64,000 bases of DNA, taken from positions 128,001 to 192,000 of the forward strand of contig CAVUWV010000009.1 in assembly GCA_963745075.1 (NCBI GenBank), in the 5' to 3' direction. Every line of letters starts with the position of its first letter. The first letter of the stretch is position 1. The notes beneath the pieces were generated by a model, which saw only the letters and a list, made by a program, of their open reading frames with translations, was not told the DNA's origin and did not search any database. The position numbers and the translations under genes are program-made. This DNA is from Candidatus Hydrogenedentota bacterium (GTDB lineage Bacteria; Hydrogenedentota; Hydrogenedentia; Hydrogenedentales; SLHB01). Shown here piece by piece: positions 1-64,000 of the stretch.

Positions 1-228
1 TTGCGCGAGAAAGTCCGACAATCGGTGCTGAAAGCGCAGCGCGTCCAGCACGTAGGGGTCCCGCTTATACGTCTTGGCAAGAAACCGGCCCCGCGATGTG
101 TTGACCACAATCTTCTGATGGCGGCGCTGATGGGCCGCCTCCAACGGAGCCGGGCGTTCGACCGTTCCCAGATCGTAGTACTCGCGGATGACCTCTGCCA
201 ATATGTCGAGGGAATCCCGGGTGCTCAC
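1..228 (-). CDS. 5' part of a phosphotransferase (APH / homoserine kinase type II-like), runs off the window
   Basis: Not in the ORF track. GTG at 228 overlaps the upstream stop (GTGA); translates open to the edge: VSTRDSLDILAEVIREYYDLGTV...KIVVNTSRGRFLAKTYKRD...LRFQHRLSDFL, typical APH N-lobe. Confidence 0.6.
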   Translation of the reverse strand, partial: MSTRDSLDILAEVIREYYDLGTVERPAPLEAAHQRRHQKIVVNTSRGRFLAKTYKRDPYVLDALRFQHRLSDFLAQ

Positions 229-2441
229 GGAATCGTCAAAACCTTCTCCGACTCGTGATGCGCCTCGATTTCCTCCCGCGTAAACCAGGTGGGCTTGAGT
301 TCCCGCTTCGAGTACAGTTGTTGGGCCTGATCCGCGTAGTGTGGCGAATCCGGATGGCCGCTTTCACCCCAAGGCGTGCACGTGTACGATTCAATTCCGT
401 CCTTATGGAAGAACATCAACATCGTCGCCATGGAACCATTATGAGCGACGAAGTGTCCGGGATGATCCGGGTCGTTGATGCATTTCACGTCGAACATGGT
501 CTCGGTGAAATTCGGACCGTCGGTGGAACCACCGAAATCGGCCCCCGGCGCCGGGTACAGGAAGTCGCCCCGTCCCACCTTGTACAGATCGCCCCAGGCC
601 ACATCAACGGAACCGTACTGCGTCACGAACTCGTCTATCGTGTTTTTCAAAATATCCAACAGCGTCTTCTTTGCGTCCGGGGTCAAGGTCTCCCGGTTGA
701 AGATCGCCGTCACGTCCACCTTCCCGTTGCAGTTGAGCCGCCAGTTTTTGTAGATCGGCGTGGCCATGCTGTCGACCGTGAAGTTTCCATCCCATTCGAG
801 GATGCGGTTGGCAACCGTCGCAAACGCGGCGTCGCTCATGTAGTCGTCGCCGGCCACATCCAATGCCCCTTGAAGGGCCGCCTTCCAAGGCTCGGCCAGG
901 ATGTCGTACACGTCCATCACGTACGATTTGGCCTGATCCTTGGTAATGGAATCGTTCTGCGACAACAACGACGTGATCCGTTTGCCGCGCGGGTTCGTCA
1001 CGTCCCAGGTCACGTTGTAAATGTAGTCGATGTATTTGTCCGGCGTCATCGGCGAATCCAACATCATGTTGGCAGGGCTGATATTGCAGTTCTGCATATA
1101 GCCCTGCGGCGGATTCACGATGCGGACCAGATCGTCGATGGGATGGAGCTTCGTCCAAATGGTGTCCGCGTTCGCGGGTACCGGTGCACTCCAGTCGTAC
1201 CCCGGCGCGCGAACCGGCGTCTTGCCGGCGCGAAGGTAGCCGATGTTGCCGTCGCGATCCGCGTACATCAAGTTTTGTTCCATGAACTCATTCATAGAGA
1301 GCGCATCGTAAAACTCATCTGCATTCTTCGCGGTCAACATTTCGTACGTCTGTTCGTACAACCGGCTGGGGCCGAAATACGGTGAAGCGCCCACGTACCC
1401 GATTCCGGCGTCCTCATCCAGCTCCACGATGGGTCCCAACTCGGTGTCCGCCGTAGGCTGCGTCACCGGATCCTTCCCTTTAACGTTTACGATCATCAGT
1501 CGCGGACTGGCCGTCTTCCACTCGCCGTTGAGTTCGTATTTCGGCATGAGCTTGTTGGAGAGGTCCAACTTTACTTCAAACACATCCGACGTATCCGGGC
1601 CGCCGGTCGTGGGGGCCCACCCCACGTATTCGCTGTGACCGAATCCCAGAAGCGGGGACCCCAGCAGGAAGAAGCCGTTCATGTGGAGCGCGTCGCCGTG
1701 CACCCGGGCCTCGTAAAACAGGGCCAAGCCTTCCCATGTAAGATGGGGATCCGTCAACAGGATGGCGCAGTGGTCGGCCGTCCGCGCCGGTGAGACGCTC
1801 CATTCGTTCGAACCCATCGGCGGTTTCTTTTTGCGATTGTGAAGGTCGTCGAAAATCGTGCCCAGCGGCCACCGCATGATCATGGCGCGGCCAATCGCCG
1901 AACAGTGCCATGGCTCCAGTTCAACCGCCCAGTCCGGCACGTCCTCCGGATGTTCGTTCGCGTATTGATTCACGCCCGCGACAAAATTCTCGGACAACGC
2001 ACGCAGGTTCTCCGGAGCTTCGGCCCAGTGATCCTGGGATACTTTCGCGTTCTGCACGAGCTGCATCGACATATCCGTCTCGACGAAATCGGGGCCGAAC
2101 ACCTCGGCTGCCGTGCCCGTCGCCGTTCGGACGTTCGCATAGATGTCCGCAAGGCGATCTTCCGCCTGGGCGTACCCTAGACCGTAAGCCGCGGCCGTAT
2201 CGGAATCGGCGTAAATATGCGGAACGCCCCATCGGTCCCGATATATGGTGACGGTCTCTTGGGCCTTGGCAACGGCCGGCTCTCCGGACGGCGGCTGCGC
2301 TTCGGAGGCCGCTGGCCCAGTCGAAGTGGTCTCGGTTTGGGCCGGTGGAGTCACCGCCGGTCCCGTTTGAGGGCCACCGCACCCCAAACCGCACAGCAAC
2401 ACGCCGACGGTGAGCAAACATAAGATTGGCAACGACTTCAT
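225..2441 (-). CDS. Penicillin acylase family (Ntn-hydrolase) lipoprotein
   Basis: Lipobox LGC; VTIYRDRWGVPHIYA, YGLGYAQAEDRL, beta-subunit start GSNEW, DPHL motif. Confidence 0.93.
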   Translation of the reverse strand: MKSLPILCLLTVGVLLCGLGCGGPQTGPAVTPPAQTETTSTGPAASEAQPPSGEPAVAKAQETVTIYRDRWGVPHIYADSDTAAAYGLGYAQAEDRLADIYANVRTATGTAAEVFGPDFVETDMSMQLVQNAKVSQDHWAEAPENLRALSENFVAGVNQYANEHPEDVPDWAVELEPWHCSAIGRAMIMRWPLGTIFDDLHNRKKKPPMGSNEWSVSPARTADHCAILLTDPHLTWEGLALFYEARVHGDALHMNGFFLLGSPLLGFGHSEYVGWAPTTGGPDTSDVFEVKLDLSNKLMPKYELNGEWKTASPRLMIVNVKGKDPVTQPTADTELGPIVELDEDAGIGYVGASPYFGPSRLYEQTYEMLTAKNADEFYDALSMNEFMEQNLMYADRDGNIGYLRAGKTPVRAPGYDWSAPVPANADTIWTKLHPIDDLVRIVNPPQGYMQNCNISPANMMLDSPMTPDKYIDYIYNVTWDVTNPRGKRITSLLSQNDSITKDQAKSYVMDVYDILAEPWKAALQGALDVAGDDYMSDAAFATVANRILEWDGNFTVDSMATPIYKNWRLNCNGKVDVTAIFNRETLTPDAKKTLLDILKNTIDEFVTQYGSVDVAWGDLYKVGRGDFLYPAPGADFGGSTDGPNFTETMFDVKCINDPDHPGHFVAHNGSMATMLMFFHKDGIESYTCTPWGESGHPDSPHYADQAQQLYSKRELKPTWFTREEIEAHHESEKVLTIP

Positions 2442-2587
2442 CGATCTCTCCTGGTACGGGAATACTCCTTAATGCGATACCGGTCCCCCGAGTTGACTCC
2501 GGTAGCCGACAGAGTGAACGCCGGAGCAGTGTACACGAAAGTGGCAAAGATTTCAGCGTTCTGGACGCGTGATTTGCGGTCCGTCAA

Positions 2588-2616
2588 TTGACAGTACTGG
2601 GAGCATATGTTACCAT
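2588..2616 (+). promoter_or_regulatory. sigma70 promoter
   Basis: TTGACA-17 nt-TACCAT with extended -10 TG. Confidence 0.7.
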
Positions 2617-2622
2617 ACAGAA

Positions 2623-3306
2623 GTGAAAAAAGTAAGAAACGGTGGTCTCTTCGTTTGGGCGCTCATGATTGCGCTCGGGGTCTGTGTAGGTCTCGTCTTT
2701 GGAGCGTCACGCCTCACTGGCGGAAAGAAACTCAATGGAGCGGTTTCTATCGCTCCCGCCGCTGTAATGGGGGCTCCCGAAGCCGAAGATCAGTATATTG
2801 CGGCCGCACTCCGCTACGCCCGGGCGTTGCAGGACGGCTTTTGTGAAGAGGTAATCCGGAGCACTGCCTGGATGGATGACCGCTTGCATCGGGTTGCGAT
2901 GGAATCTTCCGGACAGGAGACCATTGACAACACCTGGGACTCCCTCTGCAAGAAGGTGATGGATCGCTCCATTGAAGGAAACCTCCTGGTTCCCGAGGGA
3001 ATTGAAGATCAGTACGTATTCGCTCCAGGGGTGACGATGGAAGTAGTGGGAACCGATGCCGGCCGGCAAGACTTGGATCGTCCGGTCGCCGAGCGCGTTT
3101 GGATACGTGCGACCTTCCCCCGAAAACAAACGGCGCCGTTGGCGCGTGCCGACGGCGGCTCCCGGATGCTGGCCGTTCGCGCAATGACCGTAGGCGTGGA
3201 CATAACCCGTGACGACCGGCTGGTCGCGAAAGCCGGGGTCATCGGGAACCTGGAGATTGACACGAGTTCGTTGTCGTTTGATTGGACTGCCGCTAACGGA
3301 GGGTAA
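2623..3306 (+). CDS. Hypothetical membrane-anchored protein
   Basis: N-terminal TM helix; GTG at 2623 chosen because it lies just downstream of the promoter. Confidence 0.7.
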   Translation: MKKVRNGGLFVWALMIALGVCVGLVFGASRLTGGKKLNGAVSIAPAAVMGAPEAEDQYIAAALRYARALQDGFCEEVIRSTAWMDDRLHRVAMESSGQETIDNTWDSLCKKVMDRSIEGNLLVPEGIEDQYVFAPGVTMEVVGTDAGRQDLDRPVAERVWIRATFPRKQTAPLARADGGSRMLAVRAMTVGVDITRDDRLVAKAGVIGNLEIDTSSLSFDWTAANGG

Positions 3307-3310
3307 TGGC

Positions 3311-3760
3311 ATGGCTTTAGCGAGTTGTCAACGTTGCAAGAAGTTGTTCGAAAAGATCCGGAGCCCCATTTGCCCAGGTTGCGAAGATCTCGAGGAGGAG
3401 GACTACGAGAAAGTCCGTCAAGCCCTGGTGGACCACCCCAACTCGTCCGCGGAACAGCTCTCCGATGTAACCGGCGTTACCATTGAATGCGTATTGCGAC
3501 TGCTTGCTCAAGGACGCATCCAGACTGCGGCGGCAAATCTTGGCGTCAAGTGCGGACGATGCGGGGCGCCCGCGATCAGTGTGAGCAAAAAGCTTTGTGA
3601 AGCTTGCCTGCAAAAGCTGAACGCACAGTTGGCGCAACAGCAGGGAAAGATCAAACTGCCGAAAAAGAAAGCGGTGGAGATGGGTACGGCCTTCAATACC
3701 TTCGAATTCGACAAGGATAAGGTTAAGGACAAAAAAGGGGGAACCAAGTTCAACCGCTGA
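3311..3760 (+). CDS. YvyF-like (flagellar operon-associated) Zn-finger/HTH protein with an extra C-terminal Zn finger
   Basis: MALASCQRCKKLF...PICPGC...EDYEKVRQAL...SDVTGVT...LLAQGRI, followed by CGRC...CEAC. Confidence 0.7.
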   Translation: MALASCQRCKKLFEKIRSPICPGCEDLEEEDYEKVRQALVDHPNSSAEQLSDVTGVTIECVLRLLAQGRIQTAAANLGVKCGRCGAPAISVSKKLCEACLQKLNAQLAQQQGKIKLPKKKAVEMGTAFNTFEFDKDKVKDKKGGTKFNR

Positions 3761-3776
3761 ACGTGACGCTCAACCG

Positions 3777-3805
3777 TTGCGGCGCTTCGTTCCGGCCGCT
3801 ATAAT
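3777..3805 (+). promoter_or_regulatory. sigma70 promoter for the cell-wall cluster
   Basis: TTGCGG-17 nt-TATAAT. Confidence 0.55.
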
Positions 3806-3870
3806 TCCGAAATACTCCCGCGTGCTTGGATAGCGAGGAGAATCCGGTTGGTCGGTGGGAACCCATTCAA

Positions 3871-4032
3871 ATGACAAGACGAGACCGAATCGGTATTGTT
3901 GTTCTAATTGCACTCTTTGTGCTGCTGATCGTGACGCTCATACTTGTTTCAAAACCGAAAGGTCCGGCGATCCGTCCGGAAGAAAGCGTTTTTGTACAGC
4001 AGCGTATCAAGAATCTTGAAAAGAGCCGGTAG
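3871..4032 (+). CDS. Small single-TM protein
   Basis: MTRRDRIGIVVLIALFVLLIVTLILVSKPK; stop abuts the next gene. Confidence 0.6.
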   Translation: MTRRDRIGIVVLIALFVLLIVTLILVSKPKGPAIRPEESVFVQQRIKNLEKSR

Positions 4033-4034
4033 AC

Positions 4035-4943
4035 GTGGCCATACTTTTTCCCCGTAAGATGCTCCAACCCGCAACGTCGCGCATCGAAGTGAATGAAGCT
4101 CCTCATCTGCGACTGCCGCAGCCGCTTTCCTGGATGATTCACGCGTTCCTGGCGATCGCTGTGGCCGCGTCGTTTTCGATTTCCGCTTGTGCCGCGAATG
4201 CCGGCGGAAGCGAGAACCCGACCGGTGCCGGCGCCGTCGCTACGGAAGAATTGCCGGAGCCGGGCGCCCCGGCCGTGGAACCGGGTGTCGAGCCCCGTGC
4301 CGAACCTGGCACCGAGTCCACGGGCGGCGCCGAAATCCCGAAGGAGCAGCGTCCGGTCGTGATACTCGATGCCGGACACGGTGGCGGCGATACGGGAGAG
4401 ACGGGGGGCAATGGAACTGAGGAAAAAGAAATCGTTTTGCAGATTGCACGCGCCGCAGGGGAACTGCTGGCCGATGCATGCAAAGTCGTCTTGACGCGGC
4501 GCGAAGATGTGGCCCTCTCGCCGGAACAGCGCGCAAGCGACGCCAACTACCAGCGGGGAAACGTTTTCGTCAGTATTCACACCGGCGCCAGCGGCACTCC
4601 CGCAGCCAATGGAATCGAACTCTTCGTCCCGACGAGTACGATTACGACCGCCGCGGGCCGCACCATTGCAGTGAGTGCGGACGATTCATCCGGCGAACTG
4701 AGCCGGCGGCTGGCGCAGCAACTTTCGAGTGCGTTGCAGGCAACCACCTCGGCGAGCCCTCGCGGCATTCATAGTGCGCCATGCCGAGTGTTCAAGGGGC
4801 TTACCATGCCCGCCGTGCTGATCGAAGTTGGATTCATCACAAATCCGGTCGAGGAAGATCTCCTTGCCGGCGAGGATTATCAGCGTTCGATCGCGGAAGG
4901 GATCGCCTCGGGGATTCGCGCATTTTTGTCGTCCACGCGCTGA
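4035..4943 (+). CDS. N-acetylmuramoyl-L-alanine amidase (Amidase_3); true start may be downstream
   Basis: LDAGHGG, EKE, FVSIH, PAVLIEVGFITN zinc/catalytic motifs. Confidence 0.92.
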   Translation: MAILFPRKMLQPATSRIEVNEAPHLRLPQPLSWMIHAFLAIAVAASFSISACAANAGGSENPTGAGAVATEELPEPGAPAVEPGVEPRAEPGTESTGGAEIPKEQRPVVILDAGHGGGDTGETGGNGTEEKEIVLQIARAAGELLADACKVVLTRREDVALSPEQRASDANYQRGNVFVSIHTGASGTPAANGIELFVPTSTITTAAGRTIAVSADDSSGELSRRLAQQLSSALQATTSASPRGIHSAPCRVFKGLTMPAVLIEVGFITNPVEEDLLAGEDYQRSIAEGIASGIRAFLSSTR

Positions 4944-4959
4944 CGGAGCTGCATTCGGA

Positions 4960-5622
4960 ATGGCGAACACAAATCAGATGTCTTTTACCCGGAAGGTCCT
5001 CCTTGCGCTATGGGCCATGGCGACCCTGATCCTGCTCTTTTCGGTAGTACTACTCACCAGTGAATTGATTCGGTTGGGACACAACCCCCTCACATTGCCG
5101 GAAGTCTTGCCCGACCCCATTGCTTCTGTGGCCCCTTCCGAGCCCAGCACCGAGGCGCGCGATGTGACGTTGTATTTCGCGACCGCGGATGCGCGCCTGC
5201 TTTCCGGCGAGTCGCGGAGTCTATCGCATAGCGAAAGCACCGTGGAAAACTGTCGCGCCGCCTTGGATGCGTTAATCGAGGGACCGTTGCCACCGCTTCA
5301 CGCGCTCATTCCGAAGGCGGTGGACGTCCGCGGCATGTGGCTGCTGGACAGCGGGGAACTGGTCGTCGATTTCACGTATCCCCTTCAGGAAGCGCGTAAG
5401 AGCGTATCGGAAGAAGCGCTGCTTGTGTACAGCGTGGTCGACACGCTCGCGCAACCCACCCTGCAAGGGAGTGATAAGAAGCAAGTTCGAAGCGTTCGTC
5501 TCTTGATTGGCGGTCTTCCGCCAACCAACCTGTATCCCGCTCATCTCGACCTCTCCGGCGCTTTGACGCCGGATTCCCAGTGGATCGCGGCGCCAGAAAC
5601 CGAGCAGCCCAGCGATGCATGA
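4960..5622 (+). CDS. GerMN domain membrane protein
   Basis: TM anchor; VTLYF, ALIEGP, VVDF, VYSVVDTL, VRLLIGG; usual amidase-GerMN-murI synteny. Confidence 0.85.
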   Translation: MANTNQMSFTRKVLLALWAMATLILLFSVVLLTSELIRLGHNPLTLPEVLPDPIASVAPSEPSTEARDVTLYFATADARLLSGESRSLSHSESTVENCRAALDALIEGPLPPLHALIPKAVDVRGMWLLDSGELVVDFTYPLQEARKSVSEEALLVYSVVDTLAQPTLQGSDKKQVRSVRLLIGGLPPTNLYPAHLDLSGALTPDSQWIAAPETEQPSDA

Positions 5623-6421
5623 GTTTCAGGCCCCGCTCGGAATATTCGACTCCGGCGTGGGCGGCCTGACCGTCCTGCGCCGCATCTTCGAACGGCTACC
5701 GCGCGAATCCGCCGTGTACCTGGGCGACACGGCGCGCGTTCCCTACGGCACTAAGTCGGCCGAAACGGTGATCCGGTACGCACGCGGCTGCGCCCGCATC
5801 CTGCTGAAACGCCGTATCAAGATGCTCGTCGTTGCGTGCAATACCGCGTCCGCCTATGCCATCGACACGCTCCGCGAGGAGTTGTCCATCCCCGTGTTGG
5901 GTGTGATAGAACCGGGCGCACAACGGGCGGTCGCCGCGACGCGCTCCGGGAGAATCGGCGTAATCGGCACCGCCGGAACGATCGCCAGTCGCCGGTACCA
6001 AGACGTAATCGAAGGGCTCGCGCCGGGATGTTACGTTGGGTGCAAGCCGTGTCCGTTGTTTGTCCCGTTGGCCGAAGAAGGCTGGATCGACGGGGACATC
6101 CCACGCCGGATCGCGACGGCTTACCTGCGGGACTTGCTTGACCAGGGGATCGACACGTTGCTTCTGGGGTGCACGCACTATCCGTTGTTGAAGGCTGCGA
6201 TTGCAGACGTTGCGGGTCCCGATGTCCAGATTGTAGACAGCGCCGATGCAACCTCCACCGTTGTCCAGGAGACGCTCGATGCCATGGGGTCCCACGGCGA
6301 CCCGGTGGCGGAGCCGGAATACACCTATCTCGTGACGGACGGACCCGACACGTTCGCACGCGTCGGACGTCAGTTTCTTGGACACGCAATCGAGCGGGTG
6401 GAATGGGTGGATGTGTCGTGA
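5615..6421 (+). CDS. murI: Glutamate racemase
   Basis: FDSGVGGLTV, DTARVPYG, VVACNTAS, LGCTHYP. Confidence 0.97.
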   Translation: MHEFQAPLGIFDSGVGGLTVLRRIFERLPRESAVYLGDTARVPYGTKSAETVIRYARGCARILLKRRIKMLVVACNTASAYAIDTLREELSIPVLGVIEPGAQRAVAATRSGRIGVIGTAGTIASRRYQDVIEGLAPGCYVGCKPCPLFVPLAEEGWIDGDIPRRIATAYLRDLLDQGIDTLLLGCTHYPLLKAAIADVAGPDVQIVDSADATSTVVQETLDAMGSHGDPVAEPEYTYLVTDGPDTFARVGRQFLGHAIERVEWVDVS

Positions 6422-6423
6422 CG

Positions 6424-8067
6424 ATGCCAGAGGACAAAAACGGCGGACACGTCGAGCGCCCCGAGGATAGCGCCTCCGCGCAGACGTCTCTGCCGTCCTG
6501 GAAGTCGATCGTATTTGGATTGTGGCTCGCGGGAACGGCCGCGGCATTGAGCGCGATCTTGATTGCCCACTACTTGGACTCGAGGCCATTCGACCTTCGC
6601 ACGATGACGCGGGAAAAGGCCGCAGATCTCGAACGCCTGCTTGCGTACAATCAAGTTCCCCATTCCAGCATTACCACCGTGAATGAGGTAGAAAGGACGG
6701 ACGGAACCGCCCAATGGTCTTACCGCGAATACATCGTTGACCTTCCCTCGACCCTGAGCCTCGGAGGCGTCGAGCGTCTTATTCGCCGGACGATGGCGGA
6801 ACGAAACGTATCCGTCGTCGACGAACCCGACACGCCAAACGATCGGGTGGTACTGCGCCTCGCAGCGGACGGTAAACAATTCGCGCTATTGACGCTCGCC
6901 GGTAAACCCGACCGGACCAATCTCACCGTGGCCACGGCCCGGCTTGCCCAGAAAGCGCTCGACGTGCTTGGTGACCTTGTACCGGCCGTCGATCGAATCG
7001 AACGCGGCCCGGTGGAGCACCAAGAAAACAGCGAATCGATTTGGGATTTTGCTCGGGTCGATGTTTGGGTCAGCGAACCCGAGCAAACGACCGCCATTCT
7101 CACCGCGATCTCTGCCGAACTGAAGCGAAACGATGTGGACGTTCGAATGGACTCGGAGAATGGCGCGGAGGACGCGACAATCGCTGTCTCGTATGCAGGT
7201 CTGGACTGCGTGCACGTTACCGTCCACGCGCCGGTCCTGCCGGAAGGGCCGCCATCCACGACGGACAATGGTGCCATGGCAGACGATGAAACCCACGAAC
7301 CGCCTGCCCACGATGTGGTGGATTCCGAGGCGCTTCCCCTTGATTCGGAGCATTTGAACGGAGACGCCCGTCTTCCAGCGCCACCCGTGAAGCAGGCTCG
7401 ACCCGGCGAACCGTTGCGTGTCGCGATCATCGTCGATGACGGGGGGTACGGAGGCGAAATCACCGACGATGTTCTCGAGCTGGACCCGGCCCTGACCTTG
7501 TCCATCCTTCCGAGCGCTCCCCACAGCACCGACACCGCGCAGCGGGCCGAAACACTGGGGTTTGAAGTCATGCTGCACATGCCGATGGAGAACTCCTCGA
7601 AACACAAGGCCTATCCGGGGGAAATCACGATTGCCATGCCGGCGGATAAAGTCCACGAATTGACGGACCAGGCCTTGGCTGACGTTCCCGGGGCCGTCGG
7701 CATTAACAACCACACGGGGTCGCGGTATACGTCGGATCCAGACGCCATGCGCCGGTTTCTCGAAGGCATCGAGTCTTCCAAGCTCTTTTTCGTGGACAGT
7801 CGAACCATTTCCACTTCGACCGCCTACCAGATTGCCCATGAGATGGGGATACCGTCGGCGGCGCGGGACCTTTTCCTGGACCACGAGTCGAAAAAGGACT
7901 ACATTCGAGAACGTTTCGAGCAACTCACGGAAATCTGCAAGAAACAAGGCAGCGCCATCGCCATATGCCATTTCCGCCGCAACAGCGTCGCCGTGCTCCG
8001 CGAAATGCTGCCGGAAATCAAGAAAGAGGGCATCGAATTGGTCCATGCATCGGAGTTAGTCGAGTGA
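6424..8067 (+). CDS. Divergent polysaccharide deacetylase (YibQ-like) with a long N-terminal region
   Basis: C-terminal AIIVDDGG, MLHMPME, GINNHTGS, FFVDSRT, RDLFLD, AIAICH; N-terminal TM. Confidence 0.88.
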   Translation: MPEDKNGGHVERPEDSASAQTSLPSWKSIVFGLWLAGTAAALSAILIAHYLDSRPFDLRTMTREKAADLERLLAYNQVPHSSITTVNEVERTDGTAQWSYREYIVDLPSTLSLGGVERLIRRTMAERNVSVVDEPDTPNDRVVLRLAADGKQFALLTLAGKPDRTNLTVATARLAQKALDVLGDLVPAVDRIERGPVEHQENSESIWDFARVDVWVSEPEQTTAILTAISAELKRNDVDVRMDSENGAEDATIAVSYAGLDCVHVTVHAPVLPEGPPSTTDNGAMADDETHEPPAHDVVDSEALPLDSEHLNGDARLPAPPVKQARPGEPLRVAIIVDDGGYGGEITDDVLELDPALTLSILPSAPHSTDTAQRAETLGFEVMLHMPMENSSKHKAYPGEITIAMPADKVHELTDQALADVPGAVGINNHTGSRYTSDPDAMRRFLEGIESSKLFFVDSRTISTSTAYQIAHEMGIPSAARDLFLDHESKKDYIRERFEQLTEICKKQGSAIAICHFRRNSVAVLREMLPEIKKEGIELVHASELVE

Positions 8068-9038
8068 GTCGTATTCTCGGAATCGAAACCTCGTGTGATG
8101 AGACCGGCATCGCGGTGGTGCGGGACGGGCGCGAGATCCTCGCCAACGAAGTCGCGTCGCAGATCGCCATCCATGCGCCCTTCGGCGGTGTCGTGCCGGA
8201 AATTGCTTCGCGCCACCACACCGAATGCATATCCCAACTCACGCAGCGAGCCCTGGACGCGGCCGGGAACACCGTCGATGCCGTCGCGGTGACGCAAGGC
8301 CCCGGCCTTTCGGGTTCGCTGATGGTGGGGCTTAACTTCGGCAAAGCCCTCGCCTACGCGTGGGACGTCCCCTTCGTGCCCGTACACCACATCGAGGGCC
8401 ATATCTTCTCGGCGTTCCTCGGGCCCGACCCGCCCGCGTTTCCGTTTCTTGCCCTCATCGTCAGCGGCGGACATACCTGCCTTATCCAATGCGAGAGGCC
8501 CCACCACTACGACGTCATCGGCACGACCCGGGATGACGCCGTCGGGGAGTGTTTTGACAAGGTCGCCCGGCTGCTCGATCTGCCGTATCCGGGAGGGCCA
8601 TCCATACAGCGGGCCGCCGAATCGGGCGATCCGCACGCCTACGAATTCCCGCGCGGTATGGCAAAGGGCGATTCGCTCGAATTCAGCTACAGCGGGCTCA
8701 AGACCGCAGTGCTCTATGCCTTGCAGAAAGAGACCCTGCCGGTCCCCGACGTGGCGGCTTCGTTTCAGTATGCCGCCGTGGACACGCTGATGATCAAAAC
8801 GAAACTCGCCATTGAAAAGACCGGGGCGCGGCAACTGGTACTGGCCGGAGGCGTGGCCGCCAACCGGCTCCTTCGCGACCGACTCGCGAGCGATCTCGAT
8901 ATTCCCGTCAGCATGCCGCCCTTCGAGTTGTGCCTGGACAACGGCGCCATGATCGCCGCCGCAGGCGCCTCGCGTCTCGCCCACGGAATGACCGGCGATT
9001 TGAGTGCGGGTGTGCACGCCAATCTCCCCCTCCAGTAG
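8064..9038 (+). CDS. tsaD: tRNA N6-adenosine threonylcarbamoyltransferase
   Basis: ILGIETSCDETG, GGVVPEIASRHH, HHIEGH, VSGGHT, DNGAMIA; GTG overlaps the previous stop. Confidence 0.97.
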   Translation: MSRILGIETSCDETGIAVVRDGREILANEVASQIAIHAPFGGVVPEIASRHHTECISQLTQRALDAAGNTVDAVAVTQGPGLSGSLMVGLNFGKALAYAWDVPFVPVHHIEGHIFSAFLGPDPPAFPFLALIVSGGHTCLIQCERPHHYDVIGTTRDDAVGECFDKVARLLDLPYPGGPSIQRAAESGDPHAYEFPRGMAKGDSLEFSYSGLKTAVLYALQKETLPVPDVAASFQYAAVDTLMIKTKLAIEKTGARQLVLAGGVAANRLLRDRLASDLDIPVSMPPFELCLDNGAMIAAAGASRLAHGMTGDLSAGVHANLPLQ

Positions 9039-9123
9039 GCCGCTCGCGCCGCCGCCATCCCCGTGATACCGAGTTTCGTGGTATCATTACGTGGGACCGC
9101 AAGGCCAAGGGAGGAAGGAACGT

Positions 9124-10197
9124 ATGACCTTACACGACCTGATGCATCAGGCCATCACCAGCCGGGCTTCCGATATTCACCTCAAGACCGATAATCCGCC
9201 CATTTTCCGCATTGACGGGGAACTCGTGCGCCAGGAAGGCGCCCCGTTGACGGAAGAGAACGTGATGGAAATGCTGGCCTCCATCGCCAAGCCATCGGAT
9301 GTGGAGAAGTTCAAGAAAGTCATGGAACTCGACATCTCCTACATGTTGGAAGATATCGCGCGATTCCGCGTGAATGCCAGCCGCGACGACGGCGACACGC
9401 GCATCGTGCTGCGTATCATCCCGATGGAAATCAAGACCATCGAAGAGTTAAACCTCCCGCCAGTCCTTCAAAAGGTCAGCATGAACGTAAACGGGTTGGT
9501 GCTGGTGACCGGCGTGACCGGCAGCGGCAAGTCAACGTCGTTGGCGGCCATGATCAATGAGATCAACGAGCGTCGGCCGGTCCACGTCGTATCCATCGAA
9601 GATCCGCTTGAATTCCTGCATCGTGACAAGAAGGCGATTATTACCCAGCGGGAAGTCGGGCACGACACGTTGTCCTTCGCCAATGCGTTACGGGCCGCGC
9701 TGCGCCAGGACCCCGACGTGATTCTCATCGGTGAAATGCGCGACGCTGAAACCGTGCGCACGGCAATCGCGTCCGCGGAAACCGGACACCTGGTACTTTC
9801 CACCCTGCACACCGTCGATGCGGTTGAAACGCTGAACCGTATCCTCGACTTCTTCGAACCGCACCAACAGCTTCAAATACGCAAGCAGCTTGCCAGCGTG
9901 TTGCGGGCCATCGTCTCGCAACGATTGCTCCCCGTGAAAGAAGGCATCGGCCGATGCGTCGCCGCGGAGATTCTCATCGGAAACCGGACGGTGCGGGACC
10001 ACATCGAGCAGGGCAAGAGCTTTAAGGAAATCAACAAGCTCATCGAAGAAGGCGGTGAACAGTACGGCATGCAGACCTTCGATCAGGCTCTTTTCGATTT
10101 GTATAAGGCGCAACAGATTACACCCGAGGTTGCATTGCTCAATGCCACCAGCGCGCGCGATTTGAAACTGCGGATGCAAGGGATGCGATCCAACTGA
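9124..10197 (+). CDS. pilT: Type IV pilus retraction ATPase, PilT/PilU family
   Basis: ASDIHL, GVTGSGKST, IEDPLE, ALRQDPDVILIGEMRD, ETGHLVLSTLH, GMQTFDQ. Confidence 0.9.
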   Translation: MTLHDLMHQAITSRASDIHLKTDNPPIFRIDGELVRQEGAPLTEENVMEMLASIAKPSDVEKFKKVMELDISYMLEDIARFRVNASRDDGDTRIVLRIIPMEIKTIEELNLPPVLQKVSMNVNGLVLVTGVTGSGKSTSLAAMINEINERRPVHVVSIEDPLEFLHRDKKAIITQREVGHDTLSFANALRAALRQDPDVILIGEMRDAETVRTAIASAETGHLVLSTLHTVDAVETLNRILDFFEPHQQLQIRKQLASVLRAIVSQRLLPVKEGIGRCVAAEILIGNRTVRDHIEQGKSFKEINKLIEEGGEQYGMQTFDQALFDLYKAQQITPEVALLNATSARDLKLRMQGMRSN

Positions 10198-10266
10198 CGG
10201 CTTGCGTTATGGCAGCGCGTCGCATGAGCCTTTTGGTTTGCGATTACGGGTATGTAGACTATGCTC

Positions 10267-11166
10267 ATGAATCGGCTGATTGCACTCATCGTCTTCTCGA
10301 CACTTCCCGCCGGCGCGGCAAATCTGTTGCACAATCCGGGGTTCGAGACGCGCGTGGGCGACCTGCCGGCCGAGTGGCACGTATACGTGGAACCGCAGGA
10401 TGGTTCAACGGCCGAACTCTATGGCGCCGACGCGCTCGAGGGGCGCTGGTCCGTCATGCTGCACAATGCGCAGCCCTACGCGAAAGAACCCGCCAACAAC
10501 TGGAGCCAGAACATTCTGGAAGATCTGGCGGGCAAGACGCTGGTGGTTACCGGCAACATCAAGACCGAAGATGCGGCAAGCGCCGCCGTCTGGATCCAGT
10601 GTTTTCGAAAGGATCCGTGGGAGGTGCTTTTGCAGAAAAGCACCGCCGATGCCCAGCCGATAAATGGCGCCAATCCTTGGACGCCGGTTGAAATGCAGGT
10701 CAAGGTGCCTGACGACACCGATTTCGTGGTCCTGCGTTGCGTGTTGATGGGCACCGGGACCGCTTGGTTTGACGCCCTTTCCGTTGACAAGAAAGAGTCC
10801 GCAACCGTGTCGGCTCCGGCCGCGGAAAAGCCGGTCGTGGCCCCCGTGACGCCCACCATGCCGGCTGTGCCTAAACTGCCCGTCGCACCGCAGACTTCTC
10901 CGCCCCCAAGCGATGCAGCGCGAAATGAAATCATCTCGGCGCAGCAGGCCATTCAGCAGGCCAACGAGGCGTTGCGCGAATCGAACCGGGCACTGGCCGA
11001 GCAACTGCAAGCCATGCGCGACCAATTGGAATCCATGCGTAAGCAGCTTCATGACGTTTCGGCCGCGACGAAAGAAGAAGACGACACGGCGACGAAAGGT
11101 TCCAAGCCCGCCGTGCCGCCCCTTATTCCGCATGGTGCGACGGCCGTAGAAAGGGATACGCCCTGA
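10267..11166 (+). CDS. Secreted protein: galactose-binding-like/CBM domain, Pro-rich linker, coiled coil
   Basis: Signal peptide, NLLHNPGFE...GTAWFDALS, C-terminal heptads; start 10261 or 10267. Confidence 0.7.
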   Translation: MNRLIALIVFSTLPAGAANLLHNPGFETRVGDLPAEWHVYVEPQDGSTAELYGADALEGRWSVMLHNAQPYAKEPANNWSQNILEDLAGKTLVVTGNIKTEDAASAAVWIQCFRKDPWEVLLQKSTADAQPINGANPWTPVEMQVKVPDDTDFVVLRCVLMGTGTAWFDALSVDKKESATVSAPAAEKPVVAPVTPTMPAVPKLPVAPQTSPPPSDAARNEIISAQQAIQQANEALRESNRALAEQLQAMRDQLESMRKQLHDVSAATKEEDDTATKGSKPAVPPLIPHGATAVERDTP

Positions 11167-11351
11167 TGGCATTTATGACCAAGCTGGCGATATCGTTGCT
11201 CGCGGGTTTCGCCGCGGCCGGATTCGTTTGGGTTGCGTGGAGCATCATGGAGCGCGTCCGCTCACGCAAGTCCGCGGCTGCGCCGGCGGCCGAGCCGGCA
11301 GATGGCGAGAAGACGCGCAACCAACCGGCAAAGGAACGGCCGAGTGGCTGA
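11166..11351 (+). CDS. Small single-TM protein
   Basis: TGATG coupling with the upstream gene; hydrophobic N-terminus. Confidence 0.6.
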   Translation: MAFMTKLAISLLAGFAAAGFVWVAWSIMERVRSRKSAAAPAAEPADGEKTRNQPAKERPSG

Positions 11352-11370
11352 TCCCGCGTCAGAGAAGTCC

Positions 11371-11541
11371 ATGCCCCGTCCGTATATCGGCATTCATTTC
11401 CAATGCTGCGGTGTTTACGCACGCGTTTACCTCAACCAGAAAGGCGATGCGTACGCGGGCCACTGTCCCCGATGCGCGAAGCCCATCCGCATCAAAGCCG
11501 CGCCCGGCGGCAGCAAATCCCGTTTCTGGACCGCAGGGTGA
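11371..11541 (+). CDS. Small Cys-rich Zn-ribbon protein
   Basis: MPRPYIGIHFQCCGVYARVYLN...YAGHCPRCAKPIRIK; alternative GTG at 11344. Confidence 0.65.
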   Translation: MPRPYIGIHFQCCGVYARVYLNQKGDAYAGHCPRCAKPIRIKAAPGGSKSRFWTAG

Positions 11542-11727
11542 CGAGGTCCCCGAATTGGCGGTGGAACCCTGCAACTTCTTGATTCATAACGCGATGACGG
11601 CGCCGGGCGATCCGATCCGCGCGGGCGTCGAAAGATACGTTGACGGTCCGCCCGTTTAGGTTTACCATGAAGACGCGGAAATGGGATTCGCCACTGCGCT
11701 GACTCGGTTGACAGGGAGGGCAGTGTC

Positions 11728-12189
11728 ATGGCAACCCAGTTGGTCAAAGATTACCTCGATCGAAACTCCGTACCCCACAGCAGCGTTCCGCACCCCCAGA
11801 CCTACACGGCGCAGCGGACCGCCCAAGTAGCCCACATCAAGGGAAGGGAGTTCGCAAAAACCGTCATCGTCAAGGTGGACGGCCGGATTTGCATGGCCGT
11901 GATTCCCGCGCATTGCCACGTCGATCTGACCAAACTGAAGTCGGCCACCGGCGCGAAGCATCTGGATCTCGCGCATGAGGAAGACATCAGGAAACTCTTC
12001 CCCGACTGCGAAACCGGCGCCATGCCGCCCTTCGGCAACCTTTATGGAATGGACGTTCGGGTTCAGGAAGACCTCACCCACGACGCCCAAATCGCCTTCA
12101 ACGCGGGCACCCACACGGAACTTATCCGCATGAGCTACCGCGACTTCGCGAATCTCGTGCACCCGGAGGTGGCGAATTTCGCGTCGTGA
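11728..12189 (+). CDS. YbaK/EbsC aminoacyl-tRNA deacylase family protein
   Basis: AKTVIVK, DCETGAMPPFG, IAFNAGTHTE; GGAGG SD. Confidence 0.92.
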   Translation: MATQLVKDYLDRNSVPHSSVPHPQTYTAQRTAQVAHIKGREFAKTVIVKVDGRICMAVIPAHCHVDLTKLKSATGAKHLDLAHEEDIRKLFPDCETGAMPPFGNLYGMDVRVQEDLTHDAQIAFNAGTHTELIRMSYRDFANLVHPEVANFAS

Positions 12190-12254
12190 TCTTGCGCCGG
12201 CGGATTGCGACATCGTCTGTACTGCACGAAGCACTCAGCTTCCGTGTGTGCCGT

Positions 12255-15034
12255 TCACAACCCGAGCGAAACCACGCCGAAGTACCCTAGCGGGGCGTAG
12301 GCGGCACTCGATCCGAAGCGAATGTGGCCGGGCGTACCCATGACCTGAACGAGTTCCTCGAAGGTTGGTTTGGCCGAGCAATCGTAGCGAGCGAGCGCGC
12401 CGCCGCCCACGGTCAGGTACGCGCTGGTTCCGTTGGCGTCCACGAGGTTGGCCCAGTCTTCTGTGACGAGTGTACTTTGCCCGAGCGTCAGGTCGCCGTT
12501 CGCGGCGACCGTTGCCGTATACAGCCGCGTTCCGTTGTCGTACGCGTCGAGGAAGATCTTCGGGCCGCGTCCGAGAATGTTTGCGCTGCCGTCCGGCAGA
12601 GTCAGGCTGTCCAGCTTGGTGATGTCCTCCCCTCCGGGCCACGACACCGTGTTCAACGTGCTCGAATAGTCGTAATTCCGATCCCATTGGTCGTCGCGCA
12701 ACGTCAATACCTGCATCGCCGGATCGTATTGAAGGAAGATTCCCGGGACGTTCACCGTCGGGCCGTTTGCACTCGTCGCGGGGTCGAACGCCGTGACGAA
12801 GTACGCGCACATCGGGTCGCTCATTGGATTGAACGAATCAACGCCCACCTTACTCGCGATGTACAGGGTATCGGCGGTCTTATGGACCGACACGATTTGT
12901 TCGAAGCCAAGACCGATTGTTGACGTCCACGCCGGTTTCGACAGATCGACGACCGCGAGTCCTTCGTACGGCGCTTCGCCGCCGATCACAGCGTCATACG
13001 AATTCGCCGTGCACCGCAACACCAGCCGATCGCCGACGAGGTACGCGGACCCCTGCTGTCGGATGGGGTACCAGGGCGCAATCAGCGAATCGGTCGCGGC
13101 GACGCCGCCCCTGTCCACTAGCGGCAGGTACGGTCCCCACCACCAGTAACCGTAATACGGCGACACGTTAACATCCACAGTCGCGTCGACCACCGGTACG
13201 TTCGGATCGGAGAAATCGACGATGGCCACTTTGTACGCGGGTTGGCTGTCCCACGTCGCACCAACCAGGATTACCGAGGACCCGTAAGGGAATGCGTCGA
13301 CCAGTTCGCCAATCGCCACTTCCACCTCGCCCGCCACGTTCTTGAGCGGCAAGTCGCGCCGGCGCGCAATGGTCATTCCGGTGTCGTACCGCGTGACCAC
13401 TTCAACACCGAGGCTCGATGAAAGCTCAACGAAGTCGGCTACGTTCTCCGCCAGCACAATTTGATTGACGACTTGCGGCGCATTGCGATCCGACCCATCG
13501 ATCTTCGCCAACTGCTCGTTGGTCACGCCGTAATAAAAGTTGTTGTATTCGAAGGAACGCAGGACCGTGCCCTGCACGTCGACGGCGCCGTTCTTCGTCA
13601 AACTGGTCGCATCGTAGGAGACGAACTGCAATCGGTCGAATCCGCCGAAGTCTTCTTCCCAACCGGAGAACGGCACGATGACGAGGTCGTCCAGCACGGT
13701 CAGCGACTTCACGTCGCCGTACGCGCTCGACCAACTCCAGTTTTGTCCGAAGCTCACCCGGTCCAGCAGCGCCGGGTTCGCCGGGTCCGCCACGTCGAAC
13801 AGGCTCACGCTGACCCGGCGGCCGTTGGTGTCGTCCACGCCAAGCGTCAAGAGCCGGTCACCCATGGGCTCGATATAGGTCGACCAACCCGGCACTTCGA
13901 GTTCGCCTTCGATGCTCGGGTTCATGGGATCGGACAGATCGACGATAAAGAGGGGATCGACTTGGAAATAGGTCACCACGTATGCGCGTGGCCCGTCGAA
14001 CCGCGTCGCAAACAGCGAATCGCCACGGGCCCGCTCGAATTCCAATTCCGCAAATTCCTTCAGATCGTTCGGATTGAGAAACATCCACGGTCGTGACAAA
14101 ATCTTCCGTTCATCATCCCATGCGCTGGACACGACCCGTAGTACCAGTTCCACACGTCCATCTTGAACTTGTCCGCCACTTGTCCCGGCACGGATACGTT
14201 GTCCCGCAATTGCATAGCGCCGGAAGGATCGCTGATGTCCACGCAAGTAATCAGCGTTGTATCCGTCTGCCAATCGCTCGCTGCCACGTAAATCGCATTC
14301 GTGGTGACATGAATGACATCCCCGATCGCCGAGAACGAGATTTGGTCCGCCTGATAGATATCACCGGGATCCGCGATGTTGATGCTGGTCACCCACGATC
14401 CGGAGGTCTGCGCCTTGACCACGGTCCCGCCACCGCTTCCGGTTACCGTGCCGCCTCCAGTAACGCCGCCTTCGATCCAATACCATTGATAATCCGCGCC
14501 CACGGCGTACAACACATCGCCCACGAGACGGCTGTCGACCAGGTCGCCCTCCAACTCATGGGAGCCGAGGATCGAAGCATTTTCGGGCTGCGACACATCG
14601 ACCACGTACAACCGGGACTGGATGTCGTACGAGATTGTATCGTCCTTCACCTCAAACCCTGCCGCATAGGCCACCAGCACATACGCCCGGTCGCCGACGA
14701 GGTACAAATCCCGCGGGTAGCCGTACGTCGGAACCTGGGCCACGAGTTCCTCGGTCGTCAGGTCCACAAGGGTCAGACCGCGATATTGGTTAAGCACGTA
14801 AAGAAGATCGCCGTCTTGCCGGATGACATCCGGTTCCACGATTTCCCGCTGCGGCTCGACCAAACTGTCCTGGTTGGCCCCGCCTACAGCGGCCGTGGCC
14901 AGGAAATTGCCCCACCGTGACCCGCCCTGAAGGTCTGCGCTCGTATACTGGAACTTGCGCGGGCTCAACCAAGGACACCCGACGCCGGCTACGATCAGGA
15001 TGGTTACCCCAAGAACTGGCAAGTACTTACGCAT
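12255..15034 (-). CDS. Beta-propeller domain lipoprotein (Beta_propel/YncE-like), frameshifted around 14075-14150
   Basis: Lipobox VGC; EPDVIRQDGD, DKFKMD..VLRVVS, ATRFDGPRAYVVTYFQVDPLFIVDLSDP..GELEVPGWSTYI; split over ORFs 14060-15034 and 12255-14273. Confidence 0.8.
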
Positions 15035-15109
15035 GATGCACCCCGCTGCGTGCGTTCCGCTGCACCGTCCGCGAACGCGAGTTTGGACTGGTCAAGGCCC
15101 CGAACCCTC

Positions 15110-15134
15110 AAAAAGGGGCGCAGGCACACCCCTT
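15110..15134 (-). terminator. Intrinsic terminator-like hairpin in the 5' leader of the beta-propeller gene
   Basis: Minus strand AAGGGGTGT-GCCT-GCGCCCCTT followed by TTT. Confidence 0.5.
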
Positions 15135-15314
15135 CATCTAATTGTACTCCTTCGGAAGGTCGTCGTTACCAGGATCGTGTGCTGAGGCCGGTGGCTTGCC
15201 GCTCACCTGCTTTCCGTCAGCACCGTTATTCTCTGCGCATGCTGTATCGATCGGCCGGCTTCGGAACATATTCGCGGGATTTCGTATATTCTTGGGTCCG
15301 CGTCGACATACAGA

Positions 15315-18300
15315 ATGAAATCATTGAAGCCGCACGTGGACGTGACCATGTACTCGACTGAACTGGACACAAACCTCCTGCACTCTTGGCGGACCCGCCG
15401 CGATCCCGACGCCTTTGCGGAATTGGTGACGCGGTACGGGCCGTTGGTCTATTCCGCGTGTCTCCGCGTCGTTCGCGACGCGCCGACAGCAGAAGACGTT
15501 GCACAAGAGTGTTTTGTGGAACTCTTGCAGACCGACCGGCGTGTACATTCGCTTCCGGGGTGGTTGCACACCATGGCCACCCGCCGCGGACTGGATCGGT
15601 TGAAAATGGAGCGACGCCGCATGGAACGGGAAGGGCGGTATGCGGGACAGCATCCCGCCTCCGTTCATCCCCAGTGGGACGACATCAGTCAATACGTCGA
15701 CGAAGCCATTGAAACACTTCCCGAGAAGATTAGGGGTCCCATCGTTCTGCGATTCCTGCAAGCACGGAGCTACGCGCAGCTCGCGTCCGAATTGGGAGTC
15801 CCGGCGTCCACGATCCAATACCGTTTGAATCAAGGCATCGACCGCATTCGCCGTCATCTCATCCGGCGCGGTATTCCCGTCGCTGGAGTTTCGCTTGTAG
15901 CCATGCTTAGTGCGGCGCCCGCTCACGCCTTGCCGGTTGCCGTTTCGGGCAACGTGGGCAAGATAGCCTTGTCAGGCGTCGCGACCGGGACTGTCTCAAC
16001 TGCTGCTGGACTCCAATCCGCACTTACGCTCGGAGGATTGCTTGCCGTGAAGAAGCTCGCTGCTGTCGTCATTGTGCTTGTCGCGCTTTCGTTCACCGCG
16101 GTTTATATCGTCACGCGGGACGCAACCAGACCGCCAGTGCAGAACACTGTGTCGCAAGAGACTACGCGGACTGAAAATACTGCACCGATCGTGCAAGACG
16201 TCTCCCCGGACGCGGCATCTCCGGCACCGTCTAACGAGGCAGGGGATGCAGATGTCGAAGTTTCCGGTGTGGTGGTGGACAACGACGGCAACGCCATGCC
16301 GGACGCCCTCGTCAAGGCAACGTGGCCAACCGGTTCGGGGTCGGTCCACACCGATGACGATGGCCATTTTCGTTTCACCTTTCCATCGGATTTCACGTCG
16401 GATGGACCGCTAACCTTCAACCGCCGCGTTTCCCACGGTGAACGAACGTCAACCTACACATTTCAGGGCGCTGTTACCGGCGATAACCTCTCCGGCGTGA
16501 TCGAAACGGGCTCCGGCAATGTGCGCGTCACGGGTGAACGTGTCGGGCACGGTAACGGCGCGATTGGCGTCTGGACCACGCTCATCACCCGTGGTGGTGA
16601 ACAATTTCCGGGAACGCTTACCCTTGCCGCAAATGGTCTCGCACGACTGACGGGGATCTGGGTCGATTCGTACGGTTCTCCCAATATTTCGGACGCAGGC
16701 GTGCCCGAAATCGTCACGTTCACCGCTACGCTCAATCAACTTAAAGCCTTTCCAGAGGATTTTGAAATCCCCGCACAGGGGCGCAATGACATTACCCTCG
16801 CCATGGACCTGACCGCATCGGTTAGCGGCAAAATCGTTGATACGAAGGATGTTCCACAACCTGACTGGGACGTGTTCATGCGCATGCAGAGTGAAGAGCG
16901 CTTGGCAGGCGAGAAGAGTGATGAAACTGGTCAATTTGCCTTTGCCGGGCTTGCGCCGGGTGAGTACCAACTGTTCGCCACTAACTCCACGACTGATGCG
17001 GCGGTCCAATACGCCGAAGGCCCGATCACGCTTCGCCCGGGTGACGAGATCGTAGGGATAACATTGGTTTGGGGACTCGGCTTGAACATTGTTGGCCACG
17101 TAACCGGCGAGGACGGTCAACCCATTGCAGGTGCGCGTGTTGAATCGTGGTTTGACCGCGCGGCCATTGGCGAGGGCAGCGTCTACCTTCCCCCCGAAAG
17201 TCAGACGGATGCGTCGGGCCGCTATGAACTGGCCGGTTTTCCCGAATTGGCGGGGTTGGAGGTAAATCTCGGGATCAACCATGAGGAGTATCTTCGGGCA
17301 AGTCGATACGGTGTGCGACTTGATGGTCACGAACAGGATTTCGTTCTTGTCGAAAAGCCGACCATTGAAGGACGCGTCGTCGACGCTGTTTCCGGCGACC
17401 CCATCACCCGCTACCGGATCAGAAGTTGGATTGGACAAGGAACGGCACCTGGCCACCGTGACGAAGATTATCTCCGAGGTACGTCACGCAGTTCTCTTGA
17501 GGATCACCCAGGCGGAGTATTCTCCTTCCGCCCAGATGGATACAACAGTGTACATATCGGCGTATCAGCGCCAGGATACCTCTCCGGCCTACAGACCGTC
17601 CCTGCGGTTGAACCGGGTGCAACCGTTCAAGATGTAGAAATACGCCTCAAGCGGACGGAACCAATACGAGGAACGGTTGTGGATATATCCGGGAAACCTA
17701 TATCCGAAGCTCGGATTTTCCTCGGGTATCCCTTAATGGTTGACGGATATATCGCAGTCGGAGGCGCGGGAGGGGTGGCCAATTCGGACGACGAAGGCAA
17801 GTTTACCATTACGGAATTCCCGCCATCCTTATCGGTCGTCTCCGCGTATCGAGAGGGCTACGCCCCTACTTGGACGGAGATTTCGTCACCCTCTTCGCCT
17901 CTAACGATTACGCTGACGGGAGGGGCGTCAGTCGAAGGCATCGTGACGTATGGTGGCGTTCCTTTGGACGACGCGCGCTTCTATGTGAACGCTAATATCG
18001 GGGAGACTGTCACCATGCAGACAGAGACCGGGAAGGGAGGAGCGTACTCACTCAAGAATGTTCCGACCGGTTCTGTCGCGGTGGTCGCCAGTTTTCACGA
18101 GGGTGGACTGTCCCGATGGATAAATCGCACCGTGACGATACATGATGGTCAGACCCTTCACGAGGACTTCGATTTTGGCGACGCCTACGACTCCTACGTC
18201 GAGGGTGTTCTCCTGCTCAACGGTACCCCCGTTCCCGTTTCCCTTCTCCGGGCCATCGTAACACGTACCAATGGCGACACCATCGCTTACCAAACCCAGA

Positions 18301-18533
18301 CCCGCGATGACGGCTCCTTCACGTTGGGCCCAATCCCCGCCACGACCTTGCAGTTTGGCGCCTACTTGACAGATGCCAGGACATCGTTCAGTGGTTTTGG
18401 TGCCAAGACATCGTTCAGTGGCGAAGCATCATGTTTGGCTCGTGAGCGACGATGTGCTCTCTCCAAGAAAGGGAGGAGCACATGGACGAGCAAGAAGAAT
18501 GGCGTCGAAGACGAGCGGTACAACGGTATTTGA
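15315..18533 (+). CDS. ECF sigma factor fused to a TM helix and extracytoplasmic carboxypeptidase-regulatory-like repeats; native C-terminus replaced by IS481 sequence
   Basis: DAFAELVTRYGPLVY, AEDVAQECF, GWLHT, sigma4 HTH; TM helix; repeated SGxVVDxxGxPxxxA motifs; last 54 aa derive from the IS. Confidence 0.9.
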   Translation: MKSLKPHVDVTMYSTELDTNLLHSWRTRRDPDAFAELVTRYGPLVYSACLRVVRDAPTAEDVAQECFVELLQTDRRVHSLPGWLHTMATRRGLDRLKMERRRMEREGRYAGQHPASVHPQWDDISQYVDEAIETLPEKIRGPIVLRFLQARSYAQLASELGVPASTIQYRLNQGIDRIRRHLIRRGIPVAGVSLVAMLSAAPAHALPVAVSGNVGKIALSGVATGTVSTAAGLQSALTLGGLLAVKKLAAVVIVLVALSFTAVYIVTRDATRPPVQNTVSQETTRTENTAPIVQDVSPDAASPAPSNEAGDADVEVSGVVVDNDGNAMPDALVKATWPTGSGSVHTDDDGHFRFTFPSDFTSDGPLTFNRRVSHGERTSTYTFQGAVTGDNLSGVIETGSGNVRVTGERVGHGNGAIGVWTTLITRGGEQFPGTLTLAANGLARLTGIWVDSYGSPNISDAGVPEIVTFTATLNQLKAFPEDFEIPAQGRNDITLAMDLTASVSGKIVDTKDVPQPDWDVFMRMQSEERLAGEKSDETGQFAFAGLAPGEYQLFATNSTTDAAVQYAEGPITLRPGDEIVGITLVWGLGLNIVGHVTGEDGQPIAGARVESWFDRAAIGEGSVYLPPESQTDASGRYELAGFPELAGLEVNLGINHEEYLRASRYGVRLDGHEQDFVLVEKPTIEGRVVDAVSGDPITRYRIRSWIGQGTAPGHRDEDYLRGTSRSSLEDHPGGVFSFRPDGYNSVHIGVSAPGYLSGLQTVPAVEPGATVQDVEIRLKRTEPIRGTVVDISGKPISEARIFLGYPLMVDGYIAVGGAGGVANSDDEGKFTITEFPPSLSVVSAYREGYAPTWTEISSPSSPLTITLTGGASVEGIVTYGGVPLDDARFYVNANIGETVTMQTETGKGGAYSLKNVPTGSVAVVASFHEGGLSRWINRTVTIHDGQTLHEDFDFGDAYDSYVEGVLLLNGTPVPVSLLRAIVTRTNGDTIAYQTQTRDDGSFTLGPIPATTLQFGAYLTDARTSFSGFGAKTSFSGEASCLARERRCALSKKGRSTWTSKKNGVEDERYNGI
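18374..18421 (+). repeat. Tandem internal repeats at the IS left end
   Basis: TGCCA(G/A)GACATCGTTCAGTGG twice, 27-nt period. Confidence 0.9.
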
Positions 18534-19648
18534 AGGGAGAGAAAGCCCAAACGATATGCACGTGTCTTGGGCGGACGGGGAGATGGCTCTACAAATGGCT
18601 GGAGCGGTACCAAACAGGCGAAGCGGAATGGTATCGGGAGCATTCGCGCAGGCCGATTCGATCGCCCTCGCGAACGCCCGCCGAACTCGAGGAAATTGTG
18701 AAGCATGTGCGGCTGCAATTGTACAACCGGGGCGAGTTTTGCGGAGCGCAGGCGATTCGCTGGCAAATCGAGGAGGAAGGGATAGAGCCGCTTCCCAGCA
18801 TTCGGACCATCGGACGCATCCTCGCTCGCCTTGGCCTCACCCATCGGCGCACGGGGCGCTACGAACCCAAGGGGAAAAGCTATCCGGCCTTGGATGCGCC
18901 TCGTCCCGGTTTCGTGCATCAAAGCGACTTCGTGGGGCCGTGCTATCTCCGGACACCCATCCGTTTCTACAGCCTGAACAGCGTCGACCTCGCCACCGGG
19001 CGCTGTGCCGTCGAGCCGGTTTTGGGCGGCAAAGACACCGTAGTGGATGCCTTGTGGGCGACTTGGCTGCGTTTGGGCTTCCCGAAGTACCAACAAGTGG
19101 ACAACGAGGCCGTATTCTACGGCAGTCCCAGGCATCCGCGCGGCATGGGCAAGCTCATCCGACTGTGCTTGCCCCTGGGGATCGAGCCGTGCTTCATCCC
19201 CTTGGCCGAGCCTTGGCGCAACGGCGTGGTCGAGAAGTTCAACGACCATTGGCGACAGAAGCTCTTGGGGCGGGTCATCATGGAATGCGAAGAGGATCTC
19301 AAGCGGGAGAGTCTGGCCTTCGAGCAACGCCACAACCTCCGCTATCGATACACCAAGCTCAATGGCAAGACCCCCATGGAGGCCTTGGCGGCTACCAACA
19401 AACCGCTGCGATTCCCCCGCAAGGAACGGCCACCCAAACTCCCTTTGTCCAAACCCGAGGCCGGATGCTATCACGTCATTCGGTTCATCCGCAGCGACGC
19501 CGTCTTCAACCTCTTCGGGGAACAGTTCTCGATGCCCTCCGAGGCTATCTACGAATATGTGTGGGCCACCGTGGACGTTTCCAGGCAGCGGCTCTTGCTG
19601 TATCTCGACGGCGAAGCAATCGACGAACGTCCATACCCGCTACGCTGA
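18482..19648 (+). CDS. IS481-family DDE transposase
   Basis: GGAGG SD; HTH with WLYKWLERY, SRRPIRSP; DDE residues in HQSDF, QVDNE, NGVVEKFN. Confidence 0.92.
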   Translation: MDEQEEWRRRRAVQRYLKGEKAQTICTCLGRTGRWLYKWLERYQTGEAEWYREHSRRPIRSPSRTPAELEEIVKHVRLQLYNRGEFCGAQAIRWQIEEEGIEPLPSIRTIGRILARLGLTHRRTGRYEPKGKSYPALDAPRPGFVHQSDFVGPCYLRTPIRFYSLNSVDLATGRCAVEPVLGGKDTVVDALWATWLRLGFPKYQQVDNEAVFYGSPRHPRGMGKLIRLCLPLGIEPCFIPLAEPWRNGVVEKFNDHWRQKLLGRVIMECEEDLKRESLAFEQRHNLRYRYTKLNGKTPMEALAATNKPLRFPRKERPPKLPLSKPEAGCYHVIRFIRSDAVFNLFGEQFSMPSEAIYEYVWATVDVSRQRLLLYLDGEAIDERPYPLR

Positions 19649-19660
19649 CCGGAAAAGCGT

Positions 19661-19811
19661 TTTCTGAGGCATGGGAGGTCTATCATCCGATGTTCAGAAA
19701 GGAGATGGGGAGCCTGTACGCTCCCCATCCCAACCCATCGTCTGATGAGCCTCACCGGGCTATCCCTCGGCGGGGTGCTCGCCAGCAAGAACCGCTTCCG
19801 TTTCACCCGGC
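19661..19811. ncRNA. Putative structured RNA in the IS 3' non-coding segment
   Basis: Four consecutive stem-loop elements seen by eye, including a perfect 10-bp GATGGGGAGC/GCTCCCCATC stem. Confidence 0.4.
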
Positions 19812-19833
19812 ACTGGCAGCTTATCATGCAAAT

Positions 19834-19879
19834 ACTGAACGATGTCCTGGCATATATTTCACTGAACGATGTGGTGGCA
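19834..19879 (-). repeat. Tandem internal repeats at the IS right end
   Basis: ACTGAACGATGT(CC/GG)TGGCA twice, 27-nt period, inverted relative to the left end. Confidence 0.9.
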
Positions 19880-19886
19880 CTTGAGA

Positions 19887-19996
19887 CCTACTTGCTAAAG
19901 CTCGAAGACGGCTCCTACCTCACCCCGACCTATGAAACGGTTACCACCACCCCCGGGGAAACAACCCAACACGATATCCTGCTGACCAGCCCTTGA
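19887..19996 (+). pseudogene. Detached 3' end of the ECF sigma factor gene
   Basis: YLLKLEDGSYLTPTYETVTTTPGETTQHDILLTSP* is in frame with ...LQFGA once the IS and one TSD are removed. Confidence 0.85.
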
Positions 19997-20083
19997 GGAG
20001 TCTTTCTCCAGCGAAACGCAAGACCGAAAAAGACAAATCCACTGGCATTAGGGACCTTGGTCCGTACAGCTCGGAGATGTACC

Positions 20084-20942
20084 TTACGAATCGGGCCCCA
20101 CTTGTCCCGAGTCCTCCTGCAACTGGCGGATGAACTCCGGGTCGAGGGGAATGCCGCGGGTTTGGCAGTCGACCACGGCGTCCCAGGCCTGTTTGTAGTC
20201 GCCGCGATGCCAGTAGGCCACGGCCAGTCCCTTGCGGGCGGAGGCGTTATCCGGATTGTAGGCGAGGGCGGTCAACCAGGTCGTGAGGGCGGCGTCGTAC
20301 TTCTCGAGGTCCAGGTAGCACAGACCCAGGTTGTAGTAGTCGCTCGACCGGCCGGGGTCCAGGCGGATGACCTCCTTGTACGCCCGCGCGGCATCTTCGT
20401 ACTGTTCCTGCCGGAACAGCAGGTTGGCGAGTTGCGACCACACCAGGAACGTCGTCCGGTTTGAGTTCCGTGAGGCGTTCCAATTGCTCGGCGGCAGAAT
20501 CCAAATCACCCGAGTCCCGCAATGCCGCGACGAGGTTTTGGACGGTTGTTGGATCGTCCGGGTCATACTGCAACGCCATGTGATAGGAAGTGATGGCTTC
20601 CGCCACCTGGCCCAAGCGCCGTTTCGCGAGACCGAGATTGCAGTACGCCGCCGCGTAGTCCGGACGCAACCGGATCGCCTCGGAATAGGCGTTCGCCGCC
20701 TCGGCGTACCGGGCTTGATCGAAATATGCGTTGCCAAGTTCGTAGCGCAGTTCGGGATCGTCCGGGGCTACCAGAACTGCTGCTTCCAACCGCGAGAGTT
20801 CCGACGCCGGCCCCGCGGCGGGTGCAGGTGTTTCGGCTTTCGTACTCGTGTGTGCGCAGCCAACTACTGCCAGGACGGCAAGCATGAGCGCCATGCCAGG
20901 CTGTAGTTGTCGAGCAAAACGAAGAAGGGCCTCATTGCGCAT
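20084..20942 (-). CDS. TPR-repeat lipoprotein, frameshifted near 20450
   Basis: Lipobox VVGC; TPR helices continue from ORF 20247-20942 into ORF 20084-20737 at KPDD/FLVWSQLA. Confidence 0.82.
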
Positions 20943-20982
20943 GCATTCAGCGTAATCAGGCCCACCAGTGAATTCAATGGGG

Positions 20983-22899
20983 TTATGCGGACTGCGCAGT
21001 AGCCATTGACTTAATCTTCTCCGGCGCGGGCATCCATTCCGACGGAATCAGCTTCCGATAGTCATCGATGGTCCCATTCGACATGTAACACTCGATAATC
21101 CATCGTCCTAGCGGAAGGAGATCCGGCGTCACGAAAGTTTCGACATGCTTACGGAAGAACCGGTCCAGAATCGCCGCGCCCTCGTCGTATGCTTCTTCGC
21201 CAACCTCCGGCTGAGTGTCAACCTGCAAGAACCACCGCGTGATGTTGGCGCCCTCGACGGTGACATCGTGCAGGGCGTAACCCAGCAGGGGGCAGCGCGC
21301 CTCGCGAATCTGTGTCGCCCGGAACCGCGCCATTCCCCGGCGTGCGAGGTACTCGCGTGTGATCCACTGGGGCATAAAGCTCGTGTGCCAGGCCCCAATG
21401 TGTTGATTGGGGCACAGGATGTACAGCGTCGCCGGCGTGGACTCGATCTGTTTCAACAGAAGATTTGCGTGGTCGACCTTCCGGCCCGTTGCGAAGGGCC
21501 AGTACGAACCGACACCTTCGCTGGTCATCTCGTCCGTATCAACAATGCTCGGGTTGGCGTACCCGCGCGGGGCCACCAGCCGCCACAGCCAGGCCAAAGC
21601 CGGTGGCAGAATATGAAACAGGCCGATGATTCCATAGCTCGGCTTCTCGCGCGTACACGGCGGCGTGCGAACGCCCAGGCTGCGAATGTCGACGGTCACC
21701 GCGCCGTCCACCACGTCCGGGATCGCACGTCGTGGAAGGACCACGCGCGGATTCGGGCATGGTTTGCCGGGCGCGTCTTCGACATGCTCCCAGATCAGGG
21801 CGCGCCCGCCCGCAACCGCGTCGATATTGAGGAACAGAAGCGGCTCCGGCGGTTGGGCGGTCAAGCGCTCCAGTTGCGGGTCGGTCGCGTATTCGTCGAT
21901 GTGATTGACGCGTACGAACCAAGCGTTTTCCGCGTCCACGACCCGGAGTTTGCCGTCATTCTTTTGCAGCGACGGATGGCACAAGGCCATATCGTCCGTC
22001 ACCGGCCGGATTTCGCAACCTCGGGGCATCGTCACGTGCCGCATTTCGCCGGTGAGGATATTCTTGCCAAGCAAGAGACGCCCGTCCGCCTCGCGATGGG
22101 CCTGTTCGAGCATTTCGCTCTTGCCGCCCCCGCTGGCCCCCTCGTGCATGATCGTGACGAGGTTGTCGTACGGCGTGATGATTTGCGCCGTGGAACAATG
22201 GGCGGTGATCCACCCTTCCTTCTCACCGAGGTTCAGCAAACTGCCGTAGACGCCCTTCTTCGCGCTCGGACCGGGATACAAGTTGTAGGAGAAGACTTCG
22301 TGCACCTCCTTCGTCCGGTTGTGCACGACGATCTGCTTCCCATCGAAATGCGTGTGGCGGAAAGGTGGCGCCACGTAGATGACGAGCCGCGGCTTGAAAC
22401 CGTTGGGGAGATTGTCAAAGGGCAGGGTCTCCTGGAGCAATCCCAGTCCCAGCGCGAAAAAGCCCGCATTAGCCGGCGCGATAACCATGGCCTGAATGCC
22501 CATGTGCTCTTTTCCGGCGCGAAATGCGAACGTCACAAGTTCCTGTTGCTTGAGCCAGTCGAAGGTTTCTTTCCGTAGTCCGTCGAACGGTTTTCCATAT
22601 TTTTCCTTGAACGTGATCTTGTCCGTGGGGAGATCGTCACCCATGACCATGCTTTCCGGGTCGCGCCGGCGCATGTACGGTTCAAGGTAGTTGGCGGAAA
22701 CGCCGTTGCGCACCCGGACCACACGGGCCTCGACGACCTTGCCGTTTCCGGCCACGTCGTAGCTGACTTCGAAGGCATTGCTATTTTTTCCACCGCAGGC
22801 CAGATCGATCAACTCGGACGAGTGACCGACGACGGTAACCTTCGGACTCGTCGAGAGGATATCAGCCGCGTCTTTCGGGGGATTCAGTTTCTTCCACAT
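20983..22899 (-). CDS. DUF4914-family protein, PEP-carboxykinase-like
   Basis: SAKKGVY, AHCS, HEGASGGGKSE P-loop, VTDDM, ENAWFVR, NPRVV. Confidence 0.8.
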   Translation of the reverse strand: MWKKLNPPKDAADILSTSPKVTVVGHSSELIDLACGGKNSNAFEVSYDVAGNGKVVEARVVRVRNGVSANYLEPYMRRRDPESMVMGDDLPTDKITFKEKYGKPFDGLRKETFDWLKQQELVTFAFRAGKEHMGIQAMVIAPANAGFFALGLGLLQETLPFDNLPNGFKPRLVIYVAPPFRHTHFDGKQIVVHNRTKEVHEVFSYNLYPGPSAKKGVYGSLLNLGEKEGWITAHCSTAQIITPYDNLVTIMHEGASGGGKSEMLEQAHREADGRLLLGKNILTGEMRHVTMPRGCEIRPVTDDMALCHPSLQKNDGKLRVVDAENAWFVRVNHIDEYATDPQLERLTAQPPEPLLFLNIDAVAGGRALIWEHVEDAPGKPCPNPRVVLPRRAIPDVVDGAVTVDIRSLGVRTPPCTREKPSYGIIGLFHILPPALAWLWRLVAPRGYANPSIVDTDEMTSEGVGSYWPFATGRKVDHANLLLKQIESTPATLYILCPNQHIGAWHTSFMPQWITREYLARRGMARFRATQIREARCPLLGYALHDVTVEGANITRWFLQVDTQPEVGEEAYDEGAAILDRFFRKHVETFVTPDLLPLGRWIIECYMSNGTIDDYRKLIPSEWMPAPEKIKSMATAQSA

Positions 22900-23088
22900 G
22901 GTCTCGTTACACCTTTCCGTTTATGTTCTGGGGCCGGTCGAGGGCCCGCCGGGATTTAAGGCACTATCCAGGCGATGCGTTTGCCGGGTCGTAGTGGGTC
23001 GAACTTTGACCGGGACCGGAGCATTGATGCCGAACACACAGGGATCCCGGCATTCAACCCTCCGAAATGCGCATGAGAGAACCTGGTC

Positions 23089-24252
23089 TCAGGCCACGGA
23101 GCCGGTCAGATCGCGATAGACACGTTCCAACTTCGCCGCGCTTTCATCCCATGTCATGCCTTGCGCGCGGAGTCGAGCGTTATCGGCACGCTGTCGCGCC
23201 GCCGGCTCGTCGTCCAACAATGAATGAATTGCCGAAGCAATCGATTCCACGTCATACGGATCGACCAGAAGGCCCGTGTCGCCCACGACTTCGGGCAATG
23301 CCGAACCATCACTGGTCACAACCGGCGTTCCGGCCGCCATCGCCTCCAGCACCGGCAACCCGAACCCTTCATAGAGGGACGGATACAGGCAGGCGCTCGC
23401 TCCTCGCAACAGGAGAACGGCCTCGCGACGTTCCACGTACCCCGCGTGAACAACGTCGCCATCGCCTCGCTTCGCGCGTATCGTTTCGAGGATACCCTCG
23501 CTTTTCCACCCTAACTTCCCCACCAGGACGAGCTGGGGCAGACTGCGACGCTGTGCACGCACGCGATCGTACGCCTCAATCAGCCGCTCCACGTTCTTCC
23601 GCGGCTCCAACGTACCCAGGTGGATGAAGTACTCTCGGGTGATTCCGAGCCGCGCCGTCAACGCCGCGTGTGCGGCTTGGTCGAACGGCCCGTCAAACTC
23701 GCCAAGATGCACTCCATTGGGAACCACGTGGACCCGGTCCGGGCTGACACCCATCACGTCGACCAGTTCACGTCCGCAGTGCTCCGACACGGCGACCAGA
23801 ACGTCCGCTTCCTCCGCGCATTGGCGCAACAAGCGCGTTTGCACCGCAACCGTCCGCTGCGTATGGGTTTCCGGCACGCGAAGAAAAGACAGGTCGTGAA
23901 TCGTCACCAGTCGAATAGCGCGGCGCGTTGCAGGCGTCTGGTGGCACAGGTTATGGGCGATTGCGATATCGCCCGCAAACCACTCAACCGGAGGCCACGC
24001 AAACCGCGTCCACAACGCATATTTTAGCAAACGGGCATAGGGGAGTACGAATTGTTGCTGAATTTGTTGCAATTCACTGTGCAGTATGGACTTGCCTCGC
24101 CGGTCGCCCGTTGCCACCACGCGGTAATGGAAGTTGGAGTTCCGTCTGAGCAACGCCTGAACCTGATAAATCGCAGCGTACCCGACCCCCGTCACGGGAT
24201 ACTCGGCGGCGCAACTCAGGTCCAGTGCGACTGTCGTTTCCGATTTCGTCAA
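23089..24252 (-). CDS. Glycosyltransferase family 4 (MtfB/WbaZ-like)
   Basis: TIHDL, GTLEPRKN, PSLYEGFGLPVLEAMAAG. Confidence 0.93.
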   Translation of the reverse strand: MTKSETTVALDLSCAAEYPVTGVGYAAIYQVQALLRRNSNFHYRVVATGDRRGKSILHSELQQIQQQFVLPYARLLKYALWTRFAWPPVEWFAGDIAIAHNLCHQTPATRRAIRLVTIHDLSFLRVPETHTQRTVAVQTRLLRQCAEEADVLVAVSEHCGRELVDVMGVSPDRVHVVPNGVHLGEFDGPFDQAAHAALTARLGITREYFIHLGTLEPRKNVERLIEAYDRVRAQRRSLPQLVLVGKLGWKSEGILETIRAKRGDGDVVHAGYVERREAVLLLRGASACLYPSLYEGFGLPVLEAMAAGTPVVTSDGSALPEVVGDTGLLVDPYDVESIASAIHSLLDDEPAARQRADNARLRAQGMTWDESAAKLERVYRDLTGSVA

Positions 24253-24315
24253 TTGCGGTGTGTCCTGCGAACTGCACGCTTTCGAGACTTGGGCGGGCCG
24301 ATGGTGAGGGAGGCT

Positions 24316-25065
24316 CTATGCGTGGTCCTCGTCCGGTTCCTGGGCCGGATTTCCTGGCTGCGCGTCGTGTACATCTTCTTCCGGCGCCTCGGTTTCGGAG
24401 TCGTCCTTGGCGTCGTCCTTCTCTTCGCCATCGTTCTCGCCCGGCTTCTTCTTGCCGAAGCCGAAAACGCGAATCGCTAATTCGGCCGCCCGCAACTGGA
24501 TTCGGTCGTCCGTACCGTTCAGCATTTTTTCGACGAGCACATGCTTCAGCGTGTCTTCGACCACATCTTCCGTAATGGGTTCCGTCGGTGGAGACAATCG
24601 GCGGATGGCGTTCGCCCCCGCTCCATCCAGCGGCACAGGAAGCTGGTTTTGGGTATTGGGCTGGTGCTCCAGCGCCATTTGCTGGCGGTTGCGCAACGCC
24701 GCCATGCACATCTCCCGCCCCGAAACGATATCCGAGTTATCCGGGAATTCCTCGGCGAGCGTCTCGAAGATGGTGAGCGCTTGGGCGTATTTCTGCGAAA
24801 AATACAGATCCACCGCTTCCGCGAAGCGTCGCTTGGCTTCGGCCGGCGCCGCGCTGCCATTGCCGGAGTTCCATGCGGCACCGAATGGCGCCGCCTGTTG
24901 CACTGCCGCTGGCTTGGCCGGGGTCGGACCTTTTGCCAACGTCGCGCTGTCCGCCGTAATCGATATCACGCGACCGCACGCCGGGCACAGACCGGTACGG
25001 CCCAACGCGGACCGTGGGACCTGGATGCGTTCCCCGCATACACAAAGAACCATCAATCGACGCAC
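24316..25065 (-). CDS. Hypothetical protein with N-terminal Zn ribbon, TPR-like helices and acidic tail
   Basis: CVCG...GLCPACG; FAEAVDLYFSQKYAQALTIFETLAEEFPDN. Confidence 0.65.
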   Translation of the reverse strand: MRRLMVLCVCGERIQVPRSALGRTGLCPACGRVISITADSATLAKGPTPAKPAAVQQAAPFGAAWNSGNGSAAPAEAKRRFAEAVDLYFSQKYAQALTIFETLAEEFPDNSDIVSGREMCMAALRNRQQMALEHQPNTQNQLPVPLDGAGANAIRRLSPPTEPITEDVVEDTLKHVLVEKMLNGTDDRIQLRAAELAIRVFGFGKKKPGENDGEEKDDAKDDSETEAPEEDVHDAQPGNPAQEPDEDHA

Positions 25066-25117
25066 GAGTGTTATTCCCCTTCGCCAGGTTGCCGTTTTCC
25101 GGTTCGCGATCGCAATG

Positions 25118-26521
25118 CTACTTCCTGCCTAAAAACCGCAAGAGCGCATCCACCAGCATCTTCTGGTCGCCGTCTTCCGGTTCGACGATTGCCGGTATCG
25201 TATCACGTTCCGCATGGTCGTCTACCGGTTCCGAGGCGACCTCGTCATCCGTCATCGTCGCGGCCGCTGATTGCGCACGCTCCAATTCTTCGCGCAGCGC
25301 GTCGAGTTGCGCCCGTAGCGACGCATTTTCTTCGCGCAACGCGTTGGCCGTCTCGCCTTGGCCCTCCTGCGGAACCGCGTCCAGCTCCGCGCTCAACGCC
25401 TCGATTTGCTGCGTGGAATCTTCGATTCGAGCGCGCAACTCGGCCACTTCCTCTACAATCCGTGTCTTTTCTTCCGTGGCCGATGCAGTTGTCTCGCGCA
25501 TCGCGGTCAACTCGTCTGTAATCTGGTCGATTACCGCGGTCTTGTCTTCAAGACTTCCTTGCGCGTCCGTCAACGCCCGCTCGGTTTCGGCAAGCCGGTT
25601 CCGGATTGCGCCAACTTCGTCCTCTACCTCCTGCGCGGATTGGAGACGCGCATGCAAGTCTTCGATTGCGTGCGCTTGATCCGACTCGCGCCCGCGCAGC
25701 TCCTCAAGCAGTCCCAGGGACCGATCCAATTCCTCTACCTTGTCTTGGAGGTCGGCTCGCGCACGATTGCACTCCGCGCTCAATTCCTGGATTCGCGCGT
25801 CCTGCGCTTCGATCCGTTGCCGGCTTTCTTCGATGGCCGCATTTCGGGACTCGACGGCTTGTTCGTACTCCCGTAAAGCGCGCTCCTTCGAGGTGGCATC
25901 GCCATGCACGGTCTTGAGTTCTTCTGCCAGCCGCTCGGCGGACGCCGCGACTCCCCGTGCCTTTTCGATCTCCGATTGCAGCGCGGCAAGCTGCCGCTCG
26001 CGTTCCTGCACCAAGGATTGTAACCGTTCCACCTCGGCATCCGTTGCCGTATCCGCTGAGCTGCGCTCCGAGAGTTCCCGTTCCAATTCGTGGATCCGTT
26101 GGCGGGCCTTCTCCGCGTACTCGCGGTACTGCGCCAGATCCTGGTCGCGTTGCGCCAGACTTCCTTGAAACCGCTTCACTTCCCGGTTTAACCGGTCCAC
26201 GGTCGCCGATTTCTCCACCAACTGAACGTTCAGCCGATCCACCTCGGGCGACACCGGAAAGGCATCCTCGGGCGCTTTTCGACCGGATGGAAGAGGTGGG
26301 GGAACGGCGGCCGGTGGTGATGGGGGTTCTGCCGCCGGGGCAGCTTCGGCGGATTGCCGCTCGCCGTTGTCGGCCGGAACCTGTATGGCCGTCACCGGTG
26401 CAATCAAGTGGGCCGGAACTATCGCGATACGCTTGCAACGGCGGCACCACGCGTGACGACCGGCATGGGCGGTCTCCACCGTCAACCGATATCCGCAATG
26501 TGGGCATTCAAACTCAATCAT
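25118..26521 (-). CDS. Zn-ribbon plus long coiled-coil protein
   Basis: MIEFECPHCG...WCRRCK, Pro linker, about 300 aa of heptad repeats. Confidence 0.78.
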   Translation of the reverse strand: MIEFECPHCGYRLTVETAHAGRHAWCRRCKRIAIVPAHLIAPVTAIQVPADNGERQSAEAAPAAEPPSPPAAVPPPLPSGRKAPEDAFPVSPEVDRLNVQLVEKSATVDRLNREVKRFQGSLAQRDQDLAQYREYAEKARQRIHELERELSERSSADTATDAEVERLQSLVQERERQLAALQSEIEKARGVAASAERLAEELKTVHGDATSKERALREYEQAVESRNAAIEESRQRIEAQDARIQELSAECNRARADLQDKVEELDRSLGLLEELRGRESDQAHAIEDLHARLQSAQEVEDEVGAIRNRLAETERALTDAQGSLEDKTAVIDQITDELTAMRETTASATEEKTRIVEEVAELRARIEDSTQQIEALSAELDAVPQEGQGETANALREENASLRAQLDALREELERAQSAAATMTDDEVASEPVDDHAERDTIPAIVEPEDGDQKMLVDALLRFLGRK

Positions 26522-26676
26522 CCGTGTCAACCGTTCAGCCAACCGCGTGCAATTCACTACCCAGTATACCACCACTGCGCATACGTTCTCATTCGACAAC
26601 CACTGTTCCTGCAAAAAACGGGTGTTAGCGGAACTCGTTGGTGGAGCAGTGTAAAGGGCGCCCGAACGGGCGCGGG

Positions 26677-27900
26677 TCAGTCTTTCCGGAGCGCCGAAAC
26701 CAGGATCTCTCGGAGCTTTTCGGCTTCTTTGGCGCTGTTGAACGCCGTTTCGACCGTGTTGCGACCAGCTTGGCCCATCCGGTTGCGCAAGTCCGCATCA
26801 TCGACGAGTGTTTGAATACGCTGCACGAGCGCGCTGACGTCTCCGGGCGACGTGAGATAGCCAGAGATTCCGTCATCGACCAGTTCGGCAATGCCCGCAA
26901 TGCGGGTCGCGACAACCGGCAGTCCCGAAGCCATGGCCTCCATCAAGACCACCGGCACCCCCTCGGCAAAACTGGCCATAACGAAAATGTCGGACGCGCT
27001 GAGTTCTTCCCGAACCTGCTCCTGGGAGAGATAGCCAGTGATACGGACATTATCCGCGATTCCTCGTTCCACCGCTTTGCGCTGGAGCCAGTCCCGGTCC
27101 GGTCCGTCGCCCGCGAGTACCAGTTGGATATCGGGTTGCTCCGCGCGCAATCGTGCGACCGCTTCCAGGAGGATCGGCACGCCCTTTACAGCAGCGAGTC
27201 GCCCGATAAAGATAAGCCGTTTCCCATTGCCCTTGTGCAGCTTGGTTGTGAAGAGCGCGGGATCGACGCCGCAATGGATGATGTGCAGCCGATCCCAGCG
27301 GTCGGGAGGCGTCCAGATCATGGCCTGGCTCCGGCAAAAGTGGCTGATACAGCACACGAAATCCGCGCGCGCCAACTTGGCATCCAGGCGCCAACGATAC
27401 GGCTCGAAGAAGATGCCGGGCCCATGCAGGGAAAAGCTGAACGAAAAACCGCCCAACGCTGCAGCGAGCATGGCAACCGTACAACTGGAATCGCCGAGGT
27501 GATTGTGCAGATGGGTCAGGCCGCGCGTGCGCATGTATTCGACCACTAGTCCCGCTTCGAGGAAATACGCGAATTGGTACAGCAGCCCTTTGAATCCCGG
27601 CTGCCGTGTGGCCATCGCGAGGCGAAACGCCCGCAGGTACCGGAGCGGCGATGTAAACTTGAGCCGCCCGTGCGCCTTTGCCAACGCCACGAGCGGAAAG
27701 GGCGCCAGCACGTACGTGGTTTGGCGTTCTTGTTTCTGCTCCGGACTCACGCACTCCGATTCCGGAAGGCCGCGCACGGTGATGGTCTCGACGTGGATAC
27801 CGGCCTCGCGCAACGCGGTGATTTCCCGGTAGATGAACACAAACGGCGAAACCCGCAGGTATTCGCCCGTCATGTATGCGATGCGCCATTTCTCGCTCAT
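26677..27900 (-). CDS. Glycosyltransferase family 4 (WcaL/AmsK-like)
   Basis: HLHNH, IHCGVD, GRLAAVKG, SFAEGVPVVLMEAMASG. Confidence 0.92.
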   Translation of the reverse strand: MSEKWRIAYMTGEYLRVSPFVFIYREITALREAGIHVETITVRGLPESECVSPEQKQERQTTYVLAPFPLVALAKAHGRLKFTSPLRYLRAFRLAMATRQPGFKGLLYQFAYFLEAGLVVEYMRTRGLTHLHNHLGDSSCTVAMLAAALGGFSFSFSLHGPGIFFEPYRWRLDAKLARADFVCCISHFCRSQAMIWTPPDRWDRLHIIHCGVDPALFTTKLHKGNGKRLIFIGRLAAVKGVPILLEAVARLRAEQPDIQLVLAGDGPDRDWLQRKAVERGIADNVRITGYLSQEQVREELSASDIFVMASFAEGVPVVLMEAMASGLPVVATRIAGIAELVDDGISGYLTSPGDVSALVQRIQTLVDDADLRNRMGQAGRNTVETAFNSAKEAEKLREILVSALRKD

Positions 27901-28934
27901 GCCGGCGCCTCGGTTTGGTCTGCATCCGCCATTTTCGAGTCATCCGGTGTACAACATCGATCCAACGCCTCGGTCAAGGTATATCGCGGCGCCCAACCCA
28001 ACGTTTTGCGCAAGCGAGCATTGGGGTAGCGCAGCGGCTTGCAGCGGGCGTGCATCCGCGCCGGCGCCAGTATGCTGGGCAGCTTTCCTTCGCCTTGGAA
28101 AAACAGTTTGTTCGCAATCCAGGCGGACCGGCACACCACGCGCATGACCGTCCAAGGCACAGGAATTACCTTGGGCCGGGGAGATAGCCGTTTGCGGAGG
28201 AGACGAATGTACTTGCGGTGCGAGGGACAGCGATTGTCCACAATATTAAAGGTCTGGCCGATGGCCTCGTTTTTCTCCGTCGCCAACACGATCGCGTCCG
28301 CGCAGTTTTCCACGTAGGTCAACGGGAGTTTGGCCCCGGCGCCGATTCGAATCCACCGATGTTCGCTCAATTGCGCCCCCAGACACGCGGTCCACAGGTT
28401 ATCACGTCCGTAGATTACGCCGGGACGAAGCACCGTCAATTGGAGGCCGTCCCGTTCCGCGTATTCGCGTACCAGGTTCTCCTGCATCGTCTTGGTCAGC
28501 GCGTAGTCGTCCCGCTCGTCGAGCCGGATTTCGAGCGGTGACGTCTCCTTCAATGCCGTGTGGCTCCACTTCTCAATATACCCATACACCGAGAACGAAC
28601 TGATGGCGACGAGCCGCTTCACCCCCGCCTCGCACATGGCATCGAGCAGATTCTCCGTGGTCACGACGGTCCCGGTCAGTTGGGTGTACAAGTCACCCCC
28701 GACTGCGGCCGCGAGATGAATCACGGCGTCTACGTCATTCATTACCTGAGCCAGGCTCCCTTTGCTTCGAAGGTCGGCACGGACCAGTTTTACTGTCGGC
28801 TCGGCGTGCCATGGTAACGACGTTTCGTCCGTGGCGGGCCGAACCATGGCGTGCACTTCGTGACGGCGGCGCAACGCTTCCGCTACGACGTGTCGCCCCA
28901 GAAAGCCTCCGGCGCCTGTTACCAAGATTCGCAA
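27897..28934 (-). CDS. NAD-dependent epimerase/dehydratase
   Basis: VTGAGGFLG, SSFSVYG, YALTK, LRPGVIYG. Confidence 0.92.
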   Translation of the reverse strand: MRILVTGAGGFLGRHVVAEALRRRHEVHAMVRPATDETSLPWHAEPTVKLVRADLRSKGSLAQVMNDVDAVIHLAAAVGGDLYTQLTGTVVTTENLLDAMCEAGVKRLVAISSFSVYGYIEKWSHTALKETSPLEIRLDERDDYALTKTMQENLVREYAERDGLQLTVLRPGVIYGRDNLWTACLGAQLSEHRWIRIGAGAKLPLTYVENCADAIVLATEKNEAIGQTFNIVDNRCPSHRKYIRLLRKRLSPRPKVIPVPWTVMRVVCRSAWIANKLFFQGEGKLPSILAPARMHARCKPLRYPNARLRKTLGWAPRYTLTEALDRCCTPDDSKMADADQTEAPA

Positions 28935-28961
28935 TGTTAACCCTCTTCGCGGATGCCTGCG

Positions 28962-30035
28962 CTAAATCCGGTTGCCTTCCGCCACCAATGCGTCCATCAA
29001 TTGCGTCGTTTCATCCATGTCGTCGTGTGAGACCGGCAATTCTGTACCCGTTCGCAACGCCGTATAGGTTCGTGCCAAAAATGTCTGCATGCCTTCCAGC
29101 GGCGTTTTCCGGCGGATCTTGTTCAAGAACCCCGTGAAGGCGGACTGTGCCAGGCCAATGCCATTTACCCACTGATTGACCAGCGGCGAGAGCTGTGGGC
29201 CGGCACGGCGCGGAATGGTCAGCCGCACATACGGCTGAAACAGGTCGGTCTCCACCCATCCCTCCGAACCGCGCACGACCACGGTGAAGCAGTCCGGACC
29301 CTGATTGCTCGAAAACCGCAGCCGCGTATGGACGCCACCGCCAAACAGCAGCGCGTCCAAACTGTCAAATTCGAAGAGCGGATGATCGCTGTGCTTAGTC
29401 CAATGGGATGCCACCTCTTCGATTGGCGGCACGAACCGCAGCGCCAGATAGCAGAGGTGTGGCAGCAAATCGTGCAACGCTCCCGCGGGCAGCGTATGGC
29501 ATGGGTTTGGCATATTCTCGTCCGCAAAGGGGCTGCCTTTCTCCGTGATTGGCAGCGACATCCGGATATCCACCTCGCGCACTTCGCCCAACGCGCCCAA
29601 ATCGACCATCGATTCCATGTCGAGAATCTGTTCGTTGAACCGGTAGTTGTGATCCTCGGTCAACGCGTGCCCCTGCCACTGTGCCATTGCCGATAAGATG
29701 CGAAACTCTTCGTTTGTTGGCGCGATGGGTTTCTCGACGATGACGTGGGTACCGCTTTTCAGACAGTCGGCTGCCAGTTTGCAATGCGTATGCGGCGGTG
29801 TGAGCACGTGCACCACATCCGGTTTCGCGTGGTCGAGCATTTGCAGGTGATCCGTGTAATGCGTTTCCGCGCCAAACTTCTCCGCCGCATACCGGCCCAG
29901 CGCGTGAGACAAGTCGCAAACGCCGACGAGACGGGCCGCGGAACTGCGACTCAAGAATCGCAGGTGTTCCGCGGAGATGGGGCCTGCGCCGATCACGGCC
30001 GCGCGAAGCGGCGTCCGGTCGGATCCGTCGGTCAA
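28962..30035 (-). CDS. Gfo/Idh/MocA oxidoreductase
   Basis: VIGAGPIS, TPPHTH, HVIVEKP, NYRF; TTG start with AAGGAG SD (ATG 30062 is an alternative). Confidence 0.88.
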   Translation of the reverse strand: MTDGSDRTPLRAAVIGAGPISAEHLRFLSRSSAARLVGVCDLSHALGRYAAEKFGAETHYTDHLQMLDHAKPDVVHVLTPPHTHCKLAADCLKSGTHVIVEKPIAPTNEEFRILSAMAQWQGHALTEDHNYRFNEQILDMESMVDLGALGEVREVDIRMSLPITEKGSPFADENMPNPCHTLPAGALHDLLPHLCYLALRFVPPIEEVASHWTKHSDHPLFEFDSLDALLFGGGVHTRLRFSSNQGPDCFTVVVRGSEGWVETDLFQPYVRLTIPRRAGPQLSPLVNQWVNGIGLAQSAFTGFLNKIRRKTPLEGMQTFLARTYTALRTGTELPVSHDDMDETTQLMDALVAEGNRI

Positions 30036-30105
30036 GCGCTGCTCCTTTCCACGATCGCTCATATCCACTGCTCGAAGTCCACCATAGGAAGCCACAGAAG
30101 GCAAA

Positions 30106-31326
30106 TCAATTCCCGTCGTGCTCCTCGCGACCGGCATTCCGCTCCACTTCCGCCTGCCGCTGCGTCCGTTCCCAGCCGCCGGGCTTGTCGGAGCGGACCA
30201 GCCGAAGATAGAAGGGGATCTTCCAAAGCAGGAAAAGGGGCACGAGCATCAGGCCGCGCCATACGGACGCCGGCGCCCCCATACGATACAGGCCCGCTGC
30301 CACGTACGCCACCGTCCCCAGCGCCATCGCGAAGAACACGGGAACCCAGAGGGGGTAAACGAGCCACGCCAGGGCGAGTGCGACGCCCTGCATAAGCACT
30401 AGCAAGGAGAGTGGGGGAACCAGCAGTTCCAGGATTGCGTCCAGATATCGCCACCGCGGAGTTTTGACGAATGCCTTGAACAAAGCCGGCAAATACGTTT
30501 TGACCGTCTCCCAACGGCCGGATTCCCAGCGGCGACGCTGTGGTTCCGCTTGCGCTTGCGTCGTGGGCATCTCGGAAATCACGACGGCATCGGGATTGAA
30601 ATGCACCACGATTCCATCCAGCAGCAGACGCGTCGAGAATTCGATATCTTCGACAATGGAATGGGCCGGCCATCCGTAGTGAAGCAGGAGATCCGTCCGA
30701 AAGGCCATGCCGTTCCCTTTGAGGTCGGCCGTTCCGCCGAGGCAACTTCGGCCCGCAGGACGCAGTCCGTTTACCAGTGCGAAGCCCGCGTAGGTGAGTG
30801 CGGTACGCCAATTGGCCCCCGGATTGGATACCCCGTGGTACCCCTGGACAACGGTAACCGCCGGGTGGGAGAGGCTTCCCGAGATTTGTTCCAGAAAGGC
30901 CCGATCGACCTGGGTGTCTGCGTCCACGAGTGCAATGGCGTCGAACGCGCGCAGCATTTCCGCCTGCTCTCGCAGAAACCAGTCGATGGCCTGTCCCTTT
31001 CCGCGAAGGTCGGGCTCATTTCGTTCGAAGGCGCGAGCGCCGGCAGCGTCAGCTTCGGCGGCGGTGCGGTCCGTACAGTTGTCCGCAATGACGAAAACCG
31101 CAAACCGGTCTCGGGGGTAGTGCGCTTCGAGCGCCCGGCGCACACACGCGGCGATCTGCAACTCTTCGTTGTGAGCCGGCATGGCCATCGCGATCCGCAG
31201 GGGGGCGGCATTGAGAATCGCCTTCTTGCGAAGGACGAATGCTGCGGCGGTAATCACCAGCAAGTACACGGTGATCGTACCCAGGGCGAGCGCAACTAAT
31301 CCCAGCAGTACGTCAAGAACGATCAC
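30106..31326 (-). CDS. Glycosyltransferase family 2 (CESA-like, membrane-bound)
   Basis: PAHNEE, ADNCTD, DAD, VED, QRRRW. Confidence 0.92.
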   Translation of the reverse strand: MIVLDVLLGLVALALGTITVYLLVITAAAFVLRKKAILNAAPLRIAMAMPAHNEELQIAACVRRALEAHYPRDRFAVFVIADNCTDRTAAEADAAGARAFERNEPDLRGKGQAIDWFLREQAEMLRAFDAIALVDADTQVDRAFLEQISGSLSHPAVTVVQGYHGVSNPGANWRTALTYAGFALVNGLRPAGRSCLGGTADLKGNGMAFRTDLLLHYGWPAHSIVEDIEFSTRLLLDGIVVHFNPDAVVISEMPTTQAQAEPQRRRWESGRWETVKTYLPALFKAFVKTPRWRYLDAILELLVPPLSLLVLMQGVALALAWLVYPLWVPVFFAMALGTVAYVAAGLYRMGAPASVWRGLMLVPLFLLWKIPFYLRLVRSDKPGGWERTQRQAEVERNAGREEHDGN

Positions 31327-31533
31327 GGCGACTCCTTCGGCAGAACAAATTCATCCGGGCGCAGGGAATTCTCGGATTCCGCATCACGGTTTGCTTCCGA
31401 TGCACATCCGTAACGAGAACCCACCAGCGCCCCCGTGTCGAGTTTACCCCAATTGTCCTCTTTGCCTCCACGTTGGTTGCGTCGATCGCGCGGGCTGTCT
31501 ATCATGGCGCGGTTTGCAACAACGAGAGGTAAC

Positions 31534-32562
31534 GTGACAATCGAACCGCAGCTCGATAGCTCCAACGCCGTTGAGGACAGCGCCTTCGCGCGTCCGGGGG
31601 TGGACATATCCTTCGTCGTCATTGGCTACAATGAGGCGGACAACCTGCGCGCGTGCCTCGATTCCATTCGTCAAGCGGACTTGGACGGCATTTCGCACGA
31701 ACTCCTCTACGTCGACGGGGGCTCCCAAGACAACAGCGTCGACATTGCACGAGACTGCGATGCGGATGAGATCCTCGGGGGAGAGAAACGCCGGCGTGCC
31801 GCGGAGAACCGGAATCTCGGCGCCCACAACAGCCGCGGTACGTTCATCCAATTTCTGGATGGGGATATGCAACTCGAACCCAACTGGACCAGGCGTGCCT
31901 TGGCGTACCTGAACGACCGCCCGGATGTCGCCGTCGTGTGCGGAAAACTGAACGAGCGGAACGAGGCGTTTCTTTTCCAGGTAATCCAGTTGGATTGGGT
32001 GCAGCGCGAAGGCGCGGTGGAAACCTGCGGCGGTGCGGCCCTGTTCCGGCGCGAAGTGTTCGAACGGGCCGGCGCTTTTCCCGAGGACGTCGCGTACGGA
32101 GAAGAACCCCTGCTGTGTTGGCGGATTCGGAACGAACTGAGAATGGAAGTGCATTTTTGGGGTGAGCCTATGGCGTTGCACGACATTGGCTTCTCGGGTT
32201 TGGGGGACTACTGGCGTCAGTACCGCCGGAACGGCGCCACCTACATCGAAATCGCTGCCCGTTGTGCCGGCACGCAGGATCCGTATTGGACCCGCGATAC
32301 CGTAACCAACTTTGCGTGGGCCTCCGCGTTGTTGGCCGTGGTGGCATTCTTCCTGGCCGGTTCGTCGCCCGTTCGGATCGGTCTGGCCATTCTCGTGTGT
32401 GTTGTCGTTCTCAGAAAGATCGTGCAAACGCGACGGCGTGGAACAACCTGGGCGATCGCTGCGGGTTATACCGCCCACGTGTACGGATCCAAGATACCCC
32501 TTGCCTACGGGCAGCTTCGCTGGTTGGTGGAACAAGCGTTCTCTCACCGCAGCGATCGGTGA
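31534..32562 (+). CDS. Glycosyltransferase family 2 with C-terminal TMs
   Basis: VVIGYNE, YVDGGSQD, QFLDGD, CGGAAL, GEEP; GTG with GAGG SD. Confidence 0.9.
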   Translation: MTIEPQLDSSNAVEDSAFARPGVDISFVVIGYNEADNLRACLDSIRQADLDGISHELLYVDGGSQDNSVDIARDCDADEILGGEKRRRAAENRNLGAHNSRGTFIQFLDGDMQLEPNWTRRALAYLNDRPDVAVVCGKLNERNEAFLFQVIQLDWVQREGAVETCGGAALFRREVFERAGAFPEDVAYGEEPLLCWRIRNELRMEVHFWGEPMALHDIGFSGLGDYWRQYRRNGATYIEIAARCAGTQDPYWTRDTVTNFAWASALLAVVAFFLAGSSPVRIGLAILVCVVVLRKIVQTRRRGTTWAIAAGYTAHVYGSKIPLAYGQLRWLVEQAFSHRSDR

Positions 32563-32636
32563 AGGATCCCGGGGGAATTCCTACCAATCTAAACATTCAT
32601 TGCGATTGGCGGTTTTGAAAAATTTCTTTCCGCCAA

Positions 32637-32657
32637 ATAACAGAATCCTGTTATAAT
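32637..32657 (+). promoter_or_regulatory. Extended -10 promoter overlapped by a palindromic operator
   Basis: ATAACAG-AATC-CTGTTAT perfect inverted repeat; TG-t-TATAAT at 32649-32657. Confidence 0.65.
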
Positions 32658-32734
32658 AAATTTCGCCGACGGGCAGGCAGAATGATCCTTCGGAACGGGA
32701 GAGTTTCGGAAGAAGAGTACAGGGGGAATGCCAC

Positions 32735-32962
32735 ATGACCATCGAGCGCGCGCTACGCATTATCGCCGGTGCATTCGTCTTTATCAGCGTATTGCTGGCT
32801 GCTTTTCATTCCATGTATTGGCTCTTCTTTACGGGGTTCGTCGGACTCAATCTCTTTCAGTCGGGGTTCACCAATTGGTGCCCCATGGTGTGGATATTGG
32901 AGAAGGCGGGATTAAAACGCGAGGGCGCTCCGAGAGGTGCAGAACCCGCGTCGGCGGATTAG
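32735..32962 (+). CDS. DUF2892 (YgaP-like) small membrane protein
   Basis: ERALRIIAG...FVGLNLFQSGFTNWCPM. Confidence 0.9.
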   Translation: MTIERALRIIAGAFVFISVLLAAFHSMYWLFFTGFVGLNLFQSGFTNWCPMVWILEKAGLKREGAPRGAEPASAD

Positions 32963-33262
32963 ATCGGCCCTCCCTCTCCCACCCCCGGTTGACCGAACCC
33001 CCTGGACTCGCCGGGGGTACCCGGAAGCGCCGAACTTCCGGGCGGAGGGTTCGCGGAGCAGGACCGCACCAGCGAGATGCTCGCCTGGGACGAGATCTTG
33101 TGCGGCCCTGCTCCGCACGTTTGCTCAATCCCAATCTGCCACAACACTGTGCAAATCCATCGACTTCGAGTGTACAACAATTTGAACGGCGGCAACGTAT
33201 GTATGAATGTCCAAACAATCATGTCCGCGAGCGGCGATCGATTCGATGCGGAAGTCATTTGC

Positions 33263-33275
33263 GATCAATTGGTTA
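33263..33275 (+). promoter_or_regulatory. IHF-binding site
   Basis: GATCAA-TTGG-TTA vs consensus WATCAA-N4-TTR, directly upstream of a sigma54 site. Confidence 0.6.
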
Positions 33276-33301
33276 CAACGACGGCGCGAAACGGTGCCAA
33301 G

Positions 33302-33317
33302 TGGCATTGAATATGCT
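33302..33317 (+). promoter_or_regulatory. sigma54 (-24/-12) promoter
   Basis: TGGCAT-TGAAT-ATGCT, GG-N10-GC. Confidence 0.7.
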
Positions 33318-33429
33318 CCCCTTCGTAAACGGATTCCCAGGCTCCAGCGAAAGGATTGACGTTGCCGCAGGCTGGTAGTCCAACAAAGTCCATTACGATT
33401 GTAGCGGGCACTGCGTATGGAGAAAGCAC

Positions 33430-36258
33430 ATGAAACTCGGAGATACCCTGACACACTACGCCACCGAGCACCCGAAGAAGGTGACTGGTCTCATTGTGGC
33501 GTTCACGATTGCGTTGGCCCTTCTGGCGGCGCTGCCTTCCATCTGGCCCGAGCAGTTTCGCTTCCTGAGCCCGGTGGCCGTCGACACCGATCCCGAAAAC
33601 ATGCTCAGCCACGATGAGGCGGTGCGTGTTTTTCACGATGACATGAAGAAACTGCTGTCCCTTCACGACATGGTTGTCCTGGGCATCGTCAATGAGAAGA
33701 ATCCCGACGGGGTATTCAATCCGAAATCGTTGCAGGCGGTCTACGACCTGACCCAATACGCCAAAACGCTCCATGGCCAAGCGCTCGGTGTTAAGGATCC
33801 CAACGCCGGCGTTGTGGACGTCGATCTGATCGCCCCATCCACGGTCGACAACATCGAGCAGGCGGGTCCCGGCACCGTGCGATTTGAATGGTTGATGGCG
33901 TCTCCGCCGAAAACCGAAGAGGAAGCCCTCGCCGTTCGCGAGAAGGCCCAGCGTATTCCATTCCTGAACGGCACCATGGTTTCGGAAGACGGAAAAGCGA
34001 TCTGCCTGTACTTGCCGCTCACGTCTAAAGACCTCAGCTACAACGTGTACTCGCGATTGCGCGACCGAGTCGCCCAATTCAAAGGCGACGACCAGTTCTA
34101 CATCACCGGTCTACCCGTCGCCGAGGATACGTTCGGTGTGGAAATGTTTATCCAGATGGCCATCTCCGCGCCGCTGGCCATGCTCGTCATCTTCCTGCTC
34201 ATGCTCTATTTCTTCCGGAAGCTTGTGTTGGTGATTGCGCCTATGATCGTCGCCATGGTGACGGTGATCTGCACGATGGGATTACTCGTCGTCACCGGCA
34301 ACACGATTCACATCATGAGTTCCATGATTCCTATTTTCATCATGCCTATTGCGGTATTGGATTCCATTCACATCTTGTCTGAATTTTTCGACCGGTTCCA
34401 GGAGACGCGCAACCGGAAAGACACGATCTGGAAAGTCATGGACACGTTGCACGGGCCTATGTTGTACACCTCCCTGACTTCTGCCGCGGGTTTTGCATCG
34501 CTCGCCTTGACACCGATCCCGCCCGTCCAAGTGTTCGGAATCTTCGTTTCGCTGGGTGTGCTCATGGCCTGGGTGTTCACGGTTCTGCTCGTTCCCGCGT
34601 ACGTGATGTTCATCCCGGATCGCTCCCTCGAGAATTTCGGGATGAAACACAGCGGCGACGAGGACGAGGCGGCGCCCACCACCCGGATGGGACGATTCCT
34701 CGGTTGGGCCGGTGAAATGACCTATCACCGTGCGAAGGCCATTATCGCGGTATCGGTGATCGCGGTCGTGGTGGCCGGATACGGCATCAGCCTCATTCAG
34801 ATCAACGATAATCCAACCAAGTGGTTCCGGAAATCCCACCCGATCCGCGTCGCCGACAAGGTACTTAACGAGCACTTCGGCGGCACGTATATGGCCTATC
34901 TCGCGCTCTATCCCAAGGGGATGAACCCGGAATCGGAACTGTCCACGACTCCTCCCGTTACACCGGAAACAGAAAAAAGCGAACCAAGCAGCGCCGAGCC
35001 CGGCCTTCCGTCGGGATTGGGTGGGGAAGAAGCGGCGCCGGCGCTGCCCGCTGGGCTCGGAGGCGCCGAGACTCCAGAGCCAGCGTCAACTCCGGCGCCA
35101 GCCGACAATGCGAAGTCTTCATTTCCTGAAGTGTTTAAGAACCCGGAAGTCCTGCGTTACATGGAAGGGCTGCAACAGCACCTGTTGACGACCGGTGTGG
35201 TCGGGAAATCGAATTCCCTCGCCGATATCGTGAAGACCGTCCACCGCGAATTGACCGACGGGACCGAGAAGGAATTCCGCGTGCCGGACTCTCCGGGGGC
35301 GGTCGCCCAATGCCTGATGCAATACCAGAGCAGCCATCGGCCGCAGGATCTCTGGCATTTTGTGACGCCCGACTATCAACTGTCCAGTATCTGGGTGCAG
35401 TTGAAGAGCGGCGACAACAAGGACATGGAACAAGTCGTTAAGTCGGTGGAAGCCTACATGGCGAAGAATCCGCCGCCCGAGGCGTTGGCCCATCAATGGT
35501 TCGGGCTTACCTACATCAACGTCATCTGGCAGGACAAGATGGTCAGCGGCATGCTGCAATCGTTCCTCGGCAGCTTTCTTGTCGTGTTGCTCATGATGAT
35601 CGTCCTGTTCCGGTCCGCCCTTTGGGGATTCATCTCGATGATCCCCCTAACCATCACGATCGGCCTGATTTACGGCGTGATCGGGCTCATCGGCAAAGAC
35701 TACGACATGCCGGTGGCGGTGCTTTCCTCGTTGACGCTGGGCTTGGCGGTCGATTTCGCCATCCACTTCCTGTCGCGAGCGCGAACCATGTATGAGAAAT
35801 ACGGGTCTTGGGACGCGACTCACAGCCATGTCTTCGGTGAGCCGGGCCGGGCCATTACCCGGAATGTCATCGTCATCGCCGTCGGATTTCTTCCGCTGCT
35901 CGCGGCGCCCCTCGTGCCGTACAACACCGTCGGCGTGTTCCTGGCTTCCATCCTCTTCGTCTCCGGCATCGCGACCTTGCTGATACTTCCGTCGCTGCTG
36001 AGGCTGCTCGAGCCGCTATTGTTCATCCGGTCGGCCGGCATCGCATTTACCTGCAAGTGCGGAACCTGTGTCGCCGCATCCGTCTCCGTCGTGGCGTTGG
36101 TTGCGGTGAACGTGCACCAGTTCCTGCAGGTTGGATACTCGGCTATGACGTGGACCAGCGGGATCGCGGTTCTCGCGCTCATGGCCTTTTGCTTCATCAT
36201 GTCCCGGCGACAGAGTTGCCGGATGCCCGTAGACACCGAACACGAACACAACGCATAA
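33430..36258 (+). CDS. MMPL/RND family transporter
   Basis: Two TM blocks with IAVLDSIHILSEF and GLAVDFAIHFLSR, YTSLTSAAGF; large periplasmic loops. Confidence 0.93.
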   Translation: MKLGDTLTHYATEHPKKVTGLIVAFTIALALLAALPSIWPEQFRFLSPVAVDTDPENMLSHDEAVRVFHDDMKKLLSLHDMVVLGIVNEKNPDGVFNPKSLQAVYDLTQYAKTLHGQALGVKDPNAGVVDVDLIAPSTVDNIEQAGPGTVRFEWLMASPPKTEEEALAVREKAQRIPFLNGTMVSEDGKAICLYLPLTSKDLSYNVYSRLRDRVAQFKGDDQFYITGLPVAEDTFGVEMFIQMAISAPLAMLVIFLLMLYFFRKLVLVIAPMIVAMVTVICTMGLLVVTGNTIHIMSSMIPIFIMPIAVLDSIHILSEFFDRFQETRNRKDTIWKVMDTLHGPMLYTSLTSAAGFASLALTPIPPVQVFGIFVSLGVLMAWVFTVLLVPAYVMFIPDRSLENFGMKHSGDEDEAAPTTRMGRFLGWAGEMTYHRAKAIIAVSVIAVVVAGYGISLIQINDNPTKWFRKSHPIRVADKVLNEHFGGTYMAYLALYPKGMNPESELSTTPPVTPETEKSEPSSAEPGLPSGLGGEEAAPALPAGLGGAETPEPASTPAPADNAKSSFPEVFKNPEVLRYMEGLQQHLLTTGVVGKSNSLADIVKTVHRELTDGTEKEFRVPDSPGAVAQCLMQYQSSHRPQDLWHFVTPDYQLSSIWVQLKSGDNKDMEQVVKSVEAYMAKNPPPEALAHQWFGLTYINVIWQDKMVSGMLQSFLGSFLVVLLMMIVLFRSALWGFISMIPLTITIGLIYGVIGLIGKDYDMPVAVLSSLTLGLAVDFAIHFLSRARTMYEKYGSWDATHSHVFGEPGRAITRNVIVIAVGFLPLLAAPLVPYNTVGVFLASILFVSGIATLLILPSLLRLLEPLLFIRSAGIAFTCKCGTCVAASVSVVALVAVNVHQFLQVGYSAMTWTSGIAVLALMAFCFIMSRRQSCRMPVDTEHEHNA

Positions 36259-36298
36259 TCACGACTGGACTCTCTCGCGAGTCCAAGGAGGATATGTC

Positions 36299-37096
36299 AT
36301 GCGAATGCTGCCCCGATTCTTAATGCTGGCCGCGATGTCCGCGCTGCTGACGTTTATTGCGCGCGCACAGGACACGCCGTCGGTTGACGAAATCGTCCAG
36401 AAAACCAACCACATGTCCTACTATCAGGGGAAAGACGGCCGGGCCCGGGTGAAGATGACCATCACCGACGCGCAAGGCCGCACTCGAGAGAAGGATTTCA
36501 CAATTCTTCGCCTGAACCGGGACGACGTGGATAAGGAACAGGCGTTTTACGTGTATTTTCACGAACCCGCCGACGAACGGGGCGTGGTGTTCATGGTCTG
36601 GAAACACGTCGGCAAGGATGATGATCGCTGGCTTTACCTTCCCGCGCTGGACGTCACGAAGCGTATCGCCGCTTCCGACAAACGGACCAGTTTCGTAGGC
36701 TCCAACTTCTATTACGAAGACGTGTCCGGCCGCAGTACCGATGCCGACAACCATGAACTCGTCGAAACGACCGACACCTACTATGTCCTGAAGAACACGC
36801 CGAAGGACCCGTCCACCGTGGAATTCGACTCGTTCACCATGTGGATTCACAAGGCAACCTTCATCCCCGTCAAGGTTTCGTACGAGAAGGGCGGCGAGGT
36901 CTATCGCGAAGCGACGGTGTTGAAGGTGGACAACATACAAGGACACGAAACCGTTACCAAATCCAGCATGAAGGATCTCAAGAACGGCGGTGAAACCATC
37001 CTCGACTACACCTCGGTCGAGTATGACATTGGTTTGACCAACGATATCTTTACGGAGCGGTATCTTCGCAATCCACCCCTCGATTTGGTGAAATGA
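36299..37096 (+). CDS. LolA-like outer-membrane lipoprotein-sorting protein
   Basis: Signal peptide; FHEPADERG, DDRWLYLPAL, RIAASDKRTSFVGSNFYYED, IFTERYLR. Confidence 0.88.
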   Translation: MRMLPRFLMLAAMSALLTFIARAQDTPSVDEIVQKTNHMSYYQGKDGRARVKMTITDAQGRTREKDFTILRLNRDDVDKEQAFYVYFHEPADERGVVFMVWKHVGKDDDRWLYLPALDVTKRIAASDKRTSFVGSNFYYEDVSGRSTDADNHELVETTDTYYVLKNTPKDPSTVEFDSFTMWIHKATFIPVKVSYEKGGEVYREATVLKVDNIQGHETVTKSSMKDLKNGGETILDYTSVEYDIGLTNDIFTERYLRNPPLDLVK

Positions 37097-37103
37097 GGTG
37101 ACC

Positions 37104-38675
37104 ATGAAGGTACGTGGCTCCCGGTATTTTGCGGTGCATCGGTTCGGTGCATGGACGGTTGGCGCGGCCGCCGTCCATGCGCTGCTTTTCATTGGGACTC
37201 TGACCGCTATGGGCGCCGAAGCGCCTCCGTTGCCACCCGGTCTTGACGCTCCGAAATCGGACTCGACGCCAGCCCTTCCGGAGGGACTCGGAAAGCCGGC
37301 CAAGGACGCGGGTCCCGCGTTGCCGGAAGGCCTTGGCGACGGTCAAACGAAATCGGGCCCGGCGCTACCCAAAGGGGTAGAGTCCTCGGGGCCCGAACTT
37401 CCGCCCGGCTTGGGCGAAGGGGAACAGAAAGCTGACTCTGCCACGGCCGGAGAAGGCAAGAGCACGGGCGAGAACCTCGCAGATCGAATTCCTTCCTGGC
37501 TGCATGGTTTTTGGGAGGCCCGGGCCGGCATCCGAACGCAAGAAGATCCCGTCGAACCGGCAGACGCCATTCTGGGCGAAACCCGACTGCAACTGAAACT
37601 GGAAAAGTCCTGGAACAAGGCTATCCTCGAGTTCACCGGAGATGTCTACGGCGACGCCGTACTTGAGGAAGGTGCGTTCGATCTCCGGCAGCTACGATTA
37701 ACCTGGAGGCCGTTGGAAAATGTCGACATCCGCATGGGCCGGCAAATCCTGACTTGGGGTACCGGCGACCTTCTGTTCATCAATGACCTGTTTCCAAAGG
37801 ATTGGCAGTCCTTCTTTATCGGTCGCGACACCGAGTATCTGAAAGCGCCTACCGACGCCATCAAGATTGGCTGGTACCACGACTTTCTGAATGTCGAGTT
37901 CGTGTACACACCCCAGTTCGTTTCTGACCGGTTTATCACCGGGGAGCGGATCAGCTATTGGGACCCCATGTTCAGCCGTTTCGCGGGTCAGGACGACCAA
38001 GTGGACTACAACGCCCCGAGCGACTGGTTTGAGGATGACGAGTTCGCCGTCCGGCTTTACCGGAGCATCGGTTCGTACGAACTCGCCTTTTACGGGTATT
38101 CCGGATATTGGAAAAGTCCAGCAGGACAGCATTTCCCGCCCCTCGAGGCCACGTTTCCGAAACTCAACGTTTATGGCGCCAGCCTCCGGGGTAATTTCCT
38201 CAAGGGGATCGGGAATGTGGAGGTCGGCTATTACGATTCCCGTCAGGATCGAAGCGGCAGTAGTCCCTTCATTAGCAACAGCGAGTTCCGGCTCCTCCTC
38301 GGGTACGAGCAGGAATTGGCGAAGAATCTCACCGGTGGGATTCAGTACTACCTCGAACACATGATGGACTACGACGCCTACCGAAGCGCCATTTTCACGC
38401 GTATCCTGGGCGAGCCCCGCGACGAGGATCGTCACGTCGTCACCGTTAGGTTGACCAAACTCCTGATGAACCAGAACCTTAGACTCTCGCTGTTCGCCTA
38501 TTGCAGCCCCTCCGACAGCGATGCCTACCTCCGGCCCAACGTAAACTACAAGGTTAACGACCATTGGTCCGTTGAGGCGGGAGGAAACGTGTTCTTTGGG
38601 GCGTGGAATCAGACTTTCTTCGGGCAGTTCGAGAACAACACCAACGTATACGCCAGCGTACGGTTCTCGTTCTGA
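37104..38675 (+). CDS. Putative outer-membrane beta-barrel with N-terminal Pro/Gly repeats
   Basis: Signal-like N-terminus; GRQILTWGTGD; alternating beta strands; C-terminal VRFSF. Confidence 0.8.
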   Translation: MKVRGSRYFAVHRFGAWTVGAAAVHALLFIGTLTAMGAEAPPLPPGLDAPKSDSTPALPEGLGKPAKDAGPALPEGLGDGQTKSGPALPKGVESSGPELPPGLGEGEQKADSATAGEGKSTGENLADRIPSWLHGFWEARAGIRTQEDPVEPADAILGETRLQLKLEKSWNKAILEFTGDVYGDAVLEEGAFDLRQLRLTWRPLENVDIRMGRQILTWGTGDLLFINDLFPKDWQSFFIGRDTEYLKAPTDAIKIGWYHDFLNVEFVYTPQFVSDRFITGERISYWDPMFSRFAGQDDQVDYNAPSDWFEDDEFAVRLYRSIGSYELAFYGYSGYWKSPAGQHFPPLEATFPKLNVYGASLRGNFLKGIGNVEVGYYDSRQDRSGSSPFISNSEFRLLLGYEQELAKNLTGGIQYYLEHMMDYDAYRSAIFTRILGEPRDEDRHVVTVRLTKLLMNQNLRLSLFAYCSPSDSDAYLRPNVNYKVNDHWSVEAGGNVFFGAWNQTFFGQFENNTNVYASVRFSF

Positions 38676-38779
38676 CATCCGCCAGCAGGCGATGGAGCAG
38701 CGAACTTCGCCTGCGTGCGGAGTGTTTCATGATCGTTTTGCGGGTTTTTCGGGACTGTTTGGGCTTTGTTAGTAAAAGC

Positions 38780-39008
38780 TGTGGAGAATGGACTTCCGCG
38801 AAGCGTTGCAGATGTCATGGATACTTTTCATAGTTTGGATTTCGTCCACCGCGCCGTTGCCGAATTGAGATAAACTATTACAAGATAATTGGTTACCTAA
38901 TCAAGGCATAGCGTCGAAAGAACCCGATGAAGAGATTTAGCGGGTGTCTTACGGAATCGTCTGGTCCTGTGGATAACCTGTGGATAAGGTGCTTTCGCCT
39001 GTTGAAAA
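38780..39008. other. DnaA-box cluster, candidate replication origin
   Basis: TGTGGATAA at 38968 and 38979 (perfect); TGTGGAGAA at 38780 and TGTTGAAAA at 39000 (1 mismatch each); AT-rich tract 38862-38904. Confidence 0.55.
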
Positions 39009-39036
39009 CCACGCCCGGAGAAGGTGGAACGACCGA

Positions 39037-40560
39037 TTATCCGCGGCCCCCGCCCTGCTGCGCCGCCTTGATGCTTTCCAGTCTCGGCACCGAGTAGGTC
39101 CCCATGATCATCTGGTCCAGGATACTGGCGTCCGTGCACCAATAGTGGGCGTTATGCTCGGTGATTTCTTTCTTCTTAAACATTCCGAAGAGGTAGTTCT
39201 CGAACAGGAACGAGTGGGACACCGTCTGCTGCATGCCGACACGAATTCCGTCGGTATCCCCCTCCAGGATGGCATCGTTGATAGGCTTGATGTCGTTGAA
39301 CATGACCTCCAGCGCGGGAAGCCGGCCCCCGCCGATCTTCGGTACCAGCCGCTGGCAAATCACGCAACGCAAACAGTCGCGGATCTGCAGCTTGACCAGG
39401 TCACGTTCCACCGGATCAAAGAAACTCACGATACGGTTGATCACCTCGTACGCGGTGTTCGAATGCAAGGTACTGATGACGAGGTGCCCAGTAGCCGCGG
39501 CGCTGATCGCCGACCGGATCGTGTCGGGATCTCGCATTTCGCCGATGACGATAACGTCGGGGTCGTGGCGAAGTGCTCCCGTCACCGCGTCGAAGAACGT
39601 GGGCGTATCCGTACCCGTGTTCCGTTGAGACATAAGCGACTTCTTGTCGTGGTGCACGTATTCGACCGGATTCTCGATAGTCAAGATGTGCGACGTGTGG
39701 TGGCTGTTGATATAGTCCACCAGTGCCGCGACGGTGGTTGACTTCCCGCTTCCCGTCATTCCTACAAGCAGGATGAGACCATGGTGGTATTCCGCCAGCG
39801 ATTCCATCAAATCCGGCGGTATGCGCAGATCTTCGAACGACGGAATCACTTCCGGCAAATACCGGAAGGTCAAGTGAGGGGCGCCCGCCTTGATGAAGCA
39901 CGACACGCGCGAATACCCCAATCCCGCCTGGTGATAGCTGAAACTCGCCTGCTGCTTCTGACTGAACTCGTTCCAGTCTCTTTCGGACGCTACGTCCCGG
40001 ATGAGCGCGAGTATCTGCGTGGCCGAAAGCGGGGGCAGGACGTCCGATACATGGGTTTCACCATCCACGCGAAATACCGGCGGCTGGCCCGCGCACAGAT
40101 GCACGTCACTTGCCTTGTATTCGACCAGCGCCTTGAAAATCAGTTCCGGGCTGATGGGATCGATACGGTGCTTCTCGCCGTGAATCCGCCAGACTTCCGG
40201 CAGCGCGACTTGTTTGGTATACGCTTCCAGCGCTTCCAACCCGCGCTCGGGGTCTTTTGCGTCGGGGCACGGGCAGCGTAAGATGTTCCAGCCGTCCTCG
40301 TCCGTCAGGGAACAATCGCCCTCGAAATCCGCGACCACCTTCTGCATCATTTCCAGGGCGTGGCCCTTGGCGTGGGCACGCAGACGGAACGACTTGAACG
40401 GGGCGTCCAAATCTTCGCGTTCCGCGACAATCTCCAACGCGGCCGACCGCGCGACGATCTTGCGGGGCTTCCCTTCCTTCTCGATCAGTTCTTTCTCGAA
40501 TATATCGATCATTTCGCGCACACTTTTCTGGCGCCCTACCCCCAGAATGAATTCCGCCAT
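39037..40560 (-). CDS. PilT/PilU-family ATPase with an N-terminal extension
   Basis: ASDVHL, GMTGSGKST, IENPVE, ALRHDPDVIVIGEMRD, TGHLVISTLH. Confidence 0.9.
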   Translation of the reverse strand: MAEFILGVGRQKSVREMIDIFEKELIEKEGKPRKIVARSAALEIVAEREDLDAPFKSFRLRAHAKGHALEMMQKVVADFEGDCSLTDEDGWNILRCPCPDAKDPERGLEALEAYTKQVALPEVWRIHGEKHRIDPISPELIFKALVEYKASDVHLCAGQPPVFRVDGETHVSDVLPPLSATQILALIRDVASERDWNEFSQKQQASFSYHQAGLGYSRVSCFIKAGAPHLTFRYLPEVIPSFEDLRIPPDLMESLAEYHHGLILLVGMTGSGKSTTVAALVDYINSHHTSHILTIENPVEYVHHDKKSLMSQRNTGTDTPTFFDAVTGALRHDPDVIVIGEMRDPDTIRSAISAAATGHLVISTLHSNTAYEVINRIVSFFDPVERDLVKLQIRDCLRCVICQRLVPKIGGGRLPALEVMFNDIKPINDAILEGDTDGIRVGMQQTVSHSFLFENYLFGMFKKKEITEHNAHYWCTDASILDQMIMGTYSVPRLESIKAAQQGGGRG

Positions 40561-40747
40561 GAAGTCTCTCCCTCGTTTCGGGCCGCGTCGGCCAATGTTG
40601 CGCGCTGCCACGCGTCTTCCCCCGGTCCACGCCCGACCATCATACGCGGTCATCCGCGATCCGTCAACGAGCCTGCGCATCCCGCGCATTCTGAGGAAAT
40701 GGGATCGGCATTAAGGATCGTTCAATGGCGTTCTGGACGGGCGGAAC

Positions 40748-40785
40748 AAAAACGAAAGGGTCCAGTGCCCTTAAGCACAGGACCC
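40748..40785 (-). terminator. Intrinsic terminator after mltD
   Basis: GGGTCC..GTGC/GCAC..GGACCC hairpin followed on the minus strand by TTTCGTTTTT. Confidence 0.65.
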
Positions 40786-40818
40786 CACACCGATCAGCGG
40801 ACGAAGATTCGTGCCGTC

Positions 40819-43389
40819 CTATGACACGTGGATCGTCACTGCTTCGCCGATTTGGAGGACGTGGCTCTTGGACCAGTTGTTCCATTTGAAGAGGTCGCTG
40901 GTGGACACGCCGTATTTCTGGGCGATGGTGGAGGGGCTTTGACCGGCGGTTGTCTTGTGGACGATGGTCTTCGGTTCCGATTTTGCGGTGGAGCCGCCGC
41001 CGGACACGATCAACTCTTGGCCCGCTTTCAGAACCGAGTTCTTGGACAAGCCGTTCCATGCGAGCAAATTGTCCAAGTCCACGCCGCACTTCTCTGCAAT
41101 GGTCCAGGCGCTTTCCCCCGGCTTCACCGTGTGTTTCTCAGGAGGAGCCGGGGTGGACGAGGTGGTCCCAATCGACCCCGACACTTTCAACGTTTGCCCC
41201 GCCTGTAATACGGCTGTCTTCGACAGGCCGTTCATGGCCAGCAAATCGCCCAAATCCATGTTGTACTTCTGCGCGATGGTCCAGGGGCTCTCGCCACTCG
41301 CGACGGTGTGCGTACGCGTAGCGGGCGCCGCGTGGGACGATTCGGCGGCCGACTTGGTACCCGATTCCGGCGCGGCAACGACGCAAACCTGACCCACCTT
41401 CAAGACGTCGCTTTTCGACAAGCCGTTCCACCGGAGGAAATCATCGAGACGGATCTTGTTCTTCGCCGCGATGACCGAGGCGCTTTCGCCCCGCGCCACG
41501 GTGTGGGTTGTGGGAGCGGCGGGCGCCGGCGCGGGTTCCTCCACCTGGGTCGCGGCTTCATCGATCGCCTGCACCGTGGGCTTCTCCGGCGTGGTGTTCG
41601 ACGCCATTTGTATCGTGGCGTCAACGTCACCCTCGGATTCGGCGTATACAACCAGTTCGTCCCCGACGCGAATGATGGATCGCTTCGTCAACCCGTTCCA
41701 CGCCAGCAAGTCTTCGAGGTCGACGTGATGGACTTCCGCAATCTTGGAAGGAAACTCGCCCGGCTTGACCCGATGCACGATCTTGTTCCCCGATGGCGTG
41801 GCCGCCGCGGACGCGGTTTGCACGCGCGGATCGGAAACGTAGAGCGACTGGCCAACGCGAATGCGCGCGCGGCGATCCAATCCGTTCCACGCCTGAAGGT
41901 CGTCGAGCGAAACAGCACGCGCCCGGGCAATGTCATACAGGGTATCGCCGCGTTTGACGCGATACACGCTGGCGCCGTCGTCGTTGTCAGCGACGGCAAT
42001 CGCCTCGCGGCCAGGAATTACCAGCTTCTTCCCGACGGGAAGCTTGCTCGCCGAACGGATACCATTTGCATCCATCAACTCCTTTACGGACACGCCGTAC
42101 TTGCGCGCGATCCCGGAAGGCGTTTCGCCGCGGTGGACCGTATGGGTTGCGCCGCTTGCGTACATGGTTTTCTGGGGCGTCTTGTAAATCGTGTTCAATG
42201 CCGCCAGCATTTTCTCGCTGGCACCCGCCGGCACCGCGACCTCATACTCGCCGGTCGGCGGTGTCGCGCCGCGGATCAATTCGGGGTTCAAGCGTTTCAA
42301 TGTGCCCGACGGCAGGCCACTTTCCTTGTCGAGCATGGACAAGGAATACGATCCCTTGACGGGCACCCGCACGATTTCCTCGGGCGGTTGCGGATTCCGT
42401 TTGAACCCATACCGCTCCGGATTGCTTCCCACGATGATGCTGGCGAGCAGCTTGGGGTAGAACTTCTTCGTCTCGTCTTTCATGTGGCTCGACGCGGGGG
42501 GAGTCTCGATAAGTTGCCATAAATCGCGTTCGCCGCCGTTCATGGCAATCGCGCGGCTGATACCGCCCTCGCCCATGTTGTACGACGCAATCGCCAGCGG
42601 CCACTCGCCGTTAAACATGGCGGTCAGGTCGCGCAGGTACGCGATGGCCGCATGCGTTTCCTTTTGCCAGTCTCGGCGCTCGTCGACGTAGCTGTCGATA
42701 CGCAAACCATAGCGCGAGCCGGTTGCGCGCATGAACTGCCACATGCCAACGGCGCCCGCGCGCGACGTTACGCTCGGATGAAACTGACTTTCCACCATGG
42801 CCAGCCAGACCAAATCTTTCGGTAGACCGGCCTTAATCAATTCGCGCTCGACATACGGGCGATATTGATAGCTCCGATCGAGACCCGCCTGGAAATTGCG
42901 CGGATACAAGTTCTGAATTTCTTCGATCTCGGCGATGACCCGTTCGTTGATGAAGCCCTTGGCGAATAGCTCGCCTCCAACGTGCTGCCCCGGTTCGCCC
43001 ATCTCGCCAACACCGCTTCGATCGAAGAGGCTCGCCGTTTCCGTAGTGGAGTCCAGGATTCGTTCGAACTCACTTCGAAGACTGTAAAAGACCGACGGGT
43101 CCAGGTCCGCCTCAATCAGCAAGTGAAGCATCGTGTTGTAATGCTGCAGCGCTGCCTGCTGGTCGCCCTTTTCCTGGGCCTCGTTTGCCTTGCGGAACGC
43201 CTCGTCGGCGGCCTTGAGCAAATCGGTGGCCGAGCGCGTGGCAACCGGGTCCAGATCCTGTGCGCCGACCTTCGCCATCGGGACTGGTTCAAACTGGTGG
43301 GTCTTATCCGATGTGGTCGAACATCCGGTAATCACGGCCAAGCCCACCGCTGCAATACCGATGGTCAGCCTGCTCGTGGTTTTATACAC
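40819..43389 (-). CDS. mltD: Membrane-bound lytic murein transglycosylase D-like lipoprotein with 7 LysM domains
   Basis: Lipobox ITGC; LAMVESQF, AVGMWQFM, VDERRD, ASYNMGEG, ET; LysM repeats. Confidence 0.9.
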   Translation of the reverse strand: MYKTTSRLTIGIAAVGLAVITGCSTTSDKTHQFEPVPMAKVGAQDLDPVATRSATDLLKAADEAFRKANEAQEKGDQQAALQHYNTMLHLLIEADLDPSVFYSLRSEFERILDSTTETASLFDRSGVGEMGEPGQHVGGELFAKGFINERVIAEIEEIQNLYPRNFQAGLDRSYQYRPYVERELIKAGLPKDLVWLAMVESQFHPSVTSRAGAVGMWQFMRATGSRYGLRIDSYVDERRDWQKETHAAIAYLRDLTAMFNGEWPLAIASYNMGEGGISRAIAMNGGERDLWQLIETPPASSHMKDETKKFYPKLLASIIVGSNPERYGFKRNPQPPEEIVRVPVKGSYSLSMLDKESGLPSGTLKRLNPELIRGATPPTGEYEVAVPAGASEKMLAALNTIYKTPQKTMYASGATHTVHRGETPSGIARKYGVSVKELMDANGIRSASKLPVGKKLVIPGREAIAVADNDDGASVYRVKRGDTLYDIARARAVSLDDLQAWNGLDRRARIRVGQSLYVSDPRVQTASAAATPSGNKIVHRVKPGEFPSKIAEVHHVDLEDLLAWNGLTKRSIIRVGDELVVYAESEGDVDATIQMASNTTPEKPTVQAIDEAATQVEEPAPAPAAPTTHTVARGESASVIAAKNKIRLDDFLRWNGLSKSDVLKVGQVCVVAAPESGTKSAAESSHAAPATRTHTVASGESPWTIAQKYNMDLGDLLAMNGLSKTAVLQAGQTLKVSGSIGTTSSTPAPPEKHTVKPGESAWTIAEKCGVDLDNLLAWNGLSKNSVLKAGQELIVSGGGSTAKSEPKTIVHKTTAGQSPSTIAQKYGVSTSDLFKWNNWSKSHVLQIGEAVTIHVS

Positions 43390-43456
43390 TGGGCAGCGTT
43401 CTCCTATTTCTTGGACGGTGGCAATCGGTACCGCCCCAAATCCCTCTCAATTTATG

Positions 43457-43485
43457 AGTTTAGACAACTATAGATTGAGTGTCAA
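43457..43485 (-). promoter_or_regulatory. sigma70 promoter of mltD
   Basis: Minus strand TTGACA-17 nt-TAAACT. Confidence 0.75.
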
Positions 43486-43780
43486 GAATGGATAGCAACA
43501 AGATGTTGCGTTTTTCGAGAATTTCGAACTTTCGGCCCGCCGCCGGACGGACCGGCAAATTGCCCCCGCAGTTGGGACTGGGAACCCCCTTCACGGCTAG
43601 TACGACCCCTACACAGGCCGCGCAAGCAACCAGGAAGACGGGTGAAACCGCGAACCGTTCCTCGGGCTGCTCCGCTATTTCACGCGTCCGAAGACAATTA
43701 TACCGTGGATGGTAGAGATTGCGACCCCTTGAAAGCAATTTTTGGGGAAATCCGGGCTCTTCGCCCACCTCGCGCGCGGT

Positions 43781-44797
43781 TTACCCCGGGGTCCGGATTT
43801 TGGCCATGACCACGTTAAGGACGAGGGCGACCATCAAGATGGCCCCGCTGATGGCTTCTTTGAGGTAAATGTCGATCGTCACGTGGTTCAACCCATTGTA
43901 AAGGATTCCGAAAGTGAGCACACCAACCACGGTGTTCGCGATGCCGCCCTTGCCGCCGAACAGTGACGTTCCTCCCAGGACGACCGCGGAAATGCATGCG
44001 ATCAGCATGTTGTCAAGACCGCCGGCCTGGGCGCTACCTAAGCGGCCGATGAGCACGATTCCCGACAACCCAGCCGTTACCGAACAAATACATAAGCAAG
44101 CCACCAGCGTGCGGGTGACCTTTACGCCGGACAACTCGGCCGCCTGGCGGTTTCCACCCACTGCATAGACGTTCCGCCCGAAGCGGGTATAGCGAAGCAC
44201 CAACAAAGCGATCCCAAGAAACACCGCCGCGACAACCGTGATTAACGGGATCTCCAACCAGGGGACCGGATCGCCTTGCGCGTCTATGGTGCTCATCAGC
44301 GGGATCGATTGGGTGCCGACGTATGCCAACGCGGGGGGAATATCGAAAATAGGTGTCCCGTGCGTGACCTTCAACGACAGCCCCTTCGCGATCAGAAACA
44401 TGGAAAGAGTCATCATGAACGACGGGACGCCCAGGCGGGCGACACCGAAGCCCGTGACGAGGCCAAAACCCGCGCACGCGATCAAGGCGATGACGATGGG
44501 CAATCCCTGAGCCAGCACCGGGGACATCGAGCCGCTGTGGGAGAACTCGCGGTACAGATACGCGGTCAGAACGCCCGCAAAGATGGCCATATTCTCGACA
44601 CTCAAATCGATCTCCGCCGTCAGCAGCACGAATGTAATGCCCACCGCCATGATGGCCAAGGCGGAATTCTGGCGCAGGATGTTAAGCAGATTCTCGCCGG
44701 TGAGGAACGTATCCGTGATGAGCGAGAAGAAGAGGAACAAGGTCACGCAGGTTATCAGTGGGGCCAGCGAACCAAGCTTTCCAAATAGGTGTTTCAC
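43781..44797 (-). CDS. Sugar ABC transporter permease (RbsC/BPD_transp_2 family)
   Basis: TFVLLTAEIDLSV, TRFGRNVYAVGGNRQAAELSGV, AVVLGGTSLFGGKG; GTG with GAGG SD. Confidence 0.9.
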   Translation of the reverse strand: MKHLFGKLGSLAPLITCVTLFLFFSLITDTFLTGENLLNILRQNSALAIMAVGITFVLLTAEIDLSVENMAIFAGVLTAYLYREFSHSGSMSPVLAQGLPIVIALIACAGFGLVTGFGVARLGVPSFMMTLSMFLIAKGLSLKVTHGTPIFDIPPALAYVGTQSIPLMSTIDAQGDPVPWLEIPLITVVAAVFLGIALLVLRYTRFGRNVYAVGGNRQAAELSGVKVTRTLVACLCICSVTAGLSGIVLIGRLGSAQAGGLDNMLIACISAVVLGGTSLFGGKGGIANTVVGVLTFGILYNGLNHVTIDIYLKEAISGAILMVALVLNVVMAKIRTPG

Positions 44798-45032
44798 GTT
44801 TCCTCGTTGTGTCTGGCAATCCGGTCTCTGTGCCGAACGCGTTCGGAGGATTATAGCGGCAACGTGACGCAGCGCTGCAATGAGCCGACCGGCGGGCATC
44901 ACCCCCTCGAACAGGCGGTGCTTTTAGGCTATCACATAATTAGAACGCCACGACGGCTCAACTGCTCTTTTGAATACGCGGGATCGCCGGGCGTATGATC
45001 CCGTGCAAACTTTGCCTGAGGGGGGTATTTCG

Positions 45033-46244
45033 ATGACGGAAGAACAACAGACAAACGAGAAGTCCAGCCACGAGATCAAGCTGGCTCCCAAGTGGCGCCT
45101 CACGTCGCTTGATGCGCTACGCGGTTTTACCATGTTTTGGATTATTGGGTCCGGCGCTTTCTACGATTCGCTAAAGACCATCGCCGAAGGCGGGGGGGAG
45201 GAGATTCAAGACTTCGCCGTGCTCGCCAAGGCGGGGTTCGCCGGTTTTCTCGCCAACCAATTCGAGCACCGAAGTTGGGAAGGATTTGTCTTCTACGACC
45301 TGATCTTTCCAACCTTTATCTTCATTATCGGCGTGTCGATCGTTTTTTCCCTGAACAAGATGCGCGACCATGAGAACAAGGCCGCGATTTACAAACGCAT
45401 CGTCAAACGCTTTGTAATTCTATTCCTGCTGGGGGTCTTCTACGACAAAGGCGTCGAGGAGCTTTTCCATTACACCAAAGGGGGCGCCGTGGAGTACGGC
45501 CACTTTCACGAAGACATTCTTTGTGGCGTGCTGCAACGGTTGGCGTGGTGTTATTTGTTCACCAGCCTGCTCTTTATGAATCTCCGGCTCAAAGGGCTGA
45601 TCGCGGTGTTCGTCAGCATCATGATCGGGTATTGGGCCCTCTGTTCTTTCGTAAAAGCTCCGGACGAGGCCGAGTATTCCCTCGAGAAGAATCACAATAT
45701 CTCCCATTGGATCGACAAACAGATTCCACCGTATCACAGCACGGACCCCGAGGGGTGGTTCAGTACCATTCCTGCGGTGAGCAGTTGCTTGCTCGGCGTG
45801 TTTACCGCATTCCTGATTCGCAACAAATCCGTCACCGAGCAGAAGAAAGTCCTGTATATGCTCGGCACGGGGGTCCTGATGGTCATCGCGGGCTATTTGT
45901 GGAGTTACCAGTTCCCCATAATCAAACGGCTGTGGACCTCGACGTACGTGCTCGTGGCCGGAGGATACAGTCTCATTCTTCTTGCGGTCTTCTATCAAAT
46001 CATCGACATTTGGAGGATCCAAAAGTGGTCCAAACCGTTCATTTGGATTGGCGCCAATCCGTTGACGATTTATATGGCAACGAACATCATCGATTTTGAT
46101 GAACTGGCCGGTCGCTTCGTGGGCGGTCCAATCAAAGAAGCCTTGGGGTTGTACGGTCCGCTGATCAACACCTTTGTCTCCGTCGGGCTTTGTCTGTGGC
46201 TGGTGCGCTTCCTGTACAAAAAACAGATCTTCCTTCGCGTGTGA
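45033..46244 (+). CDS. HGSNAT/NagX-like membrane acyltransferase
   Basis: RLTSLDALRGFTM, FYDLIFPTFIFIIG, GVLQRLA, DPEG, PIIKRLWTSTYVL. Confidence 0.88.
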   Translation: MTEEQQTNEKSSHEIKLAPKWRLTSLDALRGFTMFWIIGSGAFYDSLKTIAEGGGEEIQDFAVLAKAGFAGFLANQFEHRSWEGFVFYDLIFPTFIFIIGVSIVFSLNKMRDHENKAAIYKRIVKRFVILFLLGVFYDKGVEELFHYTKGGAVEYGHFHEDILCGVLQRLAWCYLFTSLLFMNLRLKGLIAVFVSIMIGYWALCSFVKAPDEAEYSLEKNHNISHWIDKQIPPYHSTDPEGWFSTIPAVSSCLLGVFTAFLIRNKSVTEQKKVLYMLGTGVLMVIAGYLWSYQFPIIKRLWTSTYVLVAGGYSLILLAVFYQIIDIWRIQKWSKPFIWIGANPLTIYMATNIIDFDELAGRFVGGPIKEALGLYGPLINTFVSVGLCLWLVRFLYKKQIFLRV

Positions 46245-46476
46245 CGTTTTGACAATCGCAAGTGCGGCCCCTCGTGCGAGATACCGTTCGAGGGGCCGTT
46301 TGTATTCCGCTTCCCGATGCCTGGAGTCCCGCCGTATGAATCCGTACAATCCGAAACGGTCACGGCGACAGGGGAGTCCCATGGGTGCATGCACACCAGC
46401 ACAACCATGTATTGACGCTGCGCTTGCATACGCTGGGGTTGCGCGCCGGAGGCGTTGCATTCCGCGCTGGAAGTTG

Positions 46477-48169
46477 ATGCCTCAGGCCGCATCGTCCTTT
46501 CCGCTTCTGGATATCGCACTATTCCTTCTGCGCTGGCTGTGGGCGGTTCCGTTTGTCGTGCTGGCGTGGCGATACCTGCGGAAGTTGCCGATTGAATCGG
46601 ACTCGGACCCCGAGCCGCGGTGGTTCGGAAAATCACTGTTCTTCCCGCTGGAGTTCCTCGACAAGGCGAGCCTTGCTATCATCGTCGGCTTATGGTTCCT
46701 CGTCTGGCTCGGGCATGGCTCGATCTTCCCCGTACCGCCGGATTCGTACTATCACCTGCTGGTCGCGCGGCAGGTATACGAAACCCATTCGGTGCCGCTT
46801 TGGGACTGGTGGGAGTGGGCCCCGCTCGGGCGGCCTCAGTTGTACCCGCCCCTCTACCACATCCTTCTCGCGCTTAGCGCCGTTCCCTTTCATGGGGATC
46901 TCCTGGCGGCTTTCCGAAATCTCCAACCGCTCATGCTGCCCTTCGCCCATCTTACGACGTGGTATCTTGCCCGCTGGCTCTTCGGACCACGCCGCGCGTT
47001 TGTCGCGTTGCTGATCGTGGGGATGGACCCCGTACTCGTAACGTCTTCCGCCTTGGGTATGCCGGGCGTGCTGGTCACGTCCTGGGTCAGCCTGATGATT
47101 GTGTTCTTTCTGTCCGGCCGATGGGTGTTCGCTACGGTTATGCTCGCAGTGGCGTTCTACACCCATCTGGGCATCCCCGCCCTGGCGCTGCTCGGCCTGG
47201 CGCTCTTCACTGCACTTCATCGTCGCTATTGGTGGCGCTACCTTGTCATGACGGCGCTTGCTGCGCCTTCTGGCGGCCCCGTGGTTCATCCGCATCGTCG
47301 TATTCCGCGACTGGTTTTCCCACCCTCTCGAGCAGGGGCTGTACGGCACCATCGAGTCGTGGAAACTGCCATTCGTCAAACTGGTCTGGCTCCAGATGAT
47401 CGACGTGTTTATCGTCCTGCTGGTCCTCATTGCCGTGCCGCGAATTCGCTGGCGGGAAACCCGTAATCAGCTCTTGCTATGTCTGCTGATCGGATTCTTG
47501 CCCATGCTCTTCAGCTACGGTGGGCGCTACTACATTCACACCGTGCATCTCTGGGCCATCTTCGCAGCGGTACCGTTTATGGGCTACCTGCGCGAGTCGG
47601 CGCGCTGGCGCAAGATCGGCATCCTTGCGCTGTTGGCGCTGTGTCCGGCGCCCTCGTTGATCGGACGGGGAACGCCGTTTCCATCGGGGGTATACCCCAT
47701 GCCATCGGCGTGGATGGTCCCGCCCGCGGTGGCCGTAGGCGGGCTCCGCTATCTTGACGGAGGGGGGGCGCTGGGCTTTGCATCCCTGGAGGACTGCAAG
47801 GAGGCCGCCGACGACATACGCGCGCGAACCAAACCCGAAGGAATAGTTTATCTCACCTGGGATCGCGATTTAGGGGTGACCATAGGATTTCTTGCCGATC
47901 GCCCTATCGATGTCGGTGCGTGGGAAGAAACCATGCCCGACGAGTCGAGCCGCGTACTTATTCGCTGGTATGCTTTTCACGATCCACATGCCTGTTATCT
48001 GTCGCGAATGAGTTTTGGAATCCCTGCGGGCGTGCCGAAGCAACCCGTGGACGGTATGTACCTCGGCTTTAGGAACGACGCCCGCAAGGGCCGCGATGCG
48101 AATGCCGACACGAAGAAGCACGGCAAGAAGAAAGAGAAGCGGCGAAAAGTCCGTAGAACCCAGGAGTAG
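46477..48169 (+). CDS. Multi-TM GT-C-fold-like protein, frameshifted near 47266
   Basis: PPDSYYHL and GRPQLYPPLYH after the first TMs; TM series continues in ORF 47258-48169. Confidence 0.65.
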
Positions 48170-48174
48170 ATGAC

Positions 48175-50559
48175 GTGATCTTACGAACCGTGCTTGTGAC
48201 ATTGATGGGGGCAACCGCGCTCGCGAATGCACCGGCCCCGTTGCAGTATTCATTCACGCTGTGGAACTGGGAAAAAGGGTATCGCGACATGGCCTTCTTT
48301 CGAAACCAGGTCGATGCCTGTCGCGCCGCCGGGTTCACACTCATTGAACTTGGGGCCGGGTGGCCGGATTGCGAGCCGGAACCCGGCGTCTTTGATTTCT
48401 CGTTGGTTGATAAACGCGTCGATTATATCCGGGATCGGAACATGGACATCCGGCTCCGCGTCGACGTGAGCCATTGGCCCAAATGGTTCGAGCCGGAAAA
48501 GTTCGAGAATCCGGACGGCTCCGCCTTCCTGCCCAATCGCGGATATCCGAGTGTGTTCAGTGAAGAAAATCGCACGCGTCAAATGCGCTTCGTCGCCGAA
48601 CTAGCGGAGCATTTCGCGGGCCGGGGGTTCACGTATACGCCGGGATTCAGCGTTCACATGGAAGTGAAGTTCGCCGCTTGGAATTCCTATGAGCCATCCG
48701 CCCGCGGCGCATTTCACCAGTGGCTCGCCGGGCGTTACGGCAGTCTGGCGGGGCTGAACGATGCATGGGGAACGGAGTACGCATACGTTACCGAGATCGA
48801 ACCACCGGTTCCGGACGCCACCCACGGTGATCCCGACTTGAATCCCGTAGTCCATGACTGGATTGCATTCCGAGAACAGGCGCTGACGGATTGGGTCCGC
48901 GCATTCGCCGCCACCGTTCGGTCAAACGATCCTTCGGCCCGGATCTCCGTGCCGCTGGGCGAAAGTTATCGGCGTGAGGCTGCGGCTTTCGCAAATCTCG
49001 ATTATTGGGGATACTCCCGGAAGGCGGACGAAATCGTTCACTCCTACGACTTCTTCTGGCACGGACCACAGGGGATTGCCCAGGTGCAGACGGCCGTGGC
49101 GACGATGTCCGGGATTACGCAGCGGCCCGTGATCCTGGAAATAGACGGACCCTACGCCATCGAACACTACGGCTACACGACGGAAGACTACCGGAAGATC
49201 GGTAACCTCGCGTTATCTGCGCGAGCGGCGGGGGTCCAGGTGACCAATTGGGGAAGCGTTAACGTCAGCACGCAACCGTGGATGCGAGAACTCGGAAACG
49301 ATCTCAAGAAGCACACGGGAGGGGCAGAAACGTCAGACGAACCAAAAGTCTTGTACTTCGTTTCAAAGTGGGCGAACTACTGCTTCCGCGAATCGGACGA
49401 ATGGCTGTACGACCGTCAGTTTGGCCTGTTTACTTCGTTACGCGCAGCGGGTATCCCGGCGCGAATTGTCACGGATGAGAACCTGATCTCCGAGAATCTC
49501 AGCGGGGACGTTCTCGTAATCCCGTTTGCGCCGCTGGTCGCCGCGCCCGTACGGGATCGGATCCGGGCGTTGTCCTACGGCATGCGAACGGTGGCGACCG
49601 ATCCCGTGGGCGTCTATACCTGCGTAGCCAAGACCGCCGGACAATTCGGCGCCAAGATCGAACGCCTGGACGGGGGGTGGCCAACCGATCCATCTGGTTT
49701 GAAGGCGATGCTTCTCAATAAGAACGGGGCCAGGAAGCTACGCGTGGCCGCGGTACAATTTCACACCAAGTTCAACGTCACCGCTAACACCGGCCGCATC
49801 ATCGCGTATCTCCACAAAGCCGCGGAGAATCACGTGGATGTCGTTGCGTTCACGGAAATGGCACTGACGGGATATTCCAAGCGCCGGGAGTTCGGTGATA
49901 CCATCGATTGGGTCGAGATTGACGAAGCAATTGAACGAATCAAGACGGCATGTCGTGAGTTGAGCATTTACGCGGTTGTCGGCGCCCCGACCCGGGATCG
50001 GGACGCAATCTTTTGTTCCGCTGTAACCATCGCGCCCACCGGTGAGATCATCGATGCGTATGAGAAGACGTATCTCGCCGGCGAACAGTGGGCGACGCCG
50101 GGCTGCAAGCTCACGGTCTTTCCCATCGAAGGGACCAAGTGCGGATCGTTCATTTGCCACGATGAGCGCTATGCCCACCTCGTCCAACTTCGGGCGCTCG
50201 CGGGCGCGCAGCTATTCTTCTGTATCTCCTGCGAGTCGGGGCCGGGCGATGAGCACAAGATCGAACCGTATCGCGCTCAGATACAGGCCCGTGCCGTCGA
50301 GAATGGCGTGTATATCGTGCACGCCAATGCCCCCGCGCGGTTGGACGATCTTGCGGCGGGTGACGCATCGCACGGGCAAAGCCGTATCGTTGCGCCGGAT
50401 GGAAACCTTCTTGTCGAAGCCAGTGTCGATGGCGAGGAGATGATTGTCGCGGATATCGATCTTCGCTATGCGCGCGACGCGGGGATGCCCGCCGCCCTCA
50501 CGTCCGGGTCCACGGCGGAATGGATGCGGCAAGGGGTGGAGCTGGTTACGGGTCGATAG
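48175..50559 (+). CDS. Secreted fusion of a GH42-like glycoside hydrolase and a carbon-nitrogen hydrolase (nitrilase-fold) domain
   Basis: Signal peptide; WPDCEPEPGVFDF, FHQWLAGRYGSLAGLNDAWGT, DWIAFRE; C-terminal RVAAVQF, FTEM, YEKTYL, ICHD, GQSRIVAPDG. Confidence 0.85.
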   Translation: MILRTVLVTLMGATALANAPAPLQYSFTLWNWEKGYRDMAFFRNQVDACRAAGFTLIELGAGWPDCEPEPGVFDFSLVDKRVDYIRDRNMDIRLRVDVSHWPKWFEPEKFENPDGSAFLPNRGYPSVFSEENRTRQMRFVAELAEHFAGRGFTYTPGFSVHMEVKFAAWNSYEPSARGAFHQWLAGRYGSLAGLNDAWGTEYAYVTEIEPPVPDATHGDPDLNPVVHDWIAFREQALTDWVRAFAATVRSNDPSARISVPLGESYRREAAAFANLDYWGYSRKADEIVHSYDFFWHGPQGIAQVQTAVATMSGITQRPVILEIDGPYAIEHYGYTTEDYRKIGNLALSARAAGVQVTNWGSVNVSTQPWMRELGNDLKKHTGGAETSDEPKVLYFVSKWANYCFRESDEWLYDRQFGLFTSLRAAGIPARIVTDENLISENLSGDVLVIPFAPLVAAPVRDRIRALSYGMRTVATDPVGVYTCVAKTAGQFGAKIERLDGGWPTDPSGLKAMLLNKNGARKLRVAAVQFHTKFNVTANTGRIIAYLHKAAENHVDVVAFTEMALTGYSKRREFGDTIDWVEIDEAIERIKTACRELSIYAVVGAPTRDRDAIFCSAVTIAPTGEIIDAYEKTYLAGEQWATPGCKLTVFPIEGTKCGSFICHDERYAHLVQLRALAGAQLFFCISCESGPGDEHKIEPYRAQIQARAVENGVYIVHANAPARLDDLAAGDASHGQSRIVAPDGNLLVEASVDGEEMIVADIDLRYARDAGMPAALTSGSTAEWMRQGVELVTGR

Positions 50560-53500
50560 TCGCGGGCGTGTTAGTCCACGTAATCGTTGTCGGATGGGTT
50601 TCGACCGCCAGTGGCTCGCCGTTAAGCGCGTATGCGTCGGCAGTCCGCAACACGATGGGGGTTTGCGGATCGAAGCCGATGGGTTGCCGGGTGCGCCAGC
50701 GAAGTGTCGCTAACTCACCGTCATACGGCCGGCGGTTTGGCGCTGTGATTTCGAATGTGATGCCCCAGCTCGTAGTTTCCCGCTGCAATACGCGGCGGCC
50801 TGCGATCAACGCGTCGGCGCCGGGCCGGAGATCGCTCCAATCCAATTCACCGGGCGGCTCCGTGTCGATCCGTACGACGATCCGTCCTACAGCGACGTTC
50901 GTGTCCGAAACAAGTGCCAGCCGAAACGTGCCTTCGTACTGAACATCGCTTGCTGCGGTCGCCTCCAGAACGAGCCGAACGGTGGACCGCGGCCCGTAAA
51001 CAAAACCTTTGGGAACCGTGACCGACACCCCGGCCGCCGGAAATTCGGCGCGCAAATCCACCGCTCCTTCTGCGTCCAAGGCGTTTGGCGGGGACTCGGC
51101 GACGAGCGTGTTCGGGTCCAGGAATCGGACGTGCGGAGACGGGATCTCGCCGAACCACACGTGCGCATCCGGCGTGAAGTTCGCTCCGGTAATGGTCACT
51201 ACGGCGCCCCCTTCCGCCGGACCTTGCCGTGGATCGATTGAAACGACGCGCGGCGCTTCGCGCGCGGGCAGCGGCGTCAGGTCGGCGCCGTCGAAGGTCC
51301 CATCGCTGTCGGTGTCCGGATTGAGCGGATCGGTTTCGCCATCGTTCACCGCGCCGTTGTGGTTCCGGTCTTCGTCCCCGTCCGGAACGCCGTCGCCGTC
51401 GGTGTCGGGGTTCATGCGGTCAGTTTCTCCCGGTCCGACCACGCCGTCTCCATTTTTGTCCTCCACGTTGTCCGGCAACCCGTCGGCATCGAGGTCCTGA
51501 ACGCCCTCGCCGGCATTTCCAAGCCATTGAAACAACGCGGACACAAAGCGCCGGTTCTCCGTATCGGCGAGTTTAGCCGACTCCAACGGAGTGCGCGACG
51601 TGATCGCTGCGGTACGCCCGGATCCAAATGTGCGGATCGCAAGACCCGCGTCGCCCCGGTCAGTATTAGCAACCAGGATCTGCCAGGAGTTGTCGAGCGT
51701 GATTCCGGCAGCGCCGTCTGCGAACCATGCCGGACAGTGACGGGTCAAAGGCGTTTGTACGATCGGCTCGAATGTTCCGGATGTGCTCGCAACGGAGTCG
51801 ATCGTGATCCCCATGGGTAACAACCATCGAGCGGCCATTGCCAAATCGGTTTCTTCCAACGGCTCGGCCAGATATAACAGTGCGCCGCCACTCGACACGT
51901 AATCGAGTACCGCCTGACGCGTCACCATTCCCGACGCAATGGCGTTGCAATCGAGTACGACCACGGAATACGCGGAAAGCGATTGCAATATGGGCGACAA
52001 CGCTAGATCGTGACTGAAATGAAATGGCGCGGCGGCCAGCAGATCCACCACTGCCTTCAGATTGAACGGGTCCTGCGCGCTGCGAAGGCGTGCCGACTCG
52101 CCATCGTGTGGCAATGCCCACAAGATTCGCCGGATCGCCGGGCGTGACGGCGCTACGCGTACGGCGATTCGATACGGACTACCGGCGTATGGGGTCCGGC
52201 CCGCCACGGATTCAGCCCGAAGATTCAACCAGCCGGTCTGCGTCGTGCCCGGCTCGTACTGTCTGCGATCGACGCCCATGAGGAACCACCCGGGAACCGT
52301 CCCCGTCTGAGGATAGGCGTTAAGCCAGGGGACTTGCGTTTGGTTCCAGTCCAAGCGCCACAAACCGGGTTCCGCGAATGGCACTTTAATCTGAATGGCG
52401 TGCAGTTCCCGTCCCGCGGCTTCTCCCCGGAATCGCATCACCCGGGGAGGCGACAGGCGAGGTTTGGATTTCAGACCTGGGTTGGTGGCGCGGTCGCCGT
52501 CATTTTCCCCGGGCATTGTCGCACGCGAGGCACTACCGCCCACGGGGATGATTCGGCTCACGATTCCGGTCTGAAACGAAGCCACAACGTCGTCCGCCGC
52601 CTCATTGCCGGGCTGAATCTGATGAATACGATTCGCTTCCCCGACGAGTATGCGATCGCCGAGCCACGCTACTGCATTCACGGAAGTTTCGAAGGGGTGA
52701 GCGTTTCCGCCAGGCTTTCCGTCTCTCCAGACTTCGACGCGGTCGTTGACGCCCAGCGCAACGTCTGCCCCCCGTGCTGCGGGCGCCACGCGTAGCGCTT
52801 GTGCGACCCCGGAAAACGAATACTCTGCCACCTTGGCGAGACCCGAATTGCGGTCCAGTGACACCTGCGTGACAAATGCAAATCCGCTCTGGGGTTCGCG
52901 TGTCGCAATCCAGAAGGTCCCGTCCGATGCCGCGTGGATGGGTGAGGAATCTTCCCGTGGGACGCCGCGCACCTCGAGGGGATCCCCCACAGCTTCCAGG
53001 GCATCCACCGAAATGGCGCGCAACCAGGACGCGTCCCGGGCGGACTGCACATCCGACCCGGGGCCGGTTGCCAGGGCAAGCAGAAACGTCCCTCGTCGAT
53101 TGCATGCCACGGTGAGCGGAGTCAATCCCGGCGAATCTTCAAAGAGCGATTTCCGTTCCACTACGACTTCACCGCGTTCGATGTCGCGAACGTGCAGAAC
53201 CGTACCATACCGGTTGTTCTTGCACAGTACCGCGACTCGCGAAGTTTCCGGCAGCGACACTGCGTCGGCCGGCACGCCGGGCAACAACCACGAGGCCGGT
53301 TTCGCAGCGAGGGAAAGAGGTCCATCGGCGGACACGTTACGCGCGGTGATTCGACCTTCGCCGGCCTTTGTTTCGTCCAACGGCGTAACCAGCGTTACAA
53401 GCGACGATTCGGAAGTTACGCTGCTGGTGGTGATGCACGCCGCAATCTCCCGCCACCCGGGGTCCGAAATGGTCCACCCATCCGACGCGAGGACGTTGGA

Positions 53501-53869
53501 AGGCACCGTCAGCATGCAGATGAATGTTTCGCCGGCGTTCGATCCAAGAAACGGCTGCGCGCGTGAAGTGATGGCGATCCGCTTGCGTGAGTCGTCGAGG
53601 ACCGCGTGGGCGTCGAACGCGGTTCCCGGCAGCACGACGGGCGCGGCGGTAGGCTGGCCGTCTCCGACGCCTATGACCTGTGTGTAGACACGCACACTTT
53701 CCCGGATGGCGGTCAGCGTAGTCGTTTCGACCAATGCGTAAGATGAAGGTTCCGCAACGCTGCCGGGCACTTCATCCGCATGCAGCGAAGCGGCGATGAC
53801 AAGTATGAACGCGCAGTGCAATAGCCGGGAGTAGTGCCAGGGTCGATATGCTTGGGAATGGTCCACCAT
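50546..53869 (-). CDS. Large secreted multidomain protein (beta-rich N-terminus, GATase-like domain, DxDxDG Ca repeats, IPT/TIG, cohesin-like)
   Basis: Signal peptide; DYVSSGGALL; DLDADGLPD/DTDGDGVPD/DTDSDG; PRVVSIDPRQGPAEGGAVVTITGANF. Confidence 0.8.
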   Translation of the reverse strand: MVDHSQAYRPWHYSRLLHCAFILVIAASLHADEVPGSVAEPSSYALVETTTLTAIRESVRVYTQVIGVGDGQPTAAPVVLPGTAFDAHAVLDDSRKRIAITSRAQPFLGSNAGETFICMLTVPSNVLASDGWTISDPGWREIAACITTSSVTSESSLVTLVTPLDETKAGEGRITARNVSADGPLSLAAKPASWLLPGVPADAVSLPETSRVAVLCKNNRYGTVLHVRDIERGEVVVERKSLFEDSPGLTPLTVACNRRGTFLLALATGPGSDVQSARDASWLRAISVDALEAVGDPLEVRGVPREDSSPIHAASDGTFWIATREPQSGFAFVTQVSLDRNSGLAKVAEYSFSGVAQALRVAPAARGADVALGVNDRVEVWRDGKPGGNAHPFETSVNAVAWLGDRILVGEANRIHQIQPGNEAADDVVASFQTGIVSRIIPVGGSASRATMPGENDGDRATNPGLKSKPRLSPPRVMRFRGEAAGRELHAIQIKVPFAEPGLWRLDWNQTQVPWLNAYPQTGTVPGWFLMGVDRRQYEPGTTQTGWLNLRAESVAGRTPYAGSPYRIAVRVAPSRPAIRRILWALPHDGESARLRSAQDPFNLKAVVDLLAAAPFHFSHDLALSPILQSLSAYSVVVLDCNAIASGMVTRQAVLDYVSSGGALLYLAEPLEETDLAMAARWLLPMGITIDSVASTSGTFEPIVQTPLTRHCPAWFADGAAGITLDNSWQILVANTDRGDAGLAIRTFGSGRTAAITSRTPLESAKLADTENRRFVSALFQWLGNAGEGVQDLDADGLPDNVEDKNGDGVVGPGETDRMNPDTDGDGVPDGDEDRNHNGAVNDGETDPLNPDTDSDGTFDGADLTPLPAREAPRVVSIDPRQGPAEGGAVVTITGANFTPDAHVWFGEIPSPHVRFLDPNTLVAESPPNALDAEGAVDLRAEFPAAGVSVTVPKGFVYGPRSTVRLVLEATAASDVQYEGTFRLALVSDTNVAVGRIVVRIDTEPPGELDWSDLRPGADALIAGRRVLQRETTSWGITFEITAPNRRPYDGELATLRWRTRQPIGFDPQTPIVLRTADAYALNGEPLAVETHPTTITWTNTPATIDP

Positions 53870-53927
53870 ATGTCCCGTATCATAGACTAGAACAATTTGA
53901 GTTTTCTCGTAGCCGCCGTTGACCTCA

Positions 53928-54050
53928 CGTACTCGTACTCGGATCGTCGAGCGGGGAGTGCGGCGGTTTGGCTAACCCAACGCGTCGTTCCTCCACCGTG
54001 CCAAGACGTTGCATCTCGTCGAGTGCGAGACCGAGTACGAAGTACGAGTA
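53928..54050. repeat. Inverted GAGTAC-hexamer repeat element
   Basis: CGTACTCGTACTCGG (53928-53942) ... CCGAGTACGAAGTACGAGTA (54031-54050). Confidence 0.65.
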
Positions 54051-54214
54051 TACGGACACGGAAGAAGTTGGAATGCTCCTAGTCCACGTTTCGTTCCGCA
54101 ACCCGCGTTTCTCAGCCTGCGATGGCTCGTCATGGACGTGATGAAAACCGCTACTGGGAAGTGTCAGGCAGGATTGGCGCGACGATGGCAGTTGGAAACG
54201 TCGTGTCGCGCAGG

Positions 54215-54835
54215 CTATTCGCAGCCGACCCAGGTGGAAGGCCGTTCCTGGCGCGGCCGGCTCGGAATGGACACGCGCCGCCGAATGGCATTCACCAAGG
54301 CGTGCGCTTCGTCTTCAAACAGCCCGATTCCGAAATACTGCGGTTCGCCATGGTAGTCGAACGCCACGCAACAACCTCCGCCGCCCCGCCAATTGATCAT
54401 CGTGAGGTGCGTTTGGGGCGTTGGCGGAATCAATTCCACCCGCAAGTCGCGAACGAAAAGGAGGTCGTAGGCGCGGGTATGACCGATTCCCAGAATATCC
54501 CTTCTGACCGACAGGGTCTTGTCGTCCGCCGCGATGGTCTCTCCGCCGGCGACCATCCAGAGCCACCAGTACAGAATACACAGGCACCCGACCGTCATGC
54601 CGACGACCGTCGCCACCGCCGGAATTCCGGAAGTCGCCATGGCCTCGTACCGAACAAACCGATCGATTCCGTACAGGACGGCCATCCCACATGCCGCGAG
54701 AAAGAACATCGCGGGCGTCGAAACCAGCCAGGTGCTTTTCACCGGTATCGAAATCCGGTACCCTTCCGGCTTGTTGAAGACGTAGAAGGGGGGCGTCGCC
54801 CGCGCGAACGATTCCAAGTGCGTCGCGAATGTCAT
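54215..54835 (-). CDS. Hypothetical 2-TM membrane protein
   Basis: Two TM segments, then a PH-like soluble part (FDYHGEPQYFGIGL..EA); GAGGAAGG SD. Confidence 0.65.
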   Translation of the reverse strand: MTFATHLESFARATPPFYVFNKPEGYRISIPVKSTWLVSTPAMFFLAACGMAVLYGIDRFVRYEAMATSGIPAVATVVGMTVGCLCILYWWLWMVAGGETIAADDKTLSVRRDILGIGHTRAYDLLFVRDLRVELIPPTPQTHLTMINWRGGGGCCVAFDYHGEPQYFGIGLFEDEAHALVNAIRRRVSIPSRPRQERPSTWVGCE

Positions 54836-54977
54836 TGCAAACCTTCCTCGCAGCGTGGCGAACCGGAGATTCATCCCGGTGACACGCCGGAACGATTGCC
54901 TCCGCTGTTCTCTTTTGTACCATATTTCCGAGAATCTGGCATCCGAAAGTTGTGGGAATTTGCGGAAGAGCGGCGGC

Positions 54978-55979
54978 TTACGCGTGTCCTTTGAGCTGGT
55001 CGAGAAGAACGGCGGCCAGGATCACGATCCCCAGAATGACCTGTTGCCCGAAGCTTTCCATGCCGATCCACGTGAGCCCGGTGGCCAGCACGGCAATGAT
55101 CAGCAGTCCGATGAATGTGCCCGTGATCGTTCCCCGCCCGCCCGTCAGGCTGGTACCTCCGACGACGACCGCGGCGATCACTTGCAGCTCATCGCCCACA
55201 CCTACCGTGGGATCGCCGGATCGCAGTTTGGACGACAGGATGAGCCCGCCGGCCATCGATAACACCGCAGACATGCAGTAAACGGCTAACTTCACGCGGT
55301 TGACGGGAACGCCGGTCAGCCGTGCGGATTCCTCACCACCGCCGATGGCGCGGACTTCCCGGCCGAAACGGGTGGTGTTCAGCAGGATTCCTCCGGTGAT
55401 AAAGACGACGAGCATGACGATCACACCGACGGGCACGTGCCCTCCGATCATGTAACGACCGAGAAAGGTGTAGTTCGACGGCAGATCGCTCACCGGCGAC
55501 CCCTTAACGAGGAGGTACCCCGCGCCCCGCATCGAACTCATCACGGCGAGCGTCGCAATAAACGGAGGGATTGCAAAGCGCGTGATGAACAAACCCGATG
55601 CGCAGCCCGTCGCCAAACCCGCGGCGATCGCAACGGACCAACCCGCGATCAGGGCCCACGCGCTGTCGCCGCCCACGGCACGGGTGGTCAACGCGCCCAC
55701 GACACCGCCGAAGGCGATCAGGGATCCCACTGACAAATCGATCCCGCCGGTAAGAATGACAAAGGTCATGCCGACGGACACGACGCCGTAGATGGCGGAT
55801 TGGTTGAGAATCGAGATGAGGTTGTCTACGGACAGGAAGGGGGGCATCTGCTGGTACCGCGAGATGCCTTCGAACGCGGCGCACTCGAGAGCCAACGCAA
55901 CAAGTAAGAATCCGTAGACCCGCAGGAACGCGATCGTGTTGCTCCGCCGGGTATCCGCGTCACCAGCCGGTTTCGCCAT
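54978..55979 (-). CDS. Sugar ABC transporter permease (RbsC-like)
   Basis: GMTFVILTGGIDLSVGS, IPPFIATL, ELQVIAAVVVGGTSLTGG. Confidence 0.93.
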   Translation of the reverse strand: MAKPAGDADTRRSNTIAFLRVYGFLLVALALECAAFEGISRYQQMPPFLSVDNLISILNQSAIYGVVSVGMTFVILTGGIDLSVGSLIAFGGVVGALTTRAVGGDSAWALIAGWSVAIAAGLATGCASGLFITRFAIPPFIATLAVMSSMRGAGYLLVKGSPVSDLPSNYTFLGRYMIGGHVPVGVIVMLVVFITGGILLNTTRFGREVRAIGGGEESARLTGVPVNRVKLAVYCMSAVLSMAGGLILSSKLRSGDPTVGVGDELQVIAAVVVGGTSLTGGRGTITGTFIGLLIIAVLATGLTWIGMESFGQQVILGIVILAAVLLDQLKGHA

Positions 55980-57487
55980 CAGGCCAAGCTGGCCATGGAC
56001 TGGCCCGTCGCCAACTGCATGATACGCTCCTGCGTCGCTTCCGCACGGGCGAGTTTTCCTGCGAGATGGCCTTCATGCATGACAAGAACCTGATCGCACA
56101 TCCCCAACACTTCCGGCAACTCGCTGGAGATCATCAGGATGCTGACCCCCTCGCGAACCAAATCGTTCATCAACCGGTAGATCTCGACTTTCGCCCCCAC
56201 GTCGATGCCGCGGGTCGGCTCGTCGAAAATGAGCACCTTGGATTGCGTAAACAGCCACTTCGCCAAGACCACCTTCTGCTGGTTTCCGCCGCTGAGGTTT
56301 TGCGCGGTTTGTTCGATGCTCGGCGTCTTAATCTGAAGTTCACGGACATAGCTGCTGGTTACTTCGCGCTCCTTGCCCCGGTCCACGAAAATAAACCGCA
56401 CAAGCGACGCCAAGTTAGCCAGCGTGGTGTTTTCTCGAATCGTCATGCCCAGGATCAAGCCCTGGTTCTTGCGATCTTCGGTGAGCAACCCGATACCCTG
56501 TCGAATCGCGTCCTGCGGCGACCGCACGGTGATCGGCGCGCCATCAAGTACGATTTGGCCGTCGTCAATCGCGTCGGCCCCGAAGATGGCCCGGGCCACC
56601 TCGGTGCGGCCCGCGCCGACGAGGCCCGTGAGACCGACGATCTCACCCTGGTGCAACGAGAAACTCACGTCTTCAAACGCGCCCTTCCGCGTCAACCCTT
56701 CCACGCGCAAGCGCTCGTCGCCGCGATCGAACGTTTCCTTGGGGAATTCGTGGGTCAGTTCGCGGCCGACCATCATCTTGATGATGTCTTCGCGGTTCAC
56801 TTCGGATACGGGGTTCGTCGCAATGTACTCGCCGTCGCGCATCACGGTCACGCGATCGCCAATCGCGAAGATCTCCTCCAGCCGATGGGAGATGTAGATC
56901 ATGCCGATGCCCTGATCCTTCAGTTCGTGGATAAGCGTGAACAGCGCGTCCAATTCGTGATCGGTCAAGGTGGCCGAGGGCTCGTCCATCACGATGATCT
57001 TCGAGTTGAAGGACAAGGCCTTTGCGATCTCGACCATCTGTTGCTGGGCCACGCTGCATTCGTTCACGGGCTTGCGAACGTCCAATTTCACCCGGATGCG
57101 ATCGAGGATGTCGCGTGCATCCTGGTACATCTTCGACCAGTGAATGAATGGGGTTCTTCCGATGCGCGGCTCGCGCCCGAGAAATATGTTTTCCGCCACG
57201 CTCAGGTAGGGACTGAGATTGAATTCCTGATAGATCATGCTGATGCCCAACTGCTGGGCGTGATGGGGATTGTGAATGCTGACCGGTTCGCCCGACAAAC
57301 GAATCTCGCCGGCGTCCAAGGGTTGCGCGCCGGACAGTATCTTCATCAACGTCGACTTTCCGGCCCCGTTCTCGCCGACGAGGCAATGGACTTCGCCGGG
57401 ACGGAGATTTAGTTGCCCGTTCTTCACGGCGATTACACCGGGAAACCGCTTCATGATGTCGGTCATTTCGAGTACGAATTCACTCAT
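55979..57487 (-). CDS. Sugar ABC transporter ATP-binding protein (RbsA-like, two NBDs)
   Basis: GENGAGKST, MDEPS, LSGGNQQK, DEPTRGIDVGAK. Confidence 0.95.
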   Translation of the reverse strand: MSEFVLEMTDIMKRFPGVIAVKNGQLNLRPGEVHCLVGENGAGKSTLMKILSGAQPLDAGEIRLSGEPVSIHNPHHAQQLGISMIYQEFNLSPYLSVAENIFLGREPRIGRTPFIHWSKMYQDARDILDRIRVKLDVRKPVNECSVAQQQMVEIAKALSFNSKIIVMDEPSATLTDHELDALFTLIHELKDQGIGMIYISHRLEEIFAIGDRVTVMRDGEYIATNPVSEVNREDIIKMMVGRELTHEFPKETFDRGDERLRVEGLTRKGAFEDVSFSLHQGEIVGLTGLVGAGRTEVARAIFGADAIDDGQIVLDGAPITVRSPQDAIRQGIGLLTEDRKNQGLILGMTIRENTTLANLASLVRFIFVDRGKEREVTSSYVRELQIKTPSIEQTAQNLSGGNQQKVVLAKWLFTQSKVLIFDEPTRGIDVGAKVEIYRLMNDLVREGVSILMISSELPEVLGMCDQVLVMHEGHLAGKLARAEATQERIMQLATGQSMASLA

Positions 57488-58428
57488 CCGTTCTGCTCCG
57501 CCATGAGGGTGTCCCGGTCGATCACGTCGACCTCGACGGGAACGACCTTGGATACTTCTTCACCCGCAAAGTACGATGCGATCGTCTGAATCGTCTTTTT
57601 ACCGATCTCTGTGGGATGCTGCACCGTGTCGGCTTTCAATGCCTTTCCGGCCAGGATCGCGTCCCGGGCTTCGGGCGTCCCATCATACCCGACGATGACG
57701 ATCTTGTCTTCCAGCCCAGCGGATTCGAGCGCGGCCAAGGCCCCTAAGGCCGAGTCGTCATTGATTCCGAAAATCGCATCCAGATCGGGATTGGCCTGCA
57801 GAACGTCTTGCGCCGCGCGCATCGCCTTATCCCGCACACCGCCGCCCGGCGCCCGTTGGACGATGGTCATCTCCGGAAAGTTCGAAAGCGCTTGTTCAAA
57901 GCCTGCCACGCGTTCCTGCACGGACGCCGTCTCCGGCTGATCGATAATCGCGATCTTGCCCTTACCGTCCAGCAGTTTCGCCAGGTATTCGCCGATCAGG
58001 CGTCCGCCCAGAACGTTGTCCGAAGCGATATGCGAAACGACATCCACGCCGTGCGCGGCGATGTCGACCGTAAACACCGGAATCCCCGCGGCCTTCACGT
58101 CCTCGATGGCGGGGGCGATCCCCGCGGAGTCTTTCGGGGAGACGATCACGGCGTCGAGACCTTGCCGGACGAACGTTTCGAGTTGGTTGAGCTGCCTTTG
58201 TCCGTCGAATTCAGCGTATTGAATGCGGAGGACAATATTGTCTTTGGCGGCTTCCGCTTCCATGGCCTGGACCAGATCGCGGTAGAATTGGTGTCGTTGC
58301 GTCAAGAGCGAGGCGCCGACGATCTTCTTCTGCGCCCTCGACGTGGTCCCATCGGGGGTTGCGGTATTGTTCGGTCCGCACCCCGCACCTGCCAGCAGGA
58401 TTGCCAACAACAGCCCGATTTTTTTCAT
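57484..58428 (-). CDS. Sugar ABC transporter substrate-binding lipoprotein (RbsB-like)
   Basis: Lipobox GAGC; IASDNVLGG, RVAGF, NDDSALGA, VGYDG. Confidence 0.93.
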   Translation of the reverse strand: MKKIGLLLAILLAGAGCGPNNTATPDGTTSRAQKKIVGASLLTQRHQFYRDLVQAMEAEAAKDNIVLRIQYAEFDGQRQLNQLETFVRQGLDAVIVSPKDSAGIAPAIEDVKAAGIPVFTVDIAAHGVDVVSHIASDNVLGGRLIGEYLAKLLDGKGKIAIIDQPETASVQERVAGFEQALSNFPEMTIVQRAPGGGVRDKAMRAAQDVLQANPDLDAIFGINDDSALGALAALESAGLEDKIVIVGYDGTPEARDAILAGKALKADTVQHPTEIGKKTIQTIASYFAGEEVSKVVPVEVDVIDRDTLMAEQNG

Positions 58429-59093
58429 ACGATACGCTCCTCCCAGTGACCCTGTACTCTACTGGTTCCCGATGGGTCGTGCAACTCGGGGAACGCTTGT
58501 GAGGCATATGGCCGCAACTTCTCGCAGCAGACGCAAACTGCAACAACCGGGTCTTACAAAGGGGGAGGAACGAACAACGTTCGCGTTTCAATTGTCCTTC
58601 ATGTTTGCGAACAAGGCCCGCATTTCGTGTAACACGCCGCTGATTCGGCTGTATCATGCACAGTACGGGGATACGGAGTGCGAGGGCGTACCACCTCAAT
58701 CACCGAGAATCTCCACATCCGAACGCGGATCTGGCAGGTAAACATAGGTTGAAGGATCACAGAGTAACGAAAGGAGATTGGTTACAATGCTTCCAACACA
58801 ACTTTGCGACATTCTGACGCAGCTTTTCGGCGCGCTGGTGGGCATTCCCGTGATCGGCGGGTTCTTCGAGCGTCTGCTGGGAATTCTGGACCAGTATTGC
58901 CCGGACGAACAGGTTTAGCAGTCCTTCCGAGAGTAGTACACGACTTGACGCGGGGCAGGTTGTACCGCCTGCTCCGCGCCGCTGTTTTCGGTTCCATCAT
59001 CGTGGTGATACGCGTGCCGATTCCGTATCATGACTCCGTGGGCCAAGTTCCTTCATAACTTGCGAGGGCGTGGCTGGCTCTTGCTTCCAGACG

Positions 59094-59498
59094 GTGATTC
59101 GGGTGCTTAGACTCCTCGACATCGCGTTTCTCGTTGCACACTCCGCACTCATTCTTTTCAATCTGTTCGGCTGGATCTGGCCACGCACGCGACGCCTTCA
59201 CCTGCTGTCTCTGGTTCTGACGCTCGGATCCTGGTTCGGATTGGGGCTTTGGTACGGCTACGGATATTGTCCACTTACCGATTGGCACTGGCGAATTCGT
59301 GAACGAATGGGCGATACGGACTTGCCCTACTCGTATTTACAATTTCTCGCAGCACAGCTCACAGGGATACATGTGAGCGCCCGCGCCGCGGACGTTGCGG
59401 CCGGTCTCGCAGTCGCCATCGTCTTGCCCTTGTCCGTCTTTCTTAACGTTCGGGACTTCATCCGGTTGCGCAAAGGCAGTCAGTGCGACCCTTCGTAA
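59094..59498 (+). CDS. DUF2784-family membrane protein
   Basis: HSALILFNLFGW, YCPLTDWHWRIR. Confidence 0.8.
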   Translation: MIRVLRLLDIAFLVAHSALILFNLFGWIWPRTRRLHLLSLVLTLGSWFGLGLWYGYGYCPLTDWHWRIRERMGDTDLPYSYLQFLAAQLTGIHVSARAADVAAGLAVAIVLPLSVFLNVRDFIRLRKGSQCDPS

Positions 59499-59579
59499 CC
59501 GTCGCGAACTTCATCCGCACCGTTGTTGTCGGGTACAATATGCCGCACACCGCTTGGGAAAGGAGTCTTGGGAAGCACG

Positions 59580-60176
59580 ATGGATGCATTTACGCGCGCG
59601 TGGCGCAATTGGAACCACGCAAGGAAGTTCGCAAAACTGGGCAAAGGGTGCCGGTTCCTGGGGCGCGATCTGGAATTGGAGGGTCACGTCGAACTCGGCG
59701 ATTACTGCCGCGTGCGCGAAGCGGTGAAGCTTCGTGCGCGACCCGATGCCAAGATCGTCATCGGCAACCGCTGCTTGATCAGTTGGAACGCCATTATCGA
59801 GTGCGGCGAGCTGGTCGAGATTCACGATCAAGTCGGGATCGCTGAATACTCCGTTATCCGCGACGGCACTCATCTGATTTACGGCACCGAAGCCAACTGG
59901 CGGTTCACACCCAATTACTTCGAGCCGGTGATCATTGAGGAAAGCGCGTGGATCGGGAGTGGCGCTTACGTATCCAAGGGCGTCCGAATCGGGAAAGGCG
60001 CCGTGATCGGCGTGGGAAGTGTCGTCACGCGAGACGTGCCCCCTTTCGAAGTATGGGTCGGGGCGCCCGCGCGGTTTCTCCGTCATCGAATTGACGACCT
60101 TCCCGCCGAACTCGAGGATCTCGCCAAACGGCTGCTGCAGGAACAGGGCATTAAAGAAGACCGGCGAGACTATTAG
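59580..60176 (+). CDS. Hexapeptide-repeat (LbH) acyltransferase
   Basis: PVIIEESAWIGSGAYVSKGVRIGKGAVIGVGSVVTRDVP...GAPAR. Confidence 0.9.
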   Translation: MDAFTRAWRNWNHARKFAKLGKGCRFLGRDLELEGHVELGDYCRVREAVKLRARPDAKIVIGNRCLISWNAIIECGELVEIHDQVGIAEYSVIRDGTHLIYGTEANWRFTPNYFEPVIIEESAWIGSGAYVSKGVRIGKGAVIGVGSVVTRDVPPFEVWVGAPARFLRHRIDDLPAELEDLAKRLLQEQGIKEDRRDY

Positions 60177-60178
60177 CG

Positions 60179-60892
60179 ATGGCCGTTCAAGCAATCACCT
60201 TCGACTTCTGGCGCACGCTGTTTCACGATCCCGAGCCTCCGGTACGGCGCCGGGAAATCCGGGCCGAGGCGCTCGTGCAAGCGGCCGGCACGTCGATGGA
60301 GCTGGCGTTGGACGCCCTGCGCCAGGCCGAGTACGAGTTTCTTCAGTATCACATTCAGAATCAGCGCACGTTGGGACCGCCGGATGCGTTGCGTATGGTT
60401 TCGGACACGTTAGGTCTGCATCTGGACCGCCGCCAACAGGCTGAATTGGCGCGTATCTTCGGCGAAGCTATCCTGGACGATCCGCCCATACCCATTCCCG
60501 GCGCGCTCGATGCGGTGGAAGCCGCCGCGGCGCGAATGCCCGTTGGCGTTATCTCCGATTCCGGGATCAGTCCAGGAAGCTCCTTGCGCCAATTGCTGCA
60601 CCGTCATGGTTTCACGGAATACTTCGGCGCGCTCGCATTCTCTGACGAGGTGGGCGTCGCCAAACCGCAAGCGCGGATGTTTCACACCGCCGCCGAAGGG
60701 TTGTCGGTCGATGCCTCCGCATTACTACACATCGGCGATCTCGAGATGACCGACATCGCGGGGGCGAAAGCGGTGGGCGCTCGATCCGCGCTCTTTGCGG
60801 GCGACAATCGCCGGCATATTCATGAGTCCGCCGCCGACTACACCTTTTCGGCGTGGACGGAATTCATCGCGGTATTACCCGAGATTCGATAA
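60179..60892 (+). CDS. HAD-superfamily hydrolase
   Basis: FDFWRTL, ISDS, KP, HIGDLEMTD. Confidence 0.9.
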   Translation: MAVQAITFDFWRTLFHDPEPPVRRREIRAEALVQAAGTSMELALDALRQAEYEFLQYHIQNQRTLGPPDALRMVSDTLGLHLDRRQQAELARIFGEAILDDPPIPIPGALDAVEAAAARMPVGVISDSGISPGSSLRQLLHRHGFTEYFGALAFSDEVGVAKPQARMFHTAAEGLSVDASALLHIGDLEMTDIAGAKAVGARSALFAGDNRRHIHESAADYTFSAWTEFIAVLPEIR

Positions 60893-60923
60893 GCCGGGCG
60901 ACGGTCCAGTCCCCGCGATTCCC

Positions 60924-63900
60924 TCAAACGACGACAACGTTCAGGCTCTCACCGCTTTCGAGCCGGACGGGTTGCTTCAGCGTGACTAGCAAGCGGCCAG
61001 ACTCGAATTGGTGACGGCTGTCGATTGCCTTCCCTGCCGTCGTTACGTTCACGTTGCGCGGCTGCTTTGCCGTCGCGAATGACAGCGTCTGCACGTTAAG
61101 TGTGCCGCGCTTCAACTCAATTGCCGTGTCCAGACCCGAGTTCGTGGCGGTTTGTCGGTACGTACCCCAGCCTTCGGCGCTCGTGAATGCGGCCTTGAAC
61201 GTCTCGGGCGTAAGTCGCGGCGCGAATCCTATGTGACCCTTGGGCCCGTGGTATTCGAAACCGCACGCGGCAAGAAAGACGCCATAGCTTGCCATCGAGC
61301 GCGCGTAGTGGTCGCCGCACTCGACCTCGTTCCAGGGGTTACGCCGTACTGCCTCGTACCGATCGTGTACGGCGCGCGTGACGGCCAGCCCCTCCTGCAC
61401 CAAGCCTTCCCAGATCATGTGTCCGGCGGCCTGATACTCAAACCCATTCATGCATTCATTAAAATACCCCGCGGCCCAGTTCGGTCCTTTGCCCTTGGCG
61501 TTGTCGTAGTCCCAGTCCGCTCGGGGGAACGTGCACATCAGCAAGCCCGCCTCCCCGGCATCGCATACCAACGCCCCGGCGCGTTCGCTTCGCGGTAAGG
61601 CCCGACGTTGGGCGTGAAGTTGTAGCGCCACAGCGCATGCAGCGCCGACACGGTCTCCTTCTCCGGGAATACCCGGCCCAGCCCGACCTGCCACGCCCAA
61701 CTCTGGCCCAGCACTTGATCGATTTCGCAGCCGCTTCCGGAGTTAATCGCCTCGGGGTGTCGCGGGTCCGGCTTGTTAATGAAGTACTCGCCGTCGAACA
61801 ATTGCGCGACGAGATTCCGCTGTCCGCTCTCGAAGATCATCCGGCACCGCTTCGCGAACTCCTTGTCCCCGGCCTCGTGTGCCATTTCTTCGGCGGCCCG
61901 CAATGCGGCGAGGTACAGACCGCTCAACCACGCCACAGGGCCGTACCAATCCGCGTCCAATGTGTTGTGCTGGTTGCTCTCGATGATGCCGTCGCCATTG
62001 GCGTCCTTATCGATCAACCACCCCGTCGCCCGCTTGATGTTCGGCCAGTTCTTCCGCAGAAACGCGTCATCCGCCGACATCTGATGTTCCCGGTAGGCCC
62101 GTAGAATCGTGCCTGCCTGGCCGTCAACGGCCGGCACCTTGTTGAACTCGCCGCGGAAGTGGATGCTGCCATCCGGTTGGAGCGCCAGGCCGAAGTCCAC
62201 GCGTTCGCGGGTCTCACGTTCCAATGGCGGAAACAATCGCGCCACCGCGTGCGCGTACTGCCAAACGTGTTCGCAGGTTCCCGGACAGCAGCCGACGCCT
62301 TCCCAACCGTAGAAGCGGCCGTCTTTGAACCGGTGACACGTCGATGAGGCCAGAATAGATGCGTTCAGCAACGTGCGGTCCAGAAACCAGTAGGGGAGGG
62401 TAGAGTCGTACCACGTGTCGCGCCACAGCCGGGTCTCGCTCGACAGGCGGTCATAGTTGTCGTTGACGTATTGCGCGACCGCGGCCGCCGAAGAGAAGCG
62501 CGTCGCGTACCAGCGCCCGCCCGGCAACTTGTCCATCGTCAGGTTGGGGAAGTGCCAGGCCAGGACAAACGCGACGGTTGCAGACTGGCCTGCGTCCAAG
62601 GTCAGCGTGCGGCCGATTTCACCAACCAACGGTTCGCCCCGCGGCGCGGTGACATCGCCGGAGACCCGCTCGGGCGGTTCGCCCAATAGCCCGATTCCCA
62701 TGGTTCCAAAGTCCGGCATCTCTTCCAGATCGCCGGTTTCCAGAGGTTCGTCGCTGAAGGTGATTTTGCCGACCCCGATATTCCCCCAGCCGCCGGTCTC
62801 GGCGTCCACAATCTCGATAGCGGCTTCTTGGCCCATCAGGCCGCTCACGTCGAAGCCTTGGAGTGTCATCCGGTTGTCGGCTTGGCCGGTGGCCGTGCAC
62901 ACCACCTTCCCGTCGACGACCAGATTCAGGCAGGTCTTCCCTTCGTGATTACCGCCGCCGATCCAGAACTTGATAAACCGGCGCTCGATCGTGAATGGAC
63001 GGCTTGTCAGCTTGCCGGTTTCGGCGTCTTTCCCGCCGACGTTCCCGCCGGGTGCGGCGGCGTGCGAATTAACGACTCGTTCGGTGTCGCCGCCCACGTC
63101 TCCCTGATACTCGGGTATCGCCGTCTTGGGGATTGGTCCGGCGCCGAACGCGGTACCCTCCACCTTCCAGCCGTCATAATTCTCATTGTCCCAATCCTCG
63201 AAAACCACGTCGGGTCGCGGCGAATCTGTGGAAAGGTCGCTCTTCTTCACCGAACATTCGATGAACGTGAGCCCGCCGGTGCGCACGATTCGGTTGCGGC
63301 GTTGGCCGGCCCGCGCTCGATGATAGAGACAAACCGCGTTCTCTAAATGTCCCGTCAGTTCCACGTTGAGTGCTTCAGCGCTGGTGTTCTTGACGGTGAA
63401 TTGCATGATCGTAACTGGCAGGCTGGAATCATCAACGTCGAGCGGGATGAAGGGCGAATACGCTTCTAAAGAGACTTCAGCCGGTACCGCCGGGTCGCGA
63501 TATTCGACCAGGCCGATGGGATACTCGCCACGGAAGCGCACATCGGCAAAACCGGAGCGGTCCAATGCGTGCGTGCGGTCTCCAATCTTAAACACGAAGC
63601 CCTGCTCCACGGGCGACGCGGGCTCCATCGGCTGGGCGTAATGCTCGGAACCGGTCTTGCCGGGCCGATTGAATATGTCCCAGTGCCACAACGTCCCATC
63701 GCCGCCCAGGTAAAGTTGTCCGGCGCAAATCCCTCCAACCGGCATGCCGATATACTTCAACTCCTCCCCCCGATAAACCGTCGGCGTGCCCCGAGCGAAC
63801 AAGGACTTGACCCAGTCAGCGTCCAGTTTCTTGTCCGCAGGCACGAGCTTCTCGAAGTCCGCGTTCTCGAACGGCCCCGCCATAACCGGCAATTGGGAAG

Positions 63901-63955
63901 CCAGAATCGCCAACGCGCCACCACCGGCGGCCTTGACAAACGTGCGCCGGTCCAT
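60924..63955 (-). CDS. GH116-family glycoside hydrolase with a Tat signal, frameshifted near 61555; may start beyond the window
   Basis: DRRTFVK; IGMPVGGI, YSPFIP, FYGWEG, HNTLD, RNPWNEVECGDHYARSM; frame open upstream to the window edge. Confidence 0.87.
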
Positions 63956-64000
63956 GGAACAACCGCAGGCCGGTGTGCACTTGCCGGAACTTCGGGGAAC

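Follow-up and report, generated by a model that had tools for sequence, protein, structure and literature searches.

The insertion sequence and its non-coding cargo

The window, that is, the whole 64,000-nt stretch of DNA analysed here, contains on its plus strand a 1520-bp insertion sequence (IS) at 18367..19886 with the termini TGACA...TGAGA, whose start base is shared with near-identical copies on contigs C23 and C21. Further partial copies are found on contigs C28, C20 and C15, and the genome holds three full-length copies, two partial copies with the RNA region described below and one end fragment. The copy on C21 (190361-191881) is flanked by its own 6-bp duplication and its transposase is frameshifted. 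In the window, an identical hexamer, CCTACT, stands at both IS ends as the left (18361..18366) and right (19887..19892) target-site duplication, both given on the plus strand. The interrupted host gene (15315..19996, plus strand) encodes, according to Pfam, an ECF sigma factor fused to carboxypeptidase-regulatory-like repeats, and its flanks share one reading frame across the target-site duplication. The same gene also encodes a predicted membrane segment, and the carboxypeptidase-regulatory-like repeats are several.

The single large gene of the element encodes a DDE/rve transposase of 398 amino acids (18452..19648, plus strand) with HTH and rve_3 matches. IS481 is its best family, with a score for NF033577 (IS481) of 113.6 bits, below the cut-off of 224, and the element is therefore called IS481-like. 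Most IS481 members make a 6-bp duplication, according to the part of PMC10045372 available. The element shares this trait with the family, together with a single HTH-rve transposase in one rve reading frame and subterminal repeats at its ends, but differs in its score below the NCBIfam cut-off, in its ends TGACA/TGAGA and in its RNA cargo. Two subterminal repeats of 21 nt at the left end (18374..18421, plus strand; repeat families D3 and I1-I3) are presumed to be transposase sites, and two further subterminal repeats lie at the right end (19834..19880, plus strand; D5, I2 and I3). An imperfect 18-nt inverted match (18397-18414/18449-18466) joins the second left-end repeat with the transposase start region and is a possible translational hairpin.

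Between the transposase stop codon at 19648 and the right-end repeats (19834-19880) lies the non-coding region that the original prediction had flagged as the structured cargo of the element, a placement that was borne out. A 92-amino acid open reading frame on the minus strand that covers this region was rejected as a gene. Positions 19584-19600 and 19783-19799 form an inverted match of 17 nt, which inspection by eye did not reveal in the other IS481 copies and which was taken as chance.

A conserved fold with a pseudoknot

A profile search over all loci gave 87 full-length matches, or 79 without near-duplicates, which have a mean pairwise identity of 72% and amount to ~45 effective sequences. 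The 79 homologues were aligned without the use of structure and RNAalifold was then run on the alignment, yielding 28 pairs, 21 of them with double changes. In a 34-pair model that includes a pseudoknot, 94.2% of the cells are paired and 23 of the 34 pairs have double changes; the observed pairing was reached in none of 500 shuffles (kinship through IS descent among the homologues inflates this test, and likewise that for the pseudoknot), and slid controls gave 24-40%. Covariation among homologues, which had been proposed with the original prediction as a check on the structure, was thus found. A pattern taken from domain 2 had been used to gather 58 of the 79 homologues; its columns are equally conserved in the other 21, which were found without it. 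At least 90% conservation is seen in 74 columns, of which 55 lie outside the search pattern.

Comparison of these homologues shows a conserved fold of ~155 nt with two stacked domains, a non-canonical purine-rich internal loop and a pseudoknot between the 3' tail and the apical tetraloop. This structured RNA, type I, occupies 19657..19811 of the minus strand (from the 79-homologue alignment, the covariation and covariance model R1, 150 bits), with a predicted +1 at ~19811 and a 3' end at ~19657. A structured stretch of ~185 nt had been put forward, and the structure holds, but the conserved element spans 19657-19811 and not 19649-19833; positions 19818-19826 belong to a promoter-like box outside the RNA proper. 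When single sequences were folded against shuffles, 19649-19833 gave z values of -2.68 (plus strand) and -2.14 (minus strand), only moderately beyond chance, and minus-strand 19657-19811 gave -3.27.

Domain 1 (19754..19811, minus strand) is made up of P1 (19806-19811/19754-19759), a symmetric purine-rich internal loop (19797-19805/19760-19768), P2, P3 and the tetraloop L3. Among the 79 homologues 95.3% of cells are paired in P1, 88.2% in P2 and 97.8% in P3, and the internal loop has an A.G/G.A swap between 19801 and 19764. Domain 2 (19675..19753, minus strand) comprises P4, a CUC/AGA loop, P5, tandem G.A pairs and P6, arranged around a variable hairpin (19704..19729, minus strand) that differs in sequence and length and is retained as a hairpin. 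P4 is the basal stem (19750-19753/19675-19678); it is 96.2% paired, has double changes in all four of its pairs and gives the strongest covariation in the molecule (z 29 and 21). The 3' tail (19657..19672, minus strand) has a conserved AUGCCU, an A-rich linker and the pseudoknot triplet CGC (19659-19657).

The pseudoknot has three base pairs and joins the last three bases of the tetraloop L3 (19780..19783, minus strand; GGCG in the window, consensus GGNR) to the tail triplet at the 3' end. These bases are complementary in 71 of the 79 homologues, compared with a mean of 35 and a maximum of 48 under 2000 shuffles. The triplet pairs are GCG/CGC (43 homologues), GAG/CUC (21), GGA/UCC (3), GGG/CCC (2) and others (2), and one IS3 clade contains both main types (GCG/CGC in 17, GAG/CUC in 14). 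Mutual information also picked out the long-range pair 19781 (tetraloop)/19658 (3' end), which had not been predicted, with a z of 15.8. A pairing of the AUGCCU tail with the loop strand of domain 1 was considered and is not claimed, as inspection by eye gave one compensatory case and several breaks.

All of the helical arms named in the original prediction are present in the sequence at the coordinates given there, and comparison sorts them differently. In 78 homologues the nested domain is conserved, and its stems CCGGG/CCCGG, GCGG/CCGC and TGCT/AGCA have 93-98% of their cells paired. The outer stem of hairpin A is not, with 23.5% of cells paired on the minus strand and 53.2% on the plus strand in the same number of homologues. 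Hairpin B, described as a perfect 10-bp stem, persists as a hairpin in almost every copy (73 of 79 have z<-2), but is a sequence-variable insert in a region of 37-63 nt. Hairpin C has an invariant sequence and is 99.4% paired, but covariation favours a long-range pairing of its bases with 19682-19693: an indel is gained and lost jointly at columns 74/169, columns 73/170 have one compensatory change and columns 83/160 give a z of 11. The basal stem, the tandem G.A pairs and the pseudoknot had not been anticipated. The minimum-energy fold of the whole RNA as a single sequence gives hairpins A and C and not the conserved domain 2, and domain 2 folded alone adopts the long-range form; hairpin C may, on these models, be a folding intermediate. 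Insertions of ~40 nt, often with a hairpin of their own, occur at one spot in the 3' strand of P2 (L029, L105, L126, L147, L159, L448, L464 and L476).

Strand, predicted promoter and ends of the RNA

On the minus strand the paired columns contain 89 G-U cells, compared with 53 A-C cells. An extended -10-like box (TG, one base, TAAGCT; 19818..19826, minus strand) lies 6 nt ahead of the predicted +1. In 53 of the 72 copies with flank a TAnnnT box precedes the first paired base, always with a spacer of 6 or 7 nt, compared with 8 of 360 control windows. All nine IS481-type copies with flank have the -10 box and none of the nine has a -35 TTG; among the 48 IS3-type copies 39 have this TTG, against 12 of 360 control windows. 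A generic consensus promoter scan of the window found no promoter, in line with the absent -35 in IS481-type copies. The families share no homology in the DNA upstream of the RNA, which is the transposase C-terminus in IS3 elements and the terminal repeat in IS481 elements; each IS family therefore seems to have undergone its own selection for the promoter. In the window, as read from the sequence, the inner right-end repeat overlaps the -35 region of the RNA promoter.

A terminator scan of the window found no intrinsic terminator at the 3' end of the RNA. Nor would a simple terminator explain the structure itself, which consists of 34 pairs, two domains and a pseudoknot and includes no terminator-like site in 19649-19833. 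Homologue lengths fall into all three classes modulo 3 (45, 19 and 15), so the RNA is not coding. Just 3' of the tail, IS3 copies with a GGAG loop (L009, L013, L023, L118 and others) have a short G+C hairpin, which on the opposite strand reads as a hairpin with a U-run and could stop antisense transcription into the RNA.

The flagged stretch is very probably a transcribed structured RNA, as judged from these sequence comparisons. The call of the minus strand, based originally on G-U pairs that extend an outer stem on that strand only, is strengthened by the covariation, the G-U excess, the purine-rich loops and the -10 box, and the signals likewise support a putative IS-encoded structured RNA that would be read inward from the right end, antisense to the window transposase. 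Three public runs were available at contig level with shares of 0.05-0.37; no piece covers the RNA in the run labelled as RNA, and the other run is probably DNA.

Distribution of homologues

Sampling covered the phylum of the window, one other phylum, metagenomes, plasmids and viral contigs. A copy with 75% identity lies in the same genome, where it follows an IS3 transposase and has the opposite orientation. The motif was found in 41 of 135 genomes of the window's phylum by BLAST and in 50 of the 135 with covariance model R1; in the second phylum R1 found it in only 3 of 151 genomes. A pattern scan of metagenomes gave at least 121 stretches, many of them chance matches. A search with the window transposase alone among genome contigs gave two loci. 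One transposase of 67% identity carries the label Hydrogenedentes in its source, no more than a hint at the phylum. One copy lies in a cultured bacterium, Acidisarcina polymorpha SBC82, on a plasmid after an IS110 transposase; BLAST searches of plasmids and phages otherwise gave chance matches, and loose patterns on viral contigs gave chance matches except for the locus L240.

The Rfam 15 covariance models gave no match in the window at the gathering threshold, so that no known Rfam motif accounts for the structure. At E<=10 the best match in 19550-19950 had 14 bits with E values of 3-10, which is the chance level. Scans of nine further loci gave nothing over the motif, and six more gave a single weak overlapping match, at 22.6 bits against 70 and on the opposite strand. 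No description of the motif was found in the literature, although motif databases or survey supplements could still hold it unremarked; as far as Rfam and the literature search reach, it is an undescribed RNA.

Carrier elements and relatives without the RNA

Contexts were tallied for 98 distinct full-length type I copies, nine of the labels being set by hand. An IS3 transposase lies upstream in the sense orientation in 48 of the 98, and an IS481-like transposase is antisense to the RNA in 13. The remainder comprise single-ORF rve genes (sense, 2), ISNCY (antisense, 2), IS30 (sense, 2), IS110 (sense, 1), an IS end only (IS3-type 17, IS481 1) and 12 unassigned copies, three of which adjoin an ISL3 transposase (divergent), a DUF1670 gene and an AAA ATPase. 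The comparison shows that putative type I RNAs are present with at least six transposase families and in three arrangements, namely sense, antisense and divergent, and similarity across the IS families is confined to the RNA itself. This does not support the RNA as a feature of IS481, as in the original prediction, since most copies are in IS3 and others in ISNCY, IS30, IS110 and ISL3 elements; nor does it support the antisense position as the point of the RNA, since most copies are sense-oriented, in IS3 elements. In the IS481 copies the RNA and the transposase gene converge, and the end of the RNA lies 8-14 nt away from the stop codon.

Among the 15 RNA-bearing rows of the window's transposase group, 14 have at least 67% identity over the matched segment; the fifteenth is a broken segment with 58% identity. 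A further 17 IS481-like loci at 28-58% identity run from the stop codon to the end repeats without the RNA, and several of these share an NNTANN flank with the RNA carriers. Most of the RNA-bearing rows were found through the RNA itself, and the unbiased part of this comparison is the transposase protein searches. Two IS3 relatives at 67-68% identity also lack the RNA. Since RNA-less relatives exist with similar flanks, the RNA is dispensable for the existence of these elements and for such target choice. Once acquired by an element it stays intact, to judge from the rows compared.

A tree of the RNA, built from 66 of 68 rows and 116 columns, is weak and has 10 of its 62 branches starred. It requires 13 label changes to place eight transposase groups, the minimum being seven, and it fixes neither donors nor order. 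Upstream IS3 similarity covers less than 150 nt in 21 of the 48 copies that have an IS3-type right end, and one copy is intermediate. Many copies are decayed relics consisting of promoter, RNA and IS3 right end with no transposase, so there is no sign of hosts keeping the RNA or of domestication. Around the relics with an IS3 right end neither a left end nor a target duplication is evident, and ordinary deletion can explain them.

Several loci have further features of their own. The relics L439-L478, L109, L183, L191 and others have 30-190 nt of upstream IS DNA, and in L026 the IS3 frame runs on through the RNA. L227, after an IS481-like transposase of 40% identity, has a different palindromic non-coding cargo in the slot between stop codon and end. 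In L197 (1144-1700) a CRISPR-like repeat array starts ~140 nt downstream of an element with a divergent RNA copy.

A second subtype and a variant without the domain 2 core

Weak R1 matches and a motif scan first revealed a second subtype, type II, which has the same apex as type I and a similar tail, with the orientation of the internal loop inverted. The pseudoknot is present in seven of eight distinct type II sequences, as is the -10 box. One carrier is a 1587-bp ISNCY element (L506:2600-4186 = C13 ~170099-171685) in which the RNA is antisense to the transposase; six near-identical copies of it occur in this genome (C13, C8, C15, C18, C26 and C32), and its flanks suggest a long duplication. 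Other type II sites are IS3 ends in both orientations, a position after IS21 istB and one after an IS110 gene. IS110 is thus associated with one of 98 type I copies and one of eight type II sequences.

A corrected type II pattern matched 10 stretches on viral contigs, five of them real by inspection (one a duplicate), and none of 61 relatives; the pattern was too strict, because it also missed the type II copies of this genome. Rfam gave no match for type II. The common ancestry proposed for types I and II rests on the shared features and on weak cross-scores. In L504 (1558-3465) an open reading frame of IS21 istA contains a type II domain 1 for which no pseudoknot tail was seen; this may be an insertion that was kept within a coding sequence. 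L505, also of type II, has ~100 extra nt ahead of the tail.

The L240 copy, on a viral contig, and an adjacent ISL3 gene are divergent. This variant retains domain 1 and the tail, and a plain helix stands in place of the conserved domain 2 core.

Possible functions

Our leading interpretation, held tentatively, is a free-standing small RNA gene that is a trans-acting passenger of ISs and whose product binds a host protein. A sigma-70 polymerase would transcribe the RNA from the +1 at ~19811, and the pseudoknot would lock and protect its 3' end, a role proposed because no intrinsic terminator follows the RNA. Because its position and orientation vary, the RNA would have its effect in trans, unlike a riboswitch, a terminator or an antisense RNA that works in cis. 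The invariant surface formed by the internal loop, the apex and the AUGC(C/G) tail would bind a host protein as decoy or scaffold, and the capture of this protein would aid the persistence or spread of any element that carries the RNA. The features kept by all variants are the apex, the pseudoknot, the tail and an invertible purine-rich loop module, which makes a binding surface likelier than an active site and is why a passenger that binds a host protein is favoured.

Ribosomal protein L25/CTC would be the first candidate partner, because the internal loop resembles loop E of 5S rRNA plus one C-G pair. Bacterial 5S rRNA loop E is the L25-binding site. The likeness lies in a symmetric purine-rich loop that can be drawn as stacks of G.A, A.U, A.A, A.G and G.G and that shows the A.G/G.A swap; the loop E sequence of the host is CAUGGUA/GAGAGUA, and the likeness, judged by eye, is inexact, with the extra C-G pair and several substitutions. 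The remainder of the RNA is unrelated to 5S rRNA and has no RF00001 match.

Bridge, omega and antisense IS RNAs are each known to serve one element family, and these systems supply two of the rival explanations. The loops of bridge/seek RNAs are programmable and vary with target and donor DNA. Like the bridge/seek RNAs of IS110/IS1111, the RNA described here is a non-coding IS RNA inside IS ends with two domains and large internal loops, and at two loci it adjoins IS110 transposases; a guide or scaffold bound by the transposase, as in these systems or the omegaRNA systems, is nevertheless very unlikely, contrary to the guide-like role that had been suggested. Its loops are invariant across elements with different ends, most loop columns being 85-100% conserved across families, with covariation that is non-canonical; it is common to unrelated enzyme folds (DDE and DEDD), most carriers encoding DDE enzymes; and close relatives lack it, including the 17 IS481-like loci, several with the NNTANN flank, and the two IS3 elements. 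In four IS481 elements there was moreover no cognate excess of left-end matches. The available main text of a recent preprint (bioRxiv 10.64898/2026.10.21.760802) mentions neither IS3 nor IS481. With the omegaRNA/reRNA of IS200/IS605/IS607 TnpB and IscB the RNA shares IS encoding, structure and a pseudoknot near the element end, but the element encodes only the 398-amino acid rve protein and no TnpB or IscB, both ends of the RNA are conserved with no variable guide, and there is no Rfam match. IS10 RNA-OUT and IS200 art200 resemble the predicted window copy in having their own promoter inside the IS and in being antisense to the transposase. RNA-OUT and art200 are complementary to the translation-initiation region of the transposase. 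A cis-acting regulator of the transposase of this kind, whether antisense RNA or attenuator, would agree with the convergent arrangement in IS481-like and ISNCY elements and with the 8-14 nt to the stop codon in the former, and binding of the transposase could switch the RNA off because the -35 region overlaps the inner right-end repeat. We give it little weight, however, as the RNA lies 3' of the reading frame and not over the ribosome-binding site, is mostly sense and downstream of IS3, IS30 and IS110 transposases, and is divergent upstream of ISL3 in two cases; its duplex energy with its own transposase leader also equals that with other leaders, in a comparison of only four elements.

The chief competitor, although unlikely, is a ribozyme of a new class that would cleave or ligate, for instance to generate the 3' end of the RNA itself or to process transcripts that read through the ends of an IS. 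The 74 highly conserved columns, 55 of them outside the search pattern, the long-range pseudoknot, the non-canonical loops and the missing intrinsic terminator after the tail in the window would all suit a catalyst, but no Rfam ribozyme matched at the gathering score or at E<=10, and 5' self-cleavage would release nothing because the RNA begins at the predicted +1. A fixed active site is also harder to reconcile with domain 2 loops that a plain helix can replace (L240) and a domain 1 loop that is inverted in type II. Distinctly less likely is a selfish or nearly neutral hitch-hiker, or a metabolite-binding sponge, for which IS ends are merely a safe vehicle. Similarity between IS families that is limited to the RNA, the weak tree with 13 label changes where seven would suffice and the 21 of 48 IS3-right-end copies with little upstream IS3 similarity (only one being intermediate) speak for it; yet the relics are mostly decayed with no left end or target duplication evident, no mobilising enzyme co-occurs, and the constant spacing of promoters that lie on non-homologous DNA implies that expression within the IS has been selected for. 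The slightest prospect is a folded single-stranded DNA signal in transposition. Single-stranded DNA and RNA are not easily told apart by comparative methods, as stated in the part of PMC5737381 available, and the location at IS ends and the RNA-labelled public run (contig-level, small share), with no piece over the RNA, would agree with DNA; the -10 box at fixed spacing, the G-U excess on one strand, the varying orientation relative to the ends and the RNA-type tertiary features speak against it.

The closest precedent for the favoured host-protein passenger is the 5'tnpA small RNA of IS200 in Salmonella, likewise a structured, IS-borne passenger RNA acting on the host in trans. In the available text of Ellis et al. 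2017 (PMC5435999), this RNA is processed from the 5' UTR of the transposase mRNA and base-pairs with a host mRNA. The RNA described here differs from that account in its own promoter-like box, its position mostly at the 3' end, its tertiary fold and its occurrence in at least six IS families.

More broadly, we consider it close to evenly balanced, leaning to doubt, that these sequences form a new superfamily of small pseudoknotted RNAs with at least two subtypes, an interchangeable module swapped among unrelated ISs that would aid transposons in general, as a ribozyme of a new class or by capturing a host protein that restricts mobile elements. If so, it would be an RNA-only accessory of transposition that is independent of the element family; were it expressed and useful to the element, it would point to a constraint on transposition on the host side from which the same RNA lets many IS families escape. 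A single fold that has its own promoter-like box occurs in both DDE and DEDD elements, whatever the orientation, and recently copied elements of one genome carry two RNA subtypes. Given its size and strong tertiary signal, the RNA lends itself to direct tests as a ribozyme or RNP candidate.

Riboswitches, hammerhead ribozymes and Hfq- or ProQ-dependent small RNAs fit poorly. A riboswitch or cis leader was rejected as the RNA is followed by the IS end, an antisense reading frame or unrelated DNA. The hammerhead core is CUGANGA and GAAA around a three-way junction; here CUGAUGA occurs on the non-RNA strand only, 50 of the 79 homologues have an extra base there (column 74), and there is no Rfam match. 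The Hfq and ProQ families were not found in the host genome (89.7% complete), and an Hfq- or ProQ-dependent small RNA was rejected on this ground and for the missing terminator at the 3' end. Small RNAs that sequester CsrA/RsmA have several GGA motifs in hairpin loops. L25 and CsrA were both found in the host genome, and the RNA has three conserved GGA motifs, which lie in internal loops or stems; a GGA in the apical loop is present in 24 of the 79 homologues.
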